Shown here: piece after piece, positions 1 through 64,000 of the stretch
How positions within the stretch are numbered: the stretch's first letter is position 1
Layout of the letters: every line of letters begins with the position of its first letter
Source: Escherichia coli
GTDB taxonomy: Bacteria; Pseudomonadota; Gammaproteobacteria; Enterobacterales; Enterobacteriaceae
Length of the DNA stretch: 64,000 bases
NCBI RefSeq assembly: GCF_048403405.1
Contig: NZ_CP183129.1
Strand: one strand, 5' to 3'
Made by a program: the position numbers and the translations under genes
Notes under the pieces: model-generated
Databases searched by the model: none
Told to the model about the DNA's origin: nothing
What the model saw: only the letters and a program-made list of their open reading frames with translations

Positions 1-143
1 CACCAGAACATCTTTTCACAGGCAAGCGTGAAATTCTGATTGATGTATTGATCAAGCTCCGCCAGGCATTCACGTTCAATCGCCAGGACTTCTTTACCTG
101 CTTGCTGAAAGTCAAAACCCGGTTGTAACTCTACGTGCGACAT
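1..143 (-). CDS. kdsD: D-arabinose 5-phosphate isomerase KdsD, 5' end only (N-terminal 47 codons; gene continues beyond window start)
   Basis: Reverse complement of 1..143 translates MSHVELQPGFDFQQAGKEVLAIERECLAELDQYINQNFTLACEKMFW, matching the KdsD/YrbH N-terminus; ATG at 141-143 (minus); lies directly downstream of yrbG on the same strand as in E. coli. Confidence 0.85.
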   Translation of the reverse strand, partial: MSHVELQPGFDFQQAGKEVLAIERECLAELDQYINQNFTLACEKMFW

Positions 144-156
144 AATGCGTTTCCAG

Positions 157-1134
157 TTATTCAACGAGTATTGGCGATAACCAGTACAACATCGCCAGCC
201 ATACGATAAATCCGCCAGTTAATAATACCCCTACACCACGGCCCGATTGCGGGGAGCGCCGCCAGCACAGCAACGCAAAAATAATGCTCACCAGCAACAT
301 CACGCTGTAGTCACGACTGTACGCCAGTGGATCAATCTCTCCTGGCGTTATCAGCGCGGGTAAACCCAACACGATGACAATATTAAAAATGTTTGCGCCA
401 ATGATATTTCCGACAGCAATGTCGTTTTCACCTTTGCGAACCCCCGCTATTGCGGTTGCCAGTTCCGGTAAGCTGGTTCCGATAGCAATTGCCGTCAGCC
501 CCATCGTCAACTCACTGATGGCAAAGTAATTCGCCAGCACCGTGGCGTTATCAACCACCATCCGCGTGGCCACTGGCATGATGATAAGCGCAATGCCGAG
601 CCATAAAAACGCGACGGGCAATCCACCGTCACGCGGCAGCTCTGCAAGCTGCTCTCTGGTCAGGCTGTCAGTCCCCTGACGTTCAGCCTGACGTGCAAGT
701 TTAACAATGAACAGCAGCCATAGCACAGCCAGAAAGAGGAGAAAGATACCATCGCTGCGACTAAGTTGTCCGTCATAGAGTACGGAACCGGCCACCACGC
801 TGACCAACAACATTAAGGGTAATTCACGGCGCAGAACATCGGAATGGACGGTAAAAGGACGAACCAGCGCAGCCAGACCGAGGATCAGCAATATATTGAT
901 AATGTTTGAGCCGAGGGCTGTACCAACGGCTAAATCGCGTTGTTCGTGCAGAGACGCGGCAAGCGAGACGATGATTTCTGGTAACGATGTACCAATACTG
1001 ACCACCGTCATGCCGATGATCAGCGGCGGGATGCCAAAGGTTCGGCAAAGAATAGACGCGGCAAAAACCAGGCGGTCGGCACTGTAAACGACCAAAAGTA
1101 AACCAACAATTAACAGTGCCGTAGCTAAAAGCAT
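157..1134 (-). CDS. yrbG: Putative Ca2+/Na+ antiporter, CaCA family inner membrane protein
   Basis: 325-aa ORF, ATG at 1132-1134 (minus), multi-TM hydrophobic protein with duplicated GTSLPE motifs typical of CaCA exchangers; matches E. coli YrbG. Confidence 0.93.
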   Translation of the reverse strand: MLLATALLIVGLLLVVYSADRLVFAASILCRTFGIPPLIIGMTVVSIGTSLPEIIVSLAASLHEQRDLAVGTALGSNIINILLILGLAALVRPFTVHSDVLRRELPLMLLVSVVAGSVLYDGQLSRSDGIFLLFLAVLWLLFIVKLARQAERQGTDSLTREQLAELPRDGGLPVAFLWLGIALIIMPVATRMVVDNATVLANYFAISELTMGLTAIAIGTSLPELATAIAGVRKGENDIAVGNIIGANIFNIVIVLGLPALITPGEIDPLAYSRDYSVMLLVSIIFALLCWRRSPQSGRGVGVLLTGGFIVWLAMLYWLSPILVE

Positions 1135-1343
1135 CTAACGTCCTTTCTTCAGGTATACTCGCCGGTCCGCTGAAGATTTTCAGAAAGCCGTAACGGATTC
1201 TTAATTTTGACTTTATGCGGCTAAAAAGTAAAACAAATGCCAGCTTTCGCTAACCACGGCGGGTAATATTCTGTAAATATGTTGGGTTCAAGGTTAAATT
1301 GAGCGCCATGCTTAGAAAATCAACGCAAGACGAAGGGTGAATT

Positions 1344-2943
<1,600 letters not shown>

Positions 2944-2947
2944 GTTC

Positions 2948-3499
2948 ATGCAAACGAAAAAAAATGAAATTTGGGTGGGTATCTTTTTATTAGCAGCACT
3001 ACTGGCGGCGCTGTTTGTTTGCCTGAAGGCGGCGAACGTGACGTCCATACGTACTGAACCGATCTACACGCTTTATGCGACGTTCGATAACATTGGCGGC
3101 CTGAAAGCGCGCTCTCCGGTCAGCATTGGTGGTGTTGTTGTGGGCCGGGTGGCGGATATTACGCTGGACCCGAAAACCTATCTGCCGCGCGTAACGCTGG
3201 AAATTGAACAACGTTATAACCACATTCCTGATACCAGTTCGCTGAGCATTCGTACTTCCGGCCTGCTGGGGGAACAATATCTGGCATTAAACGTCGGTTT
3301 TGAAGACCCGGAACTGGGGACTGCTATCCTGAAGGATGGCGATACAATTCAGGACACCAAGTCTGCGATGGTGCTGGAAGATCTTATTGGTCAGTTCCTT
3401 TACGGTAGTAAAGGCGATGACAATAAGAATAGTGGCGATGCGCCAGCTGCTGCGCCAGGTAATAATGAAACCACTGAACCTGTGGGTACAACGAAATAA
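2948..3499 (+). CDS. mlaD: Phospholipid ABC transporter substrate-binding protein MlaD (MCE domain)
   Basis: ORF-track entry 2933..3499 trimmed to ATG 2948 (MQTKKNEIWVGIFLL...), 183 aa, N-terminal TM anchor plus MCE domain. Confidence 0.93.
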   Translation: MQTKKNEIWVGIFLLAALLAALFVCLKAANVTSIRTEPIYTLYATFDNIGGLKARSPVSIGGVVVGRVADITLDPKTYLPRVTLEIEQRYNHIPDTSSLSIRTSGLLGEQYLALNVGFEDPELGTAILKDGDTIQDTKSAMVLEDLIGQFLYGSKGDDNKNSGDAPAAAPGNNETTEPVGTTK

Positions 3500-4152
<653 letters not shown>

Positions 4153-4153
<1 letters not shown>

Positions 4154-4446
4154 TGAGCGAGTCACTGAGCTGGATGCAGACGGGTGACACGCTGGCGCTA
4201 TCCGGAGAGCTGGATCAGGACGTTCTGCTACCGCTTTGGGAAATGCGTGAGGAAGCGGTGAAGGGGATTACCTGCATCGATCTTAGCCGTGTGTCCCGCG
4301 TGGATACGGGTGGACTGGCATTGCTGCTCCATCTTATCGATCTGGCGAAAAAGCAGGGCAACAACGTGACGCTTCAGGGGGTAAACGACAAAGTGTATAC
4401 CCTGGCGAAATTGTATAATTTGCCTGCTGATGTTCTGCCTCGTTAA
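4153..4446 (+). CDS. mlaB: STAS-domain protein MlaB
   Basis: ATG at 4153 overlaps the mlaC stop (TAATG); 97 aa MSESLSWMQTGDTLALSGELDQ...; the ORF-track start at 4057 is an upstream in-frame extension. Confidence 0.93.
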
Positions 4447-4605
4447 ATTTTTTCAGGCCGGATATGGCGTTAACCGCCTGTCCGGCAAACCTGCCTGCAA
4501 GTCGAGCCTTGTCTGATTTATCAGCGAGGCTTTTTGCTTATTTATGCCAGCGCAACTTTGCTCTAAGATGTTTCGCTGGTTTATTAACTGATGATTGAAG
4601 ATCCC

Positions 4606-4860
4606 ATGGAAAATAATGAAATTCAGAGCGTGTTGATGAACGCTCTCTCCCTCCAGGAAGTCCACGTTTCCGGCGATGGCAGCCACTTTCAGGTTATTGC
4701 CGTGGGTGAGTTGTTTGACGGCATGAGTCGGGTTAAAAAACAGCAGACGGTCTATGGCCCGCTGATGGAATATATTGCGGATAACCGCATTCATGCTGTG
4801 TCGATCAAAGCGTATACCCCAGCGGAGTGGGCGCGCGATCGCAAACTGAACGGCTTTTGA
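4606..4860 (+). CDS. ibaG: BolA-family acid-stress protein IbaG (YrbA)
   Basis: 84 aa from ATG 4606 ([34 protein letters not shown]...), BolA fold signature; ORF-track start 4591 is 5 codons upstream. Confidence 0.92.
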
Positions 4861-4914
4861 GCTATGGGCGATTCGCCGGTAGCGGATATGAATTGTTAAC
4901 TGAGAACAAACTAA

Positions 4915-6174
<1,260 letters not shown>

Positions 6175-6221
6175 TTGTCTGAGAGCTGGCAGCCCCGTTC
6201 GCGGGGCTACCGCCAGACCAC

Positions 6222-6500
6222 TCATTTTTTCGGTTTAGTGTAGCTACGCATCAACTGTGTTCTGTCGATAAACTCATGGGTCTGCGGATCATGGTAGCGA
6301 GATGGCCAGATAATCCAGGGGTCAGTTCCCAGGGCTTTCGCAATAATCATCTCTCCTTTCGGCCAGGGGCGCGATAATGCGTTCGCCAGCGTTGAGGAAC
6401 TCAAACCATTTCTGCGAGATTCCGCCGCCATTGACGTTCCCTTCTTGCGCAAACCCGCAATGATGTCAGCGGGATGCCAGTCAATGAAATTACTTTCCAT
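6222..6500 (-). CDS. sfsB: Ner-like DNA-binding transcriptional regulator SfsB (Nlp)
   Basis: 92-aa ORF MESNFIDWHPADIIAGLRKKGTSMAAESRRNGLSSSTLANALSRPWPKGEMIIAKALG...; matches Nlp/SfsB. Confidence 0.93.
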   Translation of the reverse strand: MESNFIDWHPADIIAGLRKKGTSMAAESRRNGLSSSTLANALSRPWPKGEMIIAKALGTDPWIIWPSRYHDPQTHEFIDRTQLMRSYTKPKK

Positions 6501-6727
6501 CTTTCCTCACTCCTTAAGTTAGTCGCTTTCATTCAGAACATTTCTTCTGTCGGGCATCACTATACTCCTGATGGCGTATTGTTCTAAAAAGTTCCTGTAA
6601 AGAGTGTGAATATTCAGAATATATAAAGATACATACACTGGTTTTTCAGGCGTTATTGCGCTGAATAAGTGTTTTTATGGAACTTATTGGAATCATCCCG
6701 CGCACTGCGCGGGATGAGGGGGAGGGA

Positions 6728-7699
6728 TTAACGATCGCGTTGAACAGCAATGTGCGCGAGGCCGATGAGTGCTTCTCGCCACGGGGTGTCCGGGAGCACC
6801 TGTAACGCTGCGATGGCTTTGTCTGCTTCTTCCTCGGCACGCTGACGCGTCCATTCAAGAGATCCACAAGCGTTCATTGCTTCCAGAACCGGTTCCAGAA
6901 GATGGCGACCGTTACCCTGTTCGATGGCGGTACGAATCATCTGTGCCTGTTCTGGTGTGCCATGATGCATTGCATGCAGCAGCGGCAGCGTCGGTTTACC
7001 TTCGTTCAGATCGTCGCCGACGTTTTTACCTAACTGTTCGCCATCGGCATTGTAATCGAGTAAATCGTCGATCAACTGGAAAGCAGTGCCGAGATAGCGC
7101 CCATAATCCTGCAGGCCTTTCTCCTCCTCCGGCGTACAGCCAGCCAGAATCCCGGAACACTGCGCGGCAGCCTCAAACAGACGCGCGGTTTTGCTATAGA
7201 TAACGCGCATGTAGTTTTCTTCAGTGATGTCCGGATCGTTAACGTTCATCAGTTGCAGAACTTCACCTTCTGCGATGACGTTTACGGCTTCTGACATGAC
7301 TTCCAGCACTTTGAGCGAGCCGAGGCTGGTCATCATCTGGAACGCGCGGGTATAAATAAAATCGCCTACCAGCACGCTGGCGGCATTGCCAAATGCGGCG
7401 TTGGCGGTAGCTTTACCCCTGCGCATATCTGATTCATCCACAACGTCGTCGTGCAGCAGAGTCGCCGTGTGGATAAACTCGATCAGGGCAGCAATGGTGA
7501 CATGCGCATTTCCCTCATAGCCAACAGCTCGTGCAGCCAGTACAGCAATCATCGGACGAATACGTTTACCGCCGCCGCTGACGATGTAATAGCCTAACTG
7601 ATTGATCAGTTGGACGTCGGAATTAAGCTGCTCAAGGATTGCCGCATTAACACCCGCCATATCTTGCGCGGTTAACTCATTGATTTTTTCTAAATTCAT
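6728..7699 (-). CDS. ispB: Octaprenyl diphosphate synthase IspB
   Basis: 323-aa ORF with trans-prenyltransferase motifs DDVVD and DDLLD. Confidence 0.96.
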   Translation of the reverse strand: MNLEKINELTAQDMAGVNAAILEQLNSDVQLINQLGYYIVSGGGKRIRPMIAVLAARAVGYEGNAHVTIAALIEFIHTATLLHDDVVDESDMRRGKATANAAFGNAASVLVGDFIYTRAFQMMTSLGSLKVLEVMSEAVNVIAEGEVLQLMNVNDPDITEENYMRVIYSKTARLFEAAAQCSGILAGCTPEEEKGLQDYGRYLGTAFQLIDDLLDYNADGEQLGKNVGDDLNEGKPTLPLLHAMHHGTPEQAQMIRTAIEQGNGRHLLEPVLEAMNACGSLEWTRQRAEEEADKAIAALQVLPDTPWREALIGLAHIAVQRDR

Positions 7700-7856
7700 C
7701 GCAAAAGCCGGGCTTTTCGCCCCGATTACCTTACTGTGAACAAAGGCAACTTAGGGTTTATGGTTAGGAATATAGGGTGATTGTACTGAAAAAATGGCAC
7801 AGATAAACGTTACCGTACAAGTTGTGTTTTTTTTCTTCGTGTATTGACTGTAGCAC

Positions 7857-7885
7857 TTGTCAAAGGCGTGCGTTTTGCGTAATAT
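7857..7885 (+). promoter_or_regulatory. Candidate sigma70 promoter of rplU-rpmA (-35 TTGTCA, 17-bp spacer, -10 TAATAT)
   Basis: TTGTCA at 7857-7862 and TAATAT at 7880-7885, about 70 bp upstream of the rplU ATG. Confidence 0.45.
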
Positions 7886-7921
7886 TCGCGCCCTATTGTG
7901 AATATTTATAGCGCACTCTGA

Positions 7922-8547
<626 letters not shown>

Positions 8548-8575
8548 GTTTTTCGCGTCCCGGTAACGGATGAAA

Positions 8576-8602
8576 GCCCCGCAACACGTTGCGGGGCTTT
8601 TT
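8576..8602 (+). terminator. Intrinsic terminator after rpmA
   Basis: GC hairpin GCCCCGCAAC / GTTGCGGGGC followed by TTTTT. Confidence 0.7.
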
Positions 8603-8673
8603 ACATTCGATAACCGGTAAAAATGCGCATGGTGCGACGTTAATTCGCAAATGCGCTTTGCAGGGAATACGGT

Positions 8674-9639
8674 ATGAAGCAGCAGGCAGGCATTGGCATT
8701 CTTTTGGCGCTCACCACAGCAATTTGCTGGGGGGCGTTGCCAATCGCAATGAAGCAGGTGCTGGAGGTGATGGAACCTCCGACAATCGTGTTTTACCGTT
8801 TCTTGATGGCGAGTATTGGCCTTGGTGCCATTCTTGCGGTGAAGAAGAGGTTGCCGCCATTACGCGTGTTTCGTAAGCCACGCTGGTTGATTTTGTTGGC
8901 AGTGGCGACCGCCGGGCTGTTTGGTAACTTCATCCTGTTCAGCTCATCCTTGCAATACCTGAGTCCGACCGCTTCGCAGGTGATTGGGCAACTCTCGCCA
9001 GTTGGCATGATGGTTGCCAGCGTATTTATCCTGAAAGAGAAAATGCGCAGCACTCAGGTTGTAGGGGCATTGATGCTCCTGAGCGGTCTGGTGATGTTTT
9101 TTAACACCAGTCTGGTTGAGATATTTACAAAGCTCACCGATTACACCTGGGGAGTTATCTTTGGGGTCGGTGCGGCGACGGTTTGGGTGAGTTATGGCGT
9201 GGCGCAAAAGGTTTTATTGCGTCGGCTGGCCTCACCGCAGATCCTGTTTTTACTGTACACTTTATGTACAATTGCGCTCTTCCCTCTGGCAAAGCCTGGA
9301 GTGATAGCGCAGCTTAGCCACTGGCAGCTCGCATGTTTAATTTTTTGCGGACTGAATACCTTGGTAGGATATGGCGCCCTGGCGGAAGCGATGGCTCGCT
9401 GGCAGGCAGCGCAGGTGAGCGCGATCATCACGCTCACCCCACTGTTTACGCTGTTTTTTTCAGATCTTTTATCACTGGCCTGGCCCGATTTCTTCGCCAG
9501 ACCGATGTTAAACCTTTTAGGTTATCTCGGTGCGTTTGTCGTGGTTGCGGGCGCGATGTATTCCGCCATTGGTCATCGTATTTGGGGCGGATTACGTAAG
9601 CATACAACGGTGGTATCGCAACCCCGCGCAGGCGAATGA
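8674..9639 (+). CDS. yhbE: EamA/DMT-family inner membrane transporter YhbE
   Basis: 321-aa polytopic membrane ORF in the conserved position between rpmA and obgE. Confidence 0.9.
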   Translation: MKQQAGIGILLALTTAICWGALPIAMKQVLEVMEPPTIVFYRFLMASIGLGAILAVKKRLPPLRVFRKPRWLILLAVATAGLFGNFILFSSSLQYLSPTASQVIGQLSPVGMMVASVFILKEKMRSTQVVGALMLLSGLVMFFNTSLVEIFTKLTDYTWGVIFGVGAATVWVSYGVAQKVLLRRLASPQILFLLYTLCTIALFPLAKPGVIAQLSHWQLACLIFCGLNTLVGYGALAEAMARWQAAQVSAIITLTPLFTLFFSDLLSLAWPDFFARPMLNLLGYLGAFVVVAGAMYSAIGHRIWGGLRKHTTVVSQPRAGE

Positions 9640-10827
<1,188 letters not shown>

Positions 10828-10833
10828 TCAGCA

Positions 10834-10865
10834 AAACCCCGGCCATGCGCCGGGGTTTCTTTTTG
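10834..10865. terminator. Bidirectional intrinsic terminator between convergent obgE and dacB
   Basis: Hairpin CCCCGGC-CATGC-GCCGGGG flanked by an A-run upstream and a T-run downstream. Confidence 0.7.
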
Positions 10866-10866
10866 A

Positions 10867-12300
10867 CTAATTGTTCTGATAAATATCTTTGTACAAACGG
10901 CTTTCAAAACGCACTAACGGAATACGGCGATTACGCTGATCCGCGGGTTCTACTGCATAGCCGGAAAGATATTGCACAAACGCCATTCGTTGCCCGCTCG
11001 CCGTGGTAATGAATCCCGCCAGGTTATATACCCCCTGCAACGAGCCGGTTTTCGCTGAGACTTTGCCATCCACGCCCGCCTGATGCAGACCTGCACGGTA
11101 CTGCAAAGAGCCGTCATAGCCCGCCAGCGGCAGCATAGAGATAAAGTTAAGTTCATTGTCGTGTTGGGCTATGTATTGCAGCACCTGCATCATGGTGGCG
11201 GGGGCAATCAGGTTATGCCGCGAAAGCCCTGAACCATCGGCAATAATGGTGTTACCAATATCGACACCGGCTTGCTGGCGCAGGATCTGACGCACGGCGT
11301 CCGACCCGGCCCGCCATGTTCCAGGCACATTGAAGCGCGCATGGCCGATCATGCGGAAAACCGTATCGGCAATCATGTTGTCCGACTTTTTCAGCATAAT
11401 CTTAAGCAGATCGTGCAGCGGGGCCGACTGTTTACTGGCAACTACCGCTCCAGGTTCGTTAACCTGCGTCTGACGCAGCAGTGTTCCGCTCCAGGTGATA
11501 CCTGCCTGTTTTAACTCATCTTTCAGAATTGCTCCGGCATAGCTGGCTCCATCCTGCACGGCAAAAGCCAACGGGAGCGGCTCAGAACGTTGTGGCAGGC
11601 ATCCGGTCAGCGTAAAGCGGTTCAGGTCGCCTGGCACCACATCCAGCTCGCAATATTGCGCTTCGGCAGAACCACGGGGGAGGGTGCGTACCTGGCTGAA
11701 CATCGTAACGGGGTAATAAGATGCCACGCGTATAAAAGCCATATCACCAGGTTTTGGGGCACTGTAGAGCGAGACGGAGAAACAGTTGCGGTCAACTATG
11801 GCGGCAGCAGGCGGAGCGCTAAAGCATTGTGTCATGTCATTCCATGGCCAGCCGGGGGCTTTATCGTGGCTGGCGAAAATGGAGGTATCTATCAACACAT
11901 TGCCATCGATTTGGTTGACGCCAGATTTTTTCAAAGTCGCGACCATATTGCGAATATCCTGACGTTTTAACGTCGGATCGGCACCAAATCGCGCCACTAA
12001 GTCACCCTTAAGTACGCCGTTTTCCACATTACCTTTGGTTTCAAGCGTCGTGGTAAAACGAAAATCGGGGCCGAGTTGAATCAACGCCGCCAGTGCAGTA
12101 ATCACTTTCTGCGTACTGGCGGGCAGCGCCATCTGCTGACTGTGGTAATCAATAGCGGGGGCCGACGCGCCGACTTTTTGCACCATCAGGGCAAGGTTGG
12201 CACCAGCGGGGAGTTGAGTAATGTACTCATCAACATTTGCGGCCTGAATACTGAACGCTATACAGCTGGTCAATCCGATGATAAATCTGGAAAATCGCAT
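10867..12300 (-). CDS. dacB: D-alanyl-D-alanine carboxypeptidase/endopeptidase PBP4
   Basis: 477-aa ORF with signal peptide and STQK active-site motif (ASTQKVITALAA). Confidence 0.96.
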   Translation of the reverse strand: MRFSRFIIGLTSCIAFSIQAANVDEYITQLPAGANLALMVQKVGASAPAIDYHSQQMALPASTQKVITALAALIQLGPDFRFTTTLETKGNVENGVLKGDLVARFGADPTLKRQDIRNMVATLKKSGVNQIDGNVLIDTSIFASHDKAPGWPWNDMTQCFSAPPAAAIVDRNCFSVSLYSAPKPGDMAFIRVASYYPVTMFSQVRTLPRGSAEAQYCELDVVPGDLNRFTLTGCLPQRSEPLPLAFAVQDGASYAGAILKDELKQAGITWSGTLLRQTQVNEPGAVVASKQSAPLHDLLKIMLKKSDNMIADTVFRMIGHARFNVPGTWRAGSDAVRQILRQQAGVDIGNTIIADGSGLSRHNLIAPATMMQVLQYIAQHDNELNFISMLPLAGYDGSLQYRAGLHQAGVDGKVSAKTGSLQGVYNLAGFITTASGQRMAFVQYLSGYAVEPADQRNRRIPLVRFESRLYKDIYQNN

Positions 12301-12419
12301 AATCTCGCGCTAACAACCTGGAATCGAGCCGTCATACTACGGCGCAACGCCCTATAAAGTAAACGATGACCCTTCGGGAACTTCAGGGTAAAATGACTAT
12401 CAAAATGTGAATTGTAGCT

Positions 12420-12453
12420 GACCTGGGACTTGTACCCGGGTCGGTATTTTTTT
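12420..12453 (+). terminator. Intrinsic terminator in the greA leader (3' end of the GraL leader RNA)
   Basis: Imperfect hairpin GACCTGGG-ACTTGTA-CCCGGGTC followed by GGTATTTTTTT, about 95 bp upstream of the greA ATG; consistent with the known terminated greA leader transcript. Confidence 0.5.
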
Positions 12454-12547
12454 GCTTCTGGTCCCGGTGAGGAGTTATGCCGGGCAGGCCGAACAGCCGG
12501 GGTGGGTGAAGACTTGCCCCATCAGGAATATTCAAGAGGTATAACAA

Positions 12548-13024
<477 letters not shown>

Positions 13025-13068
13025 GAATTACCCAATACTCAAGATGTTGATGTATTGTAAAGAAAGGA

Positions 13069-13091
13069 AAAAGGCCGCTATGCGGCCTTTT
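13069..13091. terminator. Bidirectional terminator between convergent greA and yhbY
   Basis: AAAAGGCCGC-TA-TGCGGCCTTTT palindrome with flanking A and T runs. Confidence 0.7.
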
Positions 13092-13179
13092 ATCAACGAA
13101 CAGAGCGTGGCATTTTGCTCTCCTGCCTGCGGAAAACCCCTCGTTTTACACAGCAAATGTGTGTAACTTTAGGATAATC

Positions 13180-13473
13180 TTAGCGTGGCAGCGAGATTTT
13201 ACGTTCTTTAGTTGGGCGATAAAGCACCAGCGTTTTACCGATGACCTGTACATTACAGGCGCCGGTTTCGCGCACGATAGCTTCCACGATCAAGGTTTTA
13301 GTTTCGCGATCTTCGGTGGCGATTTTCACCTTGATGAGTTCATGGTGCTCTAACGCTTGTTCAATCTCGGCCAGCACCCCTTCGGTCAAACCATTACTGC
13401 CAAGCAGAACAACTGGCTTGAGCGGATGTGCCAGACCTTTCAGGTGCTGTTTTTGTTTAGTACTCAGATTCAT
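13180..13473 (-). CDS. yhbY: RNA-binding protein YhbY (CRS1/YhbY CRM domain)
   Basis: 97-aa ORF MNLSTKQKQHLKGLAHPLKPVVLLGSNGLTEGVLAEIEQALEHHELIKVKIA... Confidence 0.95.
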   Translation of the reverse strand: MNLSTKQKQHLKGLAHPLKPVVLLGSNGLTEGVLAEIEQALEHHELIKVKIATEDRETKTLIVEAIVRETGACNVQVIGKTLVLYRPTKERKISLPR

Positions 13474-13598
13474 CGTATTTTTTGCTTACGTTGGGATTGA
13501 AAACGGATCATTCTACCGCCATCTCCCATATATCACCAAATAGGCGCGTAAAAATTTACGCAATTGGTTACGATGAGTTATCCCAATGGGAAAGTTAA

Positions 13599-14228
13599 AT
13601 GACAGGTAAGAAGCGTTCTGCCAGCTCCAGCCGCTGGCTTCAGGAACACTTTAGCGATAAATATGTTCAACAGGCACAGAAAAAGGGGTTACGTTCCCGT
13701 GCCTGGTTTAAACTTGATGAAATACAGCAAAGTGACAAACTCTTTAAACCGGGAATGACGGTTGTCGACCTTGGTGCTGCGCCGGGTGGTTGGTCACAAT
13801 ATGTGGTCACCCAAATTGGCGGCAAAGGCCGTATCATCGCTTGCGATCTTTTACCTATGGATCCTATCGTTGGTGTGGACTTTCTTCAGGGCGATTTTCG
13901 TGATGAACTGGTGATGAAAGCACTGCTGGAGCGCGTTGGCGACAGCAAAGTCCAGGTTGTCATGTCCGATATGGCACCAAACATGAGCGGAACACCGGCG
14001 GTGGATATCCCCCGTGCCATGTATCTGGTGGAACTGGCGCTAGAAATGTGTCGTGATGTATTAGCGCCAGGTGGCAGTTTTGTAGTGAAGGTGTTCCAGG
14101 GCGAAGGTTTCGATGAGTATCTAAGGGAAATTCGCTCCCTGTTTACGAAGGTCAAAGTTCGTAAGCCGGACTCTTCTCGCGCACGTTCGCGGGAAGTGTA
14201 TATTGTAGCGACCGGGCGTAAACCCTAA
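13599..14228 (+). CDS. rlmE: 23S rRNA (U2552) 2'-O-methyltransferase RlmE (FtsJ/RrmJ)
   Basis: 209-aa ORF with SAM-binding motif [13 protein letters not shown]. Confidence 0.96.
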
Positions 14229-14327
14229 CCGGGAGATTTCAGACGAAAGTTTGAAAGATGCTGGATATAGAGTATCCTGACGCTGTTTTTAACACAGTTG
14301 TAATAAGAGGTTAATCCCTTGAGTGAC

Positions 14328-16262
14328 ATGGCGAAAAACCTAATACTCTGGCTGGTCATTGCCGTTGTGCTGATGTCAGTATTCCAGAGCTTTGGGCCCA
14401 GCGAGTCTAATGGCCGTAAGGTGGATTACTCTACCTTCCTACAAGAGGTCAATAACGACCAGGTTCGTGAAGCGCGTATCAACGGACGTGAAATCAACGT
14501 TACCAAGAAAGATAGTAACCGTTATACCACTTACATTCCGGTTCAGGATCCGAAATTACTGGATAACCTGTTGACCAAGAACGTCAAGGTTGTCGGTGAA
14601 CCGCCTGAAGAACCAAGCCTGCTGGCTTCTATCTTCATCTCCTGGTTCCCGATGCTGTTGCTGATTGGTGTCTGGATCTTCTTCATGCGTCAAATGCAGG
14701 GCGGCGGTGGCAAAGGTGCCATGTCGTTTGGTAAGAGCAAAGCGCGCATGCTGACGGAAGATCAGATCAAAACGACCTTTGCTGACGTTGCGGGCTGCGA
14801 CGAAGCAAAAGAAGAAGTTGCTGAACTGGTTGAGTATCTGCGCGAGCCGAGCCGCTTCCAGAAACTCGGCGGTAAGATCCCGAAAGGCGTCCTGATGGTC
14901 GGTCCTCCGGGTACCGGTAAAACGCTGCTGGCGAAAGCGATTGCAGGCGAAGCGAAAGTTCCGTTCTTTACTATCTCCGGTTCTGACTTCGTCGAAATGT
15001 TCGTCGGTGTGGGTGCATCCCGTGTTCGTGACATGTTCGAACAGGCGAAGAAAGCGGCACCGTGTATCATCTTTATCGATGAAATCGACGCCGTAGGCCG
15101 CCAGCGTGGCGCAGGCCTGGGCGGTGGTCACGATGAACGTGAACAGACTCTGAACCAGATGCTGGTTGAGATGGATGGCTTCGAAGGTAACGAAGGTATC
15201 ATCGTTATCGCCGCGACTAACCGTCCGGACGTTCTTGACCCGGCGCTGCTGCGTCCTGGCCGTTTCGACCGTCAGGTTGTGGTTGGCTTGCCAGATGTTC
15301 GCGGTCGTGAGCAGATCCTGAAAGTTCACATGCGTCGCGTACCATTGGCACCCGATATCGACGCGGCAATCATTGCCCGTGGTACTCCTGGTTTCTCCGG
15401 TGCTGACCTGGCGAACCTGGTGAACGAAGCGGCACTGTTCGCTGCTCGTGGCAACAAACGCGTTGTGTCGATGGTTGAGTTCGAGAAAGCGAAAGACAAA
15501 ATCATGATGGGTGCGGAACGTCGCTCCATGGTGATGACGGAAGCGCAGAAAGAATCGACGGCTTACCACGAAGCGGGTCACGCGATTATCGGTCGCCTGG
15601 TGCCGGAACACGATCCGGTGCACAAAGTGACGATTATCCCACGCGGTCGTGCGCTGGGTGTAACTTTCTTCTTGCCTGAGGGCGACGCAATCAGCGCCAG
15701 CCGTCAGAAACTGGAAAGCCAGATTTCTACGCTGTACGGTGGTCGTCTGGCAGAAGAGATCATCTACGGGCCGGAACATGTTTCTACCGGTGCGTCCAAC
15801 GATATTAAAGTTGCGACCAACCTGGCACGTAACATGGTGACTCAGTGGGGCTTCTCTGAGAAATTGGGGCCACTGCTGTACGCGGAAGAAGAAGGTGAAG
15901 TGTTCCTCGGCCGTAGCGTAGCGAAAGCGAAACATATGTCTGATGAAACTGCACGTATCATCGACCAGGAAGTGAAAGCACTGATTGAGCGTAACTATAA
16001 TCGTGCGCGTCAGCTTCTGACCGACAATATGGATATTCTGCATGCGATGAAAGATGCTCTCATGAAATATGAGACTATCGACGCACCGCAGATTGATGAC
16101 CTGATGGCACGTCGCGATGTACGTCCGCCAGCGGGCTGGGAAGAACCAGGCGCTTCTAACAATTCTGGCGACAATGGTAGTCCAAAGGCTCCTCGTCCGG
16201 TTGATGAACCGCGTACGCCGAACCCGGGTAACACCATGTCAGAGCAGTTAGGCGACAAATAA
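14328..16262 (+). CDS. ftsH: ATP-dependent zinc metalloprotease FtsH (HflB)
   Basis: 644 aa from ATG 14328 ([19 protein letters not shown]...), AAA Walker A GPPGTGKT, zinc site HEAGHA; the ORF-track start at 14319 is an in-frame TTG 3 codons upstream. Confidence 0.96.
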
Positions 16263-16293
16263 GTTCCCGCATCAGATGACTGTATTTGTACCG

Positions 16294-16325
16294 AAAACCC
16301 CGGGGCGTGCTCCGGGGTTTTTTCT
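16294..16325 (+). terminator. Intrinsic terminator after ftsH
   Basis: CCCCGGGG-CGTGCT-CCGGGG hairpin followed by TTTTTTT. Confidence 0.7.
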
Positions 16326-16351
16326 TATCAATTCATACCAGGGATAACACC

Positions 16352-17200
16352 ATGAAACTCTTTGCCCAGGGCACTTCACTGGACCTTAGCCATCCTCACG
16401 TAATGGGGATCCTCAACGTCACGCCTGATTCCTTTTCGGATGGCGGCACGCATAACTCGCTGATAGATGCGGTGAAACATGCGAATCTGATGATCAACGC
16501 TGGCGCGACGATCATTGACGTTGGTGGCGAGTCCACACGCCCGGGGGCGGCGGAAGTTAGCGTTGAAGAAGAGTTGCAACGTGTTATTCCTGTGGTTGAG
16601 GCAATTGCTCAACGCTTCGAAGTCTGGATCTCGGTCGATACATCCAAACCAGAAGTCATCCGTGAGTCAGCGAAAGTTGGCGCTCACATTATTAACGATA
16701 TTCGCTCCCTTTCCGAACCAGGCGCTCTGGAGGCTGCTGCAGAAACCGGTTTGCCGGTTTGCCTGATGCATATGCAGGGAAATCCAAAGACCATGCAGGA
16801 AGCCCCGAAGTATGACGATGTCTTTGCGGAAGTGAATCGCTATTTTATTGAGCAAATAGCACGTTGCGAGCAGGCGGGTATCGCAAAAGAGAAATTGTTG
16901 CTCGACCCCGGATTCGGTTTCGGTAAAAATCTCTCCCATAACTATTCATTACTGGCGCGCCTGGCTGAATTTCACCATTTCAACCTGCCGCTGTTGGTGG
17001 GTATGTCACGAAAATCGATGATTGGGCAGCTGCTGAACGTGGGGCCGTCCGAGCGTCTGAGCGGTAGTCTGGCTTGTGCGGTCATTGCCGCTATGCAAGG
17101 CGCGCATATCATTCGTGTTCATGACGTCAAAGAAACCGTAGAAGCGATGCGGGTGGTGGAAGCCACTCTGTCTGCAAAGGAAAACAAACGCTATGAGTAA
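16352..17200 (+). CDS. folP: Dihydropteroate synthase FolP
   Basis: 282 aa from ATG 16352 ([32 protein letters not shown]...); ORF-track start 16286 is an upstream extension. Confidence 0.96.
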
Positions 17201-18530
17201 TCGTAAATATTTCGGTACCGATGGGATTCGTGGTCGTGTAGGGGATGCGCCGATCACCCCTGATTTTGTGCTTAAGCTGGGTTGGGCCGCGGGTAAAGTG
17301 CTGGCGCGCCACGGCTCCCGTAAGATCATTATTGGTAAAGACACACGTATTTCTGGCTATATGCTGGAGTCAGCACTGGAAGCGGGTCTGGCGGCTGCCG
17401 GTCTTTCCGCGCTCTTCACTGGCCCGATGCCAACACCGGCCGTGGCTTATCTGACGCGGACTTTCCGCGCAGAGGCTGGGATTGTGATATCTGCATCGCA
17501 TAACCCGTTCTACGATAATGGCATTAAATTTTTCTCTATCGACGGCACCAAACTACCGGATGCAGTAGAAGAGGCCATCGAAGCGGAAATGGAAAAAGAG
17601 ATCAGCTGTGTTGATTCGGCAGAACTGGGTAAAGCCAGCCGTATCGTTGATGCTGCGGGTCGCTATATCGAGTTTTGCAAAGCCACGTTCCCAAACGAAC
17701 TTAGCCTCAGTGAACTGAAGATTGTGGTGGATTGTGCAAACGGTGCGACTTATCACATCGCGCCGAACGTGCTGCGTGAACTGGGAGCGAACGTTATCGC
17801 TATCGGTTGTGAGCCGAACGGTGTAAACATCAATGCCGAAGTGGGGGCTACCGACGTTCGCGCGCTCCAGGCCCGTGTGCTGGCTGAAAAAGCGGATCTC
17901 GGTATTGCCTTTGACGGCGACGGCGATCGCGTGATTATGGTTGACCATGAAGGCAATAAAGTCGATGGCGATCAGATCATGTATATCATCGCGCGTGAAG
18001 GTCTTCGTCAGGGCCAGCTGCGTGGTGGCGCTGTGGGTACATTGATGAGCAACATGGGGCTTGAACTGGCGCTGAAACAGTTAGGTATTCCATTTGCGCG
18101 CGCGAAAGTGGGTGACCGCTACGTACTGGAAAAAATGCAGGAGAAAGGCTGGCGTATCGGTGCAGAGAACTCCGGTCATGTGATCCTGCTGGATAAAACC
18201 ACTACCGGTGACGGTATCGTTGCTGGCTTGCAGGTGTTGGCGGCGATGGCGCGTAACCATATGAGCCTGCACGACCTTTGCAGCGGCATGAAAATGTTCC
18301 CGCAGATTCTGGTTAACGTGCGTTACACCGCAGGTAGCGGCGATCCGCTGGAGCATGAATCAGTCAAAGCTGTGACCGCAGAAGTTGAAGCGGCGCTGGG
18401 TAGCCGTGGACGTGTGCTGTTGCGTAAATCCGGCACCGAACCGTTAATTCGCGTGATGGTGGAAGGCGAAGACGAAGCGCAGGTGACTGAATTTGCACAC
18501 CGCATCGCCGATGCAGTAAAAGCCGTTTAA
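17193..18530 (+). CDS. glmM: Phosphoglucosamine mutase GlmM
   Basis: 445-aa ORF with phosphoserine loop SASHNP; ATG overlaps the end of folP. Confidence 0.97.
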
Positions 18531-18550
18531 AGCGTTAGATAACTGGCTAA

Positions 18551-18577
18551 AAAGGCGGCGATTGTCGCCTTTTTTCT
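18551..18577 (+). terminator. Intrinsic terminator after glmM
   Basis: AGGCGGCGA-TTG-TCGCCT hairpin followed by TTTTTT. Confidence 0.65.
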
Positions 18578-18757
18578 CGGCGAACACATCGGTTTTGCTG
18601 TTTTTTTCCGCAGTTGATACAATGCGATAAAATTGCCCTTGCGAAGGTCATTCGCTTTGGTTAGTATTCACACCCGCTTCAGTGGGAAAGATTAAAAACT
18701 CCCGCTTTATTGGTTGAAGCATTGGTACGCGGCAACTCCGCAAGGAACAGGTTGATT

Positions 18758-19090
18758 ATGTACGAAGCTCTTTTGGTAGTTTTCCTTATTGTGGCAATTG
18801 GCCTTGTTGGTCTGATCATGCTGCAGCAAGGTAAAGGCGCTGATATGGGAGCCTCCTTCGGAGCAGGCGCTTCCGCTACGCTGTTTGGTTCAAGTGGTTC
18901 TGGTAACTTCATGACCCGCATGACGGCGCTGCTGGCAACGTTATTCTTCATCATCAGTCTGGTACTGGGTAACATCAATAGCAACAAAACCAATAAAGGT
19001 AGCGAATGGGAAAACCTGAGTGCGCCGGCCAAAACCGAACAAACTCAGCCAGCTGCTCCGGCTAAGCCGACCAGCGATATCCCGAACTAA
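18758..19090 (+). CDS. secG: Protein translocase subunit SecG
   Basis: 110 aa from ATG 18758 (MYEALLVVFLIVAIGLVGLIMLQQGKGADMGASFGAGASATLFG...); ORF-track start 18710 is an upstream extension. Confidence 0.96.
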   Translation: MYEALLVVFLIVAIGLVGLIMLQQGKGADMGASFGAGASATLFGSSGSGNFMTRMTALLATLFFIISLVLGNINSNKTNKGSEWENLSAPAKTEQTQPAAPAKPTSDIPN

Positions 19091-19104
19091 AAAGTAGTAT
19101 CCGT

Positions 19105-19191
19105 GCCGAGGTGGTGGAATTGGTAGACACGCTACCTTGAGGTGGTAGTGCCCAATAGGGCTTACGGGTTCAAGTCCCGTCCTCGGTACCA
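19105..19191 (+). tRNA. leuU: tRNA-Leu (anticodon GAG)
   Basis: 87-nt sequence GCCGAGGTGGTGGAATTGGTAGACACGCTACCTTGAGGTGGTAGTGCCCAATAGGGCTTACGGGTTCAAGTCCCGTCCTCGGTACCA with long variable arm, anticodon loop CTTGAGG and encoded CCA; directly downstream of secG. Confidence 0.97.
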
Positions 19192-19202
19192 AATTCCAGA
19201 AA

Positions 19203-19228
19203 AGAGACGCTGAAAAGCGTCTTTTTTC
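19203..19228 (+). terminator. Intrinsic terminator after leuU
   Basis: AGACGC-TGAAAA-GCGTCT hairpin followed by TTTTTT. Confidence 0.75.
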
Positions 19229-19647
19229 GTTTTGGTCCTGATCTGAGGAATGGTTGTCAGGTATCTGTATCTCGTCCAGTTGCTTTACTCGTAGCTGGTA
19301 CTTTGAAACGATGGTGCCGGTACGCCTTAGTTATAAACTTTTCCCTTCTGCTGACATAATTGGCACTTTATTGTGTCAACTCCAGTTCCGGTACGAATAC
19401 GGATATGTTTACTTCTCGATAAACCATCCTGCTCCTGTCAGTATAACTACTGATGGCTACGTTCTGCGTAATGTTTAGAGACGCATTGATAATGTTATTT
19501 AATTACTGAGAACAATGGCCGCATCATTTAAAAAGAAAAAACTAACAGTGTTTCGGTCTGATATGGATCAGAGTTGAAAAACATGTCTGATATAAAATTG
19601 AACATTGTTGATAATTGTTTATATTGGTTGTGAACTTGGATTTCTGG

Positions 19648-21273
19648 ATGACAGTATTCAACAAATTTGTTAGAAGTTTTAAATCTCATTGGTTGTTGTA
19701 TCTTTGTGTTATTGTTTTTGGTATTACGAACTTAGTCGCCTCTTCCGGAGCGCATATGGTTCAGCGATTGCTGTTCTTCGTTCTGACCATCCTGGTTGTT
19801 AAACGTATATCATCCCTTCCGCTTCGCCTGCTTGTTGCCGCACCATTTGTGTTACTGACAGCGGCAGACATGAGTATTAGCCTCTATTCATGGTGTACCT
19901 TTGGTACAACTTTCAATGATGGATTTGCGATTAGCGTGCTGCAGAGTGATCCGGATGAAGTTGTCAAAATGCTGGGGATGTATATCCCTTATCTATGTGC
20001 TTTTGCCTTTTTATCCCTTCTTTTTTTGGCAGTAATAATAAAATATGATGTTTCCTTGCCGACGAAAAAAGTGACAGGAATATTATTGCTGATTGTCATT
20101 TCGGGCAGTTTATTTTCCGCTTGTCAATTTGCTTATAAAGATGCAAAAAATAAAAAAGCGTTCAGTCCATATATACTAGCGTCGCGATTTGCTACCTATA
20201 CGCCGTTTTTCAATCTCAATTATTTTGCTTTAGCAGCGAAAGAGCATCAAAGATTACTCTCAATTGCAAACACGGTGCCATATTTTCAATTATCAGTCAG
20301 GGATACAGGTATTGATACCTACGTGTTGATTGTGGGGGAGTCTGTACGTGTCGACAATATGTCTTTGTATGGATACACACGCTCTACGACACCGCAAGTC
20401 GAAGCACAAAGAAAACAGATCAAACTGTTTAATCAAGCAATAAGCGGTGCACCTTACACTGCGCTGTCGGTTCCCCTTTCTTTAACTGCTGATTCTGTTT
20501 TGAGTCATGACATTCATAATTACCCGGACAACATTATTAATATGGCTAATCAAGCAGGATTTCAGACTTTCTGGCTAAGCTCGCAATCCGCTTTTCGGCA
20601 GAATGGTACAGCAGTTACCAGTATCGCCATGCGCGCCATGGAAACAGTCTATGTCAGAGGATTTGATGAATTGTTGTTGCCGCATTTATCGCAAGCGTTA
20701 CAGCAAAAGACGCAGCAAAAGAAACTGATTGTTCTTCATTTAAATGGAAGCCATGAACCGGCTTGTAGCGCCTATCCGCAATCCAGCGCCGTGTTTCAAC
20801 CGCAGGACGATCAGGATGCCTGCTATGACAACTCCATTCATTACACAGATAGTTTGCTAGGTCAGATTTTTGAATTATTAAAAGATCGCCGCGCCTCGGT
20901 CATGTATTTTGCCGACCACGGCCTGGAACGCGACCCTACGAAGAAGAACGTCTATTTTCATGGAGGCAGGGAGGCCAGCCAGCAGGCATATCATGTCCCG
21001 ATGTTTATCTGGTATAGCCCCGTTCTTGGGGATGGCGTTGATCGTACAACGGAAAACGATATCTTTTCCACTGCGTACAATAATTACCTTATTAATGCGT
21101 GGATGGGGGTAACAAAGCCGGAACAGCCGAAAACGCTGGAGGAAGTGATTGCACACTATAAAGGAGACTCACGGGTTGTGGATGCAAACCATGATGTTTT
21201 CGATTATGTGATGCTCAGAAAGGAGTTTACAGAGGATAAGCAAGGTAACCCCACCCCTGAAGGGCAGGGTTGA
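19648..21273 (+). CDS. yhbX: Putative phosphoethanolamine transferase / sulfatase-family inner membrane protein YhbX
   Basis: 541 aa from ATG 19648 (MTVFNKFVRSFKSHWLLYLCVIVFGITNLV...), N-terminal TM helices plus C-terminal sulfatase-like domain; visibly AT-rich relative to neighbours; ORF-track start 19615 is a TTG extension. Confidence 0.88.
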   Translation: MTVFNKFVRSFKSHWLLYLCVIVFGITNLVASSGAHMVQRLLFFVLTILVVKRISSLPLRLLVAAPFVLLTAADMSISLYSWCTFGTTFNDGFAISVLQSDPDEVVKMLGMYIPYLCAFAFLSLLFLAVIIKYDVSLPTKKVTGILLLIVISGSLFSACQFAYKDAKNKKAFSPYILASRFATYTPFFNLNYFALAAKEHQRLLSIANTVPYFQLSVRDTGIDTYVLIVGESVRVDNMSLYGYTRSTTPQVEAQRKQIKLFNQAISGAPYTALSVPLSLTADSVLSHDIHNYPDNIINMANQAGFQTFWLSSQSAFRQNGTAVTSIAMRAMETVYVRGFDELLLPHLSQALQQKTQQKKLIVLHLNGSHEPACSAYPQSSAVFQPQDDQDACYDNSIHYTDSLLGQIFELLKDRRASVMYFADHGLERDPTKKNVYFHGGREASQQAYHVPMFIWYSPVLGDGVDRTTENDIFSTAYNNYLINAWMGVTKPEQPKTLEEVIAHYKGDSRVVDANHDVFDYVMLRKEFTEDKQGNPTPEGQG

Positions 21274-21280
21274 TGTCGAA

Positions 21281-22639
<1,359 letters not shown>

Positions 22640-22675
22640 TTAATTAACTGATGATGAGCCTGGATTTCCGCTCTC

Positions 22676-22714
22676 ACTGAATTTTTATGCAAAATAAATG
22701 AGTTTTCATTTAAT
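22676..22714. promoter_or_regulatory. Tandem ARG boxes (ArgR operator) upstream of argG
   Basis: ACTGAATTTTTATGCAAA (22676-22693) and AATGAGTTTTCATTTAAT (22697-22714) fit the TNTGAATWWWWATTCANW ARG-box consensus, separated by 3 bp, 50-90 bp upstream of the argG start. Confidence 0.55.
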
Positions 22715-22927
22715 CATCTTTTATCGGAGACAGGAAGAGTTTAGTGTGTTTTTTGTAAAATAATGCGCTTAAGGGAGAGCAGGAGAAGGCAAAAGTATTC
22801 AACAAATGAAAGTGAACCGGATATTCATTCACGTGATTAGCAATAAACGTTGACAAAATGTGGCATGGATCACTATAATGCCTGCAGATTTTACGTCCCG
22901 TCTCGGTACACCAAATCCCAGCAGTAT

Positions 22928-22956
22928 TTGCATTTTTTACCCAAAACGAGTAGAAT
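22928..22956 (+). promoter_or_regulatory. Candidate sigma70 promoter of metY (-35 TTGCAT, 17-bp spacer, -10 TAGAAT)
   Basis: TTGCAT at 22928-22933 and TAGAAT at 22951-22956, about 15 nt upstream of the tRNA 5' end; a second candidate (TTGACA 22850-22855 / TATAAT 22874-22879, 18-bp spacer) lies further upstream. Confidence 0.5.
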
Positions 22957-22971
22957 TTGCCACGTTTCAGG

Positions 22972-23048
<77 letters not shown>

Positions 23049-23170
23049 CTTTCCCTTAGAGTCCTTTTTCAAATATACTGTGAAGACTTCGGCCTTCGTA
23101 GTGGGATTTGAAAAAATCCTTCTGGAAAGTGCTCCAGACCGCAGTTGCGGTTATAGGGTTCAGTTATATA

Positions 23171-23197
23171 AAGCCCCGATTTATCGGGGTTTTTTGT
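23171..23197 (+). terminator. Intrinsic terminator/attenuator between metY and rimP
   Basis: CCCCGAT-TT-ATCGGGG hairpin followed by TTTTTTGTT. Confidence 0.65.
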
Positions 23198-23254
23198 TAT
23201 CTGACTACAGAATAACTGGGCTTTAGGCCCTTTTTTTATGTCTTGGGGGTGGGC

Positions 23255-23707
23255 TTGTCCACATTAGAGCAAAAATTAACAGAGATGATTACTGCGCCAG
23301 TTGAGGCCCTGGGTTTTGAACTGGTTGGCATCGAATTTATTCGCGGTCGCACATCCACACTGCGCATCTATATTGATAGTGAAGATGGCATCAATGTTGA
23401 TGATTGTGCTGATGTGAGCCACCAGGTAAGTGCTGTGCTGGATGTTGAAGATCCCATCACCGTTGCTTATAACCTGGAAGTCTCCTCACCGGGTCTCGAT
23501 CGCCCACTGTTCACGGCTGAACACTACGCCCGTTTCGTCGGAGAAGAGGTGACTCTGGTTCTCCGCATGGCGGTACAAAACCGTCGTAAATGGCAGGGCG
23601 TTATCAAAGCGGTAGACGGTGAAATGATCACAGTTACCGTCGAAGGTAAAGATGAAGTGTTCGCGCTGAGTAATATCCAGAAGGCGAACCTGGTTCCCCA
23701 CTTTTAA
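23255..23707 (+). CDS. rimP: Ribosome maturation factor RimP (YhbC)
   Basis: 150 aa from TTG 23255 ([28 protein letters not shown]...); matches RimP with its TTG start; ORF-track start 23243 is 4 codons upstream. Confidence 0.93.
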
Positions 23708-23734
23708 TAGTCTGGATGAGGTGAAAAGCCCGCG

Positions 23735-25222
<1,488 letters not shown>

Positions 25223-25246
25223 TAAACTGTAGCAGGAAGGAACAGC

Positions 25247-27919
25247 ATGACAGATGTAACGATTAAAACGCTGGCCGCAGAGCGACAGACCTCCGTGGAA
25301 CGCCTGGTACAGCAATTTGCTGATGCAGGTATCCGGAAGTCTGCTGACGACTCTGTGTCCGCACAAGAGAAACAGACTTTGATTGACCACCTGAATCAGA
25401 AAAATTCAGGCCCGGACAAATTGACGCTGCAACGTAAAACACGCAGCACCCTTAACATTCCTGGTACCGGTGGAAAAAGCAAATCGGTACAAATCGAAGT
25501 CCGCAAGAAACGCACCTTTGTGAAACGCGATCCGCAAGAGGCTGAACGCCTTGCAGCGGAAGAGCAAGCGCAGCGTGAAGCGGAAGAGCAAGCCCGTCGT
25601 GAGGCAGAAGAATCGGCTAAACGCGAGGCGCAACAAAAAGCTGAACGTGAGGCCGCAGAACAAGCTAAGCGTGAAGCTGCTGAACAAGCGAAACGTGAAG
25701 CTGCGGAAAAAGACAAAGTGAGCAATCAACAAGACGATATGACTAAAAACGCCCAGGCTGAAAAAGCCCGCCGTGAGCAGGAAGCTGCAGAGCTCAAGCG
25801 TAAAGCCGAAGAAGAAGCGCGTCGTAAACTCGAAGAAGAAGCACGTCGCGTTGCTGAAGAAGCACGTCGTATGGCGGAAGAAAACAAATGGACTGATAAC
25901 GCGGAACCGACTGAAGATTCCAGCGATTATCACGTCACTACTTCTCAACATGCTCGCCAGGCAGAAGACGAAAGCGATCGTGAAGTCGAAGGCGGCCGTG
26001 GCCGTGGTCGTAACGCGAAAGCTGCGCGTCCGAAGAAAGGCAACAAACACGCTGAATCAAAAGCTGATCGTGAAGAAGCACGCGCAGCAGTACGTGGCGG
26101 TAAAGGCGGAAAACGTAAAGGTTCTTCGCTGCAGCAAGGCTTCCAGAAGCCTGCTCAGGCCGTTAACCGTGACGTAGTGATCGGCGAAACCATCACCGTT
26201 GGCGAACTGGCGAACAAGATGGCGGTTAAAGGCTCTCAGGTCATCAAAGCGATGATGAAACTGGGCGCAATGGCAACCATCAACCAGGTTATCGATCAGG
26301 AAACCGCACAGCTGGTTGCTGAAGAGATGGGCCACAAAGTTATCCTGCGTCGTGAAAACGAGCTGGAAGAAGCGGTAATGAGCGACCGTGACACGGGTGC
26401 AGCGGCTGAACCGCGCGCGCCGGTTGTGACCATCATGGGTCACGTTGACCACGGTAAAACCTCTCTGCTGGACTACATTCGTTCAACGAAAGTGGCCTCT
26501 GGCGAAGCGGGCGGCATTACCCAGCACATTGGTGCATACCACGTTGAAACTGAAAACGGCATGATCACCTTCCTGGACACCCCGGGGCACGCCGCGTTTA
26601 CTTCAATGCGTGCTCGTGGTGCGCAGGCAACGGACATCGTAGTCCTGGTTGTTGCTGCCGACGACGGCGTAATGCCGCAGACCATCGAAGCAATCCAGCA
26701 CGCGAAAGCGGCGCAGGTTCCGGTGGTCGTTGCAGTGAACAAGATCGATAAACCAGAAGCCGATCCGGATCGCGTTAAGAACGAACTCTCCCAGTACGGC
26801 ATCCTGCCGGAAGAGTGGGGCGGTGAAAGCCAGTTCGTACATGTGTCTGCGAAAGCGGGTACTGGTATCGATGAGCTGCTGGACGCTATCCTGCTGCAGG
26901 CGGAAGTTCTGGAACTGAAAGCGGTACGTAAAGGCATGGCGAGCGGTGCGGTTATCGAATCCTTCCTCGATAAAGGTCGTGGTCCGGTTGCTACCGTTCT
27001 GGTACGTGAAGGTACTCTGCACAAGGGCGATATCGTTCTGTGTGGCTTCGAATACGGTCGTGTTCGTGCGATGCGTAACGAACTGGGTCAGGAAGTGCTG
27101 GAAGCGGGTCCGTCCATTCCGGTGGAAATCCTCGGCCTGTCCGGCGTTCCGGCTGCGGGTGATGAAGTTACCGTTGTACGTGACGAGAAGAAAGCGCGTG
27201 AAGTTGCACTCTATCGTCAGGGTAAATTCCGCGAAGTTAAACTGGCGCGTCAGCAGAAATCTAAACTCGAGAACATGTTCGCCAACATGACCGAAGGCGA
27301 AGTTCACGAAGTGAATATCGTCCTGAAGGCAGACGTACAGGGTTCTGTGGAAGCTATCTCCGACTCCTTGCTGAAACTGTCTACTGACGAAGTTAAAGTG
27401 AAGATCATCGGTTCTGGCGTAGGTGGTATCACCGAAACCGACGCTACCCTGGCTGCGGCGTCCAACGCCATCCTGGTTGGCTTCAACGTACGTGCTGATG
27501 CCTCTGCACGTAAAGTAATTGAAGCGGAAAGCCTGGATCTGCGTTACTACTCCGTCATCTATAACCTGATCGACGAAGTGAAAGCGGCAATGAGCGGTAT
27601 GCTGTCTCCGGAACTGAAACAACAGATTATCGGTCTGGCGGAAGTTCGTGACGTATTCAAATCACCGAAATTTGGTGCCATCGCAGGTTGTATGGTTACC
27701 GAAGGTGTGGTTAAACGTCACAACCCGATCCGCGTTCTGCGCGACAACGTGGTTATCTACGAAGGCGAGCTGGAGTCCCTGCGCCGCTTCAAAGATGACG
27801 TTAACGAAGTCCGTAACGGTATGGAATGTGGTATCGGCGTTAAGAACTACAACGACGTCCGCACTGGCGATGTGATCGAAGTATTCGAAATCATCGAAAT
27901 CCAACGTACCATCGCTTAA
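25247..27919 (+). CDS. infB: Translation initiation factor IF-2
   Basis: 890-aa ORF with repetitive charged N-terminal region and GTPase domain ([21 protein letters not shown]). Confidence 0.98.
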
Positions 27920-27932
27920 GGTTGTCTGGGTT

Positions 27933-28009
27933 GTAGGCCGGATAAGGCTTTTACGCCGCATCCGGCAGCCGTTGCCTGATGCGACGCTCGCGCGTCTTAT
28001 CAGGCCTAC
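27933..28009. repeat. REP/BIME element (two inverted REP palindromes) in the infB-rbfA spacer
   Basis: GTAGGCCGGATAAGGC...GCCGCATCCGGCAG and GCCTGATGCGACGCTCGCGCGTCTTATCAGGCCTAC match the E. coli REP consensus. Confidence 0.8.
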
Positions 28010-28077
28010 ACAGCCCTTTCCACCTGAGATTAATTTTAAAAGGGGCTATGGCCCCTTTTTTGTCAGGAGAATTTATT

Positions 28078-28479
28078 ATGGCGAAAGAATTTGGTCGCCC
28101 GCAGCGCGTAGCGCAGGAAATGCAAAAAGAGATCGCTCTCATCCTGCAGCGTGAAATTAAAGATCCTCGTCTGGGCATGATGACCACCGTTTCCGGTGTC
28201 GAAATGTCTCGCGACCTGGCGTATGCCAAAGTATATGTAACGTTCCTCAACGACAAAGATGAAGACGCGGTTAAAGCGGGCATCAAAGCGCTGCAGGAAG
28301 CTTCTGGTTTCATCCGCAGCCTGCTGGGGAAAGCGATGCGCCTGCGTATCGTGCCGGAACTGACCTTCTTCTACGACAACTCGCTGGTTGAAGGGATGCG
28401 CATGTCAAACCTGGTGACCAGCGTGGTCAAACATGACGAAGAACGTCGTGTTAACCCGGACGACAGCAAGGAGGACTAA
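28078..28479 (+). CDS. rbfA: Ribosome-binding factor A
   Basis: 133 aa from ATG 28078 ([33 protein letters not shown]...); ORF-track start 27979 is an upstream extension. Confidence 0.96.
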
Positions 28480-29423
28480 TGAGTCGTCCTCGTCGTCGCG
28501 GTCGCGACATTAACGGCGTGTTGTTGCTGGATAAACCGCAGGGTATGTCCAGCAACGATGCGCTGCAAAAAGTGAAACGGATTTATAACGCCAACCGTGC
28601 TGGGCATACCGGTGCGCTGGACCCGCTGGCAACTGGCATGTTGCCAATTTGCCTCGGGGAAGCGACGAAGTTTTCCCAGTATCTGCTGGACTCCGACAAA
28701 CGCTATAGGGTGATTGCGCGTCTTGGACAGCGTACCGATACGTCTGACGCCGACGGACAAATCGTTGAAGAACGTCCGGTAACCTTTAGTGCAGAGCAAC
28801 TGGCGGCGGCGCTGGATACTTTCCGTGGCGATATCGAACAGATCCCTTCGATGTATTCAGCACTGAAATACCAGGGCAAAAAACTGTACGAATATGCGCG
28901 TCAGGGCATTGAAGTACCGCGTGAAGCGCGCCCGATTACCGTTTATGAATTGCTGTTTATTCGCCACGAAGGCAATGAGCTGGAGCTGGAAATTCACTGC
29001 TCAAAAGGCACTTATATCCGCACCATCATTGATGACCTGGGTGAAAAACTCGGTTGTGGCGCGCATGTTATTTACCTGCGTCGTCTGGCGGTAAGTAAAT
29101 ATCCGGTTGAACGGATGGTGACCCTGGAACATCTGCGTGAACTGGTTGAACAAGCCGAACAGCAGGATATTCCAGCCGCGGAGTTACTTGATCCATTACT
29201 GATGCCAATGGACAGTCCAGCTTCGGACTACCCGGTGGTGAATCTTCCGTTAACGTCTTCTGTTTACTTCAAAAATGGTAACCCGGTTCGTACATCCGGT
29301 GCGCCGCTGGAAGGACTGGTTCGCGTTACAGAAGGTGAGAACGGCAAGTTTATCGGTATGGGCGAAATTGACGATGAAGGCCGCGTCGCGCCTCGTCGCC
29401 TGGTGGTTGAATACCCGGCGTAA
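28479..29423 (+). CDS. truB: tRNA pseudouridine(55) synthase TruB
   Basis: 314-aa ORF, ATG overlaps the rbfA stop (TAATG); catalytic Asp context [12 protein letters not shown]. Confidence 0.97.
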
Positions 29424-29434
29424 TGTTAACCGTC

Positions 29435-29463
29435 TTGCGATAACAGGTCGCTACGAGTAGAAT
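29435..29463 (+). promoter_or_regulatory. Candidate sigma70 promoter of rpsO (-35 TTGCGA, 17-bp spacer, -10 TAGAAT)
   Basis: TTGCGA at 29435-29440 and TAGAAT at 29458-29463, about 110 bp upstream of the rpsO ATG. Confidence 0.5.
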
Positions 29464-29475
29464 ACTGCCGCTTAA

Positions 29476-29841
<366 letters not shown>

Positions 29842-29861
29842 TTCTTGCGAGTTTCAGAAAA

Positions 29862-29886
29862 GGGGGCCTGAGTGGCCCCTTTTTTC
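29862..29886 (+). terminator. rpsO intrinsic terminator
   Basis: GGGGCC-TGAGT-GGCCCC hairpin followed by TTTTTTT, 20 nt after the rpsO stop. Confidence 0.8.
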
Positions 29887-30087
29887 AAGCTGACGGCAGC
29901 AATTCACTGGAAACTAATGTATTGTTGCTATGAATGATCTTCCGTTGCAGAGGTTCGCGCGGCTAATGAGAGGCTTTACCCACATTGGGCTGGGTTAGGG
30001 TTGTCATTAGTCGCGAGGATGCGCAGAAGATCGGGTATTAACACCAGTGCCGTAAGGTACTGTCTAAGAAAGAGAAAGGATATTACA

Positions 30088-32223
30088 TTGCTTAATCCGA
30101 TCGTTCGTAAATTCCAGTACGGTCAACACACCGTGACTCTGGAAACCGGCATGATGGCTCGTCAGGCTACTGCTGCTGTTATGGTTAGCATGGATGACAC
30201 CGCGGTATTCGTTACCGTTGTTGGTCAGAAAAAAGCCAAACCAGGTCAGGACTTCTTCCCACTGACCGTTAACTATCAGGAGCGTACCTACGCTGCTGGT
30301 CGTATCCCGGGTAGCTTCTTCCGTCGTGAAGGCCGCCCAAGCGAAGGCGAAACCCTGATCGCGCGTCTGATTGACCGCCCGATTCGCCCGCTGTTCCCGG
30401 AAGGCTTCGTCAACGAAGTTCAGGTTATCGCCACCGTGGTTTCTGTTAACCCGCAGGTTAACCCGGATATCGTCGCGATGATTGGTGCTTCCGCAGCACT
30501 GTCTCTGTCTGGTATTCCGTTCAATGGTCCGATTGGTGCTGCCCGCGTAGGTTACATCAATGACCAGTACGTACTGAACCCGACTCAGGACGAGCTGAAA
30601 GAGAGCAAACTGGATCTGGTTGTTGCCGGTACTGAAGCCGCTGTACTGATGGTTGAATCTGAAGCTGAACTGCTGAGCGAAGACCAGATGTTGGGCGCAG
30701 TAGTGTTCGGTCATGAACAACAGCAGGTTGTCATTCAGAACATCAATGAACTGGTGAAAGAAGCCGGTAAACCGCGTTGGGACTGGCAGCCGGAGCCGGT
30801 AAACGAAGCGCTGAACGCGCGCGTTGCTGCACTGGCTGAAGCTCGTCTGAGCGATGCTTACCGCATCACCGACAAACAAGAGCGTTATGCGCAGGTTGAT
30901 GTCATCAAATCTGAAACCATCGCGACGCTGCTTGCTGAAGATGAAACCCTGGACGAAAACGAACTGGGTGAAATTCTGCACGCTATCGAGAAAAACGTTG
31001 TTCGTAGCCGCGTACTGGCAGGCGAACCGCGTATCGACGGTCGTGAAAAAGATATGATTCGTGGTCTGGATGTGCGTACTGGCGTGCTGCCGCGTACTCA
31101 CGGTTCTGCGCTGTTCACCCGTGGTGAAACTCAGGCGCTGGTTACCGCAACGCTGGGTACTGCACGTGACGCGCAGGTTCTTGATGAACTGATGGGCGAA
31201 CGTACTGACACCTTCCTGTTCCACTACAACTTCCCTCCGTACTCCGTAGGCGAAACCGGCATGGTCGGTTCTCCGAAGCGTCGTGAAATTGGTCACGGTC
31301 GTCTGGCGAAGCGCGGCGTGCTGGCAGTCATGCCGGATATGGACAAATTCCCGTACACCGTACGTGTTGTGTCTGAAATCACTGAATCCAACGGTTCCTC
31401 TTCTATGGCTTCCGTGTGCGGCGCGTCTCTGGCGCTGATGGACGCAGGTGTGCCGATCAAAGCTGCTGTTGCGGGTATCGCAATGGGTCTGGTGAAAGAA
31501 GGCGACAACTACGTTGTACTGTCTGACATTTTGGGCGACGAAGATCACCTGGGCGATATGGACTTCAAAGTTGCGGGTTCCCGCGACGGTATCTCTGCAT
31601 TGCAGATGGATATCAAAATTGAAGGTATCACCAAAGAGATCATGCAGGTTGCGCTGAACCAGGCTAAAGGTGCGCGTCTGCATATCCTGGGCGTAATGGA
31701 ACAGGCGATCAACGCGCCGCGTGGCGATATCTCTGAGTTCGCTCCGCGTATCCATACCATCAAGATCAACCCGGACAAGATCAAAGACGTTATCGGTAAA
31801 GGCGGTTCTGTTATCCGTGCTCTGACCGAAGAAACTGGCACCACCATCGAAATCGAAGATGACGGTACTGTGAAAATCGCAGCGACCGACGGCGAGAAAG
31901 CGAAACATGCTATTCGTCGTATCGAAGAGATCACTGCAGAAATCGAAGTGGGCCGCGTCTACAATGGTAAAGTGACCCGTATCGTTGACTTTGGCGCATT
32001 TGTTGCCATCGGCGGCGGTAAAGAAGGTCTGGTACACATCTCTCAGATCGCTGACAAACGCGTTGAGAAAGTGACCGATTACCTGCAGATGGGTCAGGAA
32101 GTACCGGTGAAAGTTCTGGAAGTTGATCGCCAGGGCCGTATCCGTCTGAGCATTAAAGAAGCGACTGAGCAGTCTCAACCTGCTGCAGCACCGGAAGCTC
32201 CGGCTGCTGAACAGGGCGAGTAA
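30088..32223 (+). CDS. pnp: Polynucleotide phosphorylase
   Basis: 711 aa from TTG 30088 ([31 protein letters not shown]...), with RNase PH, KH and S1 domains; PNPase is known to use a UUG start; ORF-track start 30001 is an upstream extension. Confidence 0.96.
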
Positions 32224-32231
32224 GGTTGCCA

Positions 32232-32260
32232 TTTGCCCTCCGCTGCGGCGGGGGGCTTTT
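32232..32260 (+). terminator. Candidate intrinsic terminator after pnp
   Basis: GCCCTCCGC-TGC-GGCGGGGGGC hairpin (one mismatch) followed by TTTT. Confidence 0.5.
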
Positions 32261-32331
32261 AACCGGGCAGGACGCCTTGTTAGCAACCGGGAACAGGACG
32301 TTCATTCAACCGTGGTCTTCGGGAGTGGGAA

Positions 32332-33216
32332 ATGAAGCCTTTTTTGCGCTGGTGTTTCGTTGCGACAGCACTTACGCTTGCAGGATGCAGTAATACTTCC
32401 TGGCGTAAAAGTGAAGTCCTCGCGGTACCATTGCAACCGACTTTACAGCAGGAAGTGATTCTGGCACGTATGGAACAAATCCTTGCCAGTCGGGCTTTAA
32501 CCGATGACGAACGCGCACAGCTTTTATATGAGCGCGGAGTGTTGTATGATAGTCTCGGTCTGAGGGCATTAGCGCGTAACGATTTTTCGCAAGCGCTGGC
32601 AATCCGACCGGATATGCCTGAAGTATTCAATTACTTAGGCATATATTTAACGCAGGCAGGCAATTTTGATGCTGCCTATGAAGCGTTTGATTCTGTACTT
32701 GAGCTTGATCCAACTTACAACTACGCGCACTTGAATCGCGGGATCGCATTATATTACGGCGGTCGTGACAAGTTAGCGCAAGATGATCTGCTGGCGTTTT
32801 ATCAAGACGATCCCAATGATCCTTTCCGTAGTCTGTGGCTTTATCTCGCCGAGCAGAAGCTCGATGAGAAGCAGGCTAAAGAAGTGTTGAAACAGCACTT
32901 CGAAAAATCGGATAAGGAACAGTGGGGATGGAACATTGTCGAGTTCTACCTGGGCAACATTAGCGAACAAACGTTAATGGAAAGGCTCAAGGCGGACGCA
33001 ACGGATAACACCTCGCTCGCTGAGCATCTCAGTGAAACCAACTTCTATTTAGGTAAGTACTACCTAAGTCTGGGGGATTTGGACAGCGCCACGGCACTGT
33101 TCAAACTGGCGGTTGCCAACAACGTTCATAACTTTGTTGAGCACCGATACGCATTGTTGGAATTATCGCTCCTGGGCCAGGACCAAGATGACCTGGCAGA
33201 ATCGGACCAGCAATAG
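32332..33216 (+). CDS. nlpI: TPR-repeat outer membrane lipoprotein NlpI
   Basis: 294-aa ORF with lipobox LAGC near the N-terminus and TPR repeats. Confidence 0.96.
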
Positions 33217-33322
33217 CTGACGTACACATCAGCCCGTAATCTTTTTTGATTGCCATCACCTTAACGGGTGAGGGCGTTGTTGTTCGTTAATACACCTACT
33301 TTGAGCCGGTTCACACTTTTCA

Positions 33323-33403
33323 ATGAAAATTGCTGATCAATTTCATGATGAGTTATGTAGACTGGCCGCCATTAATTTTGAGGCACACGTACTACATGGC
33401 TGA
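33323..33403 (+). CDS. yrbN: Small ORF (26 codons) overlapping the deaD start, candidate YrbN
   Basis: ATG 33323 to TGA 33401-33403 encodes [26 protein letters not shown]; its stop overlaps the deaD ATG (ATGGCTGA); position corresponds to the annotated E. coli small protein YrbN, recalled from memory. Confidence 0.5.
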
Positions 33404-35285
33404 ATTCGAAACCACTTTTGCAGATCTGGGCCTGAAGGCTCCTATCCTTGAAGCCCTTAACGATCTGGGTTACGAAAAACCATCTCCAATTCAGGCAGAG
33501 TGTATTCCACATCTGCTGAATGGCCGCGACGTCCTGGGTATGGCCCAGACGGGGAGCGGAAAAACTGCAGCATTCTCTTTACCTCTGCTGCAGAATCTTG
33601 ATCCTGAGCTGAAAGCACCACAGATTCTGGTGCTGGCACCGACCCGCGAACTGGCGGTACAGGTTGCTGAAGCAATGACGGATTTCTCTAAACACATGCG
33701 CGGCGTAAACGTGGTTGCCCTGTACGGCGGCCAACGTTATGACGTGCAATTACGCGCCCTGCGTCAGGGGCCGCAGATCGTTGTCGGTACTCCGGGCCGT
33801 CTGCTGGACCACCTGAAACGTGGCACTCTGGACCTCTCTAAACTGAGCGGTCTGGTTCTGGATGAAGCTGACGAAATGCTGCGCATGGGCTTCATCGAAG
33901 ACGTTGAAACTATTATGGCGCAGATCCCGGAAGGTCATCAGACCGCTCTGTTCTCTGCAACCATGCCGGAAGCGATTCGTCGCATTACCCGCCGCTTTAT
34001 GAAAGAGCCGCAGGAAGTGCGCATTCAGTCCAGCGTGACTACCCGTCCTGACATCAGCCAGAGCTACTGGACTGTCTGGGGTATGCGTAAAAACGAAGCA
34101 CTGGTACGTTTCCTGGAAGCGGAAGATTTTGATGCGGCGATTATCTTCGTTCGTACCAAAAACGCGACTCTGGAAGTGGCAGAAGCCCTTGAGCGTAACG
34201 GCTACAACAGTGCCGCGCTGAACGGTGACATGAACCAGGCGCTGCGTGAGCAGACACTGGAACGACTGAAAGATGGTCGTCTGGACATCCTGATTGCGAC
34301 CGACGTTGCGGCCCGTGGCCTGGACGTTGAGCGTATCAGCCTGGTAGTTAACTACGATATCCCGATGGATTCTGAGTCTTACGTTCACCGTATCGGTCGT
34401 ACTGGTCGTGCGGGCCGTGCTGGCCGTGCGCTGCTGTTCGTTGAGAACCGTGAGCGTCGTCTGCTGCGTAACATTGAACGCACCATGAAGCTGACCATTC
34501 CGGAAGTTGAACTGCCGAACGCAGAACTGCTGGGCAAACGTCGTCTGGAAAAATTCGCCGCTAAAGTACAGCAGCAGCTGGAAAGCAGCGATCTGGATCA
34601 ATACCGTGCACTGCTGAGCAAAATTCAGCCGACTGCAGAAGGTGAAGAGCTGGATCTCGAAACTCTGGCCGCCGCACTGCTGAAAATGGCACAGGGTGAA
34701 CGTACTCTGATTGTTCCGCCAGATGCGCCGATGCGTCCGAAACGTGAATTCCGTGACCGTGATGACCGTGGTCCGCGCGATCGTAACGACCGTGGCCCGC
34801 GTGGTTACCGTGAAGATCGTCCGCGTCGTGAACGTCGTGATGTTGGCGATATGCAGCTGTACCGCATTGAAGTGGGCCGCGATGATGGTGTTGAAGTTCG
34901 TCATATCGTTGGCGCGATTGCTAACGAAGGTGACATCAGCAGCCGTTACATTGGTAACATCAAGCTGTTTGCTTCTCACTCCACCATCGAACTGCCGAAA
35001 GGTATGCCGGGTGAAGTGCTGCAACACTTTACGCGTACTCGCATTCTCAACAAGCCGATGAACATGCAGTTACTGGGCGATGCACAGCCGCATACTGGCG
35101 GTGAGCGTCGTGGCGGTGGTCGTGGTTTCGGTGGCGAACGTCGTGAAGGCGGTCGTAACTTCAGCGGTGAACGCCGTGAAGGTGGTCGTGGTGATGGTCG
35201 TCGTTTTAGCGGCGAACGTCGTGAAGGCCGCGCACCGCGTCGTGATGACTCTACCGGTCGTCGTCGTTTCGGTGGTGATGCGTAA
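33396..35285 (+). CDS. deaD: Cold-shock DEAD-box RNA helicase DeaD (CsdA)
   Basis: 629 aa from ATG 33396 ([33 protein letters not shown]...), motifs [25 protein letters not shown] and RGG-rich C-terminal tail; ORF-track start 33330 is an upstream extension. Confidence 0.97.
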
Positions 35286-35309
35286 TCATCGCTAAACAGC
35301 GAACACAAT

Positions 35310-35386
35310 CTGTAAAATAATATATACAGCCCCGATTTTTACCATCGGGGCTTTTTTTCTGTCTTTTGTACTCGTGTACTGGTACA
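35310..35386 (+). promoter_or_regulatory. mtr control region: candidate TyrR box and TrpR operator
   Basis: TGTAAA-ataata-TATACA (35310-35327) resembles a TyrR box (TGTAAA-N6-TTTACA); GTACTCGTGTACTGGTACAG (35367-35386) is a trp-operator-like GTAC repeat about 55 bp upstream of the mtr ATG; mtr is known to be TrpR- and TyrR-regulated. Confidence 0.5.
35326..35358 (+). terminator. Intrinsic terminator after deaD
   Basis: AGCCCCGAT-TTTTACC-ATCGGGGCT hairpin followed by TTTTTTT. Confidence 0.8.
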
Positions 35387-35438
35387 GTGCAATACATAAC
35401 AACGCAGTCGCACTATTTTTCACTGGAGAGAAGCCCTC

Positions 35439-36683
35439 ATGGCAACACTAACCACCACCCAAACGTCACCGTCGCTGCTTGGCGGCGTGGTGATTATCGG
35501 CGGCACCATTATTGGCGCAGGGATGTTTTCTCTGCCTGTGGTCATGTCCGGGGCGTGGTTCTTCTGGTCAATGGCGGCGCTGATCTTTACCTGGTTCTGT
35601 ATGCTGCATTCCGGCTTGATGATTCTGGAAGCTAACCTGAATTACCGAATCGGTTCTAGCTTTGACACCATCACCAAAGATTTGCTGGGCAAAGGCTGGA
35701 ATGTAGTCAATGGCATTTCCATTGCCTTTGTGCTCTATATCCTGACTTACGCCTATATTTCTGCCAGCGGTTCGATTCTGCATCACACCTTCGCGGAGAT
35801 GTCGCTGAACGTCCCTGCACGGGCAGCGGGTTTTGGTTTTGCACTACTGGTGGCGTTTGTGGTGTGGTTGAGCACCAAAGCGGTCAGCCGGATGACGGCG
35901 ATTGTGCTGGGGGCGAAAGTTATTACCTTCTTCCTCACTTTCGGTAGCCTGCTGGGACATGTGCAGCCTGCGACATTGTTCAACGTCGCCGAAAGCAATG
36001 CGTCTTATGCACCGTATCTGTTGATGACCCTGCCGTTCTGTCTGGCGTCGTTTGGTTATCACGGTAACGTGCCAAGCCTGATGAAGTATTACGGCAAAGA
36101 TCCGAAAACCATCGTGAAATGCCTGGTGTACGGTACGCTGATGGCACTGGCGCTGTATACCATCTGGTTGCTGGCGACGATGGGCAACATCCCTCGTCCT
36201 GAGTTTATTGGCATTGCCGAGAAGGGTGGTAACATTGATGTGCTGGTACAGGCATTAAGCGGCGTGCTGAACAGCCGTAGCCTGGATCTTCTGCTGGTCG
36301 TGTTCTCAAACTTTGCGGTAGCGAGTTCGTTCCTTGGCGTAACGCTGGGTTTGTTTGACTATCTGGCAGATCTGTTTGGTTTCGACGACTCGGCTATGGG
36401 CCGTTTGAAAACAGCGTTGCTGACCTTTGCCCCGCCTGTTGTGGGTGGCCTGCTGTTTCCTAACGGATTCCTGTACGCCATTGGTTATGCTGGCTTAGCG
36501 GCTACCATCTGGACGGCAATTGTTCCGGCGCTGTTGGCCCGCGCATCGCGTAAACGCTTTGGTAGCCCGAAATTCCGCGTCTGGGGCGGCAAGCCGATGA
36601 TTGCGCTGATTCTGGTGTTTGGCGTTGGCAACGCACTGGTGCATATTTTATCGAGCTTTAATTTGCTGCCGGTGTATCAGTAA
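35439..36683 (+). CDS. mtr: Tryptophan-specific permease Mtr
   Basis: 414-aa polytopic [45 protein letters not shown]... of the HAAAP aromatic amino acid permease family. Confidence 0.96.
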
Positions 36684-36689
36684 TCAGCG

Positions 36690-36795
36690 GTGCCTTATCC
36701 GCCATTTCTGCTGCCTACACAATGCCTGATGCGCTTCGCTTATCAGGCCTATATAGGACAGCGTTGCCAGCCCGATAAGGCTTCCCGCGTTAAGA
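36690..36795. repeat. REP/BIME element cluster between convergent mtr and yhbW
   Basis: Contains TGCCTGATGCGCTTCGCTTATCAGGCCTAT and flanking GCC/GGC palindromic units typical of REP sequences. Confidence 0.75.
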
Positions 36796-36799
36796 CACA

Positions 36800-37807
36800 C
36801 TATCCCAACAACTCTTCCTTAACATCCATCGCCAGTTCAAACGAATGCAGGCGCGCCTGGTGATCGAAAATCTGCCCGTTAACCATAATCTCATCGGCGT
36901 CGGTTTCGCGCAGGATCGACTGCAAGCCGTGACGCACTTTCGCTTTATCACCCACCAGCGACATACTCAGCGCCTGCTGCACGCCATACTGCTCGGACGG
37001 TGACCAGAACTGATCCATATTTTGAATCGGCGGCGGCAGTTGCCCGGTTTCGCCACGGCGCAGCTTCACAAAGGCTTGCTGCATTGAGGTAAACAGAAAT
37101 TCAGCGTCGCGGTTGCTGTCGGCGGCGATAATATTGATGCACACCATCGCATACGGTTTTTCCAGCCGTGCCGACGGTTTGAAGTTGCTGCGATAAAGAT
37201 GCAGCGCCTGGAACAACATATCCGGCGCGAAGTGTGAGGCAAACGCAAACGGCAGACCAAGCTGCGCCGCCAATTGCGCGCTGTAAAGGCTGGAGCCTAA
37301 CAACCACACGGGGATTTTCTCGCCATAGCCTGGTACCGGGCGCACATGCGGATTGGGATCGCGGGCGTCAAACCAGTCCACCAGCTCCGCGACATCGCGG
37401 GGAAAATTATCAATATCGCCGCTCATATGACGACGTAGAGCCATCATGGTTCGCTGGTCACTACCCGGAGCACGACCCAGCCCCAAATCGATTCGCCCCG
37501 GATAGAGCGTATTAAGCGTGCCGAACTGTTCGGCGATCACCAATGGTGAGTGATTAGGCAACATCACGCCGCCAGACCCCAGATGCAGCGTAGTGGTATT
37601 CGCCGCCAGATAGCCAATCAAAACTGATGTTGCAGCACTGGCAATGCCGGTCATATTGTGGTGTTCCGCCAGCCAGTAGCGATGATAGCCGCGCTTTTCA
37701 GCCAGACGGGCGAGGTCGAGAGAGTGGGAGAACGCTTCTCGCGCTGAAGAACCTTCGGGAATGGGGGCCAGATCGAGTAGCGAAAACGCAATGGTTTTAT
37801 CAGTCAT
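36800..37807 (-). CDS. yhbW: Luciferase-like monooxygenase family protein YhbW
   Basis: 335-aa [54 protein letters not shown]... Confidence 0.93.
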
Positions 37808-37887
37808 AACAGCTCACTTTGTTACCGATTAATCTTTAATACTGCATTAAAGAGTAGTTAAAGTTGTTAACAAAGTGAGCTATTTAC

Positions 37888-38766
37888 TTACGCTTGCAGC
37901 TCCAGCCCGGCCAGCCGACGCCAGTAGCCGTTACAATCGCTGTTTGCCGTCAACGGCAGTGGCGCAGCGCCATTTTCATTGGCGCGGAAGGCGTCGAGTA
38001 TCGCGAAAGTGTCAGTACCCTGCGGTGACAGGCGGACCACATCAACCAGCCCCTGCATGGATGCCAGCTCGTTACCGAGGTTGTAAACGTAGCCGCTCAT
38101 GGTCTGAATGCCGTTGAGTACAAACACTTGTTGGTTTTCCTGCGACAGCACGTTGCGCCCGTTCGGATACTTAATGCAGCAGGTTTCGCACTCATCTTTC
38201 GGGCGGTCTTCCGAACGCGCGGTAAAGCAGCGGGCGGAGTAGGCCAGCGGCAGATGACCGTAGCTCAGGACTTCCACTTCAAACTGGTTGCGAATGCCCA
38301 GCTCATCGCACTGATTAAGCAGATTCACCAGCCAGTCGCGGGAAAGCTCCACCGGCATACACCAGCGCATCATGCCCTGTTTGAGCAATATTTTCAGTGT
38401 CACCGCGTTGTAGCAGTTCAGCGCGTGCCCGGCGACGAACGGCAGTTTGCGTTCAGCGCACATATTCACCACGCCGAGATCGCTGGCTTCAATCAGAAAC
38501 TCACCGTTCTCAACATAGCGTTTCAGTTCGCCCAGTTCAGAGGATGCCTGCACCAGCGCCAGCGTGGAGAGCACAATCTGCTTACCACTTCCGGCGAGTG
38601 ATTTTGCCATCTCCAGCCAGTCGCCAACTTTGGTTGCCCGGCGCTTGCTGCATACCGCTTCACCAAGATAAATCACGTCGGCGCTGCTGGCGGCGGCCTG
38701 CTGATAAAATTCTTCCAGCGTCTCTTTTGGCCAGTACCACAGCACTGGCCCTAAGGAATATTTCAT
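37888..38766 (-). CDS. ubiV: U32-family peptidase-like protein UbiV (YhbV), O2-independent ubiquinone biosynthesis
   Basis: 292 aa from ATG at 38764-38766 (MKYSLGPVLWYWPKETLEEFYQQAAASSADVIYLGE...); ORF-track start 38784 is an upstream extension. Confidence 0.92.
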   Translation of the reverse strand: MKYSLGPVLWYWPKETLEEFYQQAAASSADVIYLGEAVCSKRRATKVGDWLEMAKSLAGSGKQIVLSTLALVQASSELGELKRYVENGEFLIEASDLGVVNMCAERKLPFVAGHALNCYNAVTLKILLKQGMMRWCMPVELSRDWLVNLLNQCDELGIRNQFEVEVLSYGHLPLAYSARCFTARSEDRPKDECETCCIKYPNGRNVLSQENQQVFVLNGIQTMSGYVYNLGNELASMQGLVDVVRLSPQGTDTFAILDAFRANENGAAPLPLTANSDCNGYWRRLAGLELQA

Positions 38767-38774
38767 TGCTTTTC

Positions 38775-39770
38775 TCACTGCCATTTACGGTGATACGCGC
38801 CAAGGGTGGTCTGCGTGCCTTCGGACATCGACCCGAGCGTCTCCATCCACGCGCTTTGCGGTACGAAGTTTTGCGGATCGGCCTTACAACGGTCGATAGC
38901 CTGACGCCAGACTTTCGCCACCTGGCTGACATACGCCGGGCTACGCTGGCGGCCTTCAATTTTCACCGAAGCAATATTCGCCGCCATTAACTCCGGCAGC
39001 AGTTCCAGGGTATTGAGACTGGTGGGTTCTTCCAGCGCGTGATAGCGCTCGCCGTCCACCAGATAACGCCCTTTACACAGCGTCGGATAACCTGCGTTTT
39101 CGCCATCCTGATAACGGTCGATCAGCACTTCGTTCAGGCGGGATTCCAGCCCCTGCGGCGTTTGTTGCCAGCGCACGAAACGGGCCGGAGAACACGCACC
39201 CACAGTGTTGGGCGACTCACCCGTCAGATACGACGACAGATAGCAACGCCCTTCCGACATAATGCACAGGCTGCCGAAAGCAAACACTTCCAGCGGGACA
39301 GGTGTGACCCGAGCCAGTTGTTTCACCTGATGAATCGACAACACGCGCGGCAGCACCACGCGTGCAACGTCAAAATGGCGATGATAAAAGTTAATCGCCT
39401 CTTCATTGGTCGCCGAAGCCTGCACCGATACGTGACGTTCAATATGCGGGTAACGCTCGGCGGCGTACTCCAGCATGGCGAGGTCGGCGAGGATCAGCGC
39501 GTCGGCACCCAGCTGCGCCGCCATATCCACGGCGCGCTGCCAGCGGGCGTAACCGTCCGGATGCGCAAAAGTGTTAATCGCGATGTGAAGTTTGCGGCGA
39601 TGTTGATGGACAAAACTCACCGCTTCCTGCAATTTTTTCTCGGTAAAGTTAAGGCCGGCGAAGTGACGGGCATTGGTATCATCTTTTAGCCCGATATAAA
39701 CAGCATCTGCGCCGTTTTCGATGGCCGCCTTAAGCGCCGGGAGATTTCCGGCAGGGCAGAGCAGCTCCAT
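38775..39770 (-). CDS. ubiU: U32-family peptidase-like protein UbiU (YhbU), O2-independent ubiquinone biosynthesis
   Basis: 331 aa from ATG at 39768-39770 (MELLCPAGNLPALKAAIENGADAVYIGLKDDTN...), conserved Cys cluster; ORF-track start 39797 is an upstream extension. Confidence 0.92.
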   Translation of the reverse strand: MELLCPAGNLPALKAAIENGADAVYIGLKDDTNARHFAGLNFTEKKLQEAVSFVHQHRRKLHIAINTFAHPDGYARWQRAVDMAAQLGADALILADLAMLEYAAERYPHIERHVSVQASATNEEAINFYHRHFDVARVVLPRVLSIHQVKQLARVTPVPLEVFAFGSLCIMSEGRCYLSSYLTGESPNTVGACSPARFVRWQQTPQGLESRLNEVLIDRYQDGENAGYPTLCKGRYLVDGERYHALEEPTSLNTLELLPELMAANIASVKIEGRQRSPAYVSQVAKVWRQAIDRCKADPQNFVPQSAWMETLGSMSEGTQTTLGAYHRKWQ

Positions 39771-39978
39771 AATTTTTCCTGAAGGTTGCGCTATCAAAGC
39801 GCAAAAATGTTAACGAACTGGGATTTTAGTTAACCTTGCTGCGACAATTTTTGATTTAAGGCAGTTAAAGTTGTATTGGTGGTAGCAGCAATTTCATATG
39901 GAATTGTTGATTTATACCGCTATGTTATTTTTCTGATATGGCAAAATAGGATGATTGTTGAAACAGGGAGTAAAACTC

Positions 39979-40503
39979 GTGTTGGATAAACTGCGTTCCC
40001 GTATTGTGCATTTGGGGCCATCTCTGTTGAGTGTACCGGTAAAACTGACGCCATTTGCGCTAAAACGCCAGGTTCTTGAGCAGGTCTTAAGCTGGCAATT
40101 CCGTCAGGCGCTGGATGATGGCGAGCTGGAGTTTCTTGAAGGCCGCTGGTTAAGTATTCATGTGCGTGATATTGACCTGCAATGGTTTACCTCGGTGGTG
40201 AATGGCAAACTGGTCGTTAGCCAGAACGCGCAAGCTGATGTGAGTTTTAGTGCCGACGCCAGCGATCTGCTGATGATTGCGGCGCGTAAACAAGATCCGG
40301 ATACGCTCTTCTTCCAGCGTCGGCTGGCGATTGAAGGCGATACGGAGCTGGGGCTGTATGTGAAAAACCTGATGGACGCCATTGAACTGGAGCAAATGCC
40401 GAAAGCCTTACGCATGATGCTGCTGCAACTGGCGGATTTTGTTGAGGCGGGTATGAAAACCGCGCCTGAAACCAAACAGACATCGGTAGGTGAACCATGC
40501 TAA
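39979..40503 (+). CDS. ubiT: SCP2-domain protein UbiT (YhbT)
   Basis: 174 aa from GTG 39979 (V/MLDKLRSRIVHLGPSLLSVPVKLTPFALKRQVLEQ...), preceded by GGGAG Shine-Dalgarno at 39965-39969; divergent from ubiUV. Confidence 0.88.
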   Translation: MLDKLRSRIVHLGPSLLSVPVKLTPFALKRQVLEQVLSWQFRQALDDGELEFLEGRWLSIHVRDIDLQWFTSVVNGKLVVSQNAQADVSFSADASDLLMIAARKQDPDTLFFQRRLAIEGDTELGLYVKNLMDAIELEQMPKALRMMLLQLADFVEAGMKTAPETKQTSVGEPC

Positions 40504-41000
40504 TTCGAGTAGAAATTCCCATTGATGCGCCGGGTATTGATGCCCTGCTGCGTCGTTCATTCGAAAGTGATGCGGAAGCGAAGCTGGTTCACGATCTGCG
40601 TGAAGATGGCTTTCTGACGTTGGGGCTGGTGGCGACAGATGACGAAGGTCAGGTCATTGGCTATGTGGCATTTAGTCCGGTTGATGTGCAGGGCGAAGAC
40701 CTGCAATGGGTCGGCATGGCACCGCTGGCGGTAGATGAAAAATACCGTGGACAGGGGCTGGCACGCCAACTGGTCTATGAAGGACTCGATTCGCTCAATG
40801 AGTTCGGCTATGCCGCAGTGGTGACGCTGGGCGATCCGGCGCTGTACAGTCGTTTCGGCTTTGAGCTGGCGGCGCATCACGATCTGCGTTGCCGCTGGCC
40901 GGGCACTGAAAGCGCCTTCCAGGTACATCGTTTAGCGGATGACGCGCTGAACGGCGTAACCGGTCTGGTTGAGTATCACGAGCACTTCAATCGCTTTTAA
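40497..41000 (+). CDS. yhbS: GNAT-family N-acetyltransferase YhbS
   Basis: 167-aa ORF overlapping the ubiT stop; acetyl-CoA-binding motif context [10 protein letters not shown]. Confidence 0.92.
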
Positions 41001-41289
41001 TCTTTGGGGTTTGCAGGCTGCTCAACAGTTCTGCAAACCCTGCACCTTCCGCTACCAGACGTTCTTTTTGCCGTTTGGTCAGTTGCTTAACGCGATATTC
41101 TGCCCGTAACGCCAGCGAACGATCGCCCACTGGCGCGGAAAACGCCAGCGTTAGTTCTCCTTTCCCGCGCAGTGCTTTCGCCCCTTTGCCGCTCTGGTGC
41201 TCCTTATAGCGGCGTTCGACATCCGTGGTGATCCCGGTATAAAGCTTATTATCGGCGGTACGGATCAAGTAAAGAAACCAGGGTGTCAT
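40987..41289 (-). CDS. yhbQ: GIY-YIG domain protein YhbQ (UPF0213)
   Basis: 100-aa [37 protein letters not shown]... with GIY-YIG motif. Confidence 0.93.
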
Positions 41290-41339
41290 CGTCTGCGTCG
41301 CATGTTAAGGTCAGGCCCACAGTATAAAAGAGAACAGCA

Positions 41340-41762
41340 ATGGAAACACTCACCGCCATCAGCCGTTGGCTGGCAAAACAACATGTTGTCACCTGGTGTG
41401 TGCAGCAGGAAGGGGAACTCTGGTGCGCTAATGCCTTTTATCTTTTTGATGCGCAGAAAGTCGCCTTCTACATTTTGACGGAAGAAAAAACGCGCCACGC
41501 GCAGATGAGTGGGCCGCAGGCGGCAGTTGCCGGAACTGTAAACGGTCAGCCGAAAACGGTAGCGTTAATTCGCGGCGTGCAATTTAAAGGCGAGATCCGC
41601 AGACTGGAAGGTGAGGAAAGCGACCTCGCACGCCAGGCGTACAATCGTCGCTTTCCGGTTGCCCGAATGCTGTCGGCCCCGGTGTGGGAAATCCGGCTCG
41701 ATGAAATCAAATTCACCGACAACACGCTGGGCTTTGGTAAAAAAATGATCTGGCTACGTAAC

Positions 41763-41783
<21 letters not shown>
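41340..41783 (+). CDS. yhbP: UPF0306 protein YhbP (PNPOx-like fold)
   Basis: 147-aa [52 protein letters not shown]... Confidence 0.92.
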
Positions 41784-42319
<536 letters not shown>

Positions 42320-42398
42320 TCACGATCGGGGATAATTACCTCGTAGACTATTAAGCCTGGTGCATGAGCCGGGGAGCGCAAGGCAGACAATTCTGTAA

Positions 42399-43044
<646 letters not shown>

Positions 43045-43116
43045 TTATTCCCAAGAAATGATAGTGAGCGTAATATTCACGCGCTCAATTATCATAACTT
43101 ATTCCTGGGGAATGCT

Positions 43117-44157
43117 ATGACTGGTCAGTCTTCATCTCAGGCGGCAACGCCCATTCAGTGGTGGAAACCCGCGCTTTTCTTTCTCGTTGTCATTGCTGGT
43201 CTCTGGTATGTGAAATGGCAACCATACTACGGCAAAGCGTTTACTGCTGCCGAAACCCACAGTATCGGTAAATCTATCCTTGCGCAGGCGGATGCTAATC
43301 CGTGGCAGGCGGCGTTGGATTACGCGATGATCTATTTCCTCGCGGTATGGAAAGCGGCGGTGCTGGGGGTGATCCTCGGTTCGTTGATTCAGGTGCTGAT
43401 CCCGCGTGACTGGTTGCTGCGTACGCTTGGGCAATCGCGCTTTCGCGGCACGCTGCTGGGAACGCTGTTTTCGCTGCCGGGTATGATGTGTACCTGCTGT
43501 GCGGCTCCGGTCGCGGCGGGAATGCGTCGCCAACAGGTATCGATGGGCGGGGCGCTGGCATTCTGGATGGGGAATCCGTTGTTAAACCCGGCGACGCTGG
43601 TGTTTATGGGGTTTGTCCTCGGCTGGGGCTTTGCCGCGATTCGTCTGGTGGCGGGGCTGGTGATGGCGTTGCTGATTGCGACGCTGGTGCAAAAATGGGT
43701 ACGTGAAACACCGCTAACGCAGGCACCGGTCGAAATTGACATACCGGAAGCGCAGGGCGGATTTTTTAGCCGCTGGGGCAGGGCGCTATGGACGCTTTTC
43801 TGGAGTACGATCCCGGTTTACATCCTTGCAGTACTGGTGTTGGGTGCCGCTCGCGTGTGGTTATTCCCCCATGCTGATGGTGCTGTCGATAACAGCCTGA
43901 TGTGGGTGGTGGCGATGGCGGTGGCAGGATGCTTGTTTGTCATTCCCACGGCAGCAGAAATTCCGATTGTACAAACGATGATGCTGGCAGGCATGGGAAC
44001 CGCTCCGGCGCTGGCATTGTTGATGACGCTCCCGGCGGTGAGTTTACCGTCACTGATTATGCTGCGCAAAGCGTTCCCGGCGAAAGCCTTATGGCTGACA
44101 GGGGCGATGGTGGCAGTGTCTGGTGTGATTGTCGGCGGGTTGGCGCTGTTGGCCTAA
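43117..44157 (+). CDS. yraQ: Inner membrane permease YraQ (UPF0718 family)
   Basis: 346-aa polytopic hydrophobic ORF. Confidence 0.92.
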   Translation: MTGQSSSQAATPIQWWKPALFFLVVIAGLWYVKWQPYYGKAFTAAETHSIGKSILAQADANPWQAALDYAMIYFLAVWKAAVLGVILGSLIQVLIPRDWLLRTLGQSRFRGTLLGTLFSLPGMMCTCCAAPVAAGMRRQQVSMGGALAFWMGNPLLNPATLVFMGFVLGWGFAAIRLVAGLVMALLIATLVQKWVRETPLTQAPVEIDIPEAQGGFFSRWGRALWTLFWSTIPVYILAVLVLGAARVWLFPHADGAVDNSLMWVVAMAVAGCLFVIPTAAEIPIVQTMMLAGMGTAPALALLMTLPAVSLPSLIMLRKAFPAKALWLTGAMVAVSGVIVGGLALLA

Positions 44158-44191
44158 GATGTTGGATGCTCCTGAATACAGCACTGGACGG

Positions 44192-44230
44192 TCCCCTCTC
44201 CCCTTTGGGGAGAGGGTTAGGGTGAGGGGA
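44192..44230. repeat. GC-rich palindromic element between convergent yraQ and dolP
   Basis: CCCTCTCCCC-TTT-GGGGAGAGGG perfect 10-bp inverted repeat followed by TTAGGGTGAGGGG; no T-run, so not a canonical intrinsic terminator. Confidence 0.45.
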
Positions 44231-44278
44231 ACAGGTCGGCTAAGATGTGAATATTTACTTCAACGACCGATCAATGGC

Positions 44279-44854
44279 TTATTTAATAAACGTAAACGCC
44301 GTAGTTACCCGCTTCACGCCGCTCACCCGGCTGGCAATATCTGCCGCCGCTTTCGCTTCACGTTCAGTCACCAGCCCCATCAGGAACACTTCACCGTTTT
44401 CGGTGGTCACTTTCACGTTGGACGATTTCACCAGGTCGCTGGTTAAGAGCTGCGAACGTACTTTGGTGGTGATCCATGTATCGTTAGACGCTTCGCCCAG
44501 ACCAATCGGCTGGCCCTGACGAATCTCGTTATACACTTCGTTGGCACCGTCTACGCCCATAGCAATCTGTTTGGCGCGAGCCGAAAGTTCAGCGTTTGGT
44601 GACTGCCCAACCAGCAGCACTTTGCCCTGATACGCCGTGACATTAATACGGGTTTCTTTCTTAATCTGTTCGTCTTTCGACAATGCGCTGTTTACGCGCA
44701 CTTCCAGGGTACCATCGTCCACCTGGGTGCCGACACTGCGTGGGTCAGTTGCGGCTTTGGTACCTACAGCAGCGGTACCCACTACGGCAGCGGCAACACA
44801 ACCTTGCAACAGCAGCGCGGAAAGAAGGACTGCGATTGGCGATAATGCCTTCAT
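44279..44854 (-). CDS. dolP: BON-domain outer membrane lipoprotein DolP (YraP)
   Basis: 191-aa ORF with lipobox LLQGC and two BON domains. Confidence 0.94.
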   Translation of the reverse strand: MKALSPIAVLLSALLLQGCVAAAVVGTAAVGTKAATDPRSVGTQVDDGTLEVRVNSALSKDEQIKKETRINVTAYQGKVLLVGQSPNAELSARAKQIAMGVDGANEVYNEIRQGQPIGLGEASNDTWITTKVRSQLLTSDLVKSSNVKVTTENGEVFLMGLVTEREAKAAADIASRVSGVKRVTTAFTFIK

Positions 44855-44863
44855 GTATTCTCC

Positions 44864-45454
44864 TTAAACATCCTGGTGAGGGAAAAGCGTGTTATCGATC
44901 AGATCGCACAGGCAATTTACCGTCAGCATATGCATCTCCTGAATGCGAGCACTACGATGCGAAGGAATGCGGATCTCCACATCCTGTGGCCCTAACAAAC
45001 CTGCAAGTTCACCGCCGTCATAGCCGGTTAATGCCACAATGGTCATATCACGCGTAACGGCAGCTTCTACCGCTTTTACAATATCGCGGCTGTTGCCACG
45101 GGTGGAAATGGCTAACAATACATCTCCCGCATGACCCAGCGCCCGCACCTGTTTTGCATACACTTCATCATGTAAGCGATCGTTGGCAATCGCCGTTAAG
45201 ACAACATTATCAGTATTTAGTGCAATGGCAGGTAAGCTGGGCCGCTCCGTTTCGAAACGGTTGATCATGCTGGCAGCAAAATGCTGTGCATTGGCAGCGG
45301 AAGTTCCATTACCACAACAGAGGATTTTGTTGCCATTGAGCAGAGACTGAACCAGCGTCATGGCTGCACGGGAGATGGCATCCGGAAGCGCCTCTGCCGC
45401 CGCAATTTGAGTTTGAATGCTTTCAGTGAAGCAAGCTTTAATTCTTTCTTGCAC
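44864..45454 (-). CDS. diaA: DnaA initiator-associating protein DiaA (SIS domain)
   Basis: 196-aa [64 protein letters not shown]..., apparent GTG start. Confidence 0.94.
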
Positions 45455-45473
45455 GCTAATCCTTAAACCTTAA

Positions 45474-45869
45474 TTATGAGTGGTCATTAAAGGCATCCTT
45501 AATCCACTCAACCTCATTCCCGGTGAAGGCTACCACATCGAACCGGCAATCCACAGTATCAAAACTCCCATTATGACGCGCGAGCCACAAGCGGGCAGTC
45601 TGTAATAATTTGTGTTGTTTGCTGCGGGTCACACTGGCTGCCGCGCCGCCATAAAGCGCAGAGCGGCGGTAACGCACCTCGACAAAAACGGTGATCCGGC
45701 CTTCACGCATTATCAGATCGATCTCGCCGCCACGCTCGTTCACGTTAGCGGCGATAAACCGCAGTCCTTTGCCTTCCAGCCAGCGACGCGCTTGTGCTTC
45801 CCACGCATCGCCGGTCTGTTTGGTGGTTAACTGGCGGGGACTACCTGACCTTGTTGGTACTGTAGCCAT
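45474..45869 (-). CDS. yraN: UPF0102 protein YraN (endonuclease-like fold)
   Basis: 131-aa ORF; its 5' end overlaps the 3' end of lpoA. Confidence 0.92.
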
Positions 45870-47854
45870 GATAACTTCCTGTTAATCACGCAATCCGGGT
45901 TAGCCGTCAGACTTCCGGTATTACCGTTGATTTCAAAACCCTGAACCTGGCGCATTTGTGAGAAATGATTTGCCAACGACCAGGCATCGACGCCCATCGC
46001 ATACATGCGAGCCAGCGAATAATCGTTGTTCACCGCGCTGAGCGCCTGCTGCATTAACGGCAGATTACCGCCTGCCAGCATCGGGATTTCGCTGTACTGC
46101 AAGCCTTCCATCTCCAGACGGAAATCCGGGCCTGCGGTGCCTTGTGCGCTGCGGGAACTGGCGTACAGCGTTGCACCGCTCTGGCTACCGTTACGCATGG
46201 CGATCATCGGTTTGATAAAAGCGATTTCACCCGGCGTTGCCACAATGTAGACCGCATCGACACGACCGCCATTATTGGTGAACTGGTCATCGGTTGGCGT
46301 GGTTTGCAGCGTTGGATTGTTGGTCGTCATGCCGGAGTCGGTTGTCGCTCTGGGAGTAATCGGGCTACCCGTTAAAGCAATACCAGAACCGCCGTTAACA
46401 CCCGCGCGTAATTCGCTGGTGGAACCAAATTTTTGTTGCAGAACGGTGCCGCCACCCAGTTTCTGCCACTCTTGCGCAAACGCATTGGCTACGCGATCGC
46501 CCAATGAACTACGTGGGATCAGCACCAGCGGCGCTTGTTTACCCTGGTCACGAATATGACGCGCTGCATCGCGCGCTTCGTCTTCTGGTGAAAGCGCGAA
46601 GTAACAAATATTGACGCGGTTTTCGATATTCTCCGGCTGGTTCAGTGCCAGCACGTTCAGCGGGGTGTTGCTCTTCAGCAACTCTTCAACGTTATTTTTC
46701 AGCAACGGGCCGACCACAATACTCGCGCCATCCTGTTGAACCTGGTTGAGGATCTGGCTAAGTGGTTGTGATGATGTATCGTAGATTTTCAGCTCTGCGG
46801 ATGGATTCGCAGGTGCGCTTACCGCTGCGGTGGTTGCCGCCGGGGCGCTTACAGGCACCGGCTGGGCCGCAGGTTGTTCACCGGTCAGATCGCTAACCGA
46901 GGCTTGTGCCGGGCTGGCAACGCCATCCACGGTTTGCGGCTGAGGTTGTTCTGCTACGTCTGCGGCAGCTACCTGAGCCGCCACTGGCTGAGTGCCGATA
47001 TTTTTCGCCGCTTCAAAGCCTTGCTGAATAGTGCGACCAAATACCGCTGCCTGGCCATTCAGTGGCAACAGCAGGGCGATTTTGTTGGTCGATGCGGGTT
47101 TAAACGCTTTTACGTTAACCAACTGCGTTGGCAGCATTTTCGCGCCCGGGTTGTTCGGATAACGTTTCTGCCAGTCGGCGATCCCGGCTTTCATCATGTC
47201 GGGATCGTTACGGTTATCAAACCAGATGCGCTGCAGATCCAGCCAGCCTTGCAGAATATTTTCGTCGGCATTGATCACCAGCGTATTCGCCTGTTCCTGA
47301 GTCATGGAGGAGAGCGCCTGCCAGGTGGCGTCAATATTCTGCTGCTTTTCTTTCGCGCCGAGCAGCGGTTCCTGAGCAATTAACGCGCGCAGTAAATCAA
47401 TGGAAGGACGCCCCTGGCTGGCATCGATTTTTGCCTGCCAGTAACGCGCTTGCTGGTTTTGTTCTAAATCTGCAGGTGTGATTTTCGCCAGCAAGTTTTG
47501 CGCGCCAGCAAAATCTTTCTGCGCCAGTTTAATCTCTGCCGCCAGCAGTGTTTTCTCGCGACGCTGAGAATCGTTCAGTTCTTGCGGTAGTTGGTTAAAC
47601 AACTCCACCGCCTGTCCGGTTTTACCTTCTTTCACCAGTGCACGAATGGCGAGTAATTGCCAGTTGATCCTGGTATCATCAGAACTTTGCTGCATCTGTT
47701 GCAGGTAAAAGGCAGAATCAGCCTGCGCCGTGCCCTGCATATAGGCAGTGGACTGATCGGGAGTATGGGTGCCACAACCGGCGAAAATCAGGGCTGCCAG
47801 AACAACAGGCAGACAACGCGCGGCTTTCAAACGAGAAAATGTTGAGGGTACCAT
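45827..47854 (-). CDS. lpoA: Penicillin-binding protein 1A activator lipoprotein LpoA
   Basis: About 675 aa from ATG at 47852-47854 ([34 protein letters not shown]...), lipobox FAGC, TPR-like N domain and periplasmic-binding-like C domain; ORF-track start 47884 is an upstream extension. Confidence 0.93.
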
Positions 47855-47918
47855 AATGTATCCAGTGATATTTTTTTTACGCAATGCTCAATATTAAATC
47901 GGCAATACGGACGACACA

Positions 47919-48782
47919 ATGAAACAACACCAATCGGCGGATAATTCTCAGGGCCAGCTTTACATTGTACCGACGCCAATCGGCAATCTGGCGGATATCA
48001 CCCAGCGTGCGTTGGAGGTATTACAGGCCGTTGATCTGATTGCCGCCGAGGATACGCGTCACACCGGTTTATTGCTGCAACATTTTGGGATTAATGCTCG
48101 GTTGTTTGCGCTGCACGACCATAACGAACAACAAAAAGCCGAAACGCTGCTGGCGAAGCTGCAAGAGGGGCAAAACATTGCGCTGGTTTCCGATGCCGGA
48201 ACGCCGCTAATTAACGATCCTGGCTACCATCTGGTGCGTACCTGCCGTGAAGCGGGGATTCGCGTGGTGCCGCTACCCGGGCCGTGTGCTGCTATCACTG
48301 CGTTAAGCGCCGCGGGTTTACCATCCGATCGTTTTTGTTATGAAGGCTTTTTACCTGCCAAATCAAAAGGCCGCCGTGATGCGCTAAAAGCCATTGAAGC
48401 GGAGCCGCGCACGCTGATTTTTTATGAATCTACCCACCGTCTGTTAGATAGCCTGGAAGATATCGTTGCGGTATTAGGCGAATCCCGCTACGTCGTTCTG
48501 GCGCGTGAGCTGACCAAAACCTGGGAAACCATTCACGGCGCGCCCGTTGGCGAGCTGCTGGCGTGGGTCAAAGAAGATGAAAACCGTCGCAAAGGCGAAA
48601 TGGTGCTGATTGTCGAAGGCCATAAAGCGCAGGAAGATGACCTGCCTGCTGATGCCCTGCGCACGCTGGCGCTGCTACAGGCAGAACTGCCGCTGAAAAA
48701 AGCGGCGGCGCTGGCAGCAGAAATTCACGGCGTGAAGAAAAATGCGCTGTATAAGTATGCACTGGAGCAGCAGGGAGAGTGA
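47919..48782 (+). CDS. rsmI: 16S rRNA (C1402) 2'-O-methyltransferase RsmI
   Basis: 287-aa [56 protein letters not shown]... (tetrapyrrole methylase fold). Confidence 0.95.
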
Positions 48783-48831
48783 TTACAGGCGTCGCAGCAG
48801 GAATAGCGTTGCAACGCCTGTAGCAGGCGAG

Positions 48832-49599
48832 TTAACGACGACACATCTCATCAATCATGCATGTGAAATAGTTATGCAGCCATAAAAATGAAGCCGGGAT
48901 AGCGGTAGAGACTTTAGCCGTGAGAAAACGTTCTGTCGCATCCTGCTTTCCTTCGCCAGTCACCAGTAACAAAACTTCGCGGGCATTGAGAATATCCTTC
49001 AGGCCTAAGGTGATCCCACGAGTCACGGGACGGCCCGCGGTTTTTAACATCTCATGTTGCTGTGTTCTGGCATCAAGTTGACTGATATGGCAGGCCGGTT
49101 GCAGGCTTTCTCCCGGTTCGTTCAGCCCAAGATGACCGTTTTTCCCCAACCCGAGAACGCATAAATCCAGACCGCCTTTGCGCGCAATCAGGTGCGTTAC
49201 CCGTTCGCACTCTGTCTCATTTATCTCTTCGGAGCGAAAGCTGATGAGCTGGTCTTCACGCAGCCCCAGCGGCTGCACGATATGCTGTTGCAGGAAAGTT
49301 TCGCAGGTACCAGGCATAGTTAATGGCAGATCCACCCATTCGTCGAGCTTCACGAAGGTGAGCTGGCTGACATCAACCTGCTGCTGGTGGATTTTTTCTA
49401 CCAGATAATGATACGTCAGTAATGGCGTGGCTCCGGTCGCCAGGCAAATCACTGCATCCGGTTTGCTACGGATCATGGCCAATAAATATTCGCTGGCACG
49501 TTCACTTAACGCCATATAGTTTTCAACTTGCTGAAGGGTTTGCACAGGATGAAATTCCTTAAGTAAAGAGGCACCACCAGACGCAGTGCCTCGTTCCAT
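48832..49599 (-). CDS. agaI: Putative galactosamine-6-phosphate deaminase/isomerase AgaI (NagB family)
   Basis: 255-aa ORF with NagB-like fold motifs (ICLATGATP, KLDEWV), last gene of the aga operon. Confidence 0.9.
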   Translation of the reverse strand: MERGTASGGASLLKEFHPVQTLQQVENYMALSERASEYLLAMIRSKPDAVICLATGATPLLTYHYLVEKIHQQQVDVSQLTFVKLDEWVDLPLTMPGTCETFLQQHIVQPLGLREDQLISFRSEEINETECERVTHLIARKGGLDLCVLGLGKNGHLGLNEPGESLQPACHISQLDARTQQHEMLKTAGRPVTRGITLGLKDILNAREVLLLVTGEGKQDATERFLTAKVSTAIPASFLWLHNYFTCMIDEMCRR

Positions 49600-50391
49600 T
49601 TACAAAATGCCGAATGCGGAACAAACAATAGAGAGCACAAAAGTCACGCCGATTAACAGCACCGGATGCGCTTTTTTCACCCGCAGGAAGTAATACATCA
49701 GCAGGGTGTAGGCCATCGGTAAAATATTCGGGAAGACTTTATCGAAGAAATCCTGCTGCAGCGCGACGCTGTGGGTACTGTCGATGGCAAACGATGTCAC
49801 CACGTTAATATGCACATACGAAGCGATCAGCCCGCCGATTACCGTGATCCCGAGGATGGTTGCCGAGCGAGCAATCATCTGCGAGTTCTCTCGCACTTTA
49901 TCGATCGCCTTCACGCCGACTGAATAACCGACGTGGGTCCAGCCGACGCGCAGGAAAAAGATAAGCAGGTAAACGGCGAAAAATAGAATCGGCCCCAGCA
50001 AGTTTCCCTGGCTGGCAAATGATGAGCAAATTCCCGCCATAATCGGCAATAAGGTAAACCAGAAAATCGCATCGCCAATCCCGGCGATTGGGCCAAACAG
50101 TGCTACTTTGAGGCCTTTAATGGTGTCGCGGTTTTCTCCTTTTTCTTCCATCGAAATTAATAACCCCATCAGGAATCCGACCAGATTCGGGTGGGTATTA
50201 ATAAATTCGAGGTTATCTTTCATCGCCGCGCTTAGGCCCGGTTTGTCGTCCTTATAAATCTTTTTCAGGATCGGCAACATCGCCCAGGTAAAACCGCCCG
50301 CCTGCATCCTTTCGTAATTAAAGCTCGCTTGCAGCAGTGACGAACGAAAGCCCAGACGGGTGATATCTTTTTTACTGATTTCAGATCCCAT
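49600..50391 (-). CDS. agaD: PTS galactosamine-specific EIID component AgaD
   Basis: 263 aa from ATG at 50389-50391 (MGSEISKKDITRLGFRSSLLQASFNYERMQA...), mannose-family IID; overlaps the agaC 3' end by 11 nt; ORF-track start 50538 is an upstream extension. Confidence 0.93.
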   Translation of the reverse strand: MGSEISKKDITRLGFRSSLLQASFNYERMQAGGFTWAMLPILKKIYKDDKPGLSAAMKDNLEFINTHPNLVGFLMGLLISMEEKGENRDTIKGLKVALFGPIAGIGDAIFWFTLLPIMAGICSSFASQGNLLGPILFFAVYLLIFFLRVGWTHVGYSVGVKAIDKVRENSQMIARSATILGITVIGGLIASYVHINVVTSFAIDSTHSVALQQDFFDKVFPNILPMAYTLLMYYFLRVKKAHPVLLIGVTFVLSIVCSAFGIL

Positions 50392-51184
50392 TGCTGTAGT
50401 CCTCTTCTTCATTTCTACTGGCAACGGGCTGCGGTTGCGCTTGCTGCCGGGATTTCGCATTGAAAAACTCATACACCGCAAAGCCTGCGCCCAGTACGGC
50501 AACCGGCAACAGGTTGCTGACCTGGATGTAGCAAACAAACAGGAAACCGGCGATCAGGTAAGGGATATATTGCGCTTTGAACATCACGCGCAGCAGCAAG
50601 CCAAAACCAACGGCAGGCAGAATACCGCCAGCCACTTCAAAGCCGTGGGTCAGCCAGGCAGGCATCGCTTTCACCAGCGCCTGCATCGCCCCCTGTGCCA
50701 GGTAAGTACAGAGGAAAGCAATCACCGCATACGCTGAAGCGACGATGAGCATCGTTGTCCAGTTAAGTCGGGAAAACGCTGCCGTATCCGCCTCTTTTGC
50801 GCATTTATCGGCTTTGGTCATAAATAATGAGAAAGCGGAATAGAAGAACAGAATGACGTACTGCATTAACAAACTAAACGGCAGGCCAAGACCAATTGCC
50901 GTTTTGGCATCAACGCCCGTAGACCATGCAATGACAGTGGTCATCAGACCCGCCATAATCGGGTTGGGCGGCTGAACACCACCTGCAGGGGTTAATCCGG
51001 CGAAAGCCAACTCTGTCAGACCACCGGTAATTAAGCCAGTCTGAATATCACCGAGAATAGCGCCAGTTAGGGTACAAACGATTATCGGGCGGAATAAAAA
51101 TAAGGCTTCCAGCCAAAAATCAATCCCCAGAACGAAAACTAACGCCGCCAGGGATAATCCCTGAAGTAGGGTTATTTCATGCAT
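50381..51184 (-). CDS. agaC: PTS galactosamine-specific EIIC component AgaC
   Basis: 267-aa polytopic ORF MHEITLLQGLSLAALVFVLGIDFWLEALFLFRPIIVCTLTG..., mannose-family IIC. Confidence 0.94.
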   Translation of the reverse strand: MHEITLLQGLSLAALVFVLGIDFWLEALFLFRPIIVCTLTGAILGDIQTGLITGGLTELAFAGLTPAGGVQPPNPIMAGLMTTVIAWSTGVDAKTAIGLGLPFSLLMQYVILFFYSAFSLFMTKADKCAKEADTAAFSRLNWTTMLIVASAYAVIAFLCTYLAQGAMQALVKAMPAWLTHGFEVAGGILPAVGFGLLLRVMFKAQYIPYLIAGFLFVCYIQVSNLLPVAVLGAGFAVYEFFNAKSRQQAQPQPVASRNEEEDYSNGI

Positions 51185-51222
51185 TTTTATTACCTCAAAC
51201 CAATATTAAGGCGATTTTAGAT

Positions 51223-51699
51223 TTAGTCAGGGATTTGTTCTTTTTGATCGCCAGGGACGTCCTGAATGAAAACATTCACGCCACGTTGTTTAATAAAACG
51301 TAAGTCCGTGAGATCCTGGTCATCGACATAAACTTTACTGCTGATTTGCTTTTTCCCTTCCGAGAAATGCATATTGCCGACGTTGACATCTTTCAGGTCA
51401 ATGCCACCTTCTACCAATTTACGTACCGTTTGTGGCGTGCGGCAAATCAGGAAGATCTTTTGATGCGGTGCAGCTTTGCCGATGACATTAATGGTTTTTT
51501 CGATAGTAAAGAAACGAATGCCAAAGCCGTAGGTTTCCGCGGTAATACCCATTAATTTCTGTTGAATATCATCGTTAGCGACAACATCATCCACGACTAC
51601 CAGCAGATTTGCACCGATGGTAGATGTCCAGGTCACGCCAACCTGACCGTGAACCAGACGGTTATCAATACGGGTTAAGAGAATATTTGGACTGCTCAT
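51223..51699 (-). CDS. agaB: PTS galactosamine-specific EIIB component AgaB
   Basis: 158-aa ORF MSSPNILLTRIDNRLVHGQVGVTWTSTIGANLLVVVDD..., mannose-family IIB with phospho-His context RLVHGQ. Confidence 0.94.
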   Translation of the reverse strand: MSSPNILLTRIDNRLVHGQVGVTWTSTIGANLLVVVDDVVANDDIQQKLMGITAETYGFGIRFFTIEKTINVIGKAAPHQKIFLICRTPQTVRKLVEGGIDLKDVNVGNMHFSEGKKQISSKVYVDDQDLTDLRFIKQRGVNVFIQDVPGDQKEQIPD

Positions 51700-51865
51700 T
51701 GTGTAATCCTCACCATAAAGTTGAATAATATAATTTTTTTAAATATATTATTGTTGCGATATTGTACTGATGTATTTATTAAGGTTTAGTCATCTCCTTT
51801 TCCATTAAGGCACTCCCCGATATTAATCGGGAAGTACATTGGGATAAATCATAAAAAACTAATGA

Positions 51866-52738
<873 letters not shown>

Positions 52739-53893
52739 TTATGCCTGCCACGGATGAATGATTACGCCTTGCACCACGCGGTTAACGGTGCCGCTGGCTG
52801 ATGGGGTATCCGGCGTATTGCCCATGTGCAGCGATTGCATCAGTGCAAACGTCTGGGCGTACATCAGGAAGCAAAATGCCTGCTCAACGTCGATAAAGTG
52901 ACGGGACGGCGGCAGGATGATATGTGGACCGGCGGTAATAACGTCGTTGCTTTCCGCGGCGATGGCGATTACGCGCATTGCCTGGTTATCGCGGCGGAGT
53001 TCTGCCAGCAGATCAAGATCATACTGACGGGTGTAAGGGTGGCTGGAGACAAAAAACACCACCAGCGTTTCGTCATCGACCAGCGATTTTGGTCCATGAC
53101 GGAATCCGGTCGGGGAATCATAAAAGGCCGCCAGTTTACCCGCCGTCAGTTCCAGCACTTTCAGCGCCGACTCGCGTGCTGCGCCCTGTAAGCCACCGCT
53201 GCCGAGATAAACGATCCGTTTCCACGGTGCGTAACCAAACACACCCTCGCTGAAATCGCCCAGTGAGGTCAGGATCGCCTGGCAACGATCCGCCACGTCG
53301 CGGAAGCTCTGGCTATTGATCGTCTCAGGTGCGAAAACCGCGAGGCAGCTGGCCATCATGGTGGTAATGCTGCTGGTCATCGCAAAGCCGCGATCGTGCG
53401 TTTCTGCGGGCATCAGCAGGGCAAACGCGTTGTCGCTGTTGATCGCGTTTTGGTAAAGAGCGCCCGCTTCGTTGCAGGTGATCGGCAGGTGATAGCATTC
53501 TGGTACAAATTGATTTGCCAGTTCCACGGCGGCGACGCTTTCCGGGCTGTTGCCGGATCGACCGAAGGAGATCAACAGTAGCGGATGAGCTGGATTCAGG
53601 TAGTCCATCGGATTAGTGACCAGATCGGTGGTCGGTACGGCGCTGAAGTTTTTACCGGTATGGCTGGCGAGCCACGGCGCGATGATGTCACCGATAAATG
53701 CCGAGGTTCCGGCTCCGGTCAGGATTACCCGCAGATTCTCTTTGAGCAGTAACGGTTCAAGGAAGTTATTGAGCGCGGAACGTAGCGCGTCGATGTTGGT
53801 GAGTGAACGGATCCATGCGCGAGGCTGATGGCGGATCTCTTCTTCAGTCCATGTACCGGTTGCGGCAGCAGCAGGGGTGTAATTTTCTGGCAT
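52739..53893 (-). CDS. agaS: SIS-domain sugar-phosphate isomerase/deaminase AgaS
   Basis: 384-aa ORF with two SIS domains. Confidence 0.94.
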   Translation of the reverse strand: MPENYTPAAAATGTWTEEEIRHQPRAWIRSLTNIDALRSALNNFLEPLLLKENLRVILTGAGTSAFIGDIIAPWLASHTGKNFSAVPTTDLVTNPMDYLNPAHPLLLISFGRSGNSPESVAAVELANQFVPECYHLPITCNEAGALYQNAINSDNAFALLMPAETHDRGFAMTSSITTMMASCLAVFAPETINSQSFRDVADRCQAILTSLGDFSEGVFGYAPWKRIVYLGSGGLQGAARESALKVLELTAGKLAAFYDSPTGFRHGPKSLVDDETLVVFFVSSHPYTRQYDLDLLAELRRDNQAMRVIAIAAESNDVITAGPHIILPPSRHFIDVEQAFCFLMYAQTFALMQSLHMGNTPDTPSASGTVNRVVQGVIIHPWQA

Positions 53894-53929
53894 AACTCAA
53901 TCCTTAGTCTGATGAACTTGACGTCGGGC

Positions 53930-54060
53930 GTTGTCGCTTTCGCTTACCTTTCGTTTCATTTCACTTGGTGATGTCTTTCGTTGATTAAAATCTATAGAAA
54001 AGAAACTGAAAGTTCAATGGAGAAAAAAGAAATAAAACGAAATTTGTGATCATTGAAAGA
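53930..54060. promoter_or_regulatory. agaS promoter region with CTTTC/GAAAG repeat clusters (candidate AgaR operator)
   Basis: Repeated CTTTCG / TTTCGTTTCATTTC / GAAAG units in AT-rich DNA immediately upstream of agaS (minus strand), resembling the repeat arrays between kbaZ and agaR. Confidence 0.45.
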
Positions 54061-54113
54061 AAAGACAAGGGAAGATTAAAGGATTGCGTAATGACGTCGC
54101 TATGTTCACCGAT

Positions 54114-54170
54114 TGCCGGATGCGGCGTACCGTAGGTCGGATCAGACGCGTTAGCGTCGCATCCGACACC
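54114..54170. repeat. REP-like palindromic element in the agaA-agaS spacer
   Basis: GCCGGATGCGGCGTAC ... GTCGGATCAGACGCGTTAGCGTCGCATCCGAC matches REP-type inverted repeats. Confidence 0.7.
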
Positions 54171-54243
54171 GCTGCACAGATCAAAAAGAAAGAAAAAGAA
54201 AGGCCTTACGGGGGAAGTGAAGGCCCAATAATGGAGCAAACCA

Positions 54244-55377
54244 TCAAATCGAAGCTAATTGACCCTGAATCCAGATTTGTTGCACATGCAGCCCGCTATC
54301 CAGCGCAACGACGCTGGCGCGTTTGCCCGGTTTAAGCGATCCCAGAACACCATCAACACCCAGCATTCGCGCCGGATGCAGCGACGCCATATGGATGGCT
54401 TCCGCAGGCGTTACGCCCGTTAACTCGACCATGTTGCGCACTGCTGCATCGACAGATAGCGTACTGCCCGCCAGCCCACCGGACGCGGTACGGACAACGC
54501 CACCGTGCATCTGCACTTCTTCGCCACATAACGTATAGCGACCATCCGGCATCCCAGCTGCCTGCATCGCGTCGGTGATCAGTACGATTCTCTCTTTCGC
54601 ACAGCAACAACACAGCGACATCGCCGCCGGATGCACATGATGACCATCGGCTATCAGTTCCAGCCAGGCGCGCTTGTCCGTTAATCCCGCGCCAACCATT
54701 CCCGGTTCGCGGTGATGTAAACCTGTCATCCCGTTATAGCAATGCACCAGGCCGTCGGCACCAGCATCAAATGCGGCGCGGGTTTGTTGCCAGGTCGCCG
54801 CGCTATGCCCCAGCATCACCCTTACGTTTTGCTGTTTAAGATGGCGGATGGCCTGCAATGCCCCTTCTTTTTCCGGTGCCAGCGCTACCACGCGCAAGGT
54901 GTGCTGAGAAACGGCAATCAATTGATCCAGCTCGGCAATTTCCAGCTCGCGAAACAGCTCCGGCGGATGCGCGCCTTTATTCTGCGGCGTGAAGTATGGT
55001 CCTTCGAGATAACTCCCCAGCACTTGCGCACCAGGTCCGTCGCGTTGGCAACGTTGAGCAATACGTTTCAGCGCCGCATGAATGGTATTAAGCGGCGCGG
55101 TTACGGTGGTCGGTAACCAACTGCCGACACCTTCGCGTGCTTTGTGCATTGCCAGCTTGTCGAGCACATCCGGCGCGTCATCCATTACATCAACGCCCGC
55201 ACCACCGTGTACATGGGTGTCGATGTAAGCGGGGCAGAGCAGTTCCGCATCGCGTTCAGTCACGCCCACTGGAATCGGTTCGATTGCTGCGATTACACCG
55301 TCAGCAATACGCAACTGATGGTCATCGAGCCATCCCTCTTCAGTCAGCAGCCTTCTGGCGCGCAAAACGGGTGTCAT
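54244..55377 (-). CDS. agaA: N-acetylgalactosamine-6-phosphate deacetylase AgaA (full length)
   Basis: 377 aa from ATG at 55375-55377 (MTPVLRARRLLTEEGWLDDHQLRIADGVIAAIEPIPVGV...), NagA-family amidohydrolase; ATG overlaps the agaF stop (ATGA); N-terminus is intact. Confidence 0.93.
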   Translation of the reverse strand: MTPVLRARRLLTEEGWLDDHQLRIADGVIAAIEPIPVGVTERDAELLCPAYIDTHVHGGAGVDVMDDAPDVLDKLAMHKAREGVGSWLPTTVTAPLNTIHAALKRIAQRCQRDGPGAQVLGSYLEGPYFTPQNKGAHPPELFRELEIAELDQLIAVSQHTLRVVALAPEKEGALQAIRHLKQQNVRVMLGHSAATWQQTRAAFDAGADGLVHCYNGMTGLHHREPGMVGAGLTDKRAWLELIADGHHVHPAAMSLCCCCAKERIVLITDAMQAAGMPDGRYTLCGEEVQMHGGVVRTASGGLAGSTLSVDAAVRNMVELTGVTPAEAIHMASLHPARMLGVDGVLGSLKPGKRASVVALDSGLHVQQIWIQGQLASI

Positions 55378-55808
55378 ATTCCTTCCTCGACCGGACATTC
55401 TTCATGGCAGCGGCCTAACTCGTCCACCAAACTGGTCAGCCCACGGTGTCCACACTCCAGCGCCTGCACACGGAACTCTTCACCGCTTAACCCTTCGCGC
55501 TCCAGCACCATCTCCAGTAGCAGTTGCAAATTGGTGCCGGTGATCACTTCACAGCCCGGTTTTTGCATCGCCAGCGTTGAAGCTACGCGAAACGGCGTGC
55601 CGCCCAGCAAATCTGTCAGAAAAACAATGCCGTCTTCACAATCCAGTTGGGCGAAGGCCTCTTCAAGCTGCGATGTAAGCAGCGCGGTGCTTGAGGTTTC
55701 CGGAAAATCGATGGCGATAAACTGCGATTGCTCGCCGAGGATTTGCTTCATTGCTTTTTCCATGCCGCTGGCAAATCCGCCATGCCCTGTCAAAATAATA
55801 CTTAACAT
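55374..55808 (-). CDS. agaF: PTS N-acetylgalactosamine-specific EIIA component AgaF
   Basis: 144-aa ORF MLSIILTGHGGFASGMEKAMKQILGEQSQFIAIDFPE..., mannose-family IIA. Confidence 0.93.
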   Translation of the reverse strand: MLSIILTGHGGFASGMEKAMKQILGEQSQFIAIDFPETSSTALLTSQLEEAFAQLDCEDGIVFLTDLLGGTPFRVASTLAMQKPGCEVITGTNLQLLLEMVLEREGLSGEEFRVQALECGHRGLTSLVDELGRCHEECPVEEGI

Positions 55809-55825
55809 CTAATACCTCATTGTAT

Positions 55826-56704
55826 TTAAAGGAAATGACAGAATTTACCGACGATACCGAGAACCACGGTAACTGCAATCAGGCGCAGCGGACTCCAGCC
55901 GCGGCGTACCAGCCAGAACATGGTCAGGGTGTAGACCAGCGGTAAGAAGGCAGGCATCAGTTTGTCGATAACATCAGCCTGTAACTTAACCACTGCATCG
56001 CCAGCGGTGATTTCCAGCGTGGTGCTTAAACGAACATAGGTTGCTACCAGCGCGCCGATTACCGTCATCCCAACGATTGACGCAGCATGGCCGACTTTTT
56101 TGGTATTCGCTTTAATGAGTGGAATCGCCGCCACGCCCATGCGGTAAGCATAATGCGCCAGACCAAAACGCAGCCCCAGGTGTACCACGTTAAACAGCAC
56201 AATAAAGACGACTGCGCCAAGAATGGAGCCTTGCAATGCCAGACTGGCTCCAATCCCGCCACAAATCGGCAGTAGCGTTAGCCAGAACATTGCATCGCCA
56301 ATCCCGCCAAGCGGCGCACCGACGGCAATTTTGGTGCTCTGAATACTGTTAACGTCCTGCTTAGAACGCTCCATCGCAAGGATAATGCCGATAACAAACG
56401 TCACCAGAAACGGATGGGTATTGAAGAAACCCATATGCCCTTTCATGGCGCGCGCCAGGTCGCGTTTATTAGTGTGGATCTTTTTCAGAGCAGGCAGCAG
56501 ACCGTACAACCAGCCAGAAGCCTGCATACGTTCGTAGTTAAAAGACGCTTGTAACAGCATGGAACGCCAGGCGACGCGGTTGATATCTTTTTTTGTCAGC
56601 TCCGCGCCAATACTCTGATCTTCATACACGTTTTCATTGACGCCTGTCAGCAGTGTTTCTTCGTTTTCACTGACGTTCGGCAGGGTGGTTTGATTAGATG
56701 CCAT
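55826..56704 (-). CDS. agaE: PTS N-acetylgalactosamine-specific EIID component AgaE
   Basis: 292 aa from ATG at 56702-56704 (MASNQTTLPNVSENEETLLTG...), mannose-family IID paralogous to AgaD; overlaps the agaW 3' end by 11 nt; the ORF-track start at 56710 is a TTG two codons upstream. Confidence 0.9.
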   Translation of the reverse strand: MASNQTTLPNVSENEETLLTGVNENVYEDQSIGAELTKKDINRVAWRSMLLQASFNYERMQASGWLYGLLPALKKIHTNKRDLARAMKGHMGFFNTHPFLVTFVIGIILAMERSKQDVNSIQSTKIAVGAPLGGIGDAMFWLTLLPICGGIGASLALQGSILGAVVFIVLFNVVHLGLRFGLAHYAYRMGVAAIPLIKANTKKVGHAASIVGMTVIGALVATYVRLSTTLEITAGDAVVKLQADVIDKLMPAFLPLVYTLTMFWLVRRGWSPLRLIAVTVVLGIVGKFCHFL

Positions 56705-57473
56705 CTTCAAATTCCTCTTTCTGTGCCGCAGGTTGAGTCGGTTCAGGAGATTTACGCAGCAGGTCGATCAGCGCCATCGCCAGCGCGGCGGCAGCAATAG
56801 CCAGCACCGGTAACTTGAGCCAGGCTGCGGCAACAAAGCCCAGGATGAAGTAGGGGATGTAGACGTTTTTCATCATGATTTTCAGCAGCACGGCAAAACC
56901 GATTGCTGGCATGATGCCGCCCGCGACGCCGAGGCCGTCGATTAATCGTTGCGGCAGGACATCAATGATGGTTTTGGCATGTTCTGCGCCGAAGTAGATA
57001 GGCAGGAAAGCGCAGAGAAAATAGAAAGTGCCGAGTGCCAGCAGTGCCAGATAGTTCACGCGTTCAATGCCGCGAGTATCGGCGTTCTCTGCCATCCGGT
57101 CACAGCGGGACATTACGCCAGACATCACCGAGAACAGGAAGGTAATCCCCATCTGTACTGCGACAGCGAAAGGTACGGCGACACCGACCGCGACATCGGG
57201 TTTCACGCCGGTAGTAATGGCAAACGCCGTGCCGACGATAGTACCGATAATCACGTTAGGCGGCTGTGCACCCGCCAGCGGGGCCAGCCCCATCCACACC
57301 AGTTCCAGCGTACCGCCGGTTAAAATACCGGTATGCAGATCGCCAAGTACCAGCCCGACCAACGGGCCGAGGACCACCGGGCGGTGCATATGGGTTAGGC
57401 CGTTAAACATATCCAGGCCAGCGATAAAGGCGATAATGCCCAACGCGAATGCCTGCAACAGACTGATTTCCAT
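56694..57473 (-). CDS. agaW: PTS N-acetylgalactosamine-specific EIIC component AgaW (full length)
   Basis: 259-aa polytopic ORF MEISLLQAFALGIIAFIAGLDMFNGLTHMHRPVVLGPLVG..., intact C-terminus ending EEFEDGI. Confidence 0.93.
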   Translation of the reverse strand: MEISLLQAFALGIIAFIAGLDMFNGLTHMHRPVVLGPLVGLVLGDLHTGILTGGTLELVWMGLAPLAGAQPPNVIIGTIVGTAFAITTGVKPDVAVGVAVPFAVAVQMGITFLFSVMSGVMSRCDRMAENADTRGIERVNYLALLALGTFYFLCAFLPIYFGAEHAKTIIDVLPQRLIDGLGVAGGIMPAIGFAVLLKIMMKNVYIPYFILGFVAAAWLKLPVLAIAAAALAMALIDLLRKSPEPTQPAAQKEEFEDGI

Positions 57474-57483
57474 GATGAATCCC

Positions 57484-57957
57484 TCAAAGTAATTTAAAGA
57501 GGTCCACAGCAGGCTCTGTCGGGACGCCCTGAACGAAGCATTCCACCCCAGCGGCTTTCAGGTCGTTAAATGCTGCGATATCGCCCGCATCTACAGAAAC
57601 CGTTTTGGCGATTTGTTGCTTGCCATTGGCGTAGTGCATATTGCCAACGTTAATGCGATTCACCGGAACGCCACCTTTCACCAGCGTCAGGAAATCGGCA
57701 GGTGTTTTACAAACCAGCAGGATTTTCTGTCGATCGGCGGCGCGATGAATGTTGTCGATGACTTTTTGCAGCGTCCAGAAACGTACGGCGATCCCTTCTG
57801 CCAGTACCATTTCCATCAGGTTTTGTTGTACCGGATCTTCGGCAACCTCATCGTTGGCTACCAGCACCAGATTTGCCCCCGCAAATCCGACCCACTGAAC
57901 GCCGACCTGACCGTGAATCAAGCGTTCATCAATCCGGCTTAAAACAATATTTGGCAT
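57484..57957 (-). CDS. agaV: PTS N-acetylgalactosamine-specific EIIB component AgaV
   Basis: 157 aa from ATG at 57955-57957 (MPNIVLSRIDERLIHGQVGVQWVGFAGANLVLV...); ORF-track start 57993 is an upstream extension. Confidence 0.93.
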   Translation of the reverse strand: MPNIVLSRIDERLIHGQVGVQWVGFAGANLVLVANDEVAEDPVQQNLMEMVLAEGIAVRFWTLQKVIDNIHRAADRQKILLVCKTPADFLTLVKGGVPVNRINVGNMHYANGKQQIAKTVSVDAGDIAAFNDLKAAGVECFVQGVPTEPAVDLFKLL

Positions 57958-57979
57958 AGCGTGTTCCTCTTTGTTTTGC

Positions 57980-59260
57980 TTATTGGCCTTCACAGGCTGT
58001 GTGGTACTGCGCCAGGATGTCCTGAATATGGTTGATAATGAGTTCCCGTGGCGTTGGCTGCAGCTCGCCGGAGCGAACTTTCACGTATTGCAGCGGCAAA
58101 TACTGGCTGATGAGCGGTAGCGGAATTGGTGAATCCGCCAGATTACGAACCAGATGAGCGAAAGCGTCATCAATCTGGCTGTCCGGCCAGTAATAGCGCA
58201 CGCGATCCGAGTAGCTATAACCACGTGCCAGACGACGCGCGTTGCCGTCACCGTGGTAGTGGCTTTGCCAGTATTCCGGGCGGTCGAGCATCACGTTTTC
58301 CAGTACCTGACGCAGACCGGAACAGGCTTTCGCTGGCACCAGTTCTTCTTCAATCGCCGCCAGAGAGAACAGAGCTTCACGCAGGGCGAAGGTCAGCGCC
58401 GGGCCAACTTTCAGAATGGCAAAGTGGTCAATCACCAGCTGGCGCAGCGATTGCGGCGTTTGATAATCGGTAGAGTGCGCTTCGAAAATCAGCGTTTCGT
58501 AGTTTTCGACCATCTGGCTTAAGGCGGTCGCTTTAGCTGGCTGATAATCAATAACGTTGGTGTGATCGAATTCGACGCCGGGTTGTACCACCAGAGCAAT
58601 GATGCGTGGCCAGATGGCACTCAGACCTTGCTTTTCAAAGGCGTGACGATGGGCTTCCAGCGTGGCGCGGGCGGCATCTGGCGTGGTGACCGCCAGCTCG
58701 CTTAAGGTTTCATGCGCGCCGCCAGGTACCGGCACTTCGGTACCAATGACATACTCCAAATCGGCTTCGCCAAAGTGTTCACGACAGGTTTCTTCCGCCA
58801 CTTTCGCCAGACGTGCGGCGCGTTCAGCCACGATGTCATCAGTTAAGGGAATTGGATCGTCCTGACAGGACATGCTGCAATCAAGGTGAATTTTTTTGAA
58901 TCCTGCCGCCACGTAGCTTTTAATCAAATCATCGGCATTGGCCATTGCCTGAGCGGCTGGCAGGTTTTGCCAGCGGTTTGGCCCCAGATGGTCGCCTCCC
59001 AAAATCAACGCATCCTGTGGGAAATTCAACGAGTCGGCGAGCTGACAAACAAAGCCGCGAAAATCGGCGGGCGTCATTCCGGTATAACCGCCGAACTGGT
59101 CCACCTGATTGGAGGTTGCTTCAATCAGTAACGGCGTTTGGTTTGCACTGGCGTAGCGGATTGCAGCTTCCAGCACCAGCGGATGTGCGGAACAAACGGC
59201 ATAAATCCCATTTGTTTTACCCTCTTTGTGCTGTCTCACCATTTCTGTCAGATGTTTCAC
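57980..59260 (-). CDS. kbaZ: Tagatose-bisphosphate aldolase non-catalytic subunit KbaZ
   Basis: 426-aa [40 protein letters not shown]..., apparent GTG start. Confidence 0.94.
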
Positions 59261-59280
59261 TTTCCTCTCCAGTTCAGATT

Positions 59281-59500
59281 ACTGCGATATTAATCTTTCG
59301 TTTTGTTTCAGTTGATACTGCGCCATGGTGAGATAAAAATAAAACGAAAGATAATGGTTTTCTGATCTGATTCACAAAAGAAACATAATGAAAGCCACTG
59401 AAACGAGAGTAGCTTGCGCCAATGGGTAAGGTGGGCTTGCATTTGCTTAATAGAAAGGCGTTAATAGGCAAAACGAAATGAAACGAAAGTTTTACGAAAG
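59281..59500. promoter_or_regulatory. Divergent kbaZ/agaR promoter region with multiple CTTTC/GAAAG repeats (candidate AgaR operators)
   Basis: AATCTTTCGTTTTGTTTCAG (59293-59312), AAAACGAAAG (59341-59350), AAACGAGAG (59401-59409) and AAACGAAATGAAACGAAAGTTTTACGAAAGG (59471-59500) in AT-rich DNA between divergent kbaZ and agaR. Confidence 0.55.
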
Positions 59501-59508
59501 GACTTACT

Positions 59509-60318
59509 ATGAGTAATACCGACGCTTCAGGTGAGAAGCGAATGACAGGCACCAGCGAGCGACGAGAACAGATCATTCAGCGTCTGCGACAGCAAGGGAG
59601 TGTGCAGGTTAACGATCTGTCGGCATTGTATGGCGTATCTACTGTGACGATCCGCAACGATCTGGCGTTTCTGGAAAAGCAGGGGATCGCTGTGCGTGCC
59701 TATGGCGGCGCGTTGATCTGCGATAGCACGACGCCGTCAGTCGAGCCATCAGTGGAAGATAAAAGCGCGCTGAACACCGCAATGAAACGCAGCGTTGCGA
59801 AAGCTGCCGTTGAGTTGATTCAGCCAGGTCATCGGGTAATCCTCGATTCCGGGACCACCACTTTTGAGATTGCTCGTCTGATGCGCAAGCACACTGACGT
59901 AATTGCGATGACCAACGGTATGAACGTGGCTAATGCGTTGCTGGAAGCGGAAGGCGTTGAGCTGCTGATGACCGGCGGGCATTTGCGCCGTCAGTCGCAA
60001 TCTTTTTACGGCGATCAGGCTGAGCAATCGCTGCAAAATTACCACTTCGATATGCTGTTTCTTGGTGTAGATGCGATCGATCTGGAGCGCGGCGTCAGCA
60101 CACATAATGAAGATGAAGCTCGTTTAAACCGCCGGATGTGCGAAGTTGCGGAACGGATCATCGTGGTCACCGATTCCAGTAAGTTCAATCGTTCCAGTTT
60201 ACATAAGATCATTGATACTCAACGTATCGACATGATCATTGTTGATGAAGGCATTCCTGCGGATAGTCTGGAAGGGCTGCGAAAGGCTGGGGTTGAAGTG
60301 ATTCTGGTCGGGGAGTGA
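59509..60318 (+). CDS. agaR: DeoR-family transcriptional repressor AgaR
   Basis: 269-aa ORF with N-terminal HTH ([42 protein letters not shown]) and DeoR C-terminal sugar-phosphate sensor domain. Confidence 0.95.
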
Positions 60319-60372
60319 GAAAGGGTGCCCGCTGGTCAACACGAATGCGTTCGGCGGGCATTGTGAACACCA

Positions 60373-60837
60373 TCAATGGGTTTCTTCTGTCTCTCGGGTG
60401 AGGGTTTCCCAGTCGGCAGGAGGATGTCCTCTTTTTAACATTTTGCTGAATACGGTATAGGCATCTGTTTTTTTACCGTAGGTGCGCAGAGTGTTTTCAT
60501 CGTTCATCCATCCCAGAATGATGACTTTCTCTTTTTCACTATAACGAAAGAAGAGACGATAACGACCAGCACCAAATTTTACCCGTGACCAGTCTTTATT
60601 TTTCCCAGAGCCTAACGACTTGCCATGACGGAATGCCGGTGATGATGGATTGACCGTGATATGCTCCTCAATCACTTTATGGACTACCGCCAATAACTTT
60701 GTGGCGGCTTTTCTCTGATAATTTTCAGGATCTTTTCCCTTTAATGTCTCGACTTCGGCAACTAAAGCGTCGTAGGTTTCCTGAAAACAGGGATGAGCAT
60801 ATAGCGCCCAACCATTAACCCTTTGTGGAAAATCCAT
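60373..60837 (-). CDS. yhaV: Type II toxin YhaV (ribosome-dependent mRNA interferase)
   Basis: 154-aa ORF MDFPQRVNGWALYAHPCFQETYDALVAEVETLKGKDPENYQRKAATKLL...; ATG overlaps the prlF stop (TAATG). Confidence 0.93.
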   Translation of the reverse strand: MDFPQRVNGWALYAHPCFQETYDALVAEVETLKGKDPENYQRKAATKLLAVVHKVIEEHITVNPSSPAFRHGKSLGSGKNKDWSRVKFGAGRYRLFFRYSEKEKVIILGWMNDENTLRTYGKKTDAYTVFSKMLKRGHPPADWETLTRETEETH

Positions 60838-61172
60838 TATTCGTCGTCGCCAATCTCATCATCAATGTTGACGTCCATGCCAGCGACAAGTTTCTTTCCT
60901 TGTTGAATGTTGAATGGACGAGTTTTTTGCGGGGTGTTCTGGATATCTGCATCCAGAAAACGCAAAAATGCATTCATAGTATGATCCTCCTGTTCATCTC
61001 CCAGTCGGCACATAAATACTTGCCCACCAGGCAGAATTTCGTAATGAATGCTGTCCTGGCCTGGCTTCAGTTTTAAGGCCTCACGCACTGGCGCGGGGAT
61101 AGTTGTTTGTCCGCGTATCGTGACCTTTGATTCAGTGGTCAGTACAGCGTGAGAGCGAGCATTAGCGGGCAT
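60837..61172 (-). CDS. prlF: Antitoxin PrlF (SohA), AbrB/SpoVT-fold
   Basis: 111-aa ORF MPANARSHAVLTTESKVTIRGQTTIPAPVREALKLKPGQDSIHYEILPGGQVFMCRL... with acidic C-terminal tail. Confidence 0.93.
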   Translation of the reverse strand: MPANARSHAVLTTESKVTIRGQTTIPAPVREALKLKPGQDSIHYEILPGGQVFMCRLGDEQEDHTMNAFLRFLDADIQNTPQKTRPFNIQQGKKLVAGMDVNIDDEIGDDE

Positions 61173-61228
61173 GATTCACTGTCCTTTTACAGCCTGTTTT
61201 CTGCTCAAATTATAAGCTTGAACTAAGG

Positions 61229-61244
61229 TAATGCAAATGCATTA
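61229..61244. promoter_or_regulatory. Perfect 7-2-7 inverted repeat TAATGCA-AA-TGCATTA upstream of prlF (candidate PrlF-YhaV autoregulatory operator)
   Basis: Palindrome 57-72 bp upstream of the prlF start codon, in the position expected for a TA autorepression site. Confidence 0.4.
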
Positions 61245-61267
61245 TTAATGTACGTGGGGGCTTTAAA

Positions 61268-61300
61268 CAATAAAAACATGGCACTAAGGCCATGTTTTGC
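61268..61300 (-). terminator. Intrinsic terminator after garD
   Basis: 10-bp stem AAAACATGGC / GCCATGTTTT with 6-nt loop; on the minus strand the hairpin is followed by TTTTTATTGTTT. Confidence 0.7.
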
Positions 61301-61320
61301 GAGGGACGTTCCAAAAGAAA

Positions 61321-62892
61321 TCAGGTCACCGGTGCCGGGTTAAACACCGCCAGCTGGTTATGCAGTCCCCATTGATCTGAGAAGGTTTTCTTCTTCCCGC
61401 TGGCGACGTCGAGAATAAAGTGGAACAACTTCCAGCCCACCTCTTCAATAGTTTCTTCGCCGGTAGCGATGGTGCCCGCATTAATATCCATTAAATCAAA
61501 CCAGCGGTTCGCCAGCTCGGTGCGGGTCGCCATTTTAATGACGGGTACCGCCATCAGGCCGTACGGCGTACCGCGACCGGTCGTAAACACTTGCACGGTA
61601 ATCCCTGAAGCCACCTGTTGTGTGCCACAGACAAAATCACTGGCTGGCGTCGCGGCGTAAATTAATCCGCGTTTAGTCGGGCGTTGACCGGGCGACAGCA
61701 CTTCAACAATTGCACTTTTACCCGATTTAGCAATGGAGCCGAGCGCTTTCTCCACCACGTTTGCCAGACCGCCTTTCTTGTTGCCCGGCGAAGGGTTGGC
61801 GCTGCGGTCGGTTTTTCCCATATTGAGATAGTTATCGTACCACTCCATCTCCTCCAGCAGCCGTTTGCCGACCTCTTCGTTCACTGCGCGTGGTGTCAGC
61901 AGATGGATCGCGTCACGCACTTCCGTGACTTCTGAAAACATCACCGTTGCGCCGCAGCGCACCAGTAGATCAGACGCATACCCAACCGCCGGGTTTGCCG
62001 TTACGCCAGAAAACGCATCGCTACCGCCGCACTGCATGCCGACAACCAGTTCTGAAGCCGGACAGGTTTCTCGCTGCCGTTGATTCAGTTTGTGCAAATG
62101 GCGTTCGGCGACCTGCAAAATATCCTCGACCATGGACTGAAAACCGACATGCTTTTCATCCTGCAAACTGACAATGCTGGCGCTTTCTACTGGAATAGCT
62201 TGCACATCATCCGTTCCAGTCAGCAGGCGTTCAGGCTGCAACTTTTCACAACCCAGACCAATCACCATTACTTCGCCGCCAAAGTTAGGGTTCAGCGAAA
62301 TATTGTGAATGGTACGAATAGGCACAACTGCCGCCGGTGCGTTAATCGCCACGCCACAACCGTACAAATGATTCAGCCCCACCACGCCATCGACGTTCGG
62401 GTATTTCGGTAGCAGATCGCGTTCAATGATTTTTACTACATAGTCCACCACGCCTGCCACACAGTGGACGCTGGTGGTGATGCCGAGCAGGTTTTTAGTG
62501 CCCACGCTGCCATCGGCATTGCGATAGCCCTCAAAGGTGTATCCTTCCAGTGGCGGTAAGGGTGCCGGGACTTTGGTTGCCAGTGGCAGCGTGTGTAACG
62601 GTGGCGCTTCCGGTAGCACAACCATTGATTCGTCGATCCAGCTTCCGCGTGGGATTGCGCGCACGGCGTAACCAATCACTTCGCCATAACGAATAATTTC
62701 ACCATTAGCCGGAATGTCCAGCAATGCGACTTTATGCCCCTGGGGAATATGTTCAATTAATTCCAGCCCATCCGGAAAACGCGTTCCTGCTTTCAGGCCA
62801 TTATCATTAACAATAATTGCCACATTATCTGTGTCGTGAACTTTTATATAAAACGCAGTTGGCGTTTCTTGTCTGATTTCGATGTTGGCCAT
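61321..62892 (-). CDS. garD: Galactarate dehydratase (L-threo-3-deoxy-hexulosarate-forming)
   Basis: 523-aa [60 protein letters not shown]... Confidence 0.95.
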
Positions 62893-63266
62893 TGTGCAAT
62901 ATTCTCCAGCCAGGGGTTATTAAAATGAGGACCTGGTCTCATTTAAAAATAAATGACTTCATTGGGTGAAATAAGAATGTCAGGAGTTTAAAGGCAGAAA
63001 TGTGATCAATGTCAATCATTTCAGGGATTGCAGTGCCGCGCAGTAAGGTAAAGCGCAAATCTGTGCTTTAGCGCGCAACCTTATGTGCATATGCTCAAAA
63101 TAATATTTAAATAGTATTAATTAAATTAGCATTTGCACAATGATTATTATTCTCGCGCTGCTTATACTAATTCCCGAGTTCATTGCCGTAACGGCATAAA
63201 TAAAACTCATAAATAACACCTTCCCCATAATAATAAAAATCAGCATAAGTACCCGAGGTAAATAAA

Positions 63267-64000
63267 ATGATTCTGGACACCGTTGACGTAAAAAAGAAAG
63301 GCGTGCATACCCGCTATTTAATATTACTGATTATTTTTATTGTTACCGCCGTTAACTACGCCGATCGTGCAACGCTGTCTATTGCTGGTACCGAAGTGGC
63401 AAAAGAGTTGCAGTTAAGTGCGGTTTCGATGGGTTACATCTTCTCGGCTTTTGGCTGGGCCTACTTGCTGATGCAAATCCCCGGCGGCTGGTTGCTTGAT
63501 AAGTTTGGCTCGAAAAAAGTTTACACCTATAGCCTCTTTTTCTGGTCGCTGTTCACCTTCCTGCAAGGCTTTGTTGATATGTTCCCGCTGGCCTGGGCAG
63601 GGATCTCCATGTTCTTTATGCGCTTTATGCTGGGGTTCTCGGAAGCGCCATCATTCCCGGCGAACGCCCGTATTGTCGCCGCCTGGTTCCCGACGAAAGA
63701 ACGTGGTACTGCCTCCGCCATCTTTAACTCGGCGCAATATTTCTCGCTGGCGCTCTTTTCGCCGCTGCTTGGCTGGCTGACTTTCGCCTGGGGCTGGGAG
63801 CACGTCTTTACCGTTATGGGGGTAATTGGTTTTGTGCTGACGGCGCTGTGGATCAAGTTGATTCATAACCCGACAGATCACCCACGTATGTCTGCGGAAG
63901 AGCTGAAGTTTATCTCAGAAAATGGCGCGGTGGTCGATATGGACCACAAAAAGCCGGGCAGTGTGGCAGCAAGCGGTCCCAAACTGCATTACATCAAGCA
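63267..64000 (+). CDS. garP: Galactarate/glucarate MFS transporter GarP, 5' part (runs off the window end)
   Basis: ATG 63267 preceded by GAGG; translation MILDTVDVKKKGVHTRYLILLIIFIVTAVNYADRATLSIAGTEVAKELQLS... with MFS motifs; no stop before position 64000, so absent from the ORF track. Confidence 0.9.
   Translation, partial: MILDTVDVKKKGVHTRYLILLIIFIVTAVNYADRATLSIAGTEVAKELQLSAVSMGYIFSAFGWAYLLMQIPGGWLLDKFGSKKVYTYSLFFWSLFTFLQGFVDMFPLAWAGISMFFMRFMLGFSEAPSFPANARIVAAWFPTKERGTASAIFNSAQYFSLALFSPLLGWLTFAWGWEHVFTVMGVIGFVLTALWIKLIHNPTDHPRMSAEELKFISENGAVVDMDHKKPGSVAASGPKLHYIK

Follow-up and report, generated by a model that had tools for sequence, protein, structure and literature searches.

The translation start of ftsH in Escherichia coli raises the question of which of two in-frame codons, a TTG or the ATG three codons downstream, initiates the protein. 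In the window, by which we mean the whole stretch of 64,000 nucleotides of E. coli contig NZ_CP183129.1 that was analyzed here, the reading frame concerned (positions 14319 to 16262) unambiguously encodes FtsH, an ATP-dependent zinc metalloprotease, and it stands in the E. coli chromosomal gene order dacB-greA-yhbY-rlmE-ftsH-folP-glmM. Its product scored 1509.6 bits against the NCBIfam equivalog NF008004 (cutoff, 1008), with residues 4 to 647 aligned, and 892.5 bits against TIGR01241 (cutoff, 600). The Pfam domains follow in the order PF06480 (FtsH_ext; residues 8 to 96), PF00004 (AAA; 191 to 323), PF17862 (AAA_lid_3; 346 to 390), and PF01434 (Peptidase_M41; 404 to 594). Counted from the TTG, the lysine of the Walker A motif GPPGTGKT is residue 201 and the zinc-binding motif HEAGH starts at His417, and it is only with this count that the window agrees with the H417 and K201 of the literature. 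An earlier note on this DNA had called the start ambiguous and the ATG canonical. The ambiguity is one of database annotation, and the biology itself is not ambiguous; likewise, the ATG is canonical as an annotation convention, whereas the FtsH literature counts residues from the TTG.

The ftsH initiation region, read directly, is ...gtaaTAAGAGGTTAATCCCTTGAGTGACATGGCG..., and the junction between rlmE and ftsH runs ...GTAA-TAAGAGGTTAATCCC-TTG-AGT-GAC-ATG-GCG-AAA-AAC.... Since an in-frame TAA closes the frame at 14304 to 14306, the TTG is the first possible ftsH start, and the list of open reading frames opens the gene there (14319..16262, 647 amino acids), with the MSDMAKNL N terminus that the earlier note had taken from it. 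The positions given in that note for the TTG, the ATG, and AAGAGG, as well as the two spacings, are all exact on the sequence: AAGAGG (14305 to 14310) is separated from the TTG by 8 nt (14311 to 14318) and from the ATG by 17 nt, and when the motif is extended to AAGAGGT (14305 to 14311), the distances are 7 to 8 nt and 16 to 17 nt, respectively. As a sequence complementary to the 3' end of 16S rRNA and located about 5 to 10 nt before a start codon, AAGAGGT qualifies as a Shine-Dalgarno (SD) sequence for the TTG. The duplex with the anti-SD sequence at functional spacing reaches about -6.5 to -7.0 kcal/mol for the TTG and -2.7 kcal/mol for the ATG. The proposal that SD spacing favors the TTG is borne out by this geometry, by the duplex energies, and by the published initiation profiling considered below. 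The mere presence of a TTG near an ATG carries little weight, because roughly 13% of genes would by chance have an in-frame NTG no more than three codons from their start (3 codons x 3/64). The coordinates of the features are collected in Table 1.

Table 1. Features of the ftsH start region and the upstream gene, with positions in the window
Feature	Positions	Strand	Evidence or remark
rlmE (ftsJ)	13599..14228	+	Gene upstream of ftsH; 90-nt spacer before the TTG; no overlap
ftsH translation initiation region	14285..14362	+	Near-invariant in E. coli
In-frame TAA stop	14304..14306	+	Upstream bound of the ftsH reading frame (sequence read, ORF list)
Shine-Dalgarno sequence AAGAGGT	14305..14311	+	Core GAGGT at 14307-14311; AAGAGG at 14305-14310
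TTG (UUG), very probably the main start of ftsH translation and first codon of the 647-aa protein	14319..14321	+	Published TetRP and lacZ fusions; homologous start in 75/80 species
Full ftsH CDS when started at the TTG (647 codons and stop)	14319..16262	+	ORF list; MSDMAKNL... N terminus
Codons 2 and 3, AGT (14322-14324) and GAC (14325-14327), Ser2 and Asp3, translated	14322..14327	+	Mostly synonymous cross-species variation; lysine-2 rescue of K6A
ATG, database start; read as internal Met4, with very minor use as a second start at most	14328..14330	+	17 nt from the SD sequence; TetRP signal about 1-2% of that at the TTG

Two other arrangements were considered for this region. An RNA hairpin pulling the SD sequence toward the ATG was rejected, as the predicted fold of positions 14260 to 14370 (-22.9 kcal/mol) does not depart from the mean of shuffled sequences (-23.6 kcal/mol; z = 0.2) and the pairing of the SD sequence with AACCU in the minimum-energy fold is weak and is not kept in Vibrio. 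Stop-start coupling between rlmE and ftsH was ruled out, the rlmE stop codon (14226 to 14228) standing 90 nt before the TTG.

The TTG start of ftsH was already known from the literature of 1998 to 2016, and its absence from annotation is a persistent error rather than a discovery made here. The codon in the window is the same as that of the published ftsH/hflB UUG start (Wang 1998, J Bacteriol 180:1929; Akiyama 1999, Biochemistry 38:11693; Nakahigashi 2016). Initiation-site ribosome profiling, which the earlier note had proposed as a check, has been published in the form of tetracycline-arrested ribosome profiling (TetRP), which mapped initiating E. coli ribosomes (Nakahigashi 2016, DNA Res 23:193, PMC4909307). 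Table S2 of that study enters ftsH as "TTG -9, new site," counted from the annotated ATG, with signals in three samples of 138.4, 156.5, and 143.5 at the TTG and 1.15, 1.77, and 5.16 at the annotated ATG; the entry gives no N-terminal peptide for ftsH. The same paper reports that in ftsH-lacZ fusions carrying both codons, loss of the TTG cut beta-galactosidase more than loss of the ATG. It states that the UUG start of ftsH "had been previously reported," crediting Wang 1998 and Akiyama 1999, that this start was missing from the 2006 and 2014 GenBank records, and that only 81 UUG starts were annotated in the E. coli genome before it appeared (PMC4909307). In a second initiation-profiling study, which used retapamulin (Meydan 2019 preprint), ftsH is absent from the main text. 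The TTG/ATG ratios derived from the published TetRP values for ftsH are 129, 113, and 47 for one growth condition, which places the TTG above the ATG by 47- to 129-fold. The peptide strings MSDMAKN and SDMAKNL found no match in a literature search. The abstract of the 1998 work is said to describe confirmation of the ftsH UUG initiator by N-terminal sequencing, and the 1999 work reportedly places self-cleavage of FtsH at Met640-Ser641 in the 647-residue numbering; the N-terminal sequencing evidence for the TTG attributed to these two reports is second-hand. Met640 in this numbering is consistent with a count from the TTG in the window.

The published numbering with three additional residues matches the window at H417, K201, and Met640, and no biological difference separates the two. 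A recent study adopts it explicitly, numbering FtsH "as in Wang et al." by adding three residues and designating the catalytic mutant H417Y (Kalinin 2026, PMC13039401). In the plasmid-borne constructs described there, the K6A mutant of FtsH was rescued by a lysine at position 2, 4, or 5. The rescue by lysine 2 means that the AGT codon (14322 to 14324) is translated in these plasmid constructs, and the rescue by lysine 4 means that the ATG codon is dispensable in them. The study also reports that the charge of the cytoplasmic tail affects membrane insertion of FtsH and that M4A lowered expression, an effect that its authors ascribe to stability, whereas M4K was tolerated (PMC13039401).

The start region was compared across 80 FtsH loci, one per species and mostly from Proteobacteria, using the invariant tryptophan of transmembrane helix 1 as the anchor, so that the E. 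coli TTG lies 10 codons before it (W-10) and the ATG lies 7 codons before it (W-7). An ATG, GTG, or TTG occurs at the homologous upstream position in 75 of the 80 loci, comprising 60 with a start at W-10, 14 from clades with a one-codon indel that have it at W-11 or W-9, and L058, whose W-10 start was assigned by eye. Of these 75 loci, 26 carry a non-start codon at W-7 (TTA, CTT, CTC, CTG, TTT, AAT, and others), as in L015 (TTG-AAT-GAT-TTA), L040 (ATG-AAC-GAC-CTC), and L066 (TTG-AAC-GAT-CTG). Among the 60 W-10 loci, the W-7 codon is ATG in 32 and encodes Leu, Phe, Asn, Val, Ile, or Thr in 25. A start at W-7 alone was found in only 2 of the 80 loci (L055 and L074; MAGs, about positions 1190 to 1203). 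L074 reads TTA-AGC-GAG-ATG, its TTA apparently reflecting a TTG-to-TTA loss of an ancestral start, and L055 carries GGT at -9 and an AGGT of its own that precedes the ATG by 6 nt; from these two loci, it follows that the ftsH start can migrate to Met4 once the upstream codon is lost.

Ribosome-binding and coding features around the upstream codon agree with this distribution of starts. In 34 of the 36 sequences that contain both candidates, the window included, it is the upstream codon that has the more stable best duplex with the anti-SD sequence at a spacing of 4 to 10 nt (mean, -6.96 kcal/mol upstream and -3.25 kcal/mol downstream). The species are related, and both the locus counts and the Wilcoxon p-value therefore look statistically stronger than they are. 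In the 60 species, GAGG peaks at -12 to -9 as counted from the upstream start, with GG at -10/-9. The second codon in the 60 W-10 loci is AAC in 35, AAT in 14, AGT in 8, and AGC in 2, and the third is GAT in 22, GAC in 15, AAT in 8, and AAC in 4; since these loci were chosen for having a start at W-10, conservation of codon 1 is a circular finding, but the observations on the SD sequence, on codons 2 and 3, and on W-7 are not. Within codons 2 and 3, the third positions vary most and the changes are mostly synonymous, a pattern that reads as a coding signature. The arrangement of an SD sequence followed by NTG and A(A/G)Y-GAY is kept across Proteobacteria, and the FtsH N terminus follows a pan-proteobacterial pattern, M-(N/S)-(D/N/P)-x-x-(K/R)-N-h-h-h-W, with the tryptophan as residue 11, which the E. 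coli protein fits only when it is read from the TTG. At the level of sequence comparison, the 80 species thus lend additional support to the published TTG start.

Every RefSeq/PGAP genome opened, including K-12 assemblies, CFSAN061763, O121 GTVSS-020, EC332, and NC_000913.3, has the ftsH coding sequence starting at the ATG, with the AGT and GAC codons left in the 5' untranslated region; in NC_000913.3, b3178 (ftsH) is 1935 nt long and encodes 644 amino acids. On the minus strand of that record, the TTG begins at 3326944 and the ATG at 3326935. The UniProt name FTSH_ECOLI belongs to the 644-residue sequence, and the 647-residue sequence is found in public collections under older names. The 644-residue form is also the one deposited in PDB entries 7WI4, 7VHP, 7WI3, and 9CZ2, and the NCBIfam equivalog NF008004 is exactly 644 positions long, which corresponds to the ATG-start form. 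RefSeq, UniProt, and PDB have inherited the 644-residue annotation of FtsH, and this model now reinforces it; its 644 positions, anchored at residue 4, explain the uniform ATG call of PGAP and mean that this call will persist. In the 90% identity clusters that hold the 644- and 647-residue FtsH sequences, members annotated as RlmE, FolP, and GlmM were also found, which looks like an artefact of the collection, e.g., fused or mis-split gene calls. The downstream gene folP shows the same kind of mismatch between ORF list and annotation as ftsH: its ORF entry (16286 to 17200) opens at TTG 16286 and gives 304 amino acids (MYRKPRGV...), and RefSeq has 282 amino acids from MKLFAQG, starting at ATG 16352.

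These data bear on two alternatives to initiation at the TTG. If the ATG at 14328 were the sole start, FtsH would have 644 residues and TTG-AGT-GAC would be an untranslated spacer or a standby site. Such a reading accords with the usage of all of the reference resources (RefSeq/PGAP, NC_000913.3, UniProt, PDB, and NF008004), with the intrinsically greater strength of ATG as an initiator, and with L055 and L074, which have their start solely at the ATG position; however, it leaves the ATG with a 17-nt gap to the SD sequence that no predicted RNA structure bridges (fold z-score, 0.2) and with a TetRP signal far below that at the TTG. Nor does it fit the 26 species in which no start codon exists at that position, the coding type of third-position variation in codons 2 and 3, or the protein-level effect of lysine 2 and the tolerance of lysine 4 in the constructs of Kalinin 2026. 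Sole initiation at the ATG is therefore highly improbable.

The other alternative is dual initiation, with 647- and 644-residue proteoforms that are both meaningful and whose ratio may depend on conditions such as heat shock or the level of IF3. The description of the effect of TTG loss as "greater" in the lacZ experiments leaves room for a reduction of expression by mutation of the ATG as well, and the TetRP signal at the ATG is small but nonzero (1.1 to 5.2), although it amounts to about 1 to 2% of that at the TTG under the single condition tested. The retention of ATG at W-7 in 32 of the 60 W-10 species would suit a second start, yet a range of residues (Leu, Phe, Ile, Val, and others) is accepted there in the species compared, which suits an internal residue better than a start, and no SD sequence stands at functional spacing for the ATG. 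The lowered expression of M4A could likewise be taken for the loss of a start codon, but M4K was tolerated and the effect of M4A was put down to stability by the authors (Kalinin 2026). We consider dual initiation unlikely, and the TTG at 14319 is very probably the real and principal start codon of ftsH.

Initiation at the TTG would involve pairing of the 3' end of the 16S rRNA in the 30S subunit with GAGGU/AAGAGG (14305 to 14311), which would set the P site on the UUG 7 to 8 nt downstream, where fMet-tRNA would initiate. The product would be the 647-residue FtsH beginning (f)Met-Ser-Asp-Met-Ala-Lys-Asn-Leu, and the ATG at 14328 would be read as the internal Met4 in the short cytoplasmic tail that precedes transmembrane helix 1, the SD sequence being too distant for it to compete. 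Met1 is probably removed by methionine aminopeptidase, as suggested by the serine at residue 2 and the known specificity of this enzyme. With the TTG as the start, the reference FtsH (the P0AAI3-type 644-residue sequence of UniProt, RefSeq WP_001107467.1, and PDB 7WI4 and 7VHP) would be three residues short at the N terminus, the true N-terminal peptide would escape proteomic searches against the 644-residue reference, and FtsH constructs cloned from the ATG would not have the native cytoplasmic tail. As a result of the three-residue gap, two residue numberings stand side by side in the literature, e.g., H417 and H414 or K201 and K198.

Reassignment of an annotated ATG to a nearby in-frame UUG is not peculiar to ftsH; in the TetRP study, potA, rfaQ, yedI, basS, surE, and other genes were revised in the same way, and several of the reassigned UUG starts were confirmed by lacZ fusion (PMC4909307). 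The case of ftsH differs in that it has earlier independent reports and is still uncorrected in current RefSeq. The upstream start of ftsH also retains a weak codon across species, being TTG in 51, ATG in 13, and GTG in 11 of 75 species (68% TTG), and the unambiguous starts of the adjacent rlmE in the same loci are ATG in 35, GTG in 9, and TTG in 1 (n = 45; about 2% TTG). The ftsH TTG start spans Gamma-, Beta-, and Deltaproteobacteria and one "Marinimicrobia" MAG. Third codon positions near the ftsH start are close to saturation, and mutation has therefore had ample time to change the start codon. We tentatively suggest, from these codon comparisons, that the weak UUG might be an ancient trait kept by selection, throttling FtsH dosage or sensing the status of IF3 or the initiator tRNA, and we regard this proposal as possible though somewhat doubtful. 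Throttling of dosage is plausible because the FtsH level sets the stability of sigma-32 and LpxC. No description of conservation of the ftsH UUG start was found in the literature searched, which does not in itself establish novelty; if the suggestion is true, a conserved weak start on an essential, dosage-sensitive protease would be a small and testable point on expression control.

A partial parallel is offered by infC, which encodes IF3, starts with AUU, and is autoregulated, IF3 discriminating against noncanonical start codons. Both are essential genes with a conserved start other than AUG, and by analogy, ftsH expression could be tied to IF3 activity. In contrast to the AUU of infC, however, the UUG of ftsH is a standard, though weaker, bacterial start codon, and feedback by FtsH is not claimed. 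By this analogy, a link to IF3 is a possible rationale for the retention of UUG in ftsH.

Within E. coli, the initiation region is almost free of variation. A 331-nt stretch over the site matched at least 95% identity in 5425 of 5426 complete E. coli genomes and at least 99% identity in 5423, and 5421 of 5425 shared the 78 nt at 14285 to 14362 without a single difference. Of the four variants of the 78-nt region, the one inspected proved to be a synonymous GCG-to-GCA change at 14333; no mutated TTG or SD sequence was present among the 5421 identical genomes and this one variant. Very few differences separate the initiation region from its counterparts in Citrobacter, Yersinia, Photorhabdus, and "Ca. 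Pantoea edessiphila." Unlike the bare coincidence of a TTG and an ATG, this conservation is not due to chance.

The spacer between rlmE and ftsH showed further features. The part preceding the SD sequence, GCTGTTT(G)TTAACACAGTTGTAATA (14280 to 14318 in the window; about positions 1150 to 1200 in L003 to L006), hardly differs among E. coli, Yersinia, Photorhabdus, and the symbiont "Ca. Pantoea edessiphila," and the last three have either lost the remainder of the spacer or diverged in it. The conserved stretch exceeds what an SD sequence needs and could contain a promoter, a 5' untranslated region element, or a processing element. A sigma-70-like match lies at 14251 to 14278 (TTGAAA, a 16-nt spacer, and TATCCT; 9 of 12 positions), from which ftsH would have a leader roughly 35 nt long. 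The site was identified solely by its agreement with the consensus, and one such site was found where about one is expected by chance. In L083 (E. coli O121 GTVSS-020), a 4-bp deletion of GACC, equivalent to window positions 14210 to 14213, affects the last codons of rlmE, and the RlmE protein called by PGAP (WP_409518448.1) is frameshifted and carries a C-terminal extension reaching about 50 nt into the spacer, with the ftsH initiation region intact.

Follow-up and report, generated by a model that had tools for sequence, protein, structure and literature searches.

A probable horizontally acquired yhbX cassette between leuU and argG of Escherichia coli

A 64,000-nucleotide stretch of an E. 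coli genome (the window; contig NZ_CP183129.1) was analysed, and positions 19234 to 21279 probably represent one horizontally acquired cassette, gained by an E. coli ancestor at a site flanked by the leuU terminator and argG. A first-pass annotation had proposed that yhbX is an old horizontal acquisition, and this proposal was supported by composition, codon usage, the absence of the gene at this position in Salmonella and Citrobacter and its presence in ~95% of E. coli genomes. The acquisition is an ordinary old gene gain; its significance is modest, and the current understanding of such acquisitions is unchanged. The analysis supplies exact boundaries and a polarity (gain rather than loss) for yhbX, one of the five phosphoethanolamine (PEtN)-transferase paralogues of E. 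coli. Furthermore, the leuU-yhbX and argG-yhbX 'intergenic' sites, which laboratories use as neutral insertion points, would belong to a foreign cassette or border on it.

In the proposed series of events, the cassette would have landed in the short stretch that separated the leuU terminator from argG in an E. coli ancestor and would have replaced the ancestral spacer, including the terminator of argG itself, leaving 7 bp between the two stop codons. The leader would be the promoter or regulatory DNA of yhbX, carried in with the gene. Expression of yhbX would be low and held down, directly or indirectly, by H-NS, and the argG and yhbX transcripts would collide or run together without a terminator between the genes. 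The YhbX protein is predicted from its sequence to be an active inner-membrane enzyme that would transfer phosphoethanolamine from phosphatidylethanolamine to an envelope acceptor facing the periplasm.

Boundaries, alleles and composition of the cassette

The features of the locus are listed in Table 1; in MG1655 (U00096.3), yhbX-leuU lies at roughly 3.320-3.322 Mb. The RefSeq annotation of E. coli agreed with a yhbX gene of 541 aa with its ATG at 19648 and its TGA at 21271-21273. Two earlier measurements were exact: 456 nt separate the end of the tRNA from this ATG, and 7 nt separate the convergent stops of yhbX and argG. The leuU terminator was common to all alleles and to the outgroups, with conservation seen in the HTH allele and in both Salmonella and C. 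amalonaticus; it had a predicted fold of -19.5 kcal/mol (z = -5.05) and is potentially bidirectional.

Table 1. Features of the leuU-yhbX-argG locus, with positions in the window
Feature	Position	Strand	Evidence or comment
leuU, tRNA-Leu(GAG)	19105..19191	+	ARAGORN; Rfam tRNA, 52.8 bits; conserved, flanks the insertion site on the left
leuU intrinsic terminator	19199..19228		13-bp stem with A-run and T-run flanks; scan flags both strands
yhbX cassette (leader, gene and 6 nt), 2,046 bp	19234..21279	+	Breakpoint mapping against HTH-allele strains
AT-rich leader, 414 nt, G+C 0.38	19234..19647	+	Cassette-specific orphan DNA
Two overlapping sigma-70-like -35/-10 matches	19587..19625	+	Consensus scan, 9/12 positions each; 23-33 nt 5' of the ATG
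yhbX CDS, 541 aa	19648..21273	+	PEtN-transferase homologue
G+C-rich inverted repeat in the last yhbX codons	21247..21271		Minus-strand fold of 21180-21300
Gap between convergent stops, 7 nt	21274..21280		Holds the right junction of the cassette; sequence and breakpoint mapping
argG	21281..22624	-	Without intrinsic terminator in the yhbX allele

Breakpoint mapping was performed against strains that carry an alternative (HTH) allele, in which an AT-rich helix-turn-helix gene unrelated to yhbX lies between identical breakpoints. Homology to these strains stopped at 19233 and restarted at 21280. Among E. coli genomes, the leader and yhbX were present or replaced as a single unit: the leader was detected in 5178 of 5426 genomes (~95%), at least 80% of a 2,401-nt query spanning the locus was matched in 5165 of 5426, and the HTH cassette was present in 237 of 5426 (4.4%). 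The genome counts for the leader allele and the HTH allele together did not exceed 5426. Two HTH haplotypes, 3.7% apart, were distinguished, and divergence was raised in the 200 nt of argG next to the cassette (dxy of 0.030 versus pi of 0.010-0.017). Synonymous diversity was 0.052 in yhbX and 0.05-0.10 in its neighbours. An old acquisition fits these results because the cassette is present in ~95% of E. coli genomes and has a neighbour-like synonymous diversity. Low-identity protein fragments were considered as candidates from other Escherichia species and proved to be E. coli sequences with assembly errors or IS insertions; a scan of genome contigs with the exact leuU sequence gave 16 loci, of which none was from Escherichia, and an exact look-up of the SecG sequence returned E. 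coli matches only.

The first-pass annotation had described both yhbX and its upstream spacer as more AT-rich than the flanking genes. For the gene, this was borne out by G+C content, GC3 and codon usage. The G+C content of yhbX (0.432, compared with 0.518 for the window) was the lowest among 59 mechanically called ORFs of the window, the others having 0.524±0.031 (z = -2.9). Its GC3 was 0.430 versus 0.560±0.053 for the other ORFs (z = -2.5, rank 2), and in codon-usage distance from the pooled genes it was second of 24 long genes, with pnp alone lying further away. A sliding G+C profile dipped to 0.33-0.40 across 19250-20300. Overall, yhbX clearly differed from its neighbours, and the claim of a foreign origin was not refuted by this comparison. 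The spacer did have 38% G+C, but the window's other intergenic regions span 0.29-0.61, a range that includes this value; the leader is distinctive by its length and emptiness and not by its composition.

The YhbX protein and its leader

The Pfam Sulfatase domain (PF00884) was detected in YhbX at aa 224-466 with an E value of 4.1e-56, and a hydropathy plot placed hydrophobic segments inside aa 13-80 and 105-163. From aa 41 onward the protein aligned with full-length NmEptA. Residues E231, T271, H369, D423/H424 and H449 fell on catalytic positions in alignments to NmEptA (5fgn) and EcEptC (5zzu), matching the motifs GET..., T(A)HS, GSH, DHG and H(I/V)P of these structures. YhbX thus resembles the superfamily of EptA (PmrC), EptB, EptC (CptA), OpgE (YbiP) and MCR both in its predicted N-terminal membrane segments followed by a periplasmic sulfatase-fold domain and in the conservation of the catalytic Thr and Zn ligands, and is a phosphoethanolamine-transferase homologue, predicted to lie in the inner membrane. 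It differs from the EptA, EptB, CptA/EptC and MCR-1 to -13 orthologue groups in scoring far below their curated cut-offs and in forming a narrow clade of its own: all 20 matches of YhbX to the NCBIfam models (EptA/EptB/CptA/MCR) were below the cut-off, the best scores being 155.6 bits for P_eth_NH2_trans (cut-off 500) and 142.4 for the CptA subfamily (cut-off 404). This clade comprised 121 representative clusters at an E value of ≤1e-30, and YhbX itself was confined to a single 50%-identity cluster. The gene is intact and, with a pN/pS of 0.11, under moderate purifying selection. YhbX has been described as having no established function (PMC4013655), and no later functional paper was found among those mentioning yhbX.

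The leader was a single-copy, unannotated sequence in E. coli and is most likely the promoter or regulatory region of yhbX. A consensus scan detected two sigma-70-like matches, which are candidate promoters of yhbX; the total of such matches in the scanned region was not above the shuffle expectation, and positions 19600/19601, inside one candidate -35 element, varied among strains. The transcription start of yhbX is predicted near 19625-19635. An RNAP(-sigma) SELEX peak has been reported within the yhbX-leuU spacer (PMC5493296). No transcription start site or operon for yhbX was found in the literature searched, including SMRT-Cappable-seq supplements. A cat insertion into the leader, for which no harm was reported, counts against the preferred explanation of the locus.

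Another possibility considered was that the leader is not plain promoter DNA but has an unrecognised function in its own right, for example as a small RNA, as a cis-regulatory structure in a 5' UTR or by encoding a small protein. The leader is unusually long for an intergenic region of E. coli, and its fold had a z-score of -1.9, although an Rfam search gave no match at E ≤ 1. Its diversity (pi of 0.016) was one third of that at yhbX synonymous sites (pS of 0.052) but equalled that of an ordinary spacer, between glmM and secG (0.014). A 20-aa ATG ORF at 19515-19577 was frameshifted in 2 of 10 strains, indels of 2-6 nt were tolerated, and both IS1 and cat insertions were found in the leader. 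The protein-database matches of a 74-aa ORF were E. coli ORF calls only. On this evidence, an element of this kind is unlikely. The leader was also rejected as a pseudogene, small RNA or repeat: in addition to the Rfam and protein-database results, its ORFs had no significant Pfam or PHROG match, tblastx and blastn detected nothing similar in the spacers of the outgroups, upstream of a paralogue or of the Buttiauxella gene, or elsewhere in the window, and nothing was found in plasmids.

The argG 3' end and the response to H-NS

In Salmonella, Citrobacter and the HTH allele (L002 4361-4383), a terminator, AAAGGCCGC-N4-GCGGCCTTTTTTT, was located just 3' of argG. This terminator was absent from the yhbX allele, and no intrinsic terminator was detected by a terminator scan and folding between or just beyond the yhbX and argG stops. 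On the minus strand, the 21247..21271 repeat forms an 11-bp hairpin 9 nt past the argG stop, without a clean U-tract and without a call in the terminator scan; it may terminate argG transcription weakly or stabilise the argG mRNA. A published set of 165 convergent excludons in MG1655, seen in at least 50% of 58 RNA-seq samples, includes the argG-yhbX pair (PMC12288877). Insertion of a cassette without an argG terminator would therefore explain both the missing terminator of argG in most E. coli genomes and the appearance of argG-yhbX as an excludon. The pair resembles other convergent excludons in its 7-bp gap, in having no intergenic terminator and in its listing in the MG1655 excludome, and differs from them in that its overlap is traceable to loss of an ancestral terminator via insertion.

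A junction inside argG, with the cassette supplying the last argG codons, was rejected, as strain AF39 has the HTH cassette and the ancestral terminator together with an ArgG terminus of ...KGQ. In the outgroups the ArgG C terminus was ...KAK or ...NAK; in yhbX-allele strains it was ...KGQ, and of the 6 HTH-allele strains examined, 5 had ...KVK.

A broader proposal, and an improbable one, is that the insertion created a functional coupling, with ArgR-controlled argG transcription running antisense through yhbX and yhbX transcription running through argG, and that the yhbX and HTH cassettes form an ancient two-allele polymorphism kept by selection and not by drift. If this were true, YhbX, as an envelope-modifying enzyme, would respond to arginine status.

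RNA-seq of a Δhns strain detected a log fold change of 1.82 for yhbX (P = 5.9e-7), which is an ~3.5-fold increase (PMC8894471, Supplementary Data 2). In this respect, and in an A+T content of 57%, above the genome average, yhbX resembles the H-NS-silenced xenogeneic genes of E. coli. Its derepression was modest beside that of classic H-NS targets in the same table, which had log fold changes of 4-6 (PMC8894471). The gene may differ from this class, in that no record of H-NS occupancy and no enrichment of motifs was found: yhbX (b3173) was not present in the supplementary H-NS tables of PMC4720273, PMC4288151 and PMC11335895, which are possibly incomplete or ordered by coordinate, and only 4 of 83 window matches to the high-affinity motif TCGATAAATT (≤2 mismatches) lay in or near the cassette. 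The effect of Δhns on yhbX may be indirect because of this lack of both a table entry and motif enrichment. The gene was repeatedly struck by IS1, an observation counted here among its likenesses to H-NS-silenced xenogeneic genes.

Origin of yhbX and variation at the leuU site

Comparison with related genera indicated that yhbX is not conserved at the leuU-argG position, being absent there in Salmonella and Citrobacter. In Salmonella enterica subsp. diarizonae (L018) and two Citrobacter genomes (L015 and L021), leuU and argG were separated by ~180-210 bp with terminators and REP-like sequence; leuU and its terminator were followed by REP-like or variable sequence and then by the terminator of argG and argG itself. 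A tblastn search for YhbX gave no match in these three genomes, and YhbX is not listed for Salmonella LT2 or C. rodentium in a published PEtN-transferase tree (PMC4013655). In Edwardsiella, Hafnia, Tenebrionibacter and one MAG, leuU was followed by rimP-nusA-infB, and argG was absent from this position. The protein family was patchily distributed. Homologues of YhbX outside Escherichia were at most distantly related, with the nearest being 42-48% identical (Buttiauxella, a Pectobacterium sp., Mixta and Microvirgula); those whose context was examined (Buttiauxella, Mixta and a Microvirgula-like contig) were all at unrelated loci.

These data bear on the possibility that yhbX is ancestral at this position in the Enterobacteriaceae and that Salmonella and Citrobacter have lost it, with its AT-richness resulting from low expression and the composition of a membrane protein. 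The G+C content rises along the gene from 0.39 in the part encoding the hydrophobic N-terminal domain to 0.48 at the 3' end, as this would predict; however, GC3, which is independent of amino acid composition, was also low (0.43 versus 0.56). The Mixta homologue has a host-like G+C content of 0.61, and hence the protein family does not force a low G+C content on yhbX. A related suggestion, that the entire YhbX family is AT-rich, fitted an E. coli paralogue and the Buttiauxella gene but failed for Mixta and held only in part for the Microvirgula-like homologue. The neighbour-like synonymous diversity of yhbX would also be compatible with ancestral presence, and in the Δhns table, on the basis of the gene lists used there, yhbX carries the entry 'horizontally acquired: no' (PMC8894471). 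Against this, the outgroup spacers contained no yhbX remnant and retained the intact argG terminator that is missing from the yhbX allele, the more distant genera did not have even argG at this site, and the closest homologues outside E. coli are less than 50% identical and lie elsewhere. An ancestral yhbX is thus very unlikely, and acquisition of the cassette by an ancestor of E. coli is preferred. Candidates for the donor clade are the low-G+C Enterobacterales.

The first-pass annotation had also placed the insertion next to a tRNA gene. The adjacency was confirmed; a role for the tRNA as an integration target was not demonstrated, given no integrase, no att-like repeat and a junction outside the tRNA. 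The left junction (19233/19234) was 42 nt past the tRNA, after the leuU terminator, so that the tRNA is a neighbour of the hot spot and not its demonstrated target. No integrase, recombinase or remnant of one was found in the cassette, in which yhbX was the only ORF with a significant family match, and no direct repeat of the tRNA 3' end, target duplication or flanking direct or inverted repeat of note was found at the junctions. A very unlikely reading is a decayed remnant of a classical tRNA-targeting island, formed by site-specific recombination at leuU: a cassette of deviant G+C beside a tRNA, two different AT-rich cassettes at one site within E. coli and other genes directly 3' of leuU in one C. 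amalonaticus genome and in Intestinirhabdus would suit it, but it is opposed by the lack of any integrase fragment (the leader ORFs matching E. coli only), the missing repeat of the tRNA 3' end and a junction beyond the terminator that is the same in both cassettes.

The locus resembles tRNA-integrating genomic islands in that the yhbX cassette is deviant in composition and variably present among relatives, and resembles tRNA-associated islands and hot spots in its site after a tRNA and in a cargo that varies by lineage (yhbX, the HTH gene, an MFS-like gene or argG itself). It differs from such islands in having no integrase or att repeats, a junction past the tRNA terminator and a single-gene cargo of 1-2 kb. 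The locus is best classed as a gene-gain hot spot and not as a classical tRNA island, and a small hot spot 3' of leuU, with cargo that differs between lineages, is indicated. The exact 87-nt leuU sequence was found in 16 genomes of other Enterobacterales.

The leuU-argG site and its alleles

The window is E. coli chromosomal DNA; over 2,401 nt around the yhbX locus it was identical to strain TUM14771 (100%) and 98% identical to K-12. The gene order was ftsH-folP-glmM-secG-leuU, a 456-nt spacer, yhbX, argG on the opposite strand, and metY-rimP-nusA-infB. Sequence confirmed the reported separation of the convergent yhbX and argG stop codons by 7 nt. In a survey of 5,426 complete E. coli genomes, at least 80% of a 2,401-nt locus query (19000-21400) was detected in 5,165 genomes and the 414-nt leader upstream of yhbX in 5,178, and an unrelated 1,168-bp segment occupied the same site in 237. 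Homology between the two alleles ended at 19233, directly past the T-run of the leuU terminator, and restarted at 21280, 1 base ahead of the argG stop codon. These breaks set the limits of the cassette and indicated that the leader, to which the first-pass annotation had assigned no function, belongs to it.

The alternative segment (G+C, 0.37) encodes on the minus strand a 317-aa XRE-type helix-turn-helix (HTH) protein with an uncharacterised C-terminal part of ~270 aa. Two haplotypes of this gene (loci L002 and L040) were 96.3% alike. Its homologues were 51% identical on a Serratia plasmid and 45% identical in Rhizobium, and PADLOC and PHROG matches were weak and confined to the HTH part.

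Features of the leuU-argG site and related loci (window coordinates unless another genome's locus is named)
Feature	Locus	Coordinates	Strand
tRNA-Leu(GAG) gene leuU	window	19105-19191	
leuU terminator, strong hairpin	window	19199-19228	
yhbX cassette	window	19234-21279	
yhbX	window	19648-21273	
GalR operator-like sequence, predicted	window	21141-21156	
Hairpin in last yhbX codons	window	21247-21271	
argG	window	21281-22624	minus
HTH cassette, at the site of the yhbX cassette	L002	3235-4402	
argG terminator of HTH allele	L002	4361-4383	
yhbX paralogue	L022	438-2099	
yhbX paralogue	L025-L028	7001-8662	

An exact-match scan with the leuU sequence yielded 16 loci from other Enterobacterales. The leuU-argG gap of Salmonella enterica subsp. 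diarizonae and two Citrobacter was ~180 to 210 bp; besides the leuU terminator it held a REP-like or variable stretch and a canonical terminator for argG. No YhbX match was present in these gaps, so the gene was absent from this site in the related genera examined, as expected of an acquired gene. A published phosphoethanolamine-transferase tree likewise includes YhbX of E. coli and has none from Salmonella LT2 or C. rodentium (PMC4013655). The order leuU-rimP-nusA-infB, without argG, was seen in Edwardsiella, Hafnia, Tenebrionibacter and an enterobacterial MAG (L006, L010, L014, L016, L017 and L019, compared with window 19105-23254), so argG is itself an insertion here in the Escherichia/Salmonella/Citrobacter lineage. 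An MFS-like gene lay downstream of leuU in C. amalonaticus ku-bf3 (L013) and still other genes in Intestinirhabdus (L020). These differing arrangements indicated repeated gene gain downstream of leuU, first of argG and then, in E. coli, of yhbX or the HTH gene.

The argG terminator was retained in the HTH allele (fold z = -3.4) and was gone from the yhbX allele, a loss that accounts for the 7-bp stop-to-stop gap. A G+C-rich hairpin in the last yhbX codons lies 9 nt past the argG stop on the minus strand and is without a clean U-tract. The pair argG-yhbX is among 165 convergent excludons (overlapping 3' transcription of convergent neighbours) present in 50% or more of 58 MG1655 RNA-seq samples (PMC12288877), which fits the missing terminator.

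The first-pass annotation had proposed an old horizontal gene inserted beside a tRNA. Acquisition was supported; a tRNA-integrating island was disfavoured by the junction past the leuU terminator and by the lack of any integrase, att repeat or target duplication among the cassette ORFs and junctions. Overall, the data supported an ordinary, old, single-gene horizontal acquisition at a hot spot; the present analysis adds its precise limits, the second allele, the loss of the argG terminator and the nested gene gains after leuU.

Composition, protein and relatives of yhbX

The described AT richness of yhbX held: its G+C content of 0.432 was the minimum of 59 mechanically called window ORFs (rest, 0.524 ± 0.031; z = -2.9), and its GC3 was 0.430 versus 0.560 ± 0.053. 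Its synonymous codon usage was the second most deviant among 24 long genes, with only the highly expressed pnp further away. The spacer was as long as described and its leader had 38% G+C, but this value was not unusual, as other window intergenic regions spanned 0.29 to 0.61; length and emptiness are therefore more striking than composition. GC3 rose over successive thirds of yhbX from 0.37 to 0.41 to 0.51, and was flat (0.42 to 0.43) along a Buttiauxella homologue. Uneven amelioration, recombination or constraint from antisense argG read-through could each underlie the gradient. The Buttiauxella gene had a G+C of 0.43 in a locus otherwise at 0.52, and a Mixta homologue had 0.61 against 0.60; since composition varies by host, the YhbX protein does not impose low G+C.

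In YhbX, a hydrophobic N-terminal region precedes a sulfatase-fold domain (Pfam E = 4e-56). Alignment to E. coli EptC and Neisseria EptA showed the catalytic Thr (T271) and metal ligands (E231, H369, D423/H424 and H449) in place; the protein scored well under the curated cut-offs of every EptA, EptB, CptA and MCR model. Judged by sequence, YhbX is a superfamily member outside all characterised orthologue groups. One reporter screen counted a yhbX knockout among the mutants whose effects related to the envelope (PMC4551910).

YhbX formed one 50%-identity cluster in a library of 1.84 billion cluster representatives, of which only 121 reached E ≤ 1e-30. Its next full-length relatives were 42 to 48% identical and were named Buttiauxella, Pectobacterium sp., Mixta gaviniae and Microvirgula; the Buttiauxella and Mixta genes and one on a Microvirgula-like metagenome contig lay in unrelated contexts. 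A paralogue of 553 to 557 aa (~65% identical; G+C, 0.44), in a cluster of 2,955 sequences, occurred on plasmid pRHB40-C01_2 and, in some E. coli chromosomes, within an accessory island, where it adjoins WYL-domain, MFS, EcsC and GGDEF genes. The paralogue is preceded, at a distance of 52 nt, by a hydrophobic 65-aa ORF.

The leader and expression context

No Rfam family matched the leader at E ≤ 1, and its ORFs gave nothing significant with Pfam or PHROG. Matches to a 74-aa ORF were confined to E. coli ORF calls, and a 20-aa ATG ORF was frameshifted in 2 of 10 strains. The leader showed no similarity to outgroup spacers, upstream regions of the paralogue or Buttiauxella homologue, plasmids or the rest of the window. 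Its diversity was 0.016, below that of synonymous sites and close to the 0.014 of the glmM-secG spacer. Two sigma-70-like matches lay 23 to 33 nt upstream of the yhbX ATG; matches of this kind occurred at a frequency not above that in shuffled sequence. A weak peak from genomic SELEX with a minor-sigma holoenzyme fell in the leuU-yhbX spacer (PMC5493296), which withstands cat cassette and IS1 insertion. The most economical reading, we infer, is that the leader is promoter or regulatory DNA imported with yhbX.

For wild type versus Δhns, yhbX had a log fold change of 1.82 (P = 5.9e-7) in a list headed by known H-NS targets; the same table lists its A+T as 57% and classes it as "horizontally acquired: no" (PMC8894471). 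The published datasets searched contained no record that H-NS occupies yhbX, and the cassette showed no H-NS motif enrichment; direct silencing is therefore plausible, though unproven. The GalR operator-like sequence GAGGAAGTGATTGCAC is predicted within the 3' part of yhbX (PMC5110547).

Age, selection and recombination

Among ten diverse E. coli, yhbX had a pS of 0.052, a pN of 0.0057 and a pN/pS of 0.11; folP, glmM, secG and argG had a pS of 0.05 to 0.10 and a pN/pS of 0.005 to 0.03. The comparable pS indicated that the cassette is as old as E. coli diversity. The gene is constrained, far less than its housekeeping neighbours, and frameshifted and IS1-disrupted copies exist.

Flanks of HTH- and yhbX-allele strains could be near-identical (left divergence, 0.0004 to 0.003), which indicated that recombination shuffles the two alleles. 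Between-allele divergence was raised solely in 200 nt of argG beside the junction, on the right flank, where figures are less secure than on the left (anchor missing in one strain, L033). The ArgG C terminus had two E. coli variants, differing at 3/4 adjacent nt (window 21281-21289 versus L002 4404-4412 and L040 4368-4376): ...NKGQ* in every yhbX-allele strain examined and one HTH haplotype, and ...NKVK* in the common HTH haplotype, the variant nearer to the outgroup ...KAK*.

IS1 was found independently in the leader (~19417; the P0319 translation reaches the IS1 end), in yhbX (H101-H105) and in the HTH gene (L003); AT-rich cassettes downstream of leuU appear to attract it. One locus, L023 (Logan SRR3359616), was collinear with window 13650-23001 at 82.6% identity over 9.35 kb, essentially indel-free and with several genes broken, a pattern that would be unusual in a natural relative and may reflect noisy, mutagenised or synthetic DNA.

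Follow-up and report, generated by a model that had tools for sequence, protein, structure and literature searches.

The window analysed here is a 64,000-nt stretch of Escherichia coli DNA (GCF_048403405.1, NZ_CP183129.1), and the plus-strand ORF at 25247-27919 within it is infB, encoding the initiation factor IF2 (IF2-1, or alpha) of 890 aa plus stop. The product carries the Pfam domains IF2_N (twice), IF2_assoc (residues 56-94), GTP_EFTU, EF-G_D2, IF-2 and GTP_EFTU_D2, with PF04760 (two stretches), PF08364, PF00009, PF22042, PF11987 and PF03144 all above their curated cut-offs. The gene is preceded by nusA (23735-25222), with rimP further upstream and rbfA, truB and rpsO downstream, and the order rimP-nusA-infB-rbfA-truB-rpsO, read from the ORFs and from the RefSeq annotation of five homologous loci, is the enterobacterial one. 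The 341-nt span at 25540-25880 is 100% identical to annotated infB of E. coli O157:H7 and O145 genomes and was matched in 5,425 of 5,426 complete E. coli genomes, RefSeq annotating infB in 5,425 genomes. Domains, operon order and identity to RefSeq infB thus uphold the gene assignment of an earlier, sequence-only reading of this DNA. The same reading called the span a known low-complexity region of IF2, and rightly so: the repeat-rich N-terminus, the isoforms and the variability between species are textbook matter. The six-domain model is that of Mortensen and Sperling-Petersen, and the isoforms are named IF2-1, -2 and -3 (alpha, beta and gamma). The repeat is a known, ordinary feature of a very well-studied protein. 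Set beside E. coli K-12 IF2 and its Domains I-II, the present gene is the same one, with an identical length of 890 aa and internal starts at the same codons, 158 and 165, and does not differ in kind; what is added here is a census of unit-number alleles in 5,426 genomes.

The 5' part of infB contains two blocks of in-frame repeats. Block A (25535-25717, plus strand) is an imperfect tandem repeat of 8 codons (24 nt) over codons 97-157, with a core at about codons 103-156, and it is supported by the codon table, TRF, a shuffle test and an AF2 helix. Laid out in rows of eight codons, it reads QEAERLAA, EEQAQREA, EEQARREA, EESAKREA, QQKAEREA, AEQAKREA, AEQAKREA, AEKDK. Block B (25799-25882, plus strand; codons 185-212) consists of two 8-codon units followed by 7-codon units (RKAEEEAR / RKLEEEAR / RVAEEAR / RMAEE), as reflected in TRF periods of 24 and 21 nt and again in an AF2 helix. 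TRF reported four arrays with unit-to-unit matches of 74-88%, three of them of period 24 (25555-25611, 25598-25712, 25799-25848) and one of period 21 (25835-25882). The sequence-only reading had described successive near-identical segments here. All three peptides and the DNA string (25658-25705) that it quoted do lie in the frame of the 890-aa ORF, and TRF and shuffling support the repeats themselves, with the qualification that units at such match levels are imperfect copies. Two minus-strand ORFs of 109 and 214 aa within 25396-26050, and a 134-aa ORF in another plus-strand frame (25773-26177), overlap the repeat; they were set aside as most likely not genes, since the GAA/GCN/CGT codon run leaves these frames free of stops and the gene around them is conserved at 100% as infB.

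Self-comparison, which had been proposed as a check on the repeat, gave a clear signal. For codons 97-216, self-identity at an offset of 24 nt was 0.56, against 0.349 ± 0.028 (maximum 0.443) in 300 codon shuffles, an excess of about 7.5 sd, and offsets 48, 72 and 96 were the next strongest. The top diagonal segment scored 26, compared with 11.8 ± 1.8 (maximum 20) in codon shuffles, and identity at offset 8 in the block A protein was 0.63. The repeat is real, well above what composition alone yields. At identical residues of adjacent units, the same codon was used in 18 of 33 cases, where 16.2 ± 2.7 were expected from regional codon usage. Since codon sharing between units does not exceed the codon-usage level, the DNA repeat mirrors an old periodicity of the peptide; recent duplication as its source is ruled out on the same ground, and the repeat is, judging from the codons, old and maintained at the protein level.

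Between the blocks lies a spacer reading KDK-V158-SNQQDD-M165-TKNAQ, which holds the internal start codons of the shorter isoforms, GTG158 (25718-25720, plus strand) for IF2-2 (beta) and ATG165 (25739-25741, plus strand) for IF2-3 (gamma, or beta'). Substitutions g474c and t494c abolish IF2-2 and IF2-3, respectively (PMC3334882), and nt 474 and 494 of the present gene correspond to 25720 and 25740, within the two codons. By sequence position, GUG158 and AUG165 are thus present in frame, and their usage in this strain is predicted. Of 40 Enterobacterales aligned, 35 have GTG and 2 have TTG at the codon matching 158, and 27 have ATG at the one matching 165. Because the internal starts lie between the blocks, block A is confined to IF2-1 and block B is carried by all three isoforms; the single block at 25540-25880 of the earlier description, although correct as to the repeats, missed the starts that split the span into two functionally different parts. 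The A-rich, non-repeat stretch at 25707-25756 (plus strand), the internal translation-initiation region, has less mRNA structure than any other of the 523 50-nt windows of infB, with an ensemble free energy of -2.3 kcal/mol where the windows average -11.9 ± 3.6, and it coincides with a break in the AF2 helix. A 123-nt fold around the internal starts was no more stable than its shuffles (z = +0.40), which, at the very site of the least structured window, rules out a conserved mRNA structure at the internal starts.

Domain I (157 aa, residues 1-157), made up of N1 and a flexible linker, is exclusive to IF2-alpha, where it makes contact with NusA in the C-terminal part of the latter (PMC12297416). 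The IF2 N-terminal region can be dispensed with at 37 °C but not in the cold, and some of it is predicted to be helical (bioRxiv 10.1101/2025.02.02.631968). AF2 supplied with the ortholog alignment predicted beta strands at residues 58-92, a continuous helix at 96-158 (pLDDT 83-89) and a second helix at 166-216 (pLDDT 78-85), with a break at 159-165 where pLDDT fell below 50. With a pTM of 0.27, the model is trustworthy for secondary structure alone, and two single helices and an antiparallel hairpin are indistinguishable in it. Opposite-charge i→i+4 pairs numbered 17 in the first helix (8.0 ± 2.2 in shuffles, z = 4.0) and 20 in the second (7.7 ± 2.2, z = 5.6), a 2- to 2.6-fold enrichment over shuffles of the same composition. 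Bulky hydrophobic residues made up 2 of 63 positions in the first helix and 5 of 51 in the second, and charged residues 52-57%. Both helices therefore show the E/K/R content, the paucity of hydrophobic residues and the i→i+4 excess by which SAH/ER-K sequences are recognised, and this combination of charge pattern and scarce hydrophobic residues is, as a sequence pattern, what marks charged single alpha-helices, as opposed to coiled coils. Among solved structures, sequence matches were to full-length IF2 chains only, none resolving the repeat region, and our literature searches returned nothing relevant that describes IF2 as a single-alpha-helix protein.

We consider it quite probable that the repeat-built, non-essential N-terminal part of IF2 forms two helical, semi-rigid spacers whose units are gained and lost by slippage or unequal recombination. 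The 8-codon (finally 7-codon) units would encode two long helices rich in Ala, Glu, Arg, Lys and Gln, at residues ~96-158 and ~166-216, parted by the short A-rich unstructured stretch with GTG158 and ATG165. Given a charge pattern typical of a stable single alpha-helix, these helices are most likely semi-rigid spacers, a structure and function read from prediction and sequence pattern, and their place would be between the ribosome-binding GTPase core and the small N1 domain, which binds NusA. With every 8-residue unit the helix would lengthen by ~1.2 nm. The closest likeness is with CSAH/ER-K domains such as the lever extensions of myosin VI and X and caldesmon, which share with the IF2 blocks an E/R/K/A-rich composition with few hydrophobic residues, i→i+4 pairing, long unbroken helices (predicted for IF2) and a spacer role (a proposed one for IF2). 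Unlike classic E4K4-type SAHs, however, the IF2 blocks contain more Ala and Gln, and block A has a net charge of -5; and, unlike CSAH domains, the IF2 region is called flexible or disordered in publications, its helicity here being a prediction.

To compare the blocks across genera, we aligned 49 full-length orthologs, drawn from 80 loci retrieved from one-genome-per-species contigs. This alignment of IF2 N-termini, the second check proposed earlier, proved informative in that block A varies in length while block B is constant. In 40 Enterobacterales, block A measured 34-71 aa, with a mode at 60 and a second mode at 68, whereas block B was 37 aa in 40 of 40, and the G and C-terminal domains were essentially free of indels. 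Among 53 block-A indel events, +8 tied with -2 as the commonest size (11 events), and most other sizes were not multiples of 8. The unit A-E-x-A-K-R-E is discernible across Enterobacterales, Aeromonas and Vibrionaceae. At the extremes, an Arsenophonus endosymbiont has lost nearly all of block A (the part aligned to codons 97-156), and Salinivibrio sharmensis has a longer and far more regular array, with AEEKAKRE occurring about five times.

The comparison also bears on a different view of the region, namely that it is a generic disordered low-complexity tether or condensate segment in which composition and length matter and the 8-residue period is a by-product of duplication. The first ~294-320 residues have been treated as an IDR driving cold-induced phase separation, with low AlphaFold confidence (bioRxiv 10.1101/2025.02.02.631968), the Domain I linker has been described as flexible (PMC12297416), and block A tolerates lengths of 34-71 aa and many substitutions between genera, all of which would suit a disordered tether. 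We nevertheless hold this view to be unlikely. AF2 predicted unbroken helices of 63 residues (pLDDT 83-89) and 51 residues (78-85); the i→i+4 pairs exceed those of same-composition shuffles 2- to 2.6-fold, so that the order of residues counts and not composition alone; and both the sequence and the register of the A-E-x-A-K-R-E motif, as of the entire block B, are conserved in Enterobacterales, Vibrionaceae and Aeromonas. Two helical spacers remain the reading that we prefer.

Variation within E. coli was surveyed with a junction library comprising all in-frame deletion and duplication junctions in 25520-25900, in 3-nt steps to ±192 nt (228 44-mers). Tried locally at a set database size of 28 Gb, the library left the wild type unmatched and recovered the positive control, strain N68; the N68 deletion had first been seen as the weakest match of the initial E. 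coli search. The library matched 63 of 5,426 genomes. One match, HNSQ2209 (H120; 95.6%, 2 mismatches), proved false, its gene being a normal one of 890 aa. With it and three unlisted lower-ranked matches set aside, in-frame whole-unit indels were carried by 59 of the 5,426 complete genomes of E. coli (1.1%; ~30 after clone collapse). The library registers an indel only if it keeps the frame, does not exceed 192 nt, has a microhomology of 5 nt or more and lies in a near-identical background, so this count is a lower bound. Thirteen junction types were seen, with sizes of ±21, ±24, +48 and -96 nt, and the resulting IF2 is 858-906 aa long. Strain-to-strain length variation had been anticipated for this region; it does exist and is located in the repeats, but it is rare, 98.9% of genomes having the canonical length. 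By the same procedure, the control region at 25900-26280 (381 nt, 98 junctions) yielded two genomes out of 5,426, namely those of strain 90-3040 and of record NZ_OZ546991.1, both with a change of ±6 nt (one Gly-Arg) in a GGRGRGR mini-repeat of GGC CGT units (25991-26011, plus strand; codons 249-255) that lies just outside the repeat region.

Every decoded match was a whole-unit change at 5-15 nt of microhomology, and 10 of the 13 junction types fall in block A. There, changes of ±24 nt occurred at codons 103/111, 134/142, 138/146 and 142/150, a gain of 48 nt at 133/149 and a loss of 96 nt at 109/141. The last of these, in strain N68, removes exactly four units at a 10-nt junction microhomology and leaves an intact 858-aa IF2. 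Two separate +24 duplications were found together in each of two strains. In block B, the alleles were -24 nt at codons 187/195 and -/+21 nt at 197/204. Because block B has a constant length between genera, these block-B variants of E. coli are probably transient, and the same constancy suggests that they may be mildly deleterious rather than tuning alleles. The loci that we retrieved were confirmed in 16 of 17 cases, with annotated, intact IF2 of 858, 882, 883, 897, 898 or 906 aa. A single clone (Esc1-29 plus CNR20191027) accounts for 29 of the 59 genomes, leaving ~30 independent strains. Three distinct DNA junctions gave an identical +AEQAKREA protein and three gave an identical -AEQAKREA protein, and deletions and duplications share sites. 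Such recurrence is what slippage or unequal exchange, acting repeatedly, would give. Adjacent units share 5-15 nt of exact, in-register identity, and replication slippage or unequal recombination between them could occasionally remove or add a whole unit, always keeping the frame, a mechanism that the anatomy of the junctions suggests. The N-terminal domains of IF2 were reportedly fully conserved in the 10 clinical isolates of Steffensen et al. 1997. Three similarly named human isolates in our set, N10 (NZ_CM165902.1), N25 (NZ_CM165897.1) and N68 (NZ_CM165878.1), carry infB alleles of +8, +8 and -32 aa, the source being recorded as CSF for N68 only.

The variants were judged from assemblies alone, many of the genomes are long-read assemblies, and most variants are singletons or small groups, as might be expected if they were sequencing or assembly artefacts of a repetitive region. 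That they are so is very improbable, since each variant is an exact multiple of the repeat unit and in frame, and the array is shorter than 200 nt with 12-26% divergence between units, hence spanned by single reads; random errors would not look like this. Moreover, one allele was present in 28 Esc isolates plus the source strain, alleles recurred across unrelated hosts and countries with RefSeq protein accessions of long standing (e.g. WP_000133053.1, shared by a UAE, a Canadian and a Chinese strain), and the sole false match, HNSQ2209, had two mismatches and was identified as such.

A tandem in-frame repeat whose units are recurrently gained and lost at the same sites also resembles a contingency locus, phase- or antigen-variable, at which frequent slippage is itself selected. 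Against such a role, which we regard as extremely unlikely, the units are imperfect (74-88%) with synonymous sites randomised between them, just 1.1% of genomes vary, IF2 is an essential cytoplasmic housekeeping factor, the fetched loci included no frameshift alleles, and block B is invariant in length in the 40 Enterobacterales. Near-perfect repeats with frequent, function-switching changes of length, the marks of a contingency locus, are not what we found with 59 of 5,426 genomes varying. Like VNTR-type coding repeats, which change by slipped-strand mispairing, the IF2 repeat gains and loses whole units in frame at in-register microhomologies, and it does so in recurrent, independent events, with deletion and duplication reciprocal at shared sites. 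It differs from them in that its units are 74-88% identical and its array is short, so that polymorphism is rare (~1%), and it is neither a useful typing marker nor a phase-variation switch. Occasional unit turnover in two helical spacers, as proposed above, is the account that we retain.

What is new is quantitative: the allele census, the contrast between blocks A and B, the position of the internal starts in the spacer that parts them, and the SNP poverty described below. In practice, annotators and users of infB typing schemes will meet an IF2 of 858-906 aa in ~1% of E. coli, and this should not be treated as an error. The natural allele series (-32, -8, -7, +7, +8 and +16 residues) is a ready set of spacer-length variants, which could probe the roles recently proposed for Domain I, coupling to NusA and cold-induced condensation.

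The repeat region varies in length but was the most SNP-poor of five 341-nt operon windows tested in E. coli genomes, a side of it that the earlier picture of a variable region, sound as regards length indels, left unmentioned. At 25540-25880, 98.2% of genomes were at least 99% identical, compared with 10.7% in the nusA window (24300-24640) and 46.7%, 15.1% and 15.6% in the infB windows at 25900-26240, 26600-26940 and 27300-27640. The window at 26600-26940, our first control, is a local polymorphism peak and exaggerates the SNP contrast, and three further windows were therefore added. In six full-length genes, synonymous third positions were polymorphic at 7 of 246 sites in codons 1-250 and at 75 of 621 sites in codons 251-890 (Fisher p = 8e-6, indicative only, as the sites are linked). 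Overall, the 5' ~750 nt of infB (25247-26000), repeat included, has very few SNPs within E. coli. RNA-level constraint and recombination history are candidate causes. As for RNA-level constraint between genera, same-codon identity was weakly in excess in block A and in the spacer but not in block B, which is unconvincing. Rare length changes beside near-absent SNPs make a small, as yet unexplained population-genetic observation.

Under a stronger proposal, the unit-number alleles would be functional, block A setting the reach of N1 in steps of ~1.2 nm or a threshold for cold condensation, and the lack of synonymous SNPs would come from selection on the mRNA. We find this unlikely, somewhat more so than the disordered tether. 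If it were true, selection on the mRNA over the first ~750 nt would, for example, keep the run-up to the internal starts unstructured, or would stop the repeats from growing more alike.

Codon choice and base composition are also distinctive in the repeat. For Gln, CAA:CAG is 9:3 in codons 97-216 (within 25535-25894) and 2:19 in codons 301-890 (26147-27916), and purine content is 0.68-0.69 in the repeat region and 0.56 in the whole of infB. Further downstream, codons 451-550 (26597-26896) form a polymorphism peak, with 26 polymorphic sites in 300 nt among six genomes, and have the appearance of a recombination patch. Q490G, the sole amino-acid difference observed, lies in this peak and matches the Gln/Gly490 polymorphism reported by Steffensen et al. 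1997.

Follow-up and report, generated by a model that had tools for sequence, protein, structure and literature searches.

The whole 64,000-nt stretch of Escherichia coli DNA analyzed here, which we call the window, carries truB-rpsO-pnp between positions 29400 and 30400. Many E. coli chromosomes match this region at 100% identity, and the locus was found in 5424 of 5426 complete E. coli genomes. Between rpsO, which encodes ribosomal protein S15, and pnp lies a spacer (29842..30087) of 246 nt, measured from the rpsO stop codon, TAA at 29839-41, which forms its 5' edge, to the pnp UUG. A preliminary description of this DNA had given a spacer of 246 bp and a UUG start at 30088, and the list of open reading frames (ORFs) and the K-12 annotation bear out both figures. 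That description had let the spacer run from the rpsO terminator; the length is right, but it is the distance from the stop codon. The terminator itself had been placed at 29862..29886, correct to within one base, and a 44-mer quoted from the leader was located at 29957..30000. The features of the spacer and its flanks are collected in Table 1.

Table 1. Features of the rpsO-pnp spacer and its flanks, in window positions.
Feature	Position	Strand	Basis
rpsO (ribosomal protein S15) CDS	29572..29841	+	ORF list; annotated in identical E. coli records and in K-12
sraG, 216-nt primary antisense sRNA	29858..30073	-	K-12 ncRNA b4449 (3311183..3311398), which maps without indels
Rfam-modelled part of SraG	29858..30029	-	RF00082, 162.2 bits, model positions 1-177 of 177
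Bidirectional Rho-independent terminator: T1 of rpsO (+), SraG terminator (-)	29862..29885	both	terminator scan (minus-strand match), folding
Small predicted hairpin GGCAGCAAU...AUUGUUGCU	29895..29929	+	fold -11.0 kcal/mol, z -3.4
pnp-proximal promoter P2, putative approximate start	29930..29933	+	two estimates from numbers stated in PMC5029454
Long imperfect 97-nt hairpin "R", RNase III substrate of the pnp 5' leader	29936..30032	+	fold, covariation, literature
GGA motif in the hairpin 3' arm, candidate upstream CsrA site	30017..30019	+	motif count; putative assignment
pnp translation initiation region: Shine-Dalgarno AAAGGA 30075-80, UUG 30088-90	30075..30090	+	sequence, K-12 CDS, toe-print
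SraG promoter -10 region, reading TGTAATAT	30080..30087	-	sequence and published start site

The K-12 MG1655 annotation shows an identical 246-nt spacer and a pnp of 711 aa that starts at the equivalent UUG. When positions 29820-30120 of the window were aligned to K-12, we found zero indels and two substitutions: T29986 and G29988 are both A in K-12. Both substitutions fall in the apical loop of the long hairpin, and the entire hairpin stem is identical between the two sequences. Counting genomes that match the 97-nt hairpin at 99% or more, we found the loop allele of the window (T, G) in 755 of 5425 complete genomes (about 14%), making it the minority allele. Most remaining E. coli genomes have about two mismatches over the 97 nt, as in K-12. 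The differences are placed in the segment that RNase III is predicted to excise, and no functional difference is expected between the alleles. The window allele allows an alternative CCCA/UGGG pairing within the loop, with the minimum-energy fold unaltered, and further apical-loop variants were seen in E. albertii and in E. coli E69.

The terminator just downstream of rpsO has a stem of 29863-68 with 29874-79 and a loop at 29869-73, followed by a U-run at 29880-85 on the plus strand and by CUUUU at 29862-58 on the minus strand, where it reads GGGGCC-ACTCA-GGCCCC then CTTTT. Its fold energy is -19.9 kcal/mol on the plus strand and -15.7 kcal/mol on the minus strand. The small hairpin that follows overlaps the DNA of promoter P2, and it would therefore occur only in read-through rpsO-pnp transcripts.

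Other regulatory RNA elements were also seen in the window. The S15 leader, an autoregulatory element of rpsO (Rfam RF00114, 117.6 bits), lies just upstream at 29514..29628 on the plus strand, and a P1-like rpsO promoter, TTGCGA-17-TAGAAT, is found at 29435-29463. The further Rfam matches, all on the plus strand, are the greA leader (RF01769), the rimP leader (RF01770), naRNA4/CssrE (RF02564) and two tRNAs, at 12331..12452, 23137..23237, 27936..28006, 19105..19188 and 22972..23045.

SraG, its promoter and P2

The preliminary description had pointed to an antisense small RNA, SraG, in this spacer and had left its ends unplaced. The minus strand matched the Rfam SraG model RF00082 over 30029..29858 with a score of 162.2 bits (gathering score 50, E 1.3e-30), and the K-12 sraG annotation (b4449) maps to the same place, so the claim of an antisense SraG holds. 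From the K-12 gene and a published circular RT-PCR, the ends can be set on the minus strand at 30073 (5') and 29858 (3'). The 5' nucleotide is a U near the edge of the pnp Shine-Dalgarno sequence, and the 3' end lies at the terminator. In K-12, polyphosphatase-dependent circular RT-PCR gave a primary transcript of 216 nt (Fontaine 2016, PMC5029454) and put its true start 42 nt upstream of that of SraG-S (PMC5029454). The 174-nt SraG-S is the originally annotated form, with a start at about 30031, and the part covered by RF00082 corresponds roughly to it. The published 5' end adjoins the Shine-Dalgarno sequence without overlap, and the published terminator is the same bidirectional element as rpsO T1 (PMC5029454).

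In the window, SraG is antisense to rpsO and pnp, both on the plus strand, and lies between the two genes. Its 3' end, mapped from K-12 to 29858, falls at the Rho-independent terminator common to rpsO. Its promoter and start region is assigned by sequence identity, with window positions 30033-30120 the same as in K-12. SraG is complementary to most of the pnp leader, hairpin R included. A full-length antisense SraG match with an S15 leader upstream was found in 18 of 18 other diverse Enterobacterales loci; conservation of the terminator was judged from these full-length Rfam matches, which take in the terminator stem. At the Yersinia pestis locus (L065, 3991..5964), the distance between S15 leader and SraG is about 1.7 kb, compared with about 0.2-0.35 kb at the other loci. 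This spacing is consistent with an insertion element in the Y. pestis rpsO-pnp spacer, which is mentioned by Fontaine 2016 (PMC5029454).

The SraG -10 box was positioned manually, with the published start as reference. Read along the minus strand, TGTAATAT-CCTTTC leads into the start U at 30073, so that TAATAT (30085..30080) covers -12 to -7 relative to the start and falls in the interval from the pnp Shine-Dalgarno sequence to the UUG. The element can be read in two ways, either as TAATAT or as TGTAAT combined with a TTTACG that lies 18 bp upstream of it. Any -35 element would lie within pnp codons 5-8. A -10 mutation near the Shine-Dalgarno sequence, and not overlapping it, abolishes the 216-nt SraG (Fontaine 2016, PMC5029454). 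On sequence inspection, no convincing -35 box was seen for P2 or for the SraG promoter, and a consensus promoter scan of 29400-30500 called the rpsO P1-like site only, and neither P2 nor the SraG promoter. Of the promoter and terminator pair for which the preliminary description had proposed a minus-strand search, the terminator was detected and the promoter went uncalled by the consensus scan.

The -10 box is patchily conserved. At the same position, TAATAT is kept in 37 of 110 Enterobacterales species among the matches listed and TAnnnT in 49 of 110. The commonest alternatives among the matches listed are TTCTAT and TTCTGT (loci L003-L122), and the adjacent Shine-Dalgarno AAGGA recurs in most variants at these loci. 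Only the long, 216-nt form of SraG represses pnp (Fontaine 2016, PMC5029454). The patchy -10 conservation together with this restriction of repression to the long form raises a tentative and rather doubtful suggestion, that the regulatory long SraG could have arisen in some lineages only, on top of an older RNase III/PNPase switch acting in cis. If it were true, the "SraG" detected by Rfam in many genera might be untranscribed, or might start elsewhere and have no regulatory activity.

For P2, two estimates of the start were derived from numbers stated in PMC5029454. The published pnp RNA "1-234" ends at nt 79 of the ORF (30166), which gives a start at 29933. The published RNase III sites at +39 and +77, combined with the 2-nt stagger in the fold, give 29929-30. 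The estimates disagree by 3-4 nt, and we infer a start at 29930-33.

Structure and conservation of the leader hairpin

The preliminary description had called the leader structured and named it as the site of RNase III processing, with RNA folding proposed as a check. Over 29887-30100 the predicted energy is -73.8 kcal/mol, compared with -57.2 +/- 4.1 for dinucleotide shuffles (z -4.05; 0 of 200 shuffles). The dominant element is the 97-nt hairpin, which also forms in the whole-leader fold and which alone, at 29936-30032, reaches -46.1 kcal/mol against -28.4 +/- 3.2 for shuffles (z -5.5). The leader is therefore structured as described, and the hairpin matches the published RNase III entry site (PMC5029454). 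The description had named the absence of a stable hairpin and of an antisense transcript in start-site data as what would count against it, and neither applies: the hairpin stands at z -5.5, and the SraG start is known in K-12 from the published RT-PCR.

From its base, the hairpin consists of a lower stem with small bulges (29936-49 with 30020-32), a 4-nt bulge GAGG (29950-53), a 3-bp helix (29954-56 with 30017-19), an invariant 12-bp helix (29958-69 with 30004-15), and an upper stem with three single mismatches that ends in an 8-nt apical loop (29983-90). By its agreement with the K-12 leader, we identify this hairpin with the RNase III site known as "R" in published work on the pnp leader.

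We scanned species-representative genomes once with a pattern holding both arms of the core helix, GGTTCGCGCGGCTAA N{25,55} TTAGTCGCGAGGATG. Both arms were exact in at least 120 loci from as many species-representative Enterobacterales genomes, and the genera among the matches listed are Escherichia, Salmonella, Citrobacter, Klebsiella, Enterobacter, Pantoea, Erwinia, Serratia, Yersinia, Photorhabdus, Brenneria and Sodalis. The matches listed yielded 111 distinct sequences, which formed the comparative set (alignment A2, MAFFT). The RNAalifold consensus on these 111 listed sequences recovers the hairpin, and when the same sequences were folded individually a single long hairpin was obtained in 111 of 111.

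Covariation was scored on 26 pairs of the 111 listed sequences; the MAFFT alignment is not structure-aware at the lowest stem and the apical region, and the lowest stem (29936-45 with 30024-32) was excluded from scoring. In this set, 98.6% of cells are paired; sliding the partner by 1-3 columns lowers this share to 33-46%. Changes on both sides of a pair occur in 69 cells, compared with 18 +/- 6.5 in shuffles (0 of 500), a statistic inflated by the relatedness of the sequences, so that the slid controls and the specific compensatory pairs are more reliable. Six pairs show change on both sides. For example, the G29947-C30022 pair is GC in 80, AU in 24 and GU in 7 of the 111 listed sequences, and rungs of the upper stem vary among CG, UA, UG, AU and GC. 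Because the search pattern itself fixed 15 of the 26 scored pairs, the covariation rests on the other pairs. We conclude that the hairpin structure has been maintained in evolution, with variable rungs that covary and core pairs that are fixed by the search pattern.

The next question is which strand this structure serves. Watson-Crick covariation looks alike on either strand, but G.U pairs are informative, since the complement of a G.U pair is an A.C mismatch. Of the 4108 pairs predicted on the pnp strand of the 111 listed sequences, 601 (about 15%) are G.U and would be A.C mismatches in SraG. Hairpin energies average -46.3 kcal/mol on the pnp strand and -28.2 kcal/mol on the SraG strand, and the pnp-strand hairpin is the stabler in 111 of 111 sequences. 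From the asymmetry in energy and in G.U pairs, we conclude that the fold is selected mainly on the pnp mRNA and that the SraG stem is its weaker mirror image. The converse, that the hairpin is kept mainly as the structural core of SraG with the pnp-strand fold as the mirror image, has several observations on its side: the Rfam SraG model encodes the same stem, SraG alone is cut in vitro by RNase III at sites mirroring RIII1 and RIII2 (PMC5029454), and the minus-strand hairpin also beats its shuffles (-33.4 kcal/mol, z -4.6). Besides the strand asymmetry, however, the SraG -10 box TAATAT is present in just 37 of the 110 species listed while the hairpin core is unchanged in every listed locus, and SraG inactivation shifts pnp by 1.3-fold only (PMC5029454). 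The constancy of two G.U pairs inside the core helix is no evidence on this point, because the search pattern fixed that helix. We consider selection mainly for the antisense RNA unlikely.

Two other accounts of the conserved stretch were weighed against a regulatory RNA hairpin. The ORF list contains an open frame from an in-frame TTG at 30001 into pnp (a 740-aa ORF), and the pnp frame is stop-free from 29938, as it would be if the region upstream of the UUG were coding, either for a longer pnp product or for a leader peptide, and conserved as protein. Yet among the matches listed, an in-frame stop separates the hairpin from the UUG in 94 of 106 distinct related leaders, and pnp begins with UUG in all 110 of the 110 related loci in which the N-terminus was found. 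In addition, K-12 pnp is annotated as starting at the UUG equivalent to 30088, a Shine-Dalgarno sequence AAGGA lies 7 nt upstream of it, the 30S toe-print falls on this UUG (Fontaine 2016, PMC5029454), and the variable positions covary as RNA pairs rather than codons. An N-terminally extended PNPase starting at TTG 30001 was rejected on the in-frame stops, the conserved UUG and the toe-print, and protein coding as the cause of the conservation is very improbable. A generic repeat (REP- or BIME-like) or a second terminator would likewise place a long inverted repeat in an intergenic spacer just past a terminator. We rejected both because E. coli genomes have a median of one copy of the hairpin, always at the rpsO-pnp locus, and because its stem is not followed by a U-run. 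At the hairpin, Rfam reports SraG only and no repeat family, and the rpsO-pnp context with the S15 leader upstream is the same in every related locus checked, which leaves next to no room for an element that is not gene-specific.

A stop-free stretch of 745 codons runs antisense to pnp, in codon register, at 30064..32301 on the minus strand, and appears in the ORF list as a 740-aa ORF. None of the 711 codons of pnp is TTA, CTA or TCA, and three other long plus-strand frames (23720-25222, 14307-16262 and 33327-35285) have antisense open frames of 439-560 codons. A real gene in this antisense frame was rejected, and we read the frame as an artefact of codon bias.

Proposed regulation and comparison with known systems

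PNPase is a major 3'-5' exoribonuclease that is needed for growth in the cold, stress survival and virulence, and its level is tightly set by the pnp leader. The pnp 5' UTR is a textbook case of layered post-transcriptional control by RNase III, PNPase, RNase E, CsrA and an antisense RNA. Taken together, we put at about 95% the probability that the spacer is the E. coli rpsO-pnp regulatory region working on two strands, a function transferred to the window from K-12 by sequence identity. The anatomy, fold, conservation, covariation, strand bias and family membership were computed here, and the steps of cleavage, decay and translation come from the literature.

The literature on pnp autoregulation includes Portier 1987, Jarrige 2001 and Carzaniga 2009, as cited in PMC5029454. 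In the K-12 pnp leader, RNase III makes two staggered cuts at +39 and +77 from P2 (PMC5029454). As outlined in PMC5029454, RNase III excises the top of the hairpin, PNPase removes the paired 5' strand, and RNase E and CsrA silence the mRNA; the same outline has PNPase repressing its own translation when RNase III is absent. Two CsrA sites, one of them over the Shine-Dalgarno sequence, are bound only after processing (Park 2015 as summarised in PMC5029454). SraG represses by blocking 30S binding (PMC5029454), and inactivation of its promoter raises pnp mRNA and PNPase about 1.3-fold (Fontaine 2016, PMC5029454). The main text of a transcriptome-wide paper on RNase III cleavage mentions neither pnp nor sraG.

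Mapped onto the window, these steps suggest the following model. The pnp mRNA would arise either from the rpsO promoter by read-through of T1 or from P2 (start near 29930-33), and both types of transcript would fold into the 97-nt hairpin at 29936..30032. RNase III would cut at staggered positions high in the invariant helix, which would release a stem-loop of about 38 nt; in the predicted fold, the cuts probably fall near 29968-72 and 30006-10, at the top of the 12-bp helix. A short 5' fragment would remain paired to the new 5' end of the message until PNPase degraded it, and the single-stranded leader thus exposed would open the message to attack by RNase E. The processed leader (30007-30087) contains exactly two GGA motifs, at 30017 and, within the Shine-Dalgarno sequence, at 30078, and CsrA bound to both would block translation from UUG 30088. 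The GGA at 30017 is a candidate for the upstream CsrA site and would be base-paired until RNase III and PNPase have acted. Because PNPase drives the exposure of the leader, more PNPase would mean less pnp mRNA. On the other strand, SraG (30073 to 29858) would pair up to the edge of the Shine-Dalgarno sequence, which would block 30S binding and create new RNase III sites, adding about 1.3-fold extra repression.

Hairpin and SraG are both already known and already present in Rfam and in the K-12 annotation, and they open no new question. The additions made here are minor: the strand-bias figures, the invariance of core helix and UUG in the sampled Enterobacterales, and the patchy SraG -10 box. 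The value of the analysis lies in the correct annotation of sraG and of the cis-regulatory hairpin. K-12 has an sraG ncRNA, whereas most RefSeq E. coli records have no annotated feature under the hairpin/SraG stretch 29936..30032. This is an annotation gap for a validated sRNA and not a biological difference. In the window, sraG should therefore be annotated at 30073..29858 on the minus strand, and the hairpin at 29936..30032 as a cis-regulatory feature.

Compared with site "R" of the K-12 pnp leader, the window shares the locus, the stem sequence, the UUG, the Shine-Dalgarno sequence and the placement of the hairpin between T1 and pnp, and it differs only at T29986 and G29988 of the apical loop. 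With SraG (RF00082; K-12 b4449; Argaman 2001; Fontaine 2016, PMC5029454) it shares the full-length match, the antisense position, the bidirectional terminator and the promoter region. The window differs from K-12 SraG by two loop bases only, the pnp-leader substitutions seen from the opposite strand. A functional parallel is found in the rnc leader (rncO), where RNase III cuts a hairpin in the 5' UTR and autoregulates (review PMC8708148). In both systems, a ribonuclease-dependent cut in the leader hairpin strips the downstream message of a stabilising 5' structure and so lowers its stability (PMC8708148). At rncO, however, the cutting enzyme is also the regulated enzyme, whereas at pnp RNase III cuts and PNPase senses, PNPase being the sensor because it removes the strand of the residual duplex. 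The rncO leader has no sequence relationship to the pnp leader, and the likeness is one of functional analogy and not of family membership.

Follow-up and report, generated by a model that had tools for sequence, protein, structure and literature searches.

A conserved hairpin predicted to pair the body of the small gene yrbN with the start of deaD in Enterobacterales

The window analysed here is a stretch of 64,000 nucleotides of Escherichia coli DNA (RefSeq assembly GCF_048403405.1, contig NZ_CP183129.1), in which a sequence-only reading had proposed that a 26-codon frame opening at an ATG at position 33323 is yrbN, and that its translation may be coupled to that of deaD. DeaD, or CsdA, is one of the major RNA helicases of the cold-shock response, and both ribosome assembly and translation in the cold require it. 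The frame is present in the window as described (Table 1), and the gene annotated by RefSeq at the same coordinates is yrbN, 'protein YrbN' (WP_010723222.1), with an identical translation. Its counterpart in K-12 MG1655, b4685 (YP_002791258.1), encodes the identical protein within an identical surrounding region of 241 nt; position and 8-nt overlap with deaD are also as in the window, and with no difference between them the two are the same gene. The peptide matches the NCBIfam equivalog model NF033440 (small_YrbN) over residues 1-26 of 26, with 76.3 bits against a cutoff of 33 and an E-value of 9.4e-22, and a Pfam search with it returned no domain match. The annotated YrbN was found not to depart from the translated candidate, and the identification stands. 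The 401 nt around yrbN were matched in 5425 of 5426 complete E. coli genomes, in 5424 of them at a level of at least 99%.

The yrbN ORF is already known: it is an annotated gene, carried by RefSeq and UniProt, and both its overlap with deaD and a possible role as a leader peptide are in print. The gene was reportedly named by Hemm et al. in 2008 after an experimental small-protein screen, in which SPA-tagged YrbN is said to have been detected. It lies between nlpI and deaD on the same strand and ends at the deaD start, an arrangement common to 30 Enterobacterales species. The stop of yrbN had been placed on the deaD start codon; the two ORFs do overlap by 8 nt, but the TGA sits on deaD codons 2 and 3 (GCT GAA) and not on the ATG. 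The absence of yrbN from the ORF track had been ascribed to a longer ORF covering the region, which proved wrong: yrbN is missing because it is shorter than the usual length cut-offs. In the 3.5 kb around the locus, 60 ORFs of at least 20 aa are listed, so a length of 26 codons alone is no better than chance, and the feature of the yrbN ORF that does exceed chance is its conservation over the 30 Enterobacterales species. The deaD frame is itself listed as an ORF of 651 aa (33330..35285) with a TTG start, which is the deaD frame extended to the previous stop. Neither this TTG nor the in-frame ATG at 33345 was accepted as the true deaD start: the extension is not conserved, and it was rejected because that frame is interrupted by at least one stop in all 30 species. 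Downstream, deaD (to 35285) is followed by mtr.

Table 1. Features of the nlpI-yrbN-deaD locus, in window coordinates.
Feature	Position	Strand	Remarks
nlpI CDS	32332..33216	+	mostly within the 838-nt deaD 5' leader
Promoter-like TTTATA-16-TATGAT	32523..32550	+	inside the nlpI CDS; position fits the published deaD TSS at -838
Nested stem-loop	33218..33289	+	right after the nlpI stop; intrinsic-terminator-like, degenerate U-tract
Block a GCCGGTTCACA (RNA GCCGGUUCACA)	33305..33315	+	non-coding, 8-18 nt upstream of the yrbN ATG; 5' arm of helix A
Hairpin H	33315..33353	+	weak, A/U-rich, encloses the yrbN AUG; UGAAA (codons 1-2) pairs with UUUCA (codons 7-8)
yrbN CDS	33323..33403	+	26 codons and TGA; reads ATG AAA ATT ... 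CAT GGC TGA; NCBIfam NF033440, RefSeq and K-12 b4685 agree; by translation of the window, ATG at 33323-33325 and TGA at 33401-33403
Block b AGTTATGTAGACTGGCC (RNA AGUUAUGUAGACUGGCC)	33351..33367	+	yrbN codons 10-15; 5' arm of helix B
deaD Shine-Dalgarno core GAGG	33380..33383	+	12 nt before the ATG here
Helix B 3' arm GGCACACGTACTACATGGCT (RNA GGCACACGUACUACAUGGCU)	33382..33401	+	end of the SD, spacer, deaD AUG, codon 2
deaD CDS	33396..35285	+	RefSeq start at window 33396
yrbN/deaD overlap ATGGCTGA	33396..33403	+	8 nt; yrbN stop 5 nt past the A of the deaD ATG

The claim that the deaD leader is regulated finds support in the work of Ojha & Jain 2020 (PMC7430678), in which the transcription start of deaD was mapped to -838, inside nlpI, at about position 32558 of the window. 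The promoter-like site of Table 1 is the only sigma-70-like site that a consensus scan found in 32400-33500; with such a site inside nlpI at the -838 start, about 660 nt of the 'untranslated' deaD leader are nlpI coding sequence. Autoregulation of DeaD was traced to mRNA stability and to Rho termination in the leader, and the authors concluded that the mRNA level explains it, with no sign of a translational component (PMC7430678). This work on Rho and mRNA decay leaves yrbN out of account and never mentions it (PMC7430678); its largest leader deletion, from -820 to -101, spares the last 100 nt, as do all published deletions. A preprint of 2021 (10.1101/2021.03.08.434349) described the 8-nt overlap and proposed yrbN as a leader peptide in an operon with csdA, using constructs in which yrbN was not separated from the remainder of the leader. 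The same preprint reported read-through into deaD from pnp in the cold only. Our literature searches on structure or coupling in the deaD/csdA leader returned nothing beyond these two sources.

The genes rimP-nusA-infB-rbfA-truB-rpsO-pnp-nlpI-yrbN-deaD form a one-strand run in the window, seen also in the equivalent region of strain FDAARGOS_497, which covers window positions of about 7000-57000. Several genes of this run are cold-inducible. The nested stem-loop behind nlpI is built of an outer stem, GACG(U/A)ACA / UGUUCGU, and an inner GC-rich hairpin, UCACCU-UAAC-GGGUGA, followed by GGGC and a U-rich run, and both stems covary over about 28 species. It looks like a leaky nlpI terminator, which the deaD transcript from -838 would have to read through; a terminator scan misses the element in E. 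coli because its U-run is interrupted. The 5' side of its outer stem is formed by TGACGTACACA (33218-33228), which matches 10 of the 11 bases of what we take to be the 'cold box' of cspA, UGACGUACAGA. A transcription start reportedly placed at -173 by Toone in 1991 corresponds to 33223, within this cold-box-like sequence. Block b was considered as the csdA 'cold box' and dropped, given that the cold-box-like sequence is the one just past nlpI. Block a was considered as a proximal promoter and also dropped, the consensus scan being empty there and two papers reporting no promoter near deaD.

For comparison between species, deaD loci were collected from one genome per species, and those with yrbN, from 30 Enterobacterales species of 7 families, were aligned (alignment A1). 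No yrbN was present in 50 other deaD loci, among them those of Pasteurellaceae, Orbaceae, reduced symbionts and marine gammaproteobacteria. The yrbN ATG is invariant in A1 (30/30). Between it and the deaD ATG, the 30 species together have 6 stops in the yrbN frame versus 55 and 97 in the other two, and the yrbN frame is free of stops up to the deaD ATG in 24 species, each of the other frames in none (0/30 and 0/30). Indels within the ORF are multiples of three, with the exception of a +1 in the Acerihabitans clade that truncates it, and those just upstream of the ATG are of single nucleotides. In codons 3-10 the third position is the most variable (0.57/0.82/1.05 bits for positions 1, 2 and 3), a pattern that is stronger in deaD (0.66/0.34/1.01). 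These features speak for constraint on the yrbN frame across Enterobacterales.

The peptide itself seems to matter little, as is suggested by an N-terminus and a C-terminal length that are not conserved: residues 3-6 vary freely, and the length ranges from 18 to 26 aa, with 18-22 aa in six of the 30 species. Conservation of the peptide peaks at ELCRLAA, residues that fall on a block with hardly any nucleotide variation, and the non-coding block upstream of the yrbN ATG is better conserved than the coding N-terminus. The last residues of YrbN are dictated by the sequence of the deaD Shine-Dalgarno (SD) and ATG. Relative to the deaD ATG, the yrbN stop lies at +5 or +8 in 24 of the 30 species and at -4, -14 or -19 in the other six; since yrbN ends 4-19 nt before the deaD ATG in the latter, the exact overlap is not essential. 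Every yrbN ORF, the truncated ones included, reads through block b.

Several loci add observations of their own. An uncultured Enterobacterales MAG (L032) has, some 70 nt ahead of deaD, a diverged ORF at the yrbN position, MKIVSCFLDNKYQRIDVNCGGM followed by a stop, which ends just before the deaD ATG; neither block a nor block b is left at this locus, and the ORF seems to have outlasted the conserved RNA blocks. Pasteurellaceae loci without yrbN (L038, L041-L047) share a different hairpin (GAAAGC...GAGCUUUCC), about 20-60 nt upstream of the deaD ATG and before an SD-like GAGUAUUUUAAUG, which suggests an independent structured deaD leader in this family. In Erwinia amylovora, where yrbN comprises no more than 18 codons and its stop lies 19 nt short of deaD, a single comparison lists both yrbN (log2 3.65) and a DEAD/DEAH helicase (log2 3.84) with its most strongly induced genes (PMC9371280, Table 4), consistent with their co-transcription. 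The legend of Figure 2 in PMC6001520 names a cold-shock-induced small protein 'yrbN_PAIR_0', and the text of that paper assigns the cold-induced band to YnfR.

Block b, nearly invariant at the nucleotide level in A1, is predicted to pair with the start region of deaD in a helix, termed helix B. This helix appears in both the minimum free energy (MFE) and the centroid structure of E. coli and is worth -18.4 kcal/mol on its own at 37 °C, and in 30 of 30 species the local fold of lowest energy is helix B with a paired deaD AUG. Its pairing is kept in 94% of the cells of A1 versus 15-49% in slid controls, with two pairs changed on both sides. The distance from GAGG to the deaD ATG is 9 nt in short-spacer species and 12 nt in the window, and the short-spacer class was realigned with metagenomic variants added, to give 19 distinct sequences (alignment A3). 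The metagenome scan itself yielded 15 distinct leaders, mostly the same as genome sequences, and little was gained from it for helix A. In A3, pairing of helix B is kept in 89.5% of cells (24-41% in slid controls), compensatory changes occur at three pairs (A:U to C:G or G:C; U:A to G:U; A:U to C:G), and the covariation score is 0.133 versus 0.075 in shuffles, a value reached by 0 of 500 shuffles. In Proteus, a compensating change from A:U to C:G restores the pairing of helix B yet creates an early UGA in yrbN, so that the helix is kept at the expense of the C-terminus of YrbN. A U-to-G change in the yrbN of the Acerihabitans clade has its counterpart in deaD, where codon 2 has become UCU.

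Ensemble prediction gives the deaD AUG a low probability of being unpaired, 0.06 at 37 °C and 0.02 at 15 °C; the value of 0.06 ranks fourth lowest among 47 neighbouring gene starts, which is low but not unique. This probability rises from 0.06 to 0.38 when a ribosome footprint is placed in silico on yrbN codons 8-17. The single-sequence folding z-scores are unremarkable (-1.6 and -0.65), and the case for helix B therefore rests on the comparative data and not on the folding energy in E. coli; given the very high conservation of blocks a, b and c, most of the pairing 'conservation' does not count as independent evidence. Taken together, the folds and the compensatory changes indicate that a conserved, covarying hairpin, with its 5' arm inside yrbN, is predicted to sequester the SD and the AUG of deaD. 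No description of a hairpin between the yrbN body and the deaD start, or of a competing upstream strand, was found in the literature searched.

The competing strand is block a, which in the RNAalifold consensus pairs with 33356-33366 inside block b (helix A). This pairing is kept in 99% of cells versus 10-47% in slid controls; no compensatory pair was seen in it, and four of its pairs vary by one-sided, wobble-compatible changes only. Helices A and B are mutually exclusive, block b being their common strand, and helix A would be transcribed first. On its own helix A is worth -9.2 kcal/mol, and folds constrained to A or to B reach -24.6 and -28.2 kcal/mol, so helix B is favoured by about 3.6 kcal/mol, at 37, 25, 15 and 10 °C alike. 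An Rfam search of the region returned no family match. The yrbN start may itself be partly closed. Hairpin H, 78% paired versus about 45% in slid controls, is weakly indicated, and the yrbN AUG is predicted to be partly paired, with a probability of 0.16-0.25 of being unpaired. Upstream of it there is no Shine-Dalgarno (CACACUUUUCAAUG). With no SD and a partly paired AUG, translation of yrbN may be too weak to drive the synthesis of an abundant protein. In deaD, GAGGCAC, with the SD core GAGG, is invariant (30/30).

We propose, at roughly even odds, that yrbN is a translated leader ORF that acts in cis, the ribosomes on it unmasking the deaD start or re-initiating there. The ORF is co-transcribed with deaD and lies at the 3' end of the 838-nt leader, where helix B (about -18 kcal/mol in E. 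coli) would hide the deaD start. A ribosome translating yrbN would have to melt helix B, and would reach its stop at a UGA 5 nt beyond the deaD AUG or, in the smaller number of species, at most 19 nt before it. With helix B melted and termination beside the AUG, a fresh 30S would gain access to the deaD start, or the terminating ribosome would use that start again, or both would happen. Pairing of helix A, for its part, would free the deaD start and hinder initiation at yrbN. Two features expected of translational coupling are seen here: the upstream stop overlaps or lies near the downstream start, and the downstream SD and AUG are predicted in silico to pair with the interior of the upstream ORF. 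Against coupling weigh the weak-looking initiation of yrbN, the loss of the exact overlap in a fifth of the species, and the GAGG of its own that deaD keeps unchanged, with which independent initiation is probably possible. The published account of DeaD autoregulation, in which the mRNA level suffices (PMC7430678), also weighs against it, as do the smORFs baxL and argL, examples of overlapping leader ORFs that repress the gene downstream (10.1101/511675). Coupling of yrbN and deaD, as suggested by the sequence-only reading, is thus plausible and gains fresh in-silico support from the covarying hairpin. Translation of yrbN would then raise that of deaD, and helix A or temperature may also have a role.

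A more elaborate form of this model, which we consider doubtful, makes the last ~100 nt of the leader a three-strand switch that would control DeaD synthesis. Block a would first pair, during transcription, with yrbN codons 12-15 in helix A, leaving the deaD start open; refolding to the stabler helix B would then close it, and DeaD synthesis would come to depend on the SD-less translation of yrbN. Low temperature, CspA or the helicase activity of DeaD might shift the balance. Such a switch, if real, would add a translational component to cold induction, beyond the regulation through Rho and mRNA stability that has been published.

Other explanations have to be weighed against a cis-acting leader ORF. 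YrbN could be a small protein acting in trans, for example as a binding partner, in the cold, of DeaD, of the ribosome or of the degradosome, with the overlap as ordinary operon compaction. Its core, F(H/L)DELCRLAAI, is kept at the amino-acid level over 7 families, some changes in it are synonymous (TTG, TGC, AGG, GCT), NCBI curates the family as an equivalog, and yrbN is co-regulated with the DEAD/DEAH helicase in the Erwinia RNA-seq data. We nevertheless find a trans-acting protein unlikely: what is conserved in the peptide falls exactly where RNA helices A and B lie, residues 3-6 differ widely between species, 6/30 species have a truncated C-terminus, conservation is higher in non-coding block a than in the coding N-terminus, Proteus kept the RNA pairing and lost the C-terminus of the peptide, and no Pfam domain was matched. 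At the other extreme, yrbN might not be functionally translated at all, its conservation being owed to RNA or DNA elements of the leader and its frame open by chance. Blocks a and b do show nucleotide-level conservation and few synonymous changes, yrbN lacks an SD, and its codon-position pattern is atypical, position 2 being more variable than position 1. Yet the stops number 6 in the yrbN frame and 55 and 97 in the others, in AT-rich sequence, and the ATG is invariant down to its unpaired A, indels come in multiples of three, and wobble variation is seen at CAT/CAC and GAT/GAC. The gene is also said to owe its name to the small-protein screen of 2008, and it stands in RefSeq and UniProt. An untranslated yrbN is accordingly the least probable of the readings considered, and by far.

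It is also conceivable, though improbable in our judgement, that translation of yrbN is neutral or even negative for deaD, its ribosomes occluding the SD and the AUG, and that the real control element is the RNA switch between helices A and B, on which temperature, CspA or DeaD itself would act. Two mutually exclusive conserved helices do compete for block b, and helix A would free the deaD start without any translation of yrbN; deaD keeps an SD of its own that does not vary, 6/30 species have lost the precise overlap of stop and start, and stop mutations in the leader ORFs baxL and argL raise downstream expression (10.1101/511675). Set against this, the predictions favour helix B over the helix-A fold by about 3.6 kcal/mol at all temperatures tested, so that the deaD AUG would be closed at equilibrium unless something opens it, and helix A shows no compensatory pair. 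Moreover, the yrbN frame is open through block b in 30 of 30 species, which is unexpected if its translation were only a nuisance.

If the hairpin is indeed opened by the translation of yrbN, it would add, at the level of translation, a second point at which an important stress protein is controlled, and a long-orphaned small 'protein' would gain a function in the act of its translation and not in its peptide. What is new here is that the hairpin and its competing strand, as derived in silico, turn the vague suggestion that the two genes might be coupled into a definite model open to mutational testing.

Among known leader ORFs, trpL, hisL and mgtL resemble yrbN in being short and in interacting with alternative RNA pairings; the pairing in yrbN, in contrast, targets the downstream start codon and not a transcription terminator. 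An attenuation leader peptide was accordingly considered and rejected: there is no terminator-like site between yrbN and deaD, because the ORFs overlap, and no regulatory amino-acid run in YrbN. An arrest peptide of the SecM/TnaC type was rejected as well, the C-terminal part being variable (18-26 aa) and showing no conserved motif. Alternative folds that differ in SD and AUG exposure underlie the cold thermosensor of cspA mRNA (Giuliodori et al. 2010, as cited in PMC9947658). Like cspA, deaD is a cold-shock gene, and alternative folds are predicted for its leader; cspA, however, has no leader ORF, and the deaD leader has no Rfam match of the cspA type, its helix B being predicted as the favoured fold at both 37 °C and 10 °C.

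Closer parallels are found in yoaL-yoaE, pssL-pssA, baxL-baxA and argL-argF (10.1101/511675) and in the uORF of iraD (PMC5574718), where, as with yrbN, a short leader ORF lies at the downstream start in another frame. Expression of yoaE and pssA falls when their overlapping smORFs, yoaL and pssL, are given stop mutations, and such mutations in baxL and argL have the opposite effect noted above; yrbN is not among the smORFs of that study (Weaver et al. 2019, 10.1101/511675). In these cases and in the iraD uORF, translation of the smORF alters downstream translation, as we infer for yrbN from its sequence. Unlike them, yrbN has no SD and has a conserved hairpin, documented in silico, between the smORF body and the downstream start. 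A downstream start locked by pairing with the upstream ORF, and opened by translation of the latter, is known from rpmI-rplT (L35-L20, infC operon) and from the cistrons of phage MS2. The interior of yrbN would pair with the deaD start in the same manner, the coupling here being read from sequence alone. The upstream ORF in this case differs in being only 26 codons long and without known protein function, and block a, as a third strand, might compete for the segment of yrbN that pairs with the deaD start.

Follow-up and report, generated by a model that had tools for sequence, protein, structure and literature searches.

A degenerate in-frame tandem repeat encoding the C-terminal tail of the Escherichia coli RNA helicase DeaD, and its length alleles

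The 3' end of deaD in Escherichia coli is a degenerate, in-frame tandem repeat that occurs in seven non-standard lengths among complete genomes, all of which preserve the reading frame and the end of the protein. The best overall explanation, to which we assign a probability of roughly 0.8, is that an old and degenerate peptide repeat, written in very few codons, is prone to slippage, and that the resulting changes in length are tolerated in what is putatively an RNA-binding extension of the helicase. The repeat was analyzed in a window, meaning the whole 64,000-nucleotide stretch of E. coli DNA under study (contig NZ_CP183129.1); all coordinates refer to this window and to its plus strand unless stated otherwise.

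Genomic context and domain organization

The deaD (csdA) coding sequence occupies positions 33396-35285 according to the RefSeq annotation and Pfam, and encodes 629 amino acids plus a stop codon from an ATG start at MAEFETTF. Open reading frames for nlpI and mtr lie upstream and downstream of it in the window, in agreement with the E. coli context pnp, nlpI, yrbN, deaD, mtr, an order that is annotated alike in four E. coli genomes. A terminator-like hairpin followed by a T run is found 3' of the stop codon (35328-35359) and belongs to the context of the gene, outside the repeat. The identification of the gene as deaD in the preliminary description is borne out both by its Pfam domains and by annotation: of the 5,426 complete E. 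coli genomes, 5,425 contain a match (96-100% identity) to a 601-nt query over the 3' end of deaD, and the feature under the match is named deaD in all 5,425.

Five Pfam families (DEAD, Helicase_C, DeaD_dimer, DbpA and DeaD_C) are found in the protein, each above its cut-off. The helicase core consists of PF00270 DEAD (aa 30-196, E = 3.3e-52) and PF00271 Helicase_C (aa 232-340, E = 2.5e-32), the dimerization domain is PF25399 DeaD_dimer (aa 374-443), and a folded RNA-binding domain of the DbpA type (PF03880, aa 489-558, E = 1.3e-20; 34860-35069) directly precedes the tail. The core, the dimerization domain with a DbpA-type RNA-binding domain after it, and the gene context are together those of a dimeric DEAD-box RNA helicase of the DeaD/CsdA type. 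The RNA-binding domain is near-invariant in an alignment of 37 Enterobacterales sequences and is predicted by AlphaFold2 to be RRM-like, with a beta-alpha-beta-beta-alpha-beta arrangement. Its sequence is identical to that of PDB entry 5B88 ('ATP-dependent RNA helicase DeaD'), which stops at Q564; this entry is the sole structure of this part of DeaD and holds the RNA-binding domain alone, so that no solved structure covers the tail.

The C-terminal tail

The repeat-built tail (aa 568-629; 35097-35282) coincides with PF12343 DeaD_C, the 'DeaD helicase C-terminal disordered region', which matches at 45.6 bits (cut-off 23.3), with profile positions 1-62 of 62 aligned to aa 568-629. It is PF12343 itself in its type organism, a curated region of a textbook protein that was already known, and the tail protein encoded in the window is identical to that of K-12, the two DNA alleles differing at synonymous sites only. 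The intrinsic disorder that gives the family its name is also predicted here: in an AlphaFold2 model built on the 37-sequence alignment, aa 567-629 carry no secondary structure, and pLDDT is about 37-40 per 10-residue block (below 50 throughout).

The 63 tail residues include 20 Gly, 19 Arg, 7 Glu, 4 Asp and 4 Phe, and the net charge is +8. With 11 acidic residues in the tail, the unit GERREGGR is one of mixed charge, and units of the GERREGGR type were indeed encoded as had been proposed, GERREGR among them. The earlier label 'RGG-rich' is loose, since the 63 residues hold a single RGG tripeptide and three RG dipeptides; the tail is therefore better described as R/G/E-rich and mixed-charge than as a canonical RGG box. 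Thandapani et al. in 2013 reportedly took a di- or tri-RGG motif to be two or three RGGs spaced by 0-4 residues, and a di-RG motif to be at least two RG dipeptides 0-4 residues apart. Its single RGG leaves the tail outside the di- and tri-RGG classes, and RGGGRG at tail positions 6-11 places it in the di-RG class, the weakest of them.

Structure of the repeat

The preliminary description had proposed three to four degenerate repeats of about 36-45 bp. Four units are in fact present, with a period that differs somewhat from this estimate: units 1 and 2 (35097-35129 and 35130-35162) are each 33 nt long and encode 11 residues, unit 3 (35163-35207) is 45 nt long and encodes 15 residues, and unit 4 (35208-35282) is a longer and degenerate stretch of 75 nt, or 25 residues, that carries the conserved end RRR(FGG)DA. 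All three DNA strings that had been quoted as repeat copies were recovered, starting at 35130, 35166 and 35211. The sequence GCGGYGARCGYCGTG is found in four in-register copies at 35098, 35131, 35164 and 35209, which gives spacings of 33, 33 and 45 nt. Tandem Repeats Finder (TRF) reports an array at 35098-35192 with a period of 33 nt, 2.9 copies, 72% matches, no indels and a score of 106.

Shorter direct repeats lie within these units. A 15-nt unit, TGGCGGTGAGCGTCG, followed by a partial copy, TGGCGGTG, occupies 35096-35118; a perfect 18-nt repeat, GGCGAACGTCGTGAAGGC, is present at 35133-35150 and again 78 nt downstream at 35211-35228; a 12-nt repeat, GGTGGTCGTGGT, is present at 35115-35126 and 35181-35192; an 8-nt repeat, GCGTCGTG, at 35105-35112 and 35237-35244; and a pair of GTCGT motifs 12 nt apart at 35140-35156. 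The abundance of short perfect direct repeats in codon register follows from a repeated peptide that is encoded by very few codons (CGT, GGT or GGC, and GAA).

Length alleles among E. coli genomes

The standard 1,890-nt deaD is carried by 95.7% of genomes. A tail of another length was found in 235 of the 5,426 complete E. coli genomes (4.3%), in a census that counts genomes and not events, that is inflated by clonal sampling for the +12 and +15 alleles, and that indels of 3-9 nt, or indels ending at repeats shorter than 7 nt, could escape. Length polymorphism between strains, as had been anticipated, is thus present, rare though it is. All seven alleles change the length by a multiple of three and leave the conserved C-terminal end RRRFGGDA intact, and every end point falls at a direct repeat of 5-18 nt.

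Most variant genomes carry +12 or +15. The +12 allele (158 genomes, including EAEC 042 and an O7:H15 ST70 strain) has 12 extra nucleotides between the two GTCGT motifs and adds EGGR, while +15 (48 genomes, concentrated in strains labelled ST361) has a second copy of TGGCGGTGAGCGTCG and adds GGERR. A third copy of the same 15-mer, adding GGERR twice, gives +30 (2 genomes), and its loss, removing GGERR, gives -15 (2 genomes). Full copies of TGGCGGTGAGCGTCG therefore number 0, 1, 2 and 3 in the -15, standard, +15 and +30 alleles, respectively. The remaining alleles are larger deletions. In -66 (3 genomes), two 33-nt units are lost between the two 12-mers GGTGGTCGTGGT; in -78 (21 genomes), the deletion runs between the two perfect 18-mers GGCGAACGTCGTGAAGGC, copy 1 being its left and copy 2 its right end point, and leaves two of the four units; and in -132 (1 genome), a deletion between the two 8-mers GCGTCGTG removes nearly all units and leaves 18 residues of the tail. 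The carrier of -132 is a clinical isolate, and thus viable despite the near-complete loss of units. Its 585-aa DeaD is named generically by the NCBI pipeline as 'DEAD/DEAH family ATP-dependent RNA helicase'. Gains of whole units (+33, +45, +66 or +78) were not seen among the genomes matched by a pooled query of 82 predicted junctions.

Counting of alleles

Allele counts were obtained with junction-specific queries of 41-45 nt, chosen to have no 28-mer in common with standard alleles, together with the matches listed for each query. Variant-allele queries of 100-121 nt are unfit for this purpose, since two pieces of a standard allele are joined into a match of full coverage. The pooled query of predicted deletion and duplication junctions revealed -15 and -66; about 500 further matches were false positives that stemmed from SNP haplotypes outside its exclusion set, and the four of these that were inspected (H335, H341, H344 and H350) were all of standard length. 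Counts by identity band from three independent longer queries are consistent with the junction counts. For example, one longer query gave 22 genomes with coverage below 80% and 162 in the 90-95% identity band, and another gave 210 genomes, that is, 162 + 48, in the latter band. It should be noted that identity bands are suited to indels in the middle of a query, and that +15 and +30, which lie near the end of the first of these two queries, are hidden in it.

Origin and inheritance of the alleles

The position of every end point at a short direct repeat is what slippage or short-homology recombination predicts, and the repeat had been described beforehand as prone to slippage, a view that this pattern and the recurrence of -78 on different haplotypes both support. 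The series of zero, one, two and three copies of the 15-mer is a classic signature of stepwise slippage. We infer that replication slippage or short-homology recombination generates the alleles, and that they persist because the disordered tail tolerates changes in length. Under the proposed mechanism, the tail would consist of an 11-residue unit repeated in tandem and in frame, old and by now degenerate; the short repeats within it would mispair during replication, either by slipped-strand mispairing or by RecA-independent short-homology recombination, and as a result 12-132 nt would occasionally be gained or lost in frame. Since the tail lacks a fold that could be disrupted, the protein would tolerate such changes.

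Among four -78 carriers of different source, pairwise differences in deaD amount to 15-39 of 1,812 sites, and the window's standard allele is about equally distant from them (28-35 sites). The allele is present on at least three different deaD haplotypes, and the simplest reading of these sequences would be that -78 arose independently more than once. Transfer of the allele by homologous recombination could also account for its recurrence, and is less favoured because some of the sites that differ among the carriers lie no more than about 100 nt from the deletion. The many ST361-labelled strains among carriers of +15 suggest clonal inheritance of that allele, and both +12 and +15 are probably inherited clonally, such that their genome counts do not equal numbers of events.

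Tail variation across the Enterobacterales

In a scan between species, with each species represented by one genome, 80 Enterobacterales loci were recovered. The tail is present in all 80 and ranges from 55 to 99 aa, with strong differences between genera. GER[RK] units number one to five per tail, with none in the Xenorhabdus sequence, and a TRF score of at least 50 was obtained for 53 of the 80 tails, the commonest period being 33 nt (22 species). Local duplications are also evident; for example, the tails of Klebsiella, Kluyvera and Raoultella contain PRRDD(A/S)xAPRRDD, and that of Salmonella arizonae contains RRFSGE twice. This comparison indicates that the repeat is old, family-wide and continually remodelled by indels.

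Possible selection on tail length

Among the alternatives to a tolerated, slippage-prone repeat, the one that survives best, though we consider it unlikely, is that the tail-length alleles are functionally distinct and selected by lineage, for instance through RNA affinity, condensates or the range of growth temperature. The retention of the tail in 80 of 80 species would fit this idea, as would the strong differences in length between genera, the excess of synonymous over non-synonymous sites within E. coli (12 versus 2, see below) and the concentration of +15 in ST361-labelled strains. However, neutral hitch-hiking would be just as likely to concentrate alleles in lineages, the -132 allele is viable in a clinical isolate, and a tail-less CsdA construct is active in vitro, retaining ATPase and unwinding activity according to PMC11850223 (which summarizes Xu 2017). 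A more specific version, in which the allelic series from -132 to +30 is non-neutral and tunes RNA binding and condensation in the cold, and in which -78, +12 and +15 reflect lineage selection, appears less likely still.

It is very improbable, in our estimation, that the repeat is a contingency locus in which frequent slippage switches or tunes DeaD as adaptive bet-hedging by phase variation. Several alleles do exist, -78 sits on several haplotypes and the 15-nt unit varies stepwise from zero to three copies, as such a locus might show. On the other hand, all seven alleles are in frame and retain the conserved end; no tail allele shifts the frame or acts as an on-off switch, and since nothing is switched off, the repeat is not a phase-variation locus. 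The variable units measure 12-132 nt and are degenerate, at 72% match, unlike a homopolymer or a short perfect microsatellite, and a single length prevails in 95.7% of genomes. Four sequenced derivatives of the parental isolate EC0026B also share one allele.

Chance similarity and nucleotide-level explanations

A tail with 20 Gly and 19 Arg among 63 residues, in a gene where 61 of 78 Arg codons are CGT and 57 of 60 Gly codons are GGT or GGC, might look repetitive by chance without being a true repeat, a suggestion that is scarcely credible given that in-frame shuffles of the 63 tail codons average a TRF score of 39.7 (sd 15.1) and reach the observed score in only 3 of 2,000 cases, so that the periodicity exceeds what composition alone provides, and given also the four in-register copies at spacings of 33, 33 and 45 nt and the recurrence of a 33-nt period in 22 other species. 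Tandem-repeat detection thus gave a significant result, and the array is confirmed as a real, degenerate, in-frame tandem repeat.

The similarity of the units in DNA is fully explained by the protein repeat together with the strong codon bias of deaD (in addition to the Arg and Gly codons given above, 43 of 54 Glu codons are GAA). When the same tail protein was written with codons redrawn from deaD usage, 857 of 2,000 versions (43%) reached the observed TRF score, the mean being 82. As so many redrawn versions score as high, there is no surplus of DNA identity that would hint at recent duplication, gene conversion or selection on DNA or RNA. Homogenization of the units' DNA by recent duplication or gene conversion was considered as a source of their similarity and was rejected on the same grounds, as codon-redrawn versions score equally.

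These results also bear on the idea that the repeat is an element acting in DNA or RNA (for instance an array bound by a protein, an sRNA or a structured element of the 3' mRNA), or that it encodes an overlapping or antisense protein. An antisense open reading frame of 110 aa (34976-35308) and one of 71 aa in frame +2 (35080-35295) overlap the repeat, and the RNA of 35094-35285 has a predicted fold of -77.9 kcal/mol; both observations could be cited in favour of this idea, which nevertheless seems hardly tenable. The fold has a z-score of -0.63, with 44 of 200 shuffles at least as stable, and a search of Rfam over 33000-35700 brought no family near threshold, the best E-values (0.36-0.69) falling in the terminator, outside the repeat. 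The units are no more alike in DNA than expected from the protein repeat and codon usage, and the additional antisense and +2 frames are an expected by-product of a repeat of stop-poor codons. Finally, it is the deaD reading frame that is under selection in the tail: eight E. coli haplotypes of standard length vary at 14 tail sites, of which 12 are synonymous third positions of that frame and 2 are non-synonymous. The DNA repeat would thus have no role of its own, in keeping with the preferred reading of a peptide repeat written in few codons.

Relation to known systems

In PMC11850223, CsdA is described as a core, a dimerization domain and an RBD made up of the RRM and the C-terminal tail, the RBD being the main RNA anchor, and the arrangement of core, dimerization domain and RBD is presented as common to Hera, CshA and CsdA. 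From summaries of the literature in later papers and from its composition, we lean towards regarding the tail as a putative auxiliary extension that binds RNA non-specifically and multivalently and promotes condensation. Its position beside the DbpA-type domain would let it strengthen RNA affinity, increase local concentration and favour condensates.

The tail described here and the PF12343 DeaD_C of E. coli DeaD/CsdA are the same region, with no difference in kind, and the census of length alleles is a detail added to it. Other bacterial DEAD-box helicases with basic disordered C-terminal extensions, namely RhlE and SrmB as well as Hera and CshA, whose tails come after the RBD, are built on the same plan: a helicase core with an accessory RNA-binding extension and, beyond it, a basic disordered tail. 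Their sequences are unrelated to that of DeaD; the GERREGGR repeat and the RRRFGGDA end were encountered solely in the Enterobacterales DeaD sequences that the analysis covered. Eukaryotic RGG/RG regions, such as those of FUS, Dbp2/DDX5 and Ded1/DDX3, resemble the DeaD tail in being disordered and rich in Arg and Gly with interspersed aromatic residues (the four Phe in DeaD), in adjoining an RNA-binding or helicase module and in having a reported link to condensates. They differ from it in that the DeaD tail is built of mixed-charge GERREGGR units, has one RGG and lies outside the di- and tri-RGG definition. Arginine methylation is typical of eukaryotic RGG boxes and is not known in the DeaD tail.

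The repeat can also be compared with bacterial VNTRs and coding minisatellites, with which it shares a head-to-tail arrangement in codon register, alleles bounded by direct repeats and a sub-unit that varies stepwise. Its head-to-tail copies are statistically supported, and its length alleles between strains end in repeats, as in VNTR-like loci. In contrast to VNTR typing loci, it is far more degenerate (72% match) and far less variable (4.3% of genomes), and most events use short sub-repeats and not whole units. The DeaD tail repeat thus behaves like a weak coding VNTR.

Conclusions

The deaD tail repeat is real, ordinary and known, and in-frame indels are expected in degenerate coding repeats of this kind; the allele census is the new detail and is of modest practical use. 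The importance of the finding for discovery is small. For annotation, it means that DeaD proteins of 585-639 aa should not be called truncated or mis-assembled. The DeaD tail also provides a small worked example of a tandem repeat in DNA that is purely a by-product of a peptide repeat and codon bias, and the alleles -132, -78, -66, -15, +12, +15 and +30 form a ready-made series of tail lengths for studies of RNA binding, condensates and growth in the cold.

Features flanking and within deaD

The 5' end of deaD, the cold-shock RNA helicase gene (window 33396-35285, plus strand), is overlapped by 8 nt by yrbN, a small gene of 26 codons on the same strand that is annotated as 'protein YrbN' in all four of the E. 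coli genomes fetched. Its position in the window, approximately 33323-33403, was derived from its offset to deaD at one of these fetched loci, L008, where yrbN occupies 2246-2326 and deaD 2319-4130. The mechanically called deaD reading frame also extends upstream on the plus strand through 33330-33395, adding 22 codons 5' of the annotated ATG and reaching a TTG; RefSeq places the start at the ATG at 33396, giving a protein of 629 aa.

Apart from its repeat-built C-terminal tail, DeaD contains a second low-complexity stretch, an Arg/Asp-rich linker (aa ~447-482, window ~34734-34841, plus strand) that lies between the dimerisation and RNA-binding domains and carries DRGPR twice. This linker has low pLDDT in the AlphaFold2 model, and between genera it is as rich in indels as the C-terminal tail.

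The intergenic stretch from the deaD stop codon to mtr contains, at window 35328-35359, a 9-bp GC-rich hairpin (AGCCCCGAT...ATCGGGGCT) with a T run after it, and this element has a terminator-like score on both strands. Two weak, sub-threshold Rfam sRNA matches overlap it, and these probably reflect mere resemblance to a terminator.

DeaD tails in other taxa

The deaD locus of Salmonella enterica subsp. arizonae CCUG 6322T (L075) contains an 18-nt in-frame duplication within the DeaD tail; slippage at this locus has thus yielded, in a genus other than Escherichia, a product unlike those of E. coli. Enterobacterial deaD was also present in a record titled 'Chryseobacterium sp. 18061'. Its DeaD tail almost matches the one in a second record of that project, 'Citrobacter sp. 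18056' (the two loci of this pair are L066, CACSKA010000008.1, and L074, CACSJR010000005.1), and mislabelling or contamination of the assembly is the probable cause.

Tail-length alleles in E. coli

When window 34800-35400 was used as the query against 5,426 complete E. coli genomes, a single genome gave no match to it; in the same search, one record matched on a plasmid. Strain FXCREC035 (NZ_CM135826.1, locus L003) carries a natural allele 132 nt shorter than the standard 1,890-nt gene and encodes a DeaD of 585 aa. The NCBI pipeline names this product generically, as 'DEAD/DEAH family ATP-dependent RNA helicase' rather than DeaD; evidently, loss of the tail repeats alone suffices for the specific name to be dropped.

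Among the longer in-frame alleles, +15 is concentrated in strains whose labels read ST361 or '361', including many clinical isolates. The +12 allele is carried by EAEC 042, by a strain of serotype O7:H15 and ST70, and by many further strains. Judged by these strain labels, the length of the DeaD tail might provide a simple marker of lineage in E. coli.

Follow-up and report, generated by a model that had tools for sequence, protein, structure and literature searches.

The intergenic spacer between the divergently transcribed genes ubiU and ubiT of Escherichia coli contains a palindrome in close proximity to the start codon of ubiU, which raises the question of whether this element is a binding site for a regulator of the anaerobic expression of these genes or whether it exerts its role in the transcript. 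The element is located in a stretch of 64,000 nucleotides of E. coli DNA, to which we refer as the window and whose numbering is used throughout. The original prediction, which was made from the letters alone, had described a perfect 6-bp inverted repeat with a 7-bp spacer located 16-34 bp upstream of ubiU, had found no canonical FNR site in the spacer and had thus proposed the palindrome as the most conspicuous candidate for either a regulatory site or a hairpin in the 5' UTR.

The palindrome in the context of the ubiUV promoter

The ubiU-ubiT spacer encompasses 208 nt (39771-39978). It is bordered on one side by ubiU, which is encoded on the minus strand and starts with an ATG at 39768-39770, and on the other by ubiT on the plus strand with a GTG at 39979, with both genes being named as in RefSeq, where E. 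coli DNA of identical sequence is annotated. The RefSeq start of ubiU is reflected in 331-residue protein matches that begin at residue 1 in 80 loci. On the plus strand, the sequence at positions 39786-39804 reads TTGCGCTATCAAAGCGCAA and contains the reported repeat TTGCGC-TATCAAA-GCGCAA, which is thus confirmed at 16-34 nt upstream of the ubiU ATG (39770, minus strand). A repeat search extends it by one pair compared to the described 6+7+6 arrangement, with arms of 7 nt, TTGCGCT (39786-39792) and AGCGCAA (39798-39804), separated by a 5-nt spacer.

As a property of a single sequence, this arrangement is within the range of chance. When the 208-nt spacer is shuffled 5000 times with its dinucleotides preserved, 11.9% of the resulting sequences harbour a perfect inverted repeat whose arms span 7 nt or more around a loop of 3-8 nt, and this fraction increases to 36.8% if arms of 6 nt or more are admitted. 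The fold of the 49-nt leader is similarly unremarkable, with a minimum free energy (MFE) of –9.7 kcal/mol (z = –1.57) that is equalled in 15 of 200 shuffles, and in the window as a whole we count 51 short perfect inverted repeats where 26 would be expected. The case for a non-random palindrome thus has to be made from the comparison between genera described below.

Sites of the FNR/CRP family are 14-bp dyads with the consensus TTGAT-N4-ATCAA, which usually match in at least 7 of the 10 defined positions and activate transcription from a position around –41.5 or –61.5. When scanned with this pattern at up to 3 mismatches, the spacer contains F1 (TTGATTTAAGGCAG, 39851-39864, plus strand) and F2 (TTGATTTATACCGC, 39907-39920, plus strand) and no other match, with TTGAT being perfect in one half of both sites and the other half being degenerate, at 3 mismatches in all per site. 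These matches correspond to the two FNR sites that were described and validated in the ubiU-ubiT spacer (Arias-Cartin 2023, PMC10470549), where F1, centred near –41.5, is the activator site of ubiUVp and F2, which is located outside the hairpin element, serves ubiTp2. Mutation of F1 leaves a ubiUVp fusion without FNR activation and abolishes the anaerobic production of UbiV (PMC10470549). In a separate study, an FNR ChIP peak was detected in the region and yhbU was found at 0.07x in an fnr mutant (Myers 2013, PMC3688515), with the peak summit near 39819 at a resolution that is too low to separate it from the palindrome. The absence of a canonical site, and with it the prominence of the palindrome as candidate, thus does not hold, although the oversight is understandable because matches with 3 mismatches are as common as expected by chance, with 275 observed in the whole window compared to 240 expected.

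The palindrome itself resembles an FNR site in its dyad symmetry, its initial TTG and its location in an FNR-regulated spacer, but unlike such a site it deviates from the consensus in more than 3 of 10 positions, is located downstream of the transcription start at +13 to +31 and is not conserved, and we have thus rejected this assignment. The anaerobic induction of ubiUV is already explained by the validated FNR sites. A role of the palindrome as oxygen-sensing switch of the anaerobic ubiquinone genes is consequently not supported, with F1 and F2 constituting the oxygen-responsive sites.

The position of the palindrome relative to the transcript follows from the start of ubiUVp, which is placed 36 nt downstream of F1 according to the dRNA-seq data of Thomason 2015 as relayed in PMC10470549. 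This distance corresponds to position 39815 or 39814, and the centring of F1 at –41.5, as in a class II FNR promoter, to 39816, defining a +1 at 39816 ± 2 and a 5' UTR of 46 nt (39771-39816, minus strand). On the sense strand of ubiU, the promoter consists of CTGCCTTAAATCAA (F1), 22 intervening nucleotides and the –10 hexamer TAAAAT (39828-39823, minus strand), which we assigned from the sequence. The 22-nt spacing is found in all 81 promoters, comprising the window and 80 other loci, and the hexamer reads TAAAAT or TAAACT in 81 of 81. Because the start from the literature and the promoter geometry agree on a +1 around 39816, the palindrome occupies +13 to +31 of the ubiUV mRNA. The original prediction had named a mapped start that leaves the palindrome outside of any transcript as an outcome that would speak against it; the start relayed in the literature gives the opposite answer by placing it inside the ubiUV transcript. 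From the initial pair of alternatives, the hairpin in the 5' UTR is thus retained on the basis of this start, whereas the site for anaerobic control gives way to F1 and F2.

In the resulting leader, 5'-UCGUUAACAUUU-UUGCGCU-UUGAU-AGCGCAA-CCUUC-AGGA-AAAAUU-AUG, the first 12 nt (39805-39816, minus strand) are predicted to be single-stranded and conform to the pattern UCGUUAACAUUU(UU), with one GTTAAC, at a column identity of mostly at least 0.9 among 59 distinct promoters. They are followed in the MFE structure by an RNA hairpin (39786-39804, minus strand) with UUGCGCU as 5' arm (39804-39798), UUGAU as loop (39797-39793) and AGCGCAA as 3' arm (39792-39786), which is the only stable helix predicted in the leader. 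Five nucleotides downstream of the hairpin, the Shine-Dalgarno core AGGA (39777-39780, minus strand), assigned from the sequence, is part of a CAGGA that is nearly invariant in the alignment. It has a predicted probability of being unpaired of 0.63 in E. coli, and the predicted accessibility with a mean of 0.50 is intermediate and uninformative with respect to occlusion. A promoter-like arrangement TTGATA-17-AATTAT (39797-39769), which overlaps with the loop and the ATG, was disregarded, with about one such match expected by chance.

Conservation of the leader hairpin in Enterobacteriaceae

For a comparison between genera, we have scanned one genome per species and identified 80 loci in Enterobacteriaceae, whose UbiU proteins share 93-100% amino acid identity. 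Four blocks upstream of ubiU are mostly at least 90% identical, namely F1, the block of the –10 region with GGTTAAyTAAAAT, the initial 14 nt of the transcript (UCGUUAACAAUUUU) and CAGGAnAAAUUAUG. What lies between the leader and the Shine-Dalgarno sequence is variable, yet a hairpin is predicted in 67 of 70 distinct UTRs; Pseudocitrobacter and two Enterobacter/Lelliottia loci do not have one. The location of the hairpin is maintained, with a start at +12 to +16 in 62 of the 67 UTRs and a distance of 4-8 nt between its end and AGGA in equally many. A comparison that does not depend on an alignment gives the variable segment a lower MFE than its dinucleotide shuffles for 67 of 70 UTRs (mean z = –2.07; p<0.05 in 53%).

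The pairing is retained although its sequence is not. The stem UUGCGCU/AGCGCAA of Escherichia is replaced by UUGCGUC/GACGUAA in Salmonella, UGCGCC/GGCGCA and UGCGUC/GGCGCA in Citrobacter, CGAUC/GAUCG in Enterobacter, GCGACC/GGUCGC in Yokenella, GCGGCCC/GGGUCGC in Pluralibacter and ACCGCCC/GGGCGGU in Silvania, and two hairpins are found in Phytobacter, Kosakonia and Buttiauxella. When 58 UTRs were plainly aligned with MAFFT, RNAalifold did not return a consensus structure, because the register of the stems shifts in this alignment. We thus used six gap-free sequences to derive a covariance model and aligned all loci anew to this model. In this alignment, which is fitted to the structure and whose covariation counts hence lean towards it, 89% of cells are paired and double changes are found in all 7 pairs (38 cells). 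The observed pairing, the number of double-change cells and the covariation score were reached by none of 500 column shuffles, and sliding the 3' partner by 1-3 columns reduces the pairing to 11-50%. As judged from these sequences, a structurally conserved hairpin, whose pairing is kept while its sequence drifts across enteric bacteria, is the most likely interpretation.

Eight further loci, including one of Dickeya, were inspected beyond the Enterobacteriaceae. Serratia, Edwardsiella, Hafnia and Mangrovibacter have kept an F1-like site and the –10 region, and their leaders are longer and contain between one and three hairpins that are GC-rich. Pectobacterium has retained the –10/leader block (TTAAGAT, TCGTTAACAAC) at about 150 nt upstream of the ATG, which points to a long leader. 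An F1-like site was absent from the 170 nt inspected in both Pectobacterium and Yersinia. Proteus has a short AT-rich leader without a hairpin. Across loci, the number of hairpins ranges from 1 to 3 and the length of the UTR from 33 to 150 nt. The element is widespread and plastic, and it is dispensable, since the hairpin is missing in Pseudocitrobacter, in the two Enterobacter/Lelliottia loci and in Proteus. Two features of particular leaders were observed in addition. An AUUUUU(C) reminiscent of a terminator follows the hairpin in Klebsiella and Raoultella, and in Dickeya, as well as in species that carry UUCUG ahead of the hairpin, its flanks can pair with the Shine-Dalgarno sequence around it.

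The comparison also contains a signal on the strand that is under selection. Using a stem finder that treats both strands symmetrically by penalizing G.T and A.C equally, we find 17 internal G.T mismatches, which correspond to G.U in the sense RNA of ubiU, compared to 2 A.C mismatches, originating from an estimated 7-8 independent lineages for G.U and at most 1 for A.C. Since a process acting on a DNA palindrome or proceeding by template switching should generate equal numbers, this excess of G.U argues for selection on the sense RNA. The folding energies of sense and antisense strands do not differ overall across loci (p = 0.46).

A similar relationship is found within E. coli. Compared to the window, MG1655 carries a C to U substitution at sense position 39799, which corresponds to 3301456 in MG1655, resulting in UUGCGU...AGCGCAA, which breaks the dyad of the DNA while keeping a U.G pair, with folding energies of –7.3 kcal/mol for the sense and –3.8 kcal/mol for the antisense strand. 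In a search with a 60-nt query at an identity of at least 99%, the MG1655 allele is matched by 4689 of 5424 complete E. coli genomes (about 86%) and the allele of the window by 653 (about 12%). The perfect palindrome is thus a minority allele in E. coli. The C allele is present in E. albertii and two other Escherichia species and is probably ancestral. With this 60-nt query, the median number of places found in an E. coli genome is 1, and a dispersed repeat of the REP/BIME type was rejected. Of the generic features of a conserved 5'-UTR hairpin, the location in the transcript, compensatory pairing and the strand signal of G.U over A.C are found in this element. Selection appears to act on the sense RNA and to maintain its pairing instead of its sequence, which is suggestive of an RNA element and not of a palindrome in DNA that is bound by a protein, and we consider a selected hairpin in the sense RNA to be quite probable from the comparison of these loci.

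Alternative explanations of the palindrome

The conserved pairing has to be weighed against other explanations, which differ in whether the element has an effect at all and at which level it would act. The leader could be tolerant to a neutral, GC-rich quasi-palindrome, which is either kept or renewed by mutational processes, such as template switching from one arm to the other and small insertions that form hairpins, and has no effect on expression. This would account for the free variation in the sequence, loop, length and number of the stems and in the length of the UTRs, for the absence of the hairpin in several lineages, for the equal folding energies of both strands, for the unremarkable statistics of the single sequence and for inverted repeats that are found throughout the window at twice the expectation. 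We nevertheless consider it unlikely, since renewal at the level of DNA should not distinguish between G.T and A.C, since the hairpin is kept at the described distances to the start and the Shine-Dalgarno sequence in most UTRs and since nearly all segments fold better than their shuffles. Even less compatible with the data, and in our judgement most unlikely, is a DNA operator with the sequence TTGCGC-N7-GCGCAA, to which a transcription factor would bind as a dimer, for example a repressor that acts from a site downstream of the start. The perfect dyad symmetry in the strain of the window and the location at +13 to +31 would suit a repressor acting as roadblock, and several factors bind to the region in ChIP experiments. 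Still, half-sites and spacing drift between genera while the adjoining F1 and –10 are conserved, which argues against a dimeric operator, the asymmetric version prevails in E. coli, the element does not match FNR and the bias of G.U over A.C points to RNA. In the ChIP-exo data of Gao 2021, a very strong peak of YbcM (3299238-52) and a weak peak of YciT (3299364-93) are assigned to ubiT. On the assumption of NC_000913.2 coordinates, with which the gene labels and the peak positions of Myers 2013 agree, these map to 39989-40003 (ubiT codons 4-8) and to 39848-39877 (over F1) and thus not to the palindrome, and both factors were rejected as its binders. ArcA appears unlikely as well, as the TGTTAA at 39808 does not have a good direct-repeat partner at 11 bp when inspected by eye. 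Neither yhbU nor yhbT is contained in the ArcA ChIP supplements, and the induction of UbiT was reported to be independent of ArcA (PMC10710024).

At the level of RNA, the hairpin could affect transcription as a pause, attenuator or terminator. The terminator-like sequences of Klebsiella and Raoultella would be consistent with such a role, as would the fact that a hairpin at +13 to +31 emerges when the polymerase reaches the start codon. In E. coli, however, the stem is followed by CCUUCAGG and not by a U-run, which is also absent from most genera, a scan of 39650-40100 returned 0 terminator-like sites and no 3' ends of ubiU are contained in the examined portion of the supplements of an E. coli 3'-end study, which used aerobic cultures. 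Taken together, we regard a transcription-level element as very unlikely. Alternatively, the hairpin or its flanks might be part of a regulated switch that is targeted by an sRNA or an RNA-binding protein and that controls the translation of ubiUV. This possibility has a precedent in the stem-loop found in the 5' UTR of ubiUVT from Pseudomonas aeruginosa (PMC10247376), and it would be in line with the strong sequence conservation of the 14-nt leader and of the flanks of the ribosome-binding site (RBS) and with the potential of the flanks to pair with the Shine-Dalgarno sequence in Dickeya and in the species carrying UUCUG. The screen for a potential partner covered one sRNA, the FNR-induced FnrS. 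It contains GUUGCGCU, which can pair with the 3' arm and one additional nucleotide, AGCGCAAC. This match comprises 8 nt, with an estimate of about 0.07 expected by chance, is buried in a stable stem of FnrS and is lost in Klebsiella and Enterobacter, and the predicted duplex with full-length FnrS is not significant (p about 0.09). Since the sequence of the stem is not conserved, no conserved sRNA could pair with it, and the literature that we searched does not link an sRNA of E. coli to ubiU or yhbU. With the Shine-Dalgarno sequence being located outside the helix, 5 nt 3' of the stem, and predicted to be mostly open, we have rejected a switch that occludes the RBS, and a regulated RNA switch of any kind appears improbable. 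Covariance models of Rfam 15 gave two sub-threshold chance matches located elsewhere in the spacer, to CRISPR-DR22 (21.9 bits) and rteR (16.3 bits).

A probable hairpin in the ubiUV leader and its potential role

We thus somewhat favour the interpretation that the palindrome is the DNA template of an RNA hairpin, consisting of a 7-bp stem and a 5-nt loop in the FNR-activated leader of ubiUV, which would tune translation or mRNA stability and would not serve as site for a transcription factor. In this arrangement, FNR bound at F1 (39851-39864) activates a class II promoter with the –10 TAAAAT (39828-39823), and transcription starts near 39816 on the minus strand with a first segment of 12 nt (UCGUUAACAUUU) that is predicted to stay single-stranded. 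The region from +13 to +31 would then fold into the hairpin, followed five nucleotides later by the Shine-Dalgarno core AGGA and the AUG. As a fixed post-transcriptional structure at the upstream edge of a ribosome standby site, the hairpin could set the rate at which 30S subunits load onto the RBS of ubiU, and, being placed downstream of the free 5' end and ahead of the AU-rich RBS, it could act as an obstacle that slows the entry of RNase E. In this way, it might tune the output of UbiU and UbiV once FNR has switched on transcription. This specific role in translation or stability is proposed tentatively, with chances that we place at just about even or slightly below.

The components of this proposal resemble known structures to a different degree. 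Hairpins at standby sites, as in the model of de Smit and van Duin and in the work of Espah Borujeni and Salis from 2014, reportedly set the rate of translation initiation by their geometry. They constitute a general biophysical class and not a family, and the hairpin of E. coli shares with them a stem few nucleotides upstream of an accessible Shine-Dalgarno sequence with single-stranded RNA on its far side. The 5'-terminal stem-loop of ompA is said to hinder the access of RNase E, as found by Emory, Bouvet and Belasco in 1992, and obstacles to the scanning of RNase E have reportedly been described by Richards and Belasco in 2019. Like such structures, the hairpin of E. coli is GC-rich and separates the 5' end from an RBS region that is AU-rich. 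In a stabiliser of the ompA type, no more than a few nucleotides (about 4) separate the stem from the 5' end. Counted from the inferred start site, the first paired nucleotide in our case is at +13, in line with the +12 to +16 found in most UTRs, and we have rejected this class; as about 12 unpaired nucleotides precede the stem, only the version acting as obstacle to scanning could apply.

The closest case with respect to the pathway is found in P. aeruginosa, where the stem-loop in the ubiUVT 5' UTR masks the RBS and is opened by SicX, an sRNA that is induced by Anr (Cao 2023, PMC10247376), demonstrating that leaders of the ubiUV operon can carry post-transcriptional control. Both systems share the pathway, ubiU as first gene, an activator of the FNR family (Anr and FNR, respectively) and a stem-loop in the 5' UTR near the RBS. 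The two systems, which are likened here by their description, differ in the layout of the operon, with ubiUV and a divergent ubiT in E. coli compared to ubiUVT in P. aeruginosa. They also differ in that the hairpin of E. coli ends 5 nt before the Shine-Dalgarno sequence, that its stem is not conserved in sequence and that it has no known partner. By analogy, the hairpin and its conserved flanks might form a post-transcriptional control point similar to the SicX-responsive stem-loop, where an sRNA such as FnrS or an RNA-binding protein recognizing both leader and stem would modulate the access of ribosomes to ubiU once FNR has activated transcription, a suggestion to which we give little credence. 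The study of the E. coli promoter does not mention a UTR, a hairpin or an sRNA (Arias-Cartin 2023, PMC10470549), and the leader hairpin is an undescribed element, although of an ordinary kind.

UbiU and UbiV act in the O2-independent synthesis of ubiquinone, which is of importance when cells change between anaerobic and aerobic respiration and in the colonisation of the gut. In P. aeruginosa, the post-transcriptional layer acting on ubiUVT has consequences for infection. In E. coli, ubiUV is known to be controlled at the level of transcription only, via FNR, and the hairpin in its leader suggests that there may be a second, post-transcriptional layer, for which nature provides two alleles of E. 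coli to compare, one with a C-G pair and the other, present in the majority of complete genomes, with a U.G pair. Even if the hairpin were without effect, the palindrome would still not be the oxygen-responsive site of this locus, a role that is held by F1 and F2.

Variation and local matches of the ubiUV leader hairpin

The hairpin encoded upstream of the Shine-Dalgarno sequence in the ubiUV leader (39786-39804) contains a polymorphic site in its 5' arm, at window position 39799, which corresponds to position 3301456 of MG1655 (NC_000913.3). The window carries a C on the sense strand, making the palindrome perfect, while with the T found in MG1655 the DNA dyad is imperfect and the RNA contains a U.G wobble pair. 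In a 60-nt comparison of 5424 complete E. coli genomes, the MG1655 version was matched at a level of at least 99% by 4689 and the window version by 653 genomes, and the C is also found in E. albertii and other Escherichia species. Perfect inverted repeats with arms of at least 7 nt and loops of 3-8 nt are abundant in the window as a whole, with 51 observed vs 26 ± 6 in dinucleotide shuffles, and presumably represent terminators and similar elements.

The sequence GUUGCGCU of the sRNA FnrS from MG1655 (L084, 359-366) is the exact complement of AGCGCAAC (39785-39792), which comprises the 3' arm of the hairpin plus one nucleotide. This match extends over only 8 nt and falls in a stem of FnrS, and it lacks conservation in other genera. 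The loop of the hairpin contains an in-frame TTG (39795-39797, minus strand) that would extend the ubiU reading frame to 340 amino acids (38775-39797). This TTG is not preceded by a Shine-Dalgarno sequence and sits in the non-conserved segment, and the ATG at 39770 is the start in RefSeq and in 80 of 80 orthologues.

Leader hairpins in other genera

Across the loci compared, which for hairpin gain and loss and for UTR length also included L085-L092, GC-rich hairpins were both gained and lost in the ubiU leader. Two hairpins are found in nine loci (L047, L052, L053, L063, L069, L071, L077, L082, L083) and none in five (L037, L041, L045, L056, L060). The shortest UTR, of 33 nt in Pseudocitrobacter, is devoid of a hairpin, and the longest UTRs (Serratia, Edwardsiella, Hafnia and Pectobacterium; about 100-150 nt) contain one to three. 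In Dickeya, the flanks of the hairpin could pair across the Shine-Dalgarno sequence. Klebsiella and Raoultella, together with a small number of loci bearing an Enterobacter label (L011, L013, L015, L018, L021, L031, L035, L036, L039; positions about 1470-1495), have a leader hairpin GCGUCCC...GGGCCGC that is followed by AUUUUU(C) immediately 5' of the Shine-Dalgarno sequence. Judged from its sequence, this arrangement, which is confined to the Klebsiella/Raoultella clade, resembles an intrinsic terminator or attenuator.

Repeated elements between ubiU and ubiT

The published FNR sites F1 and F2 of the spacer, together with five further common bases 5' of each, constitute a direct repeat AATT(T/G)TTGATTTA (39846-39858 and 39902-39914), whose copies are 56 bp apart and share the same orientation despite serving divergent promoters. 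A ChIP-exo peak of YbcM with a signal-to-noise ratio of 470 (Gao, 2021) maps to 39989-40003, equivalent to ubiT codons 4-8, provided that its coordinates refer to NC_000913.2, and would thus lie within the start of the ubiT coding region, outside the spacer.

The -10 element and start site of ubiUV are flanked on both sides by GTTAAC hexamers (39809-39814 and 39829-39834), which are 20 bp apart and lie within an imperfect inverted repeat (39800-39817/39826-39843). Their spacing is incompatible with ArcA direct repeats. GGTTAAyTAAAAT and TCGTTAACA both show at least 90% conservation across 59 distinct Enterobacteriaceae promoters, a level that, on the basis of this alignment, exceeds what promoter function would obviously require.
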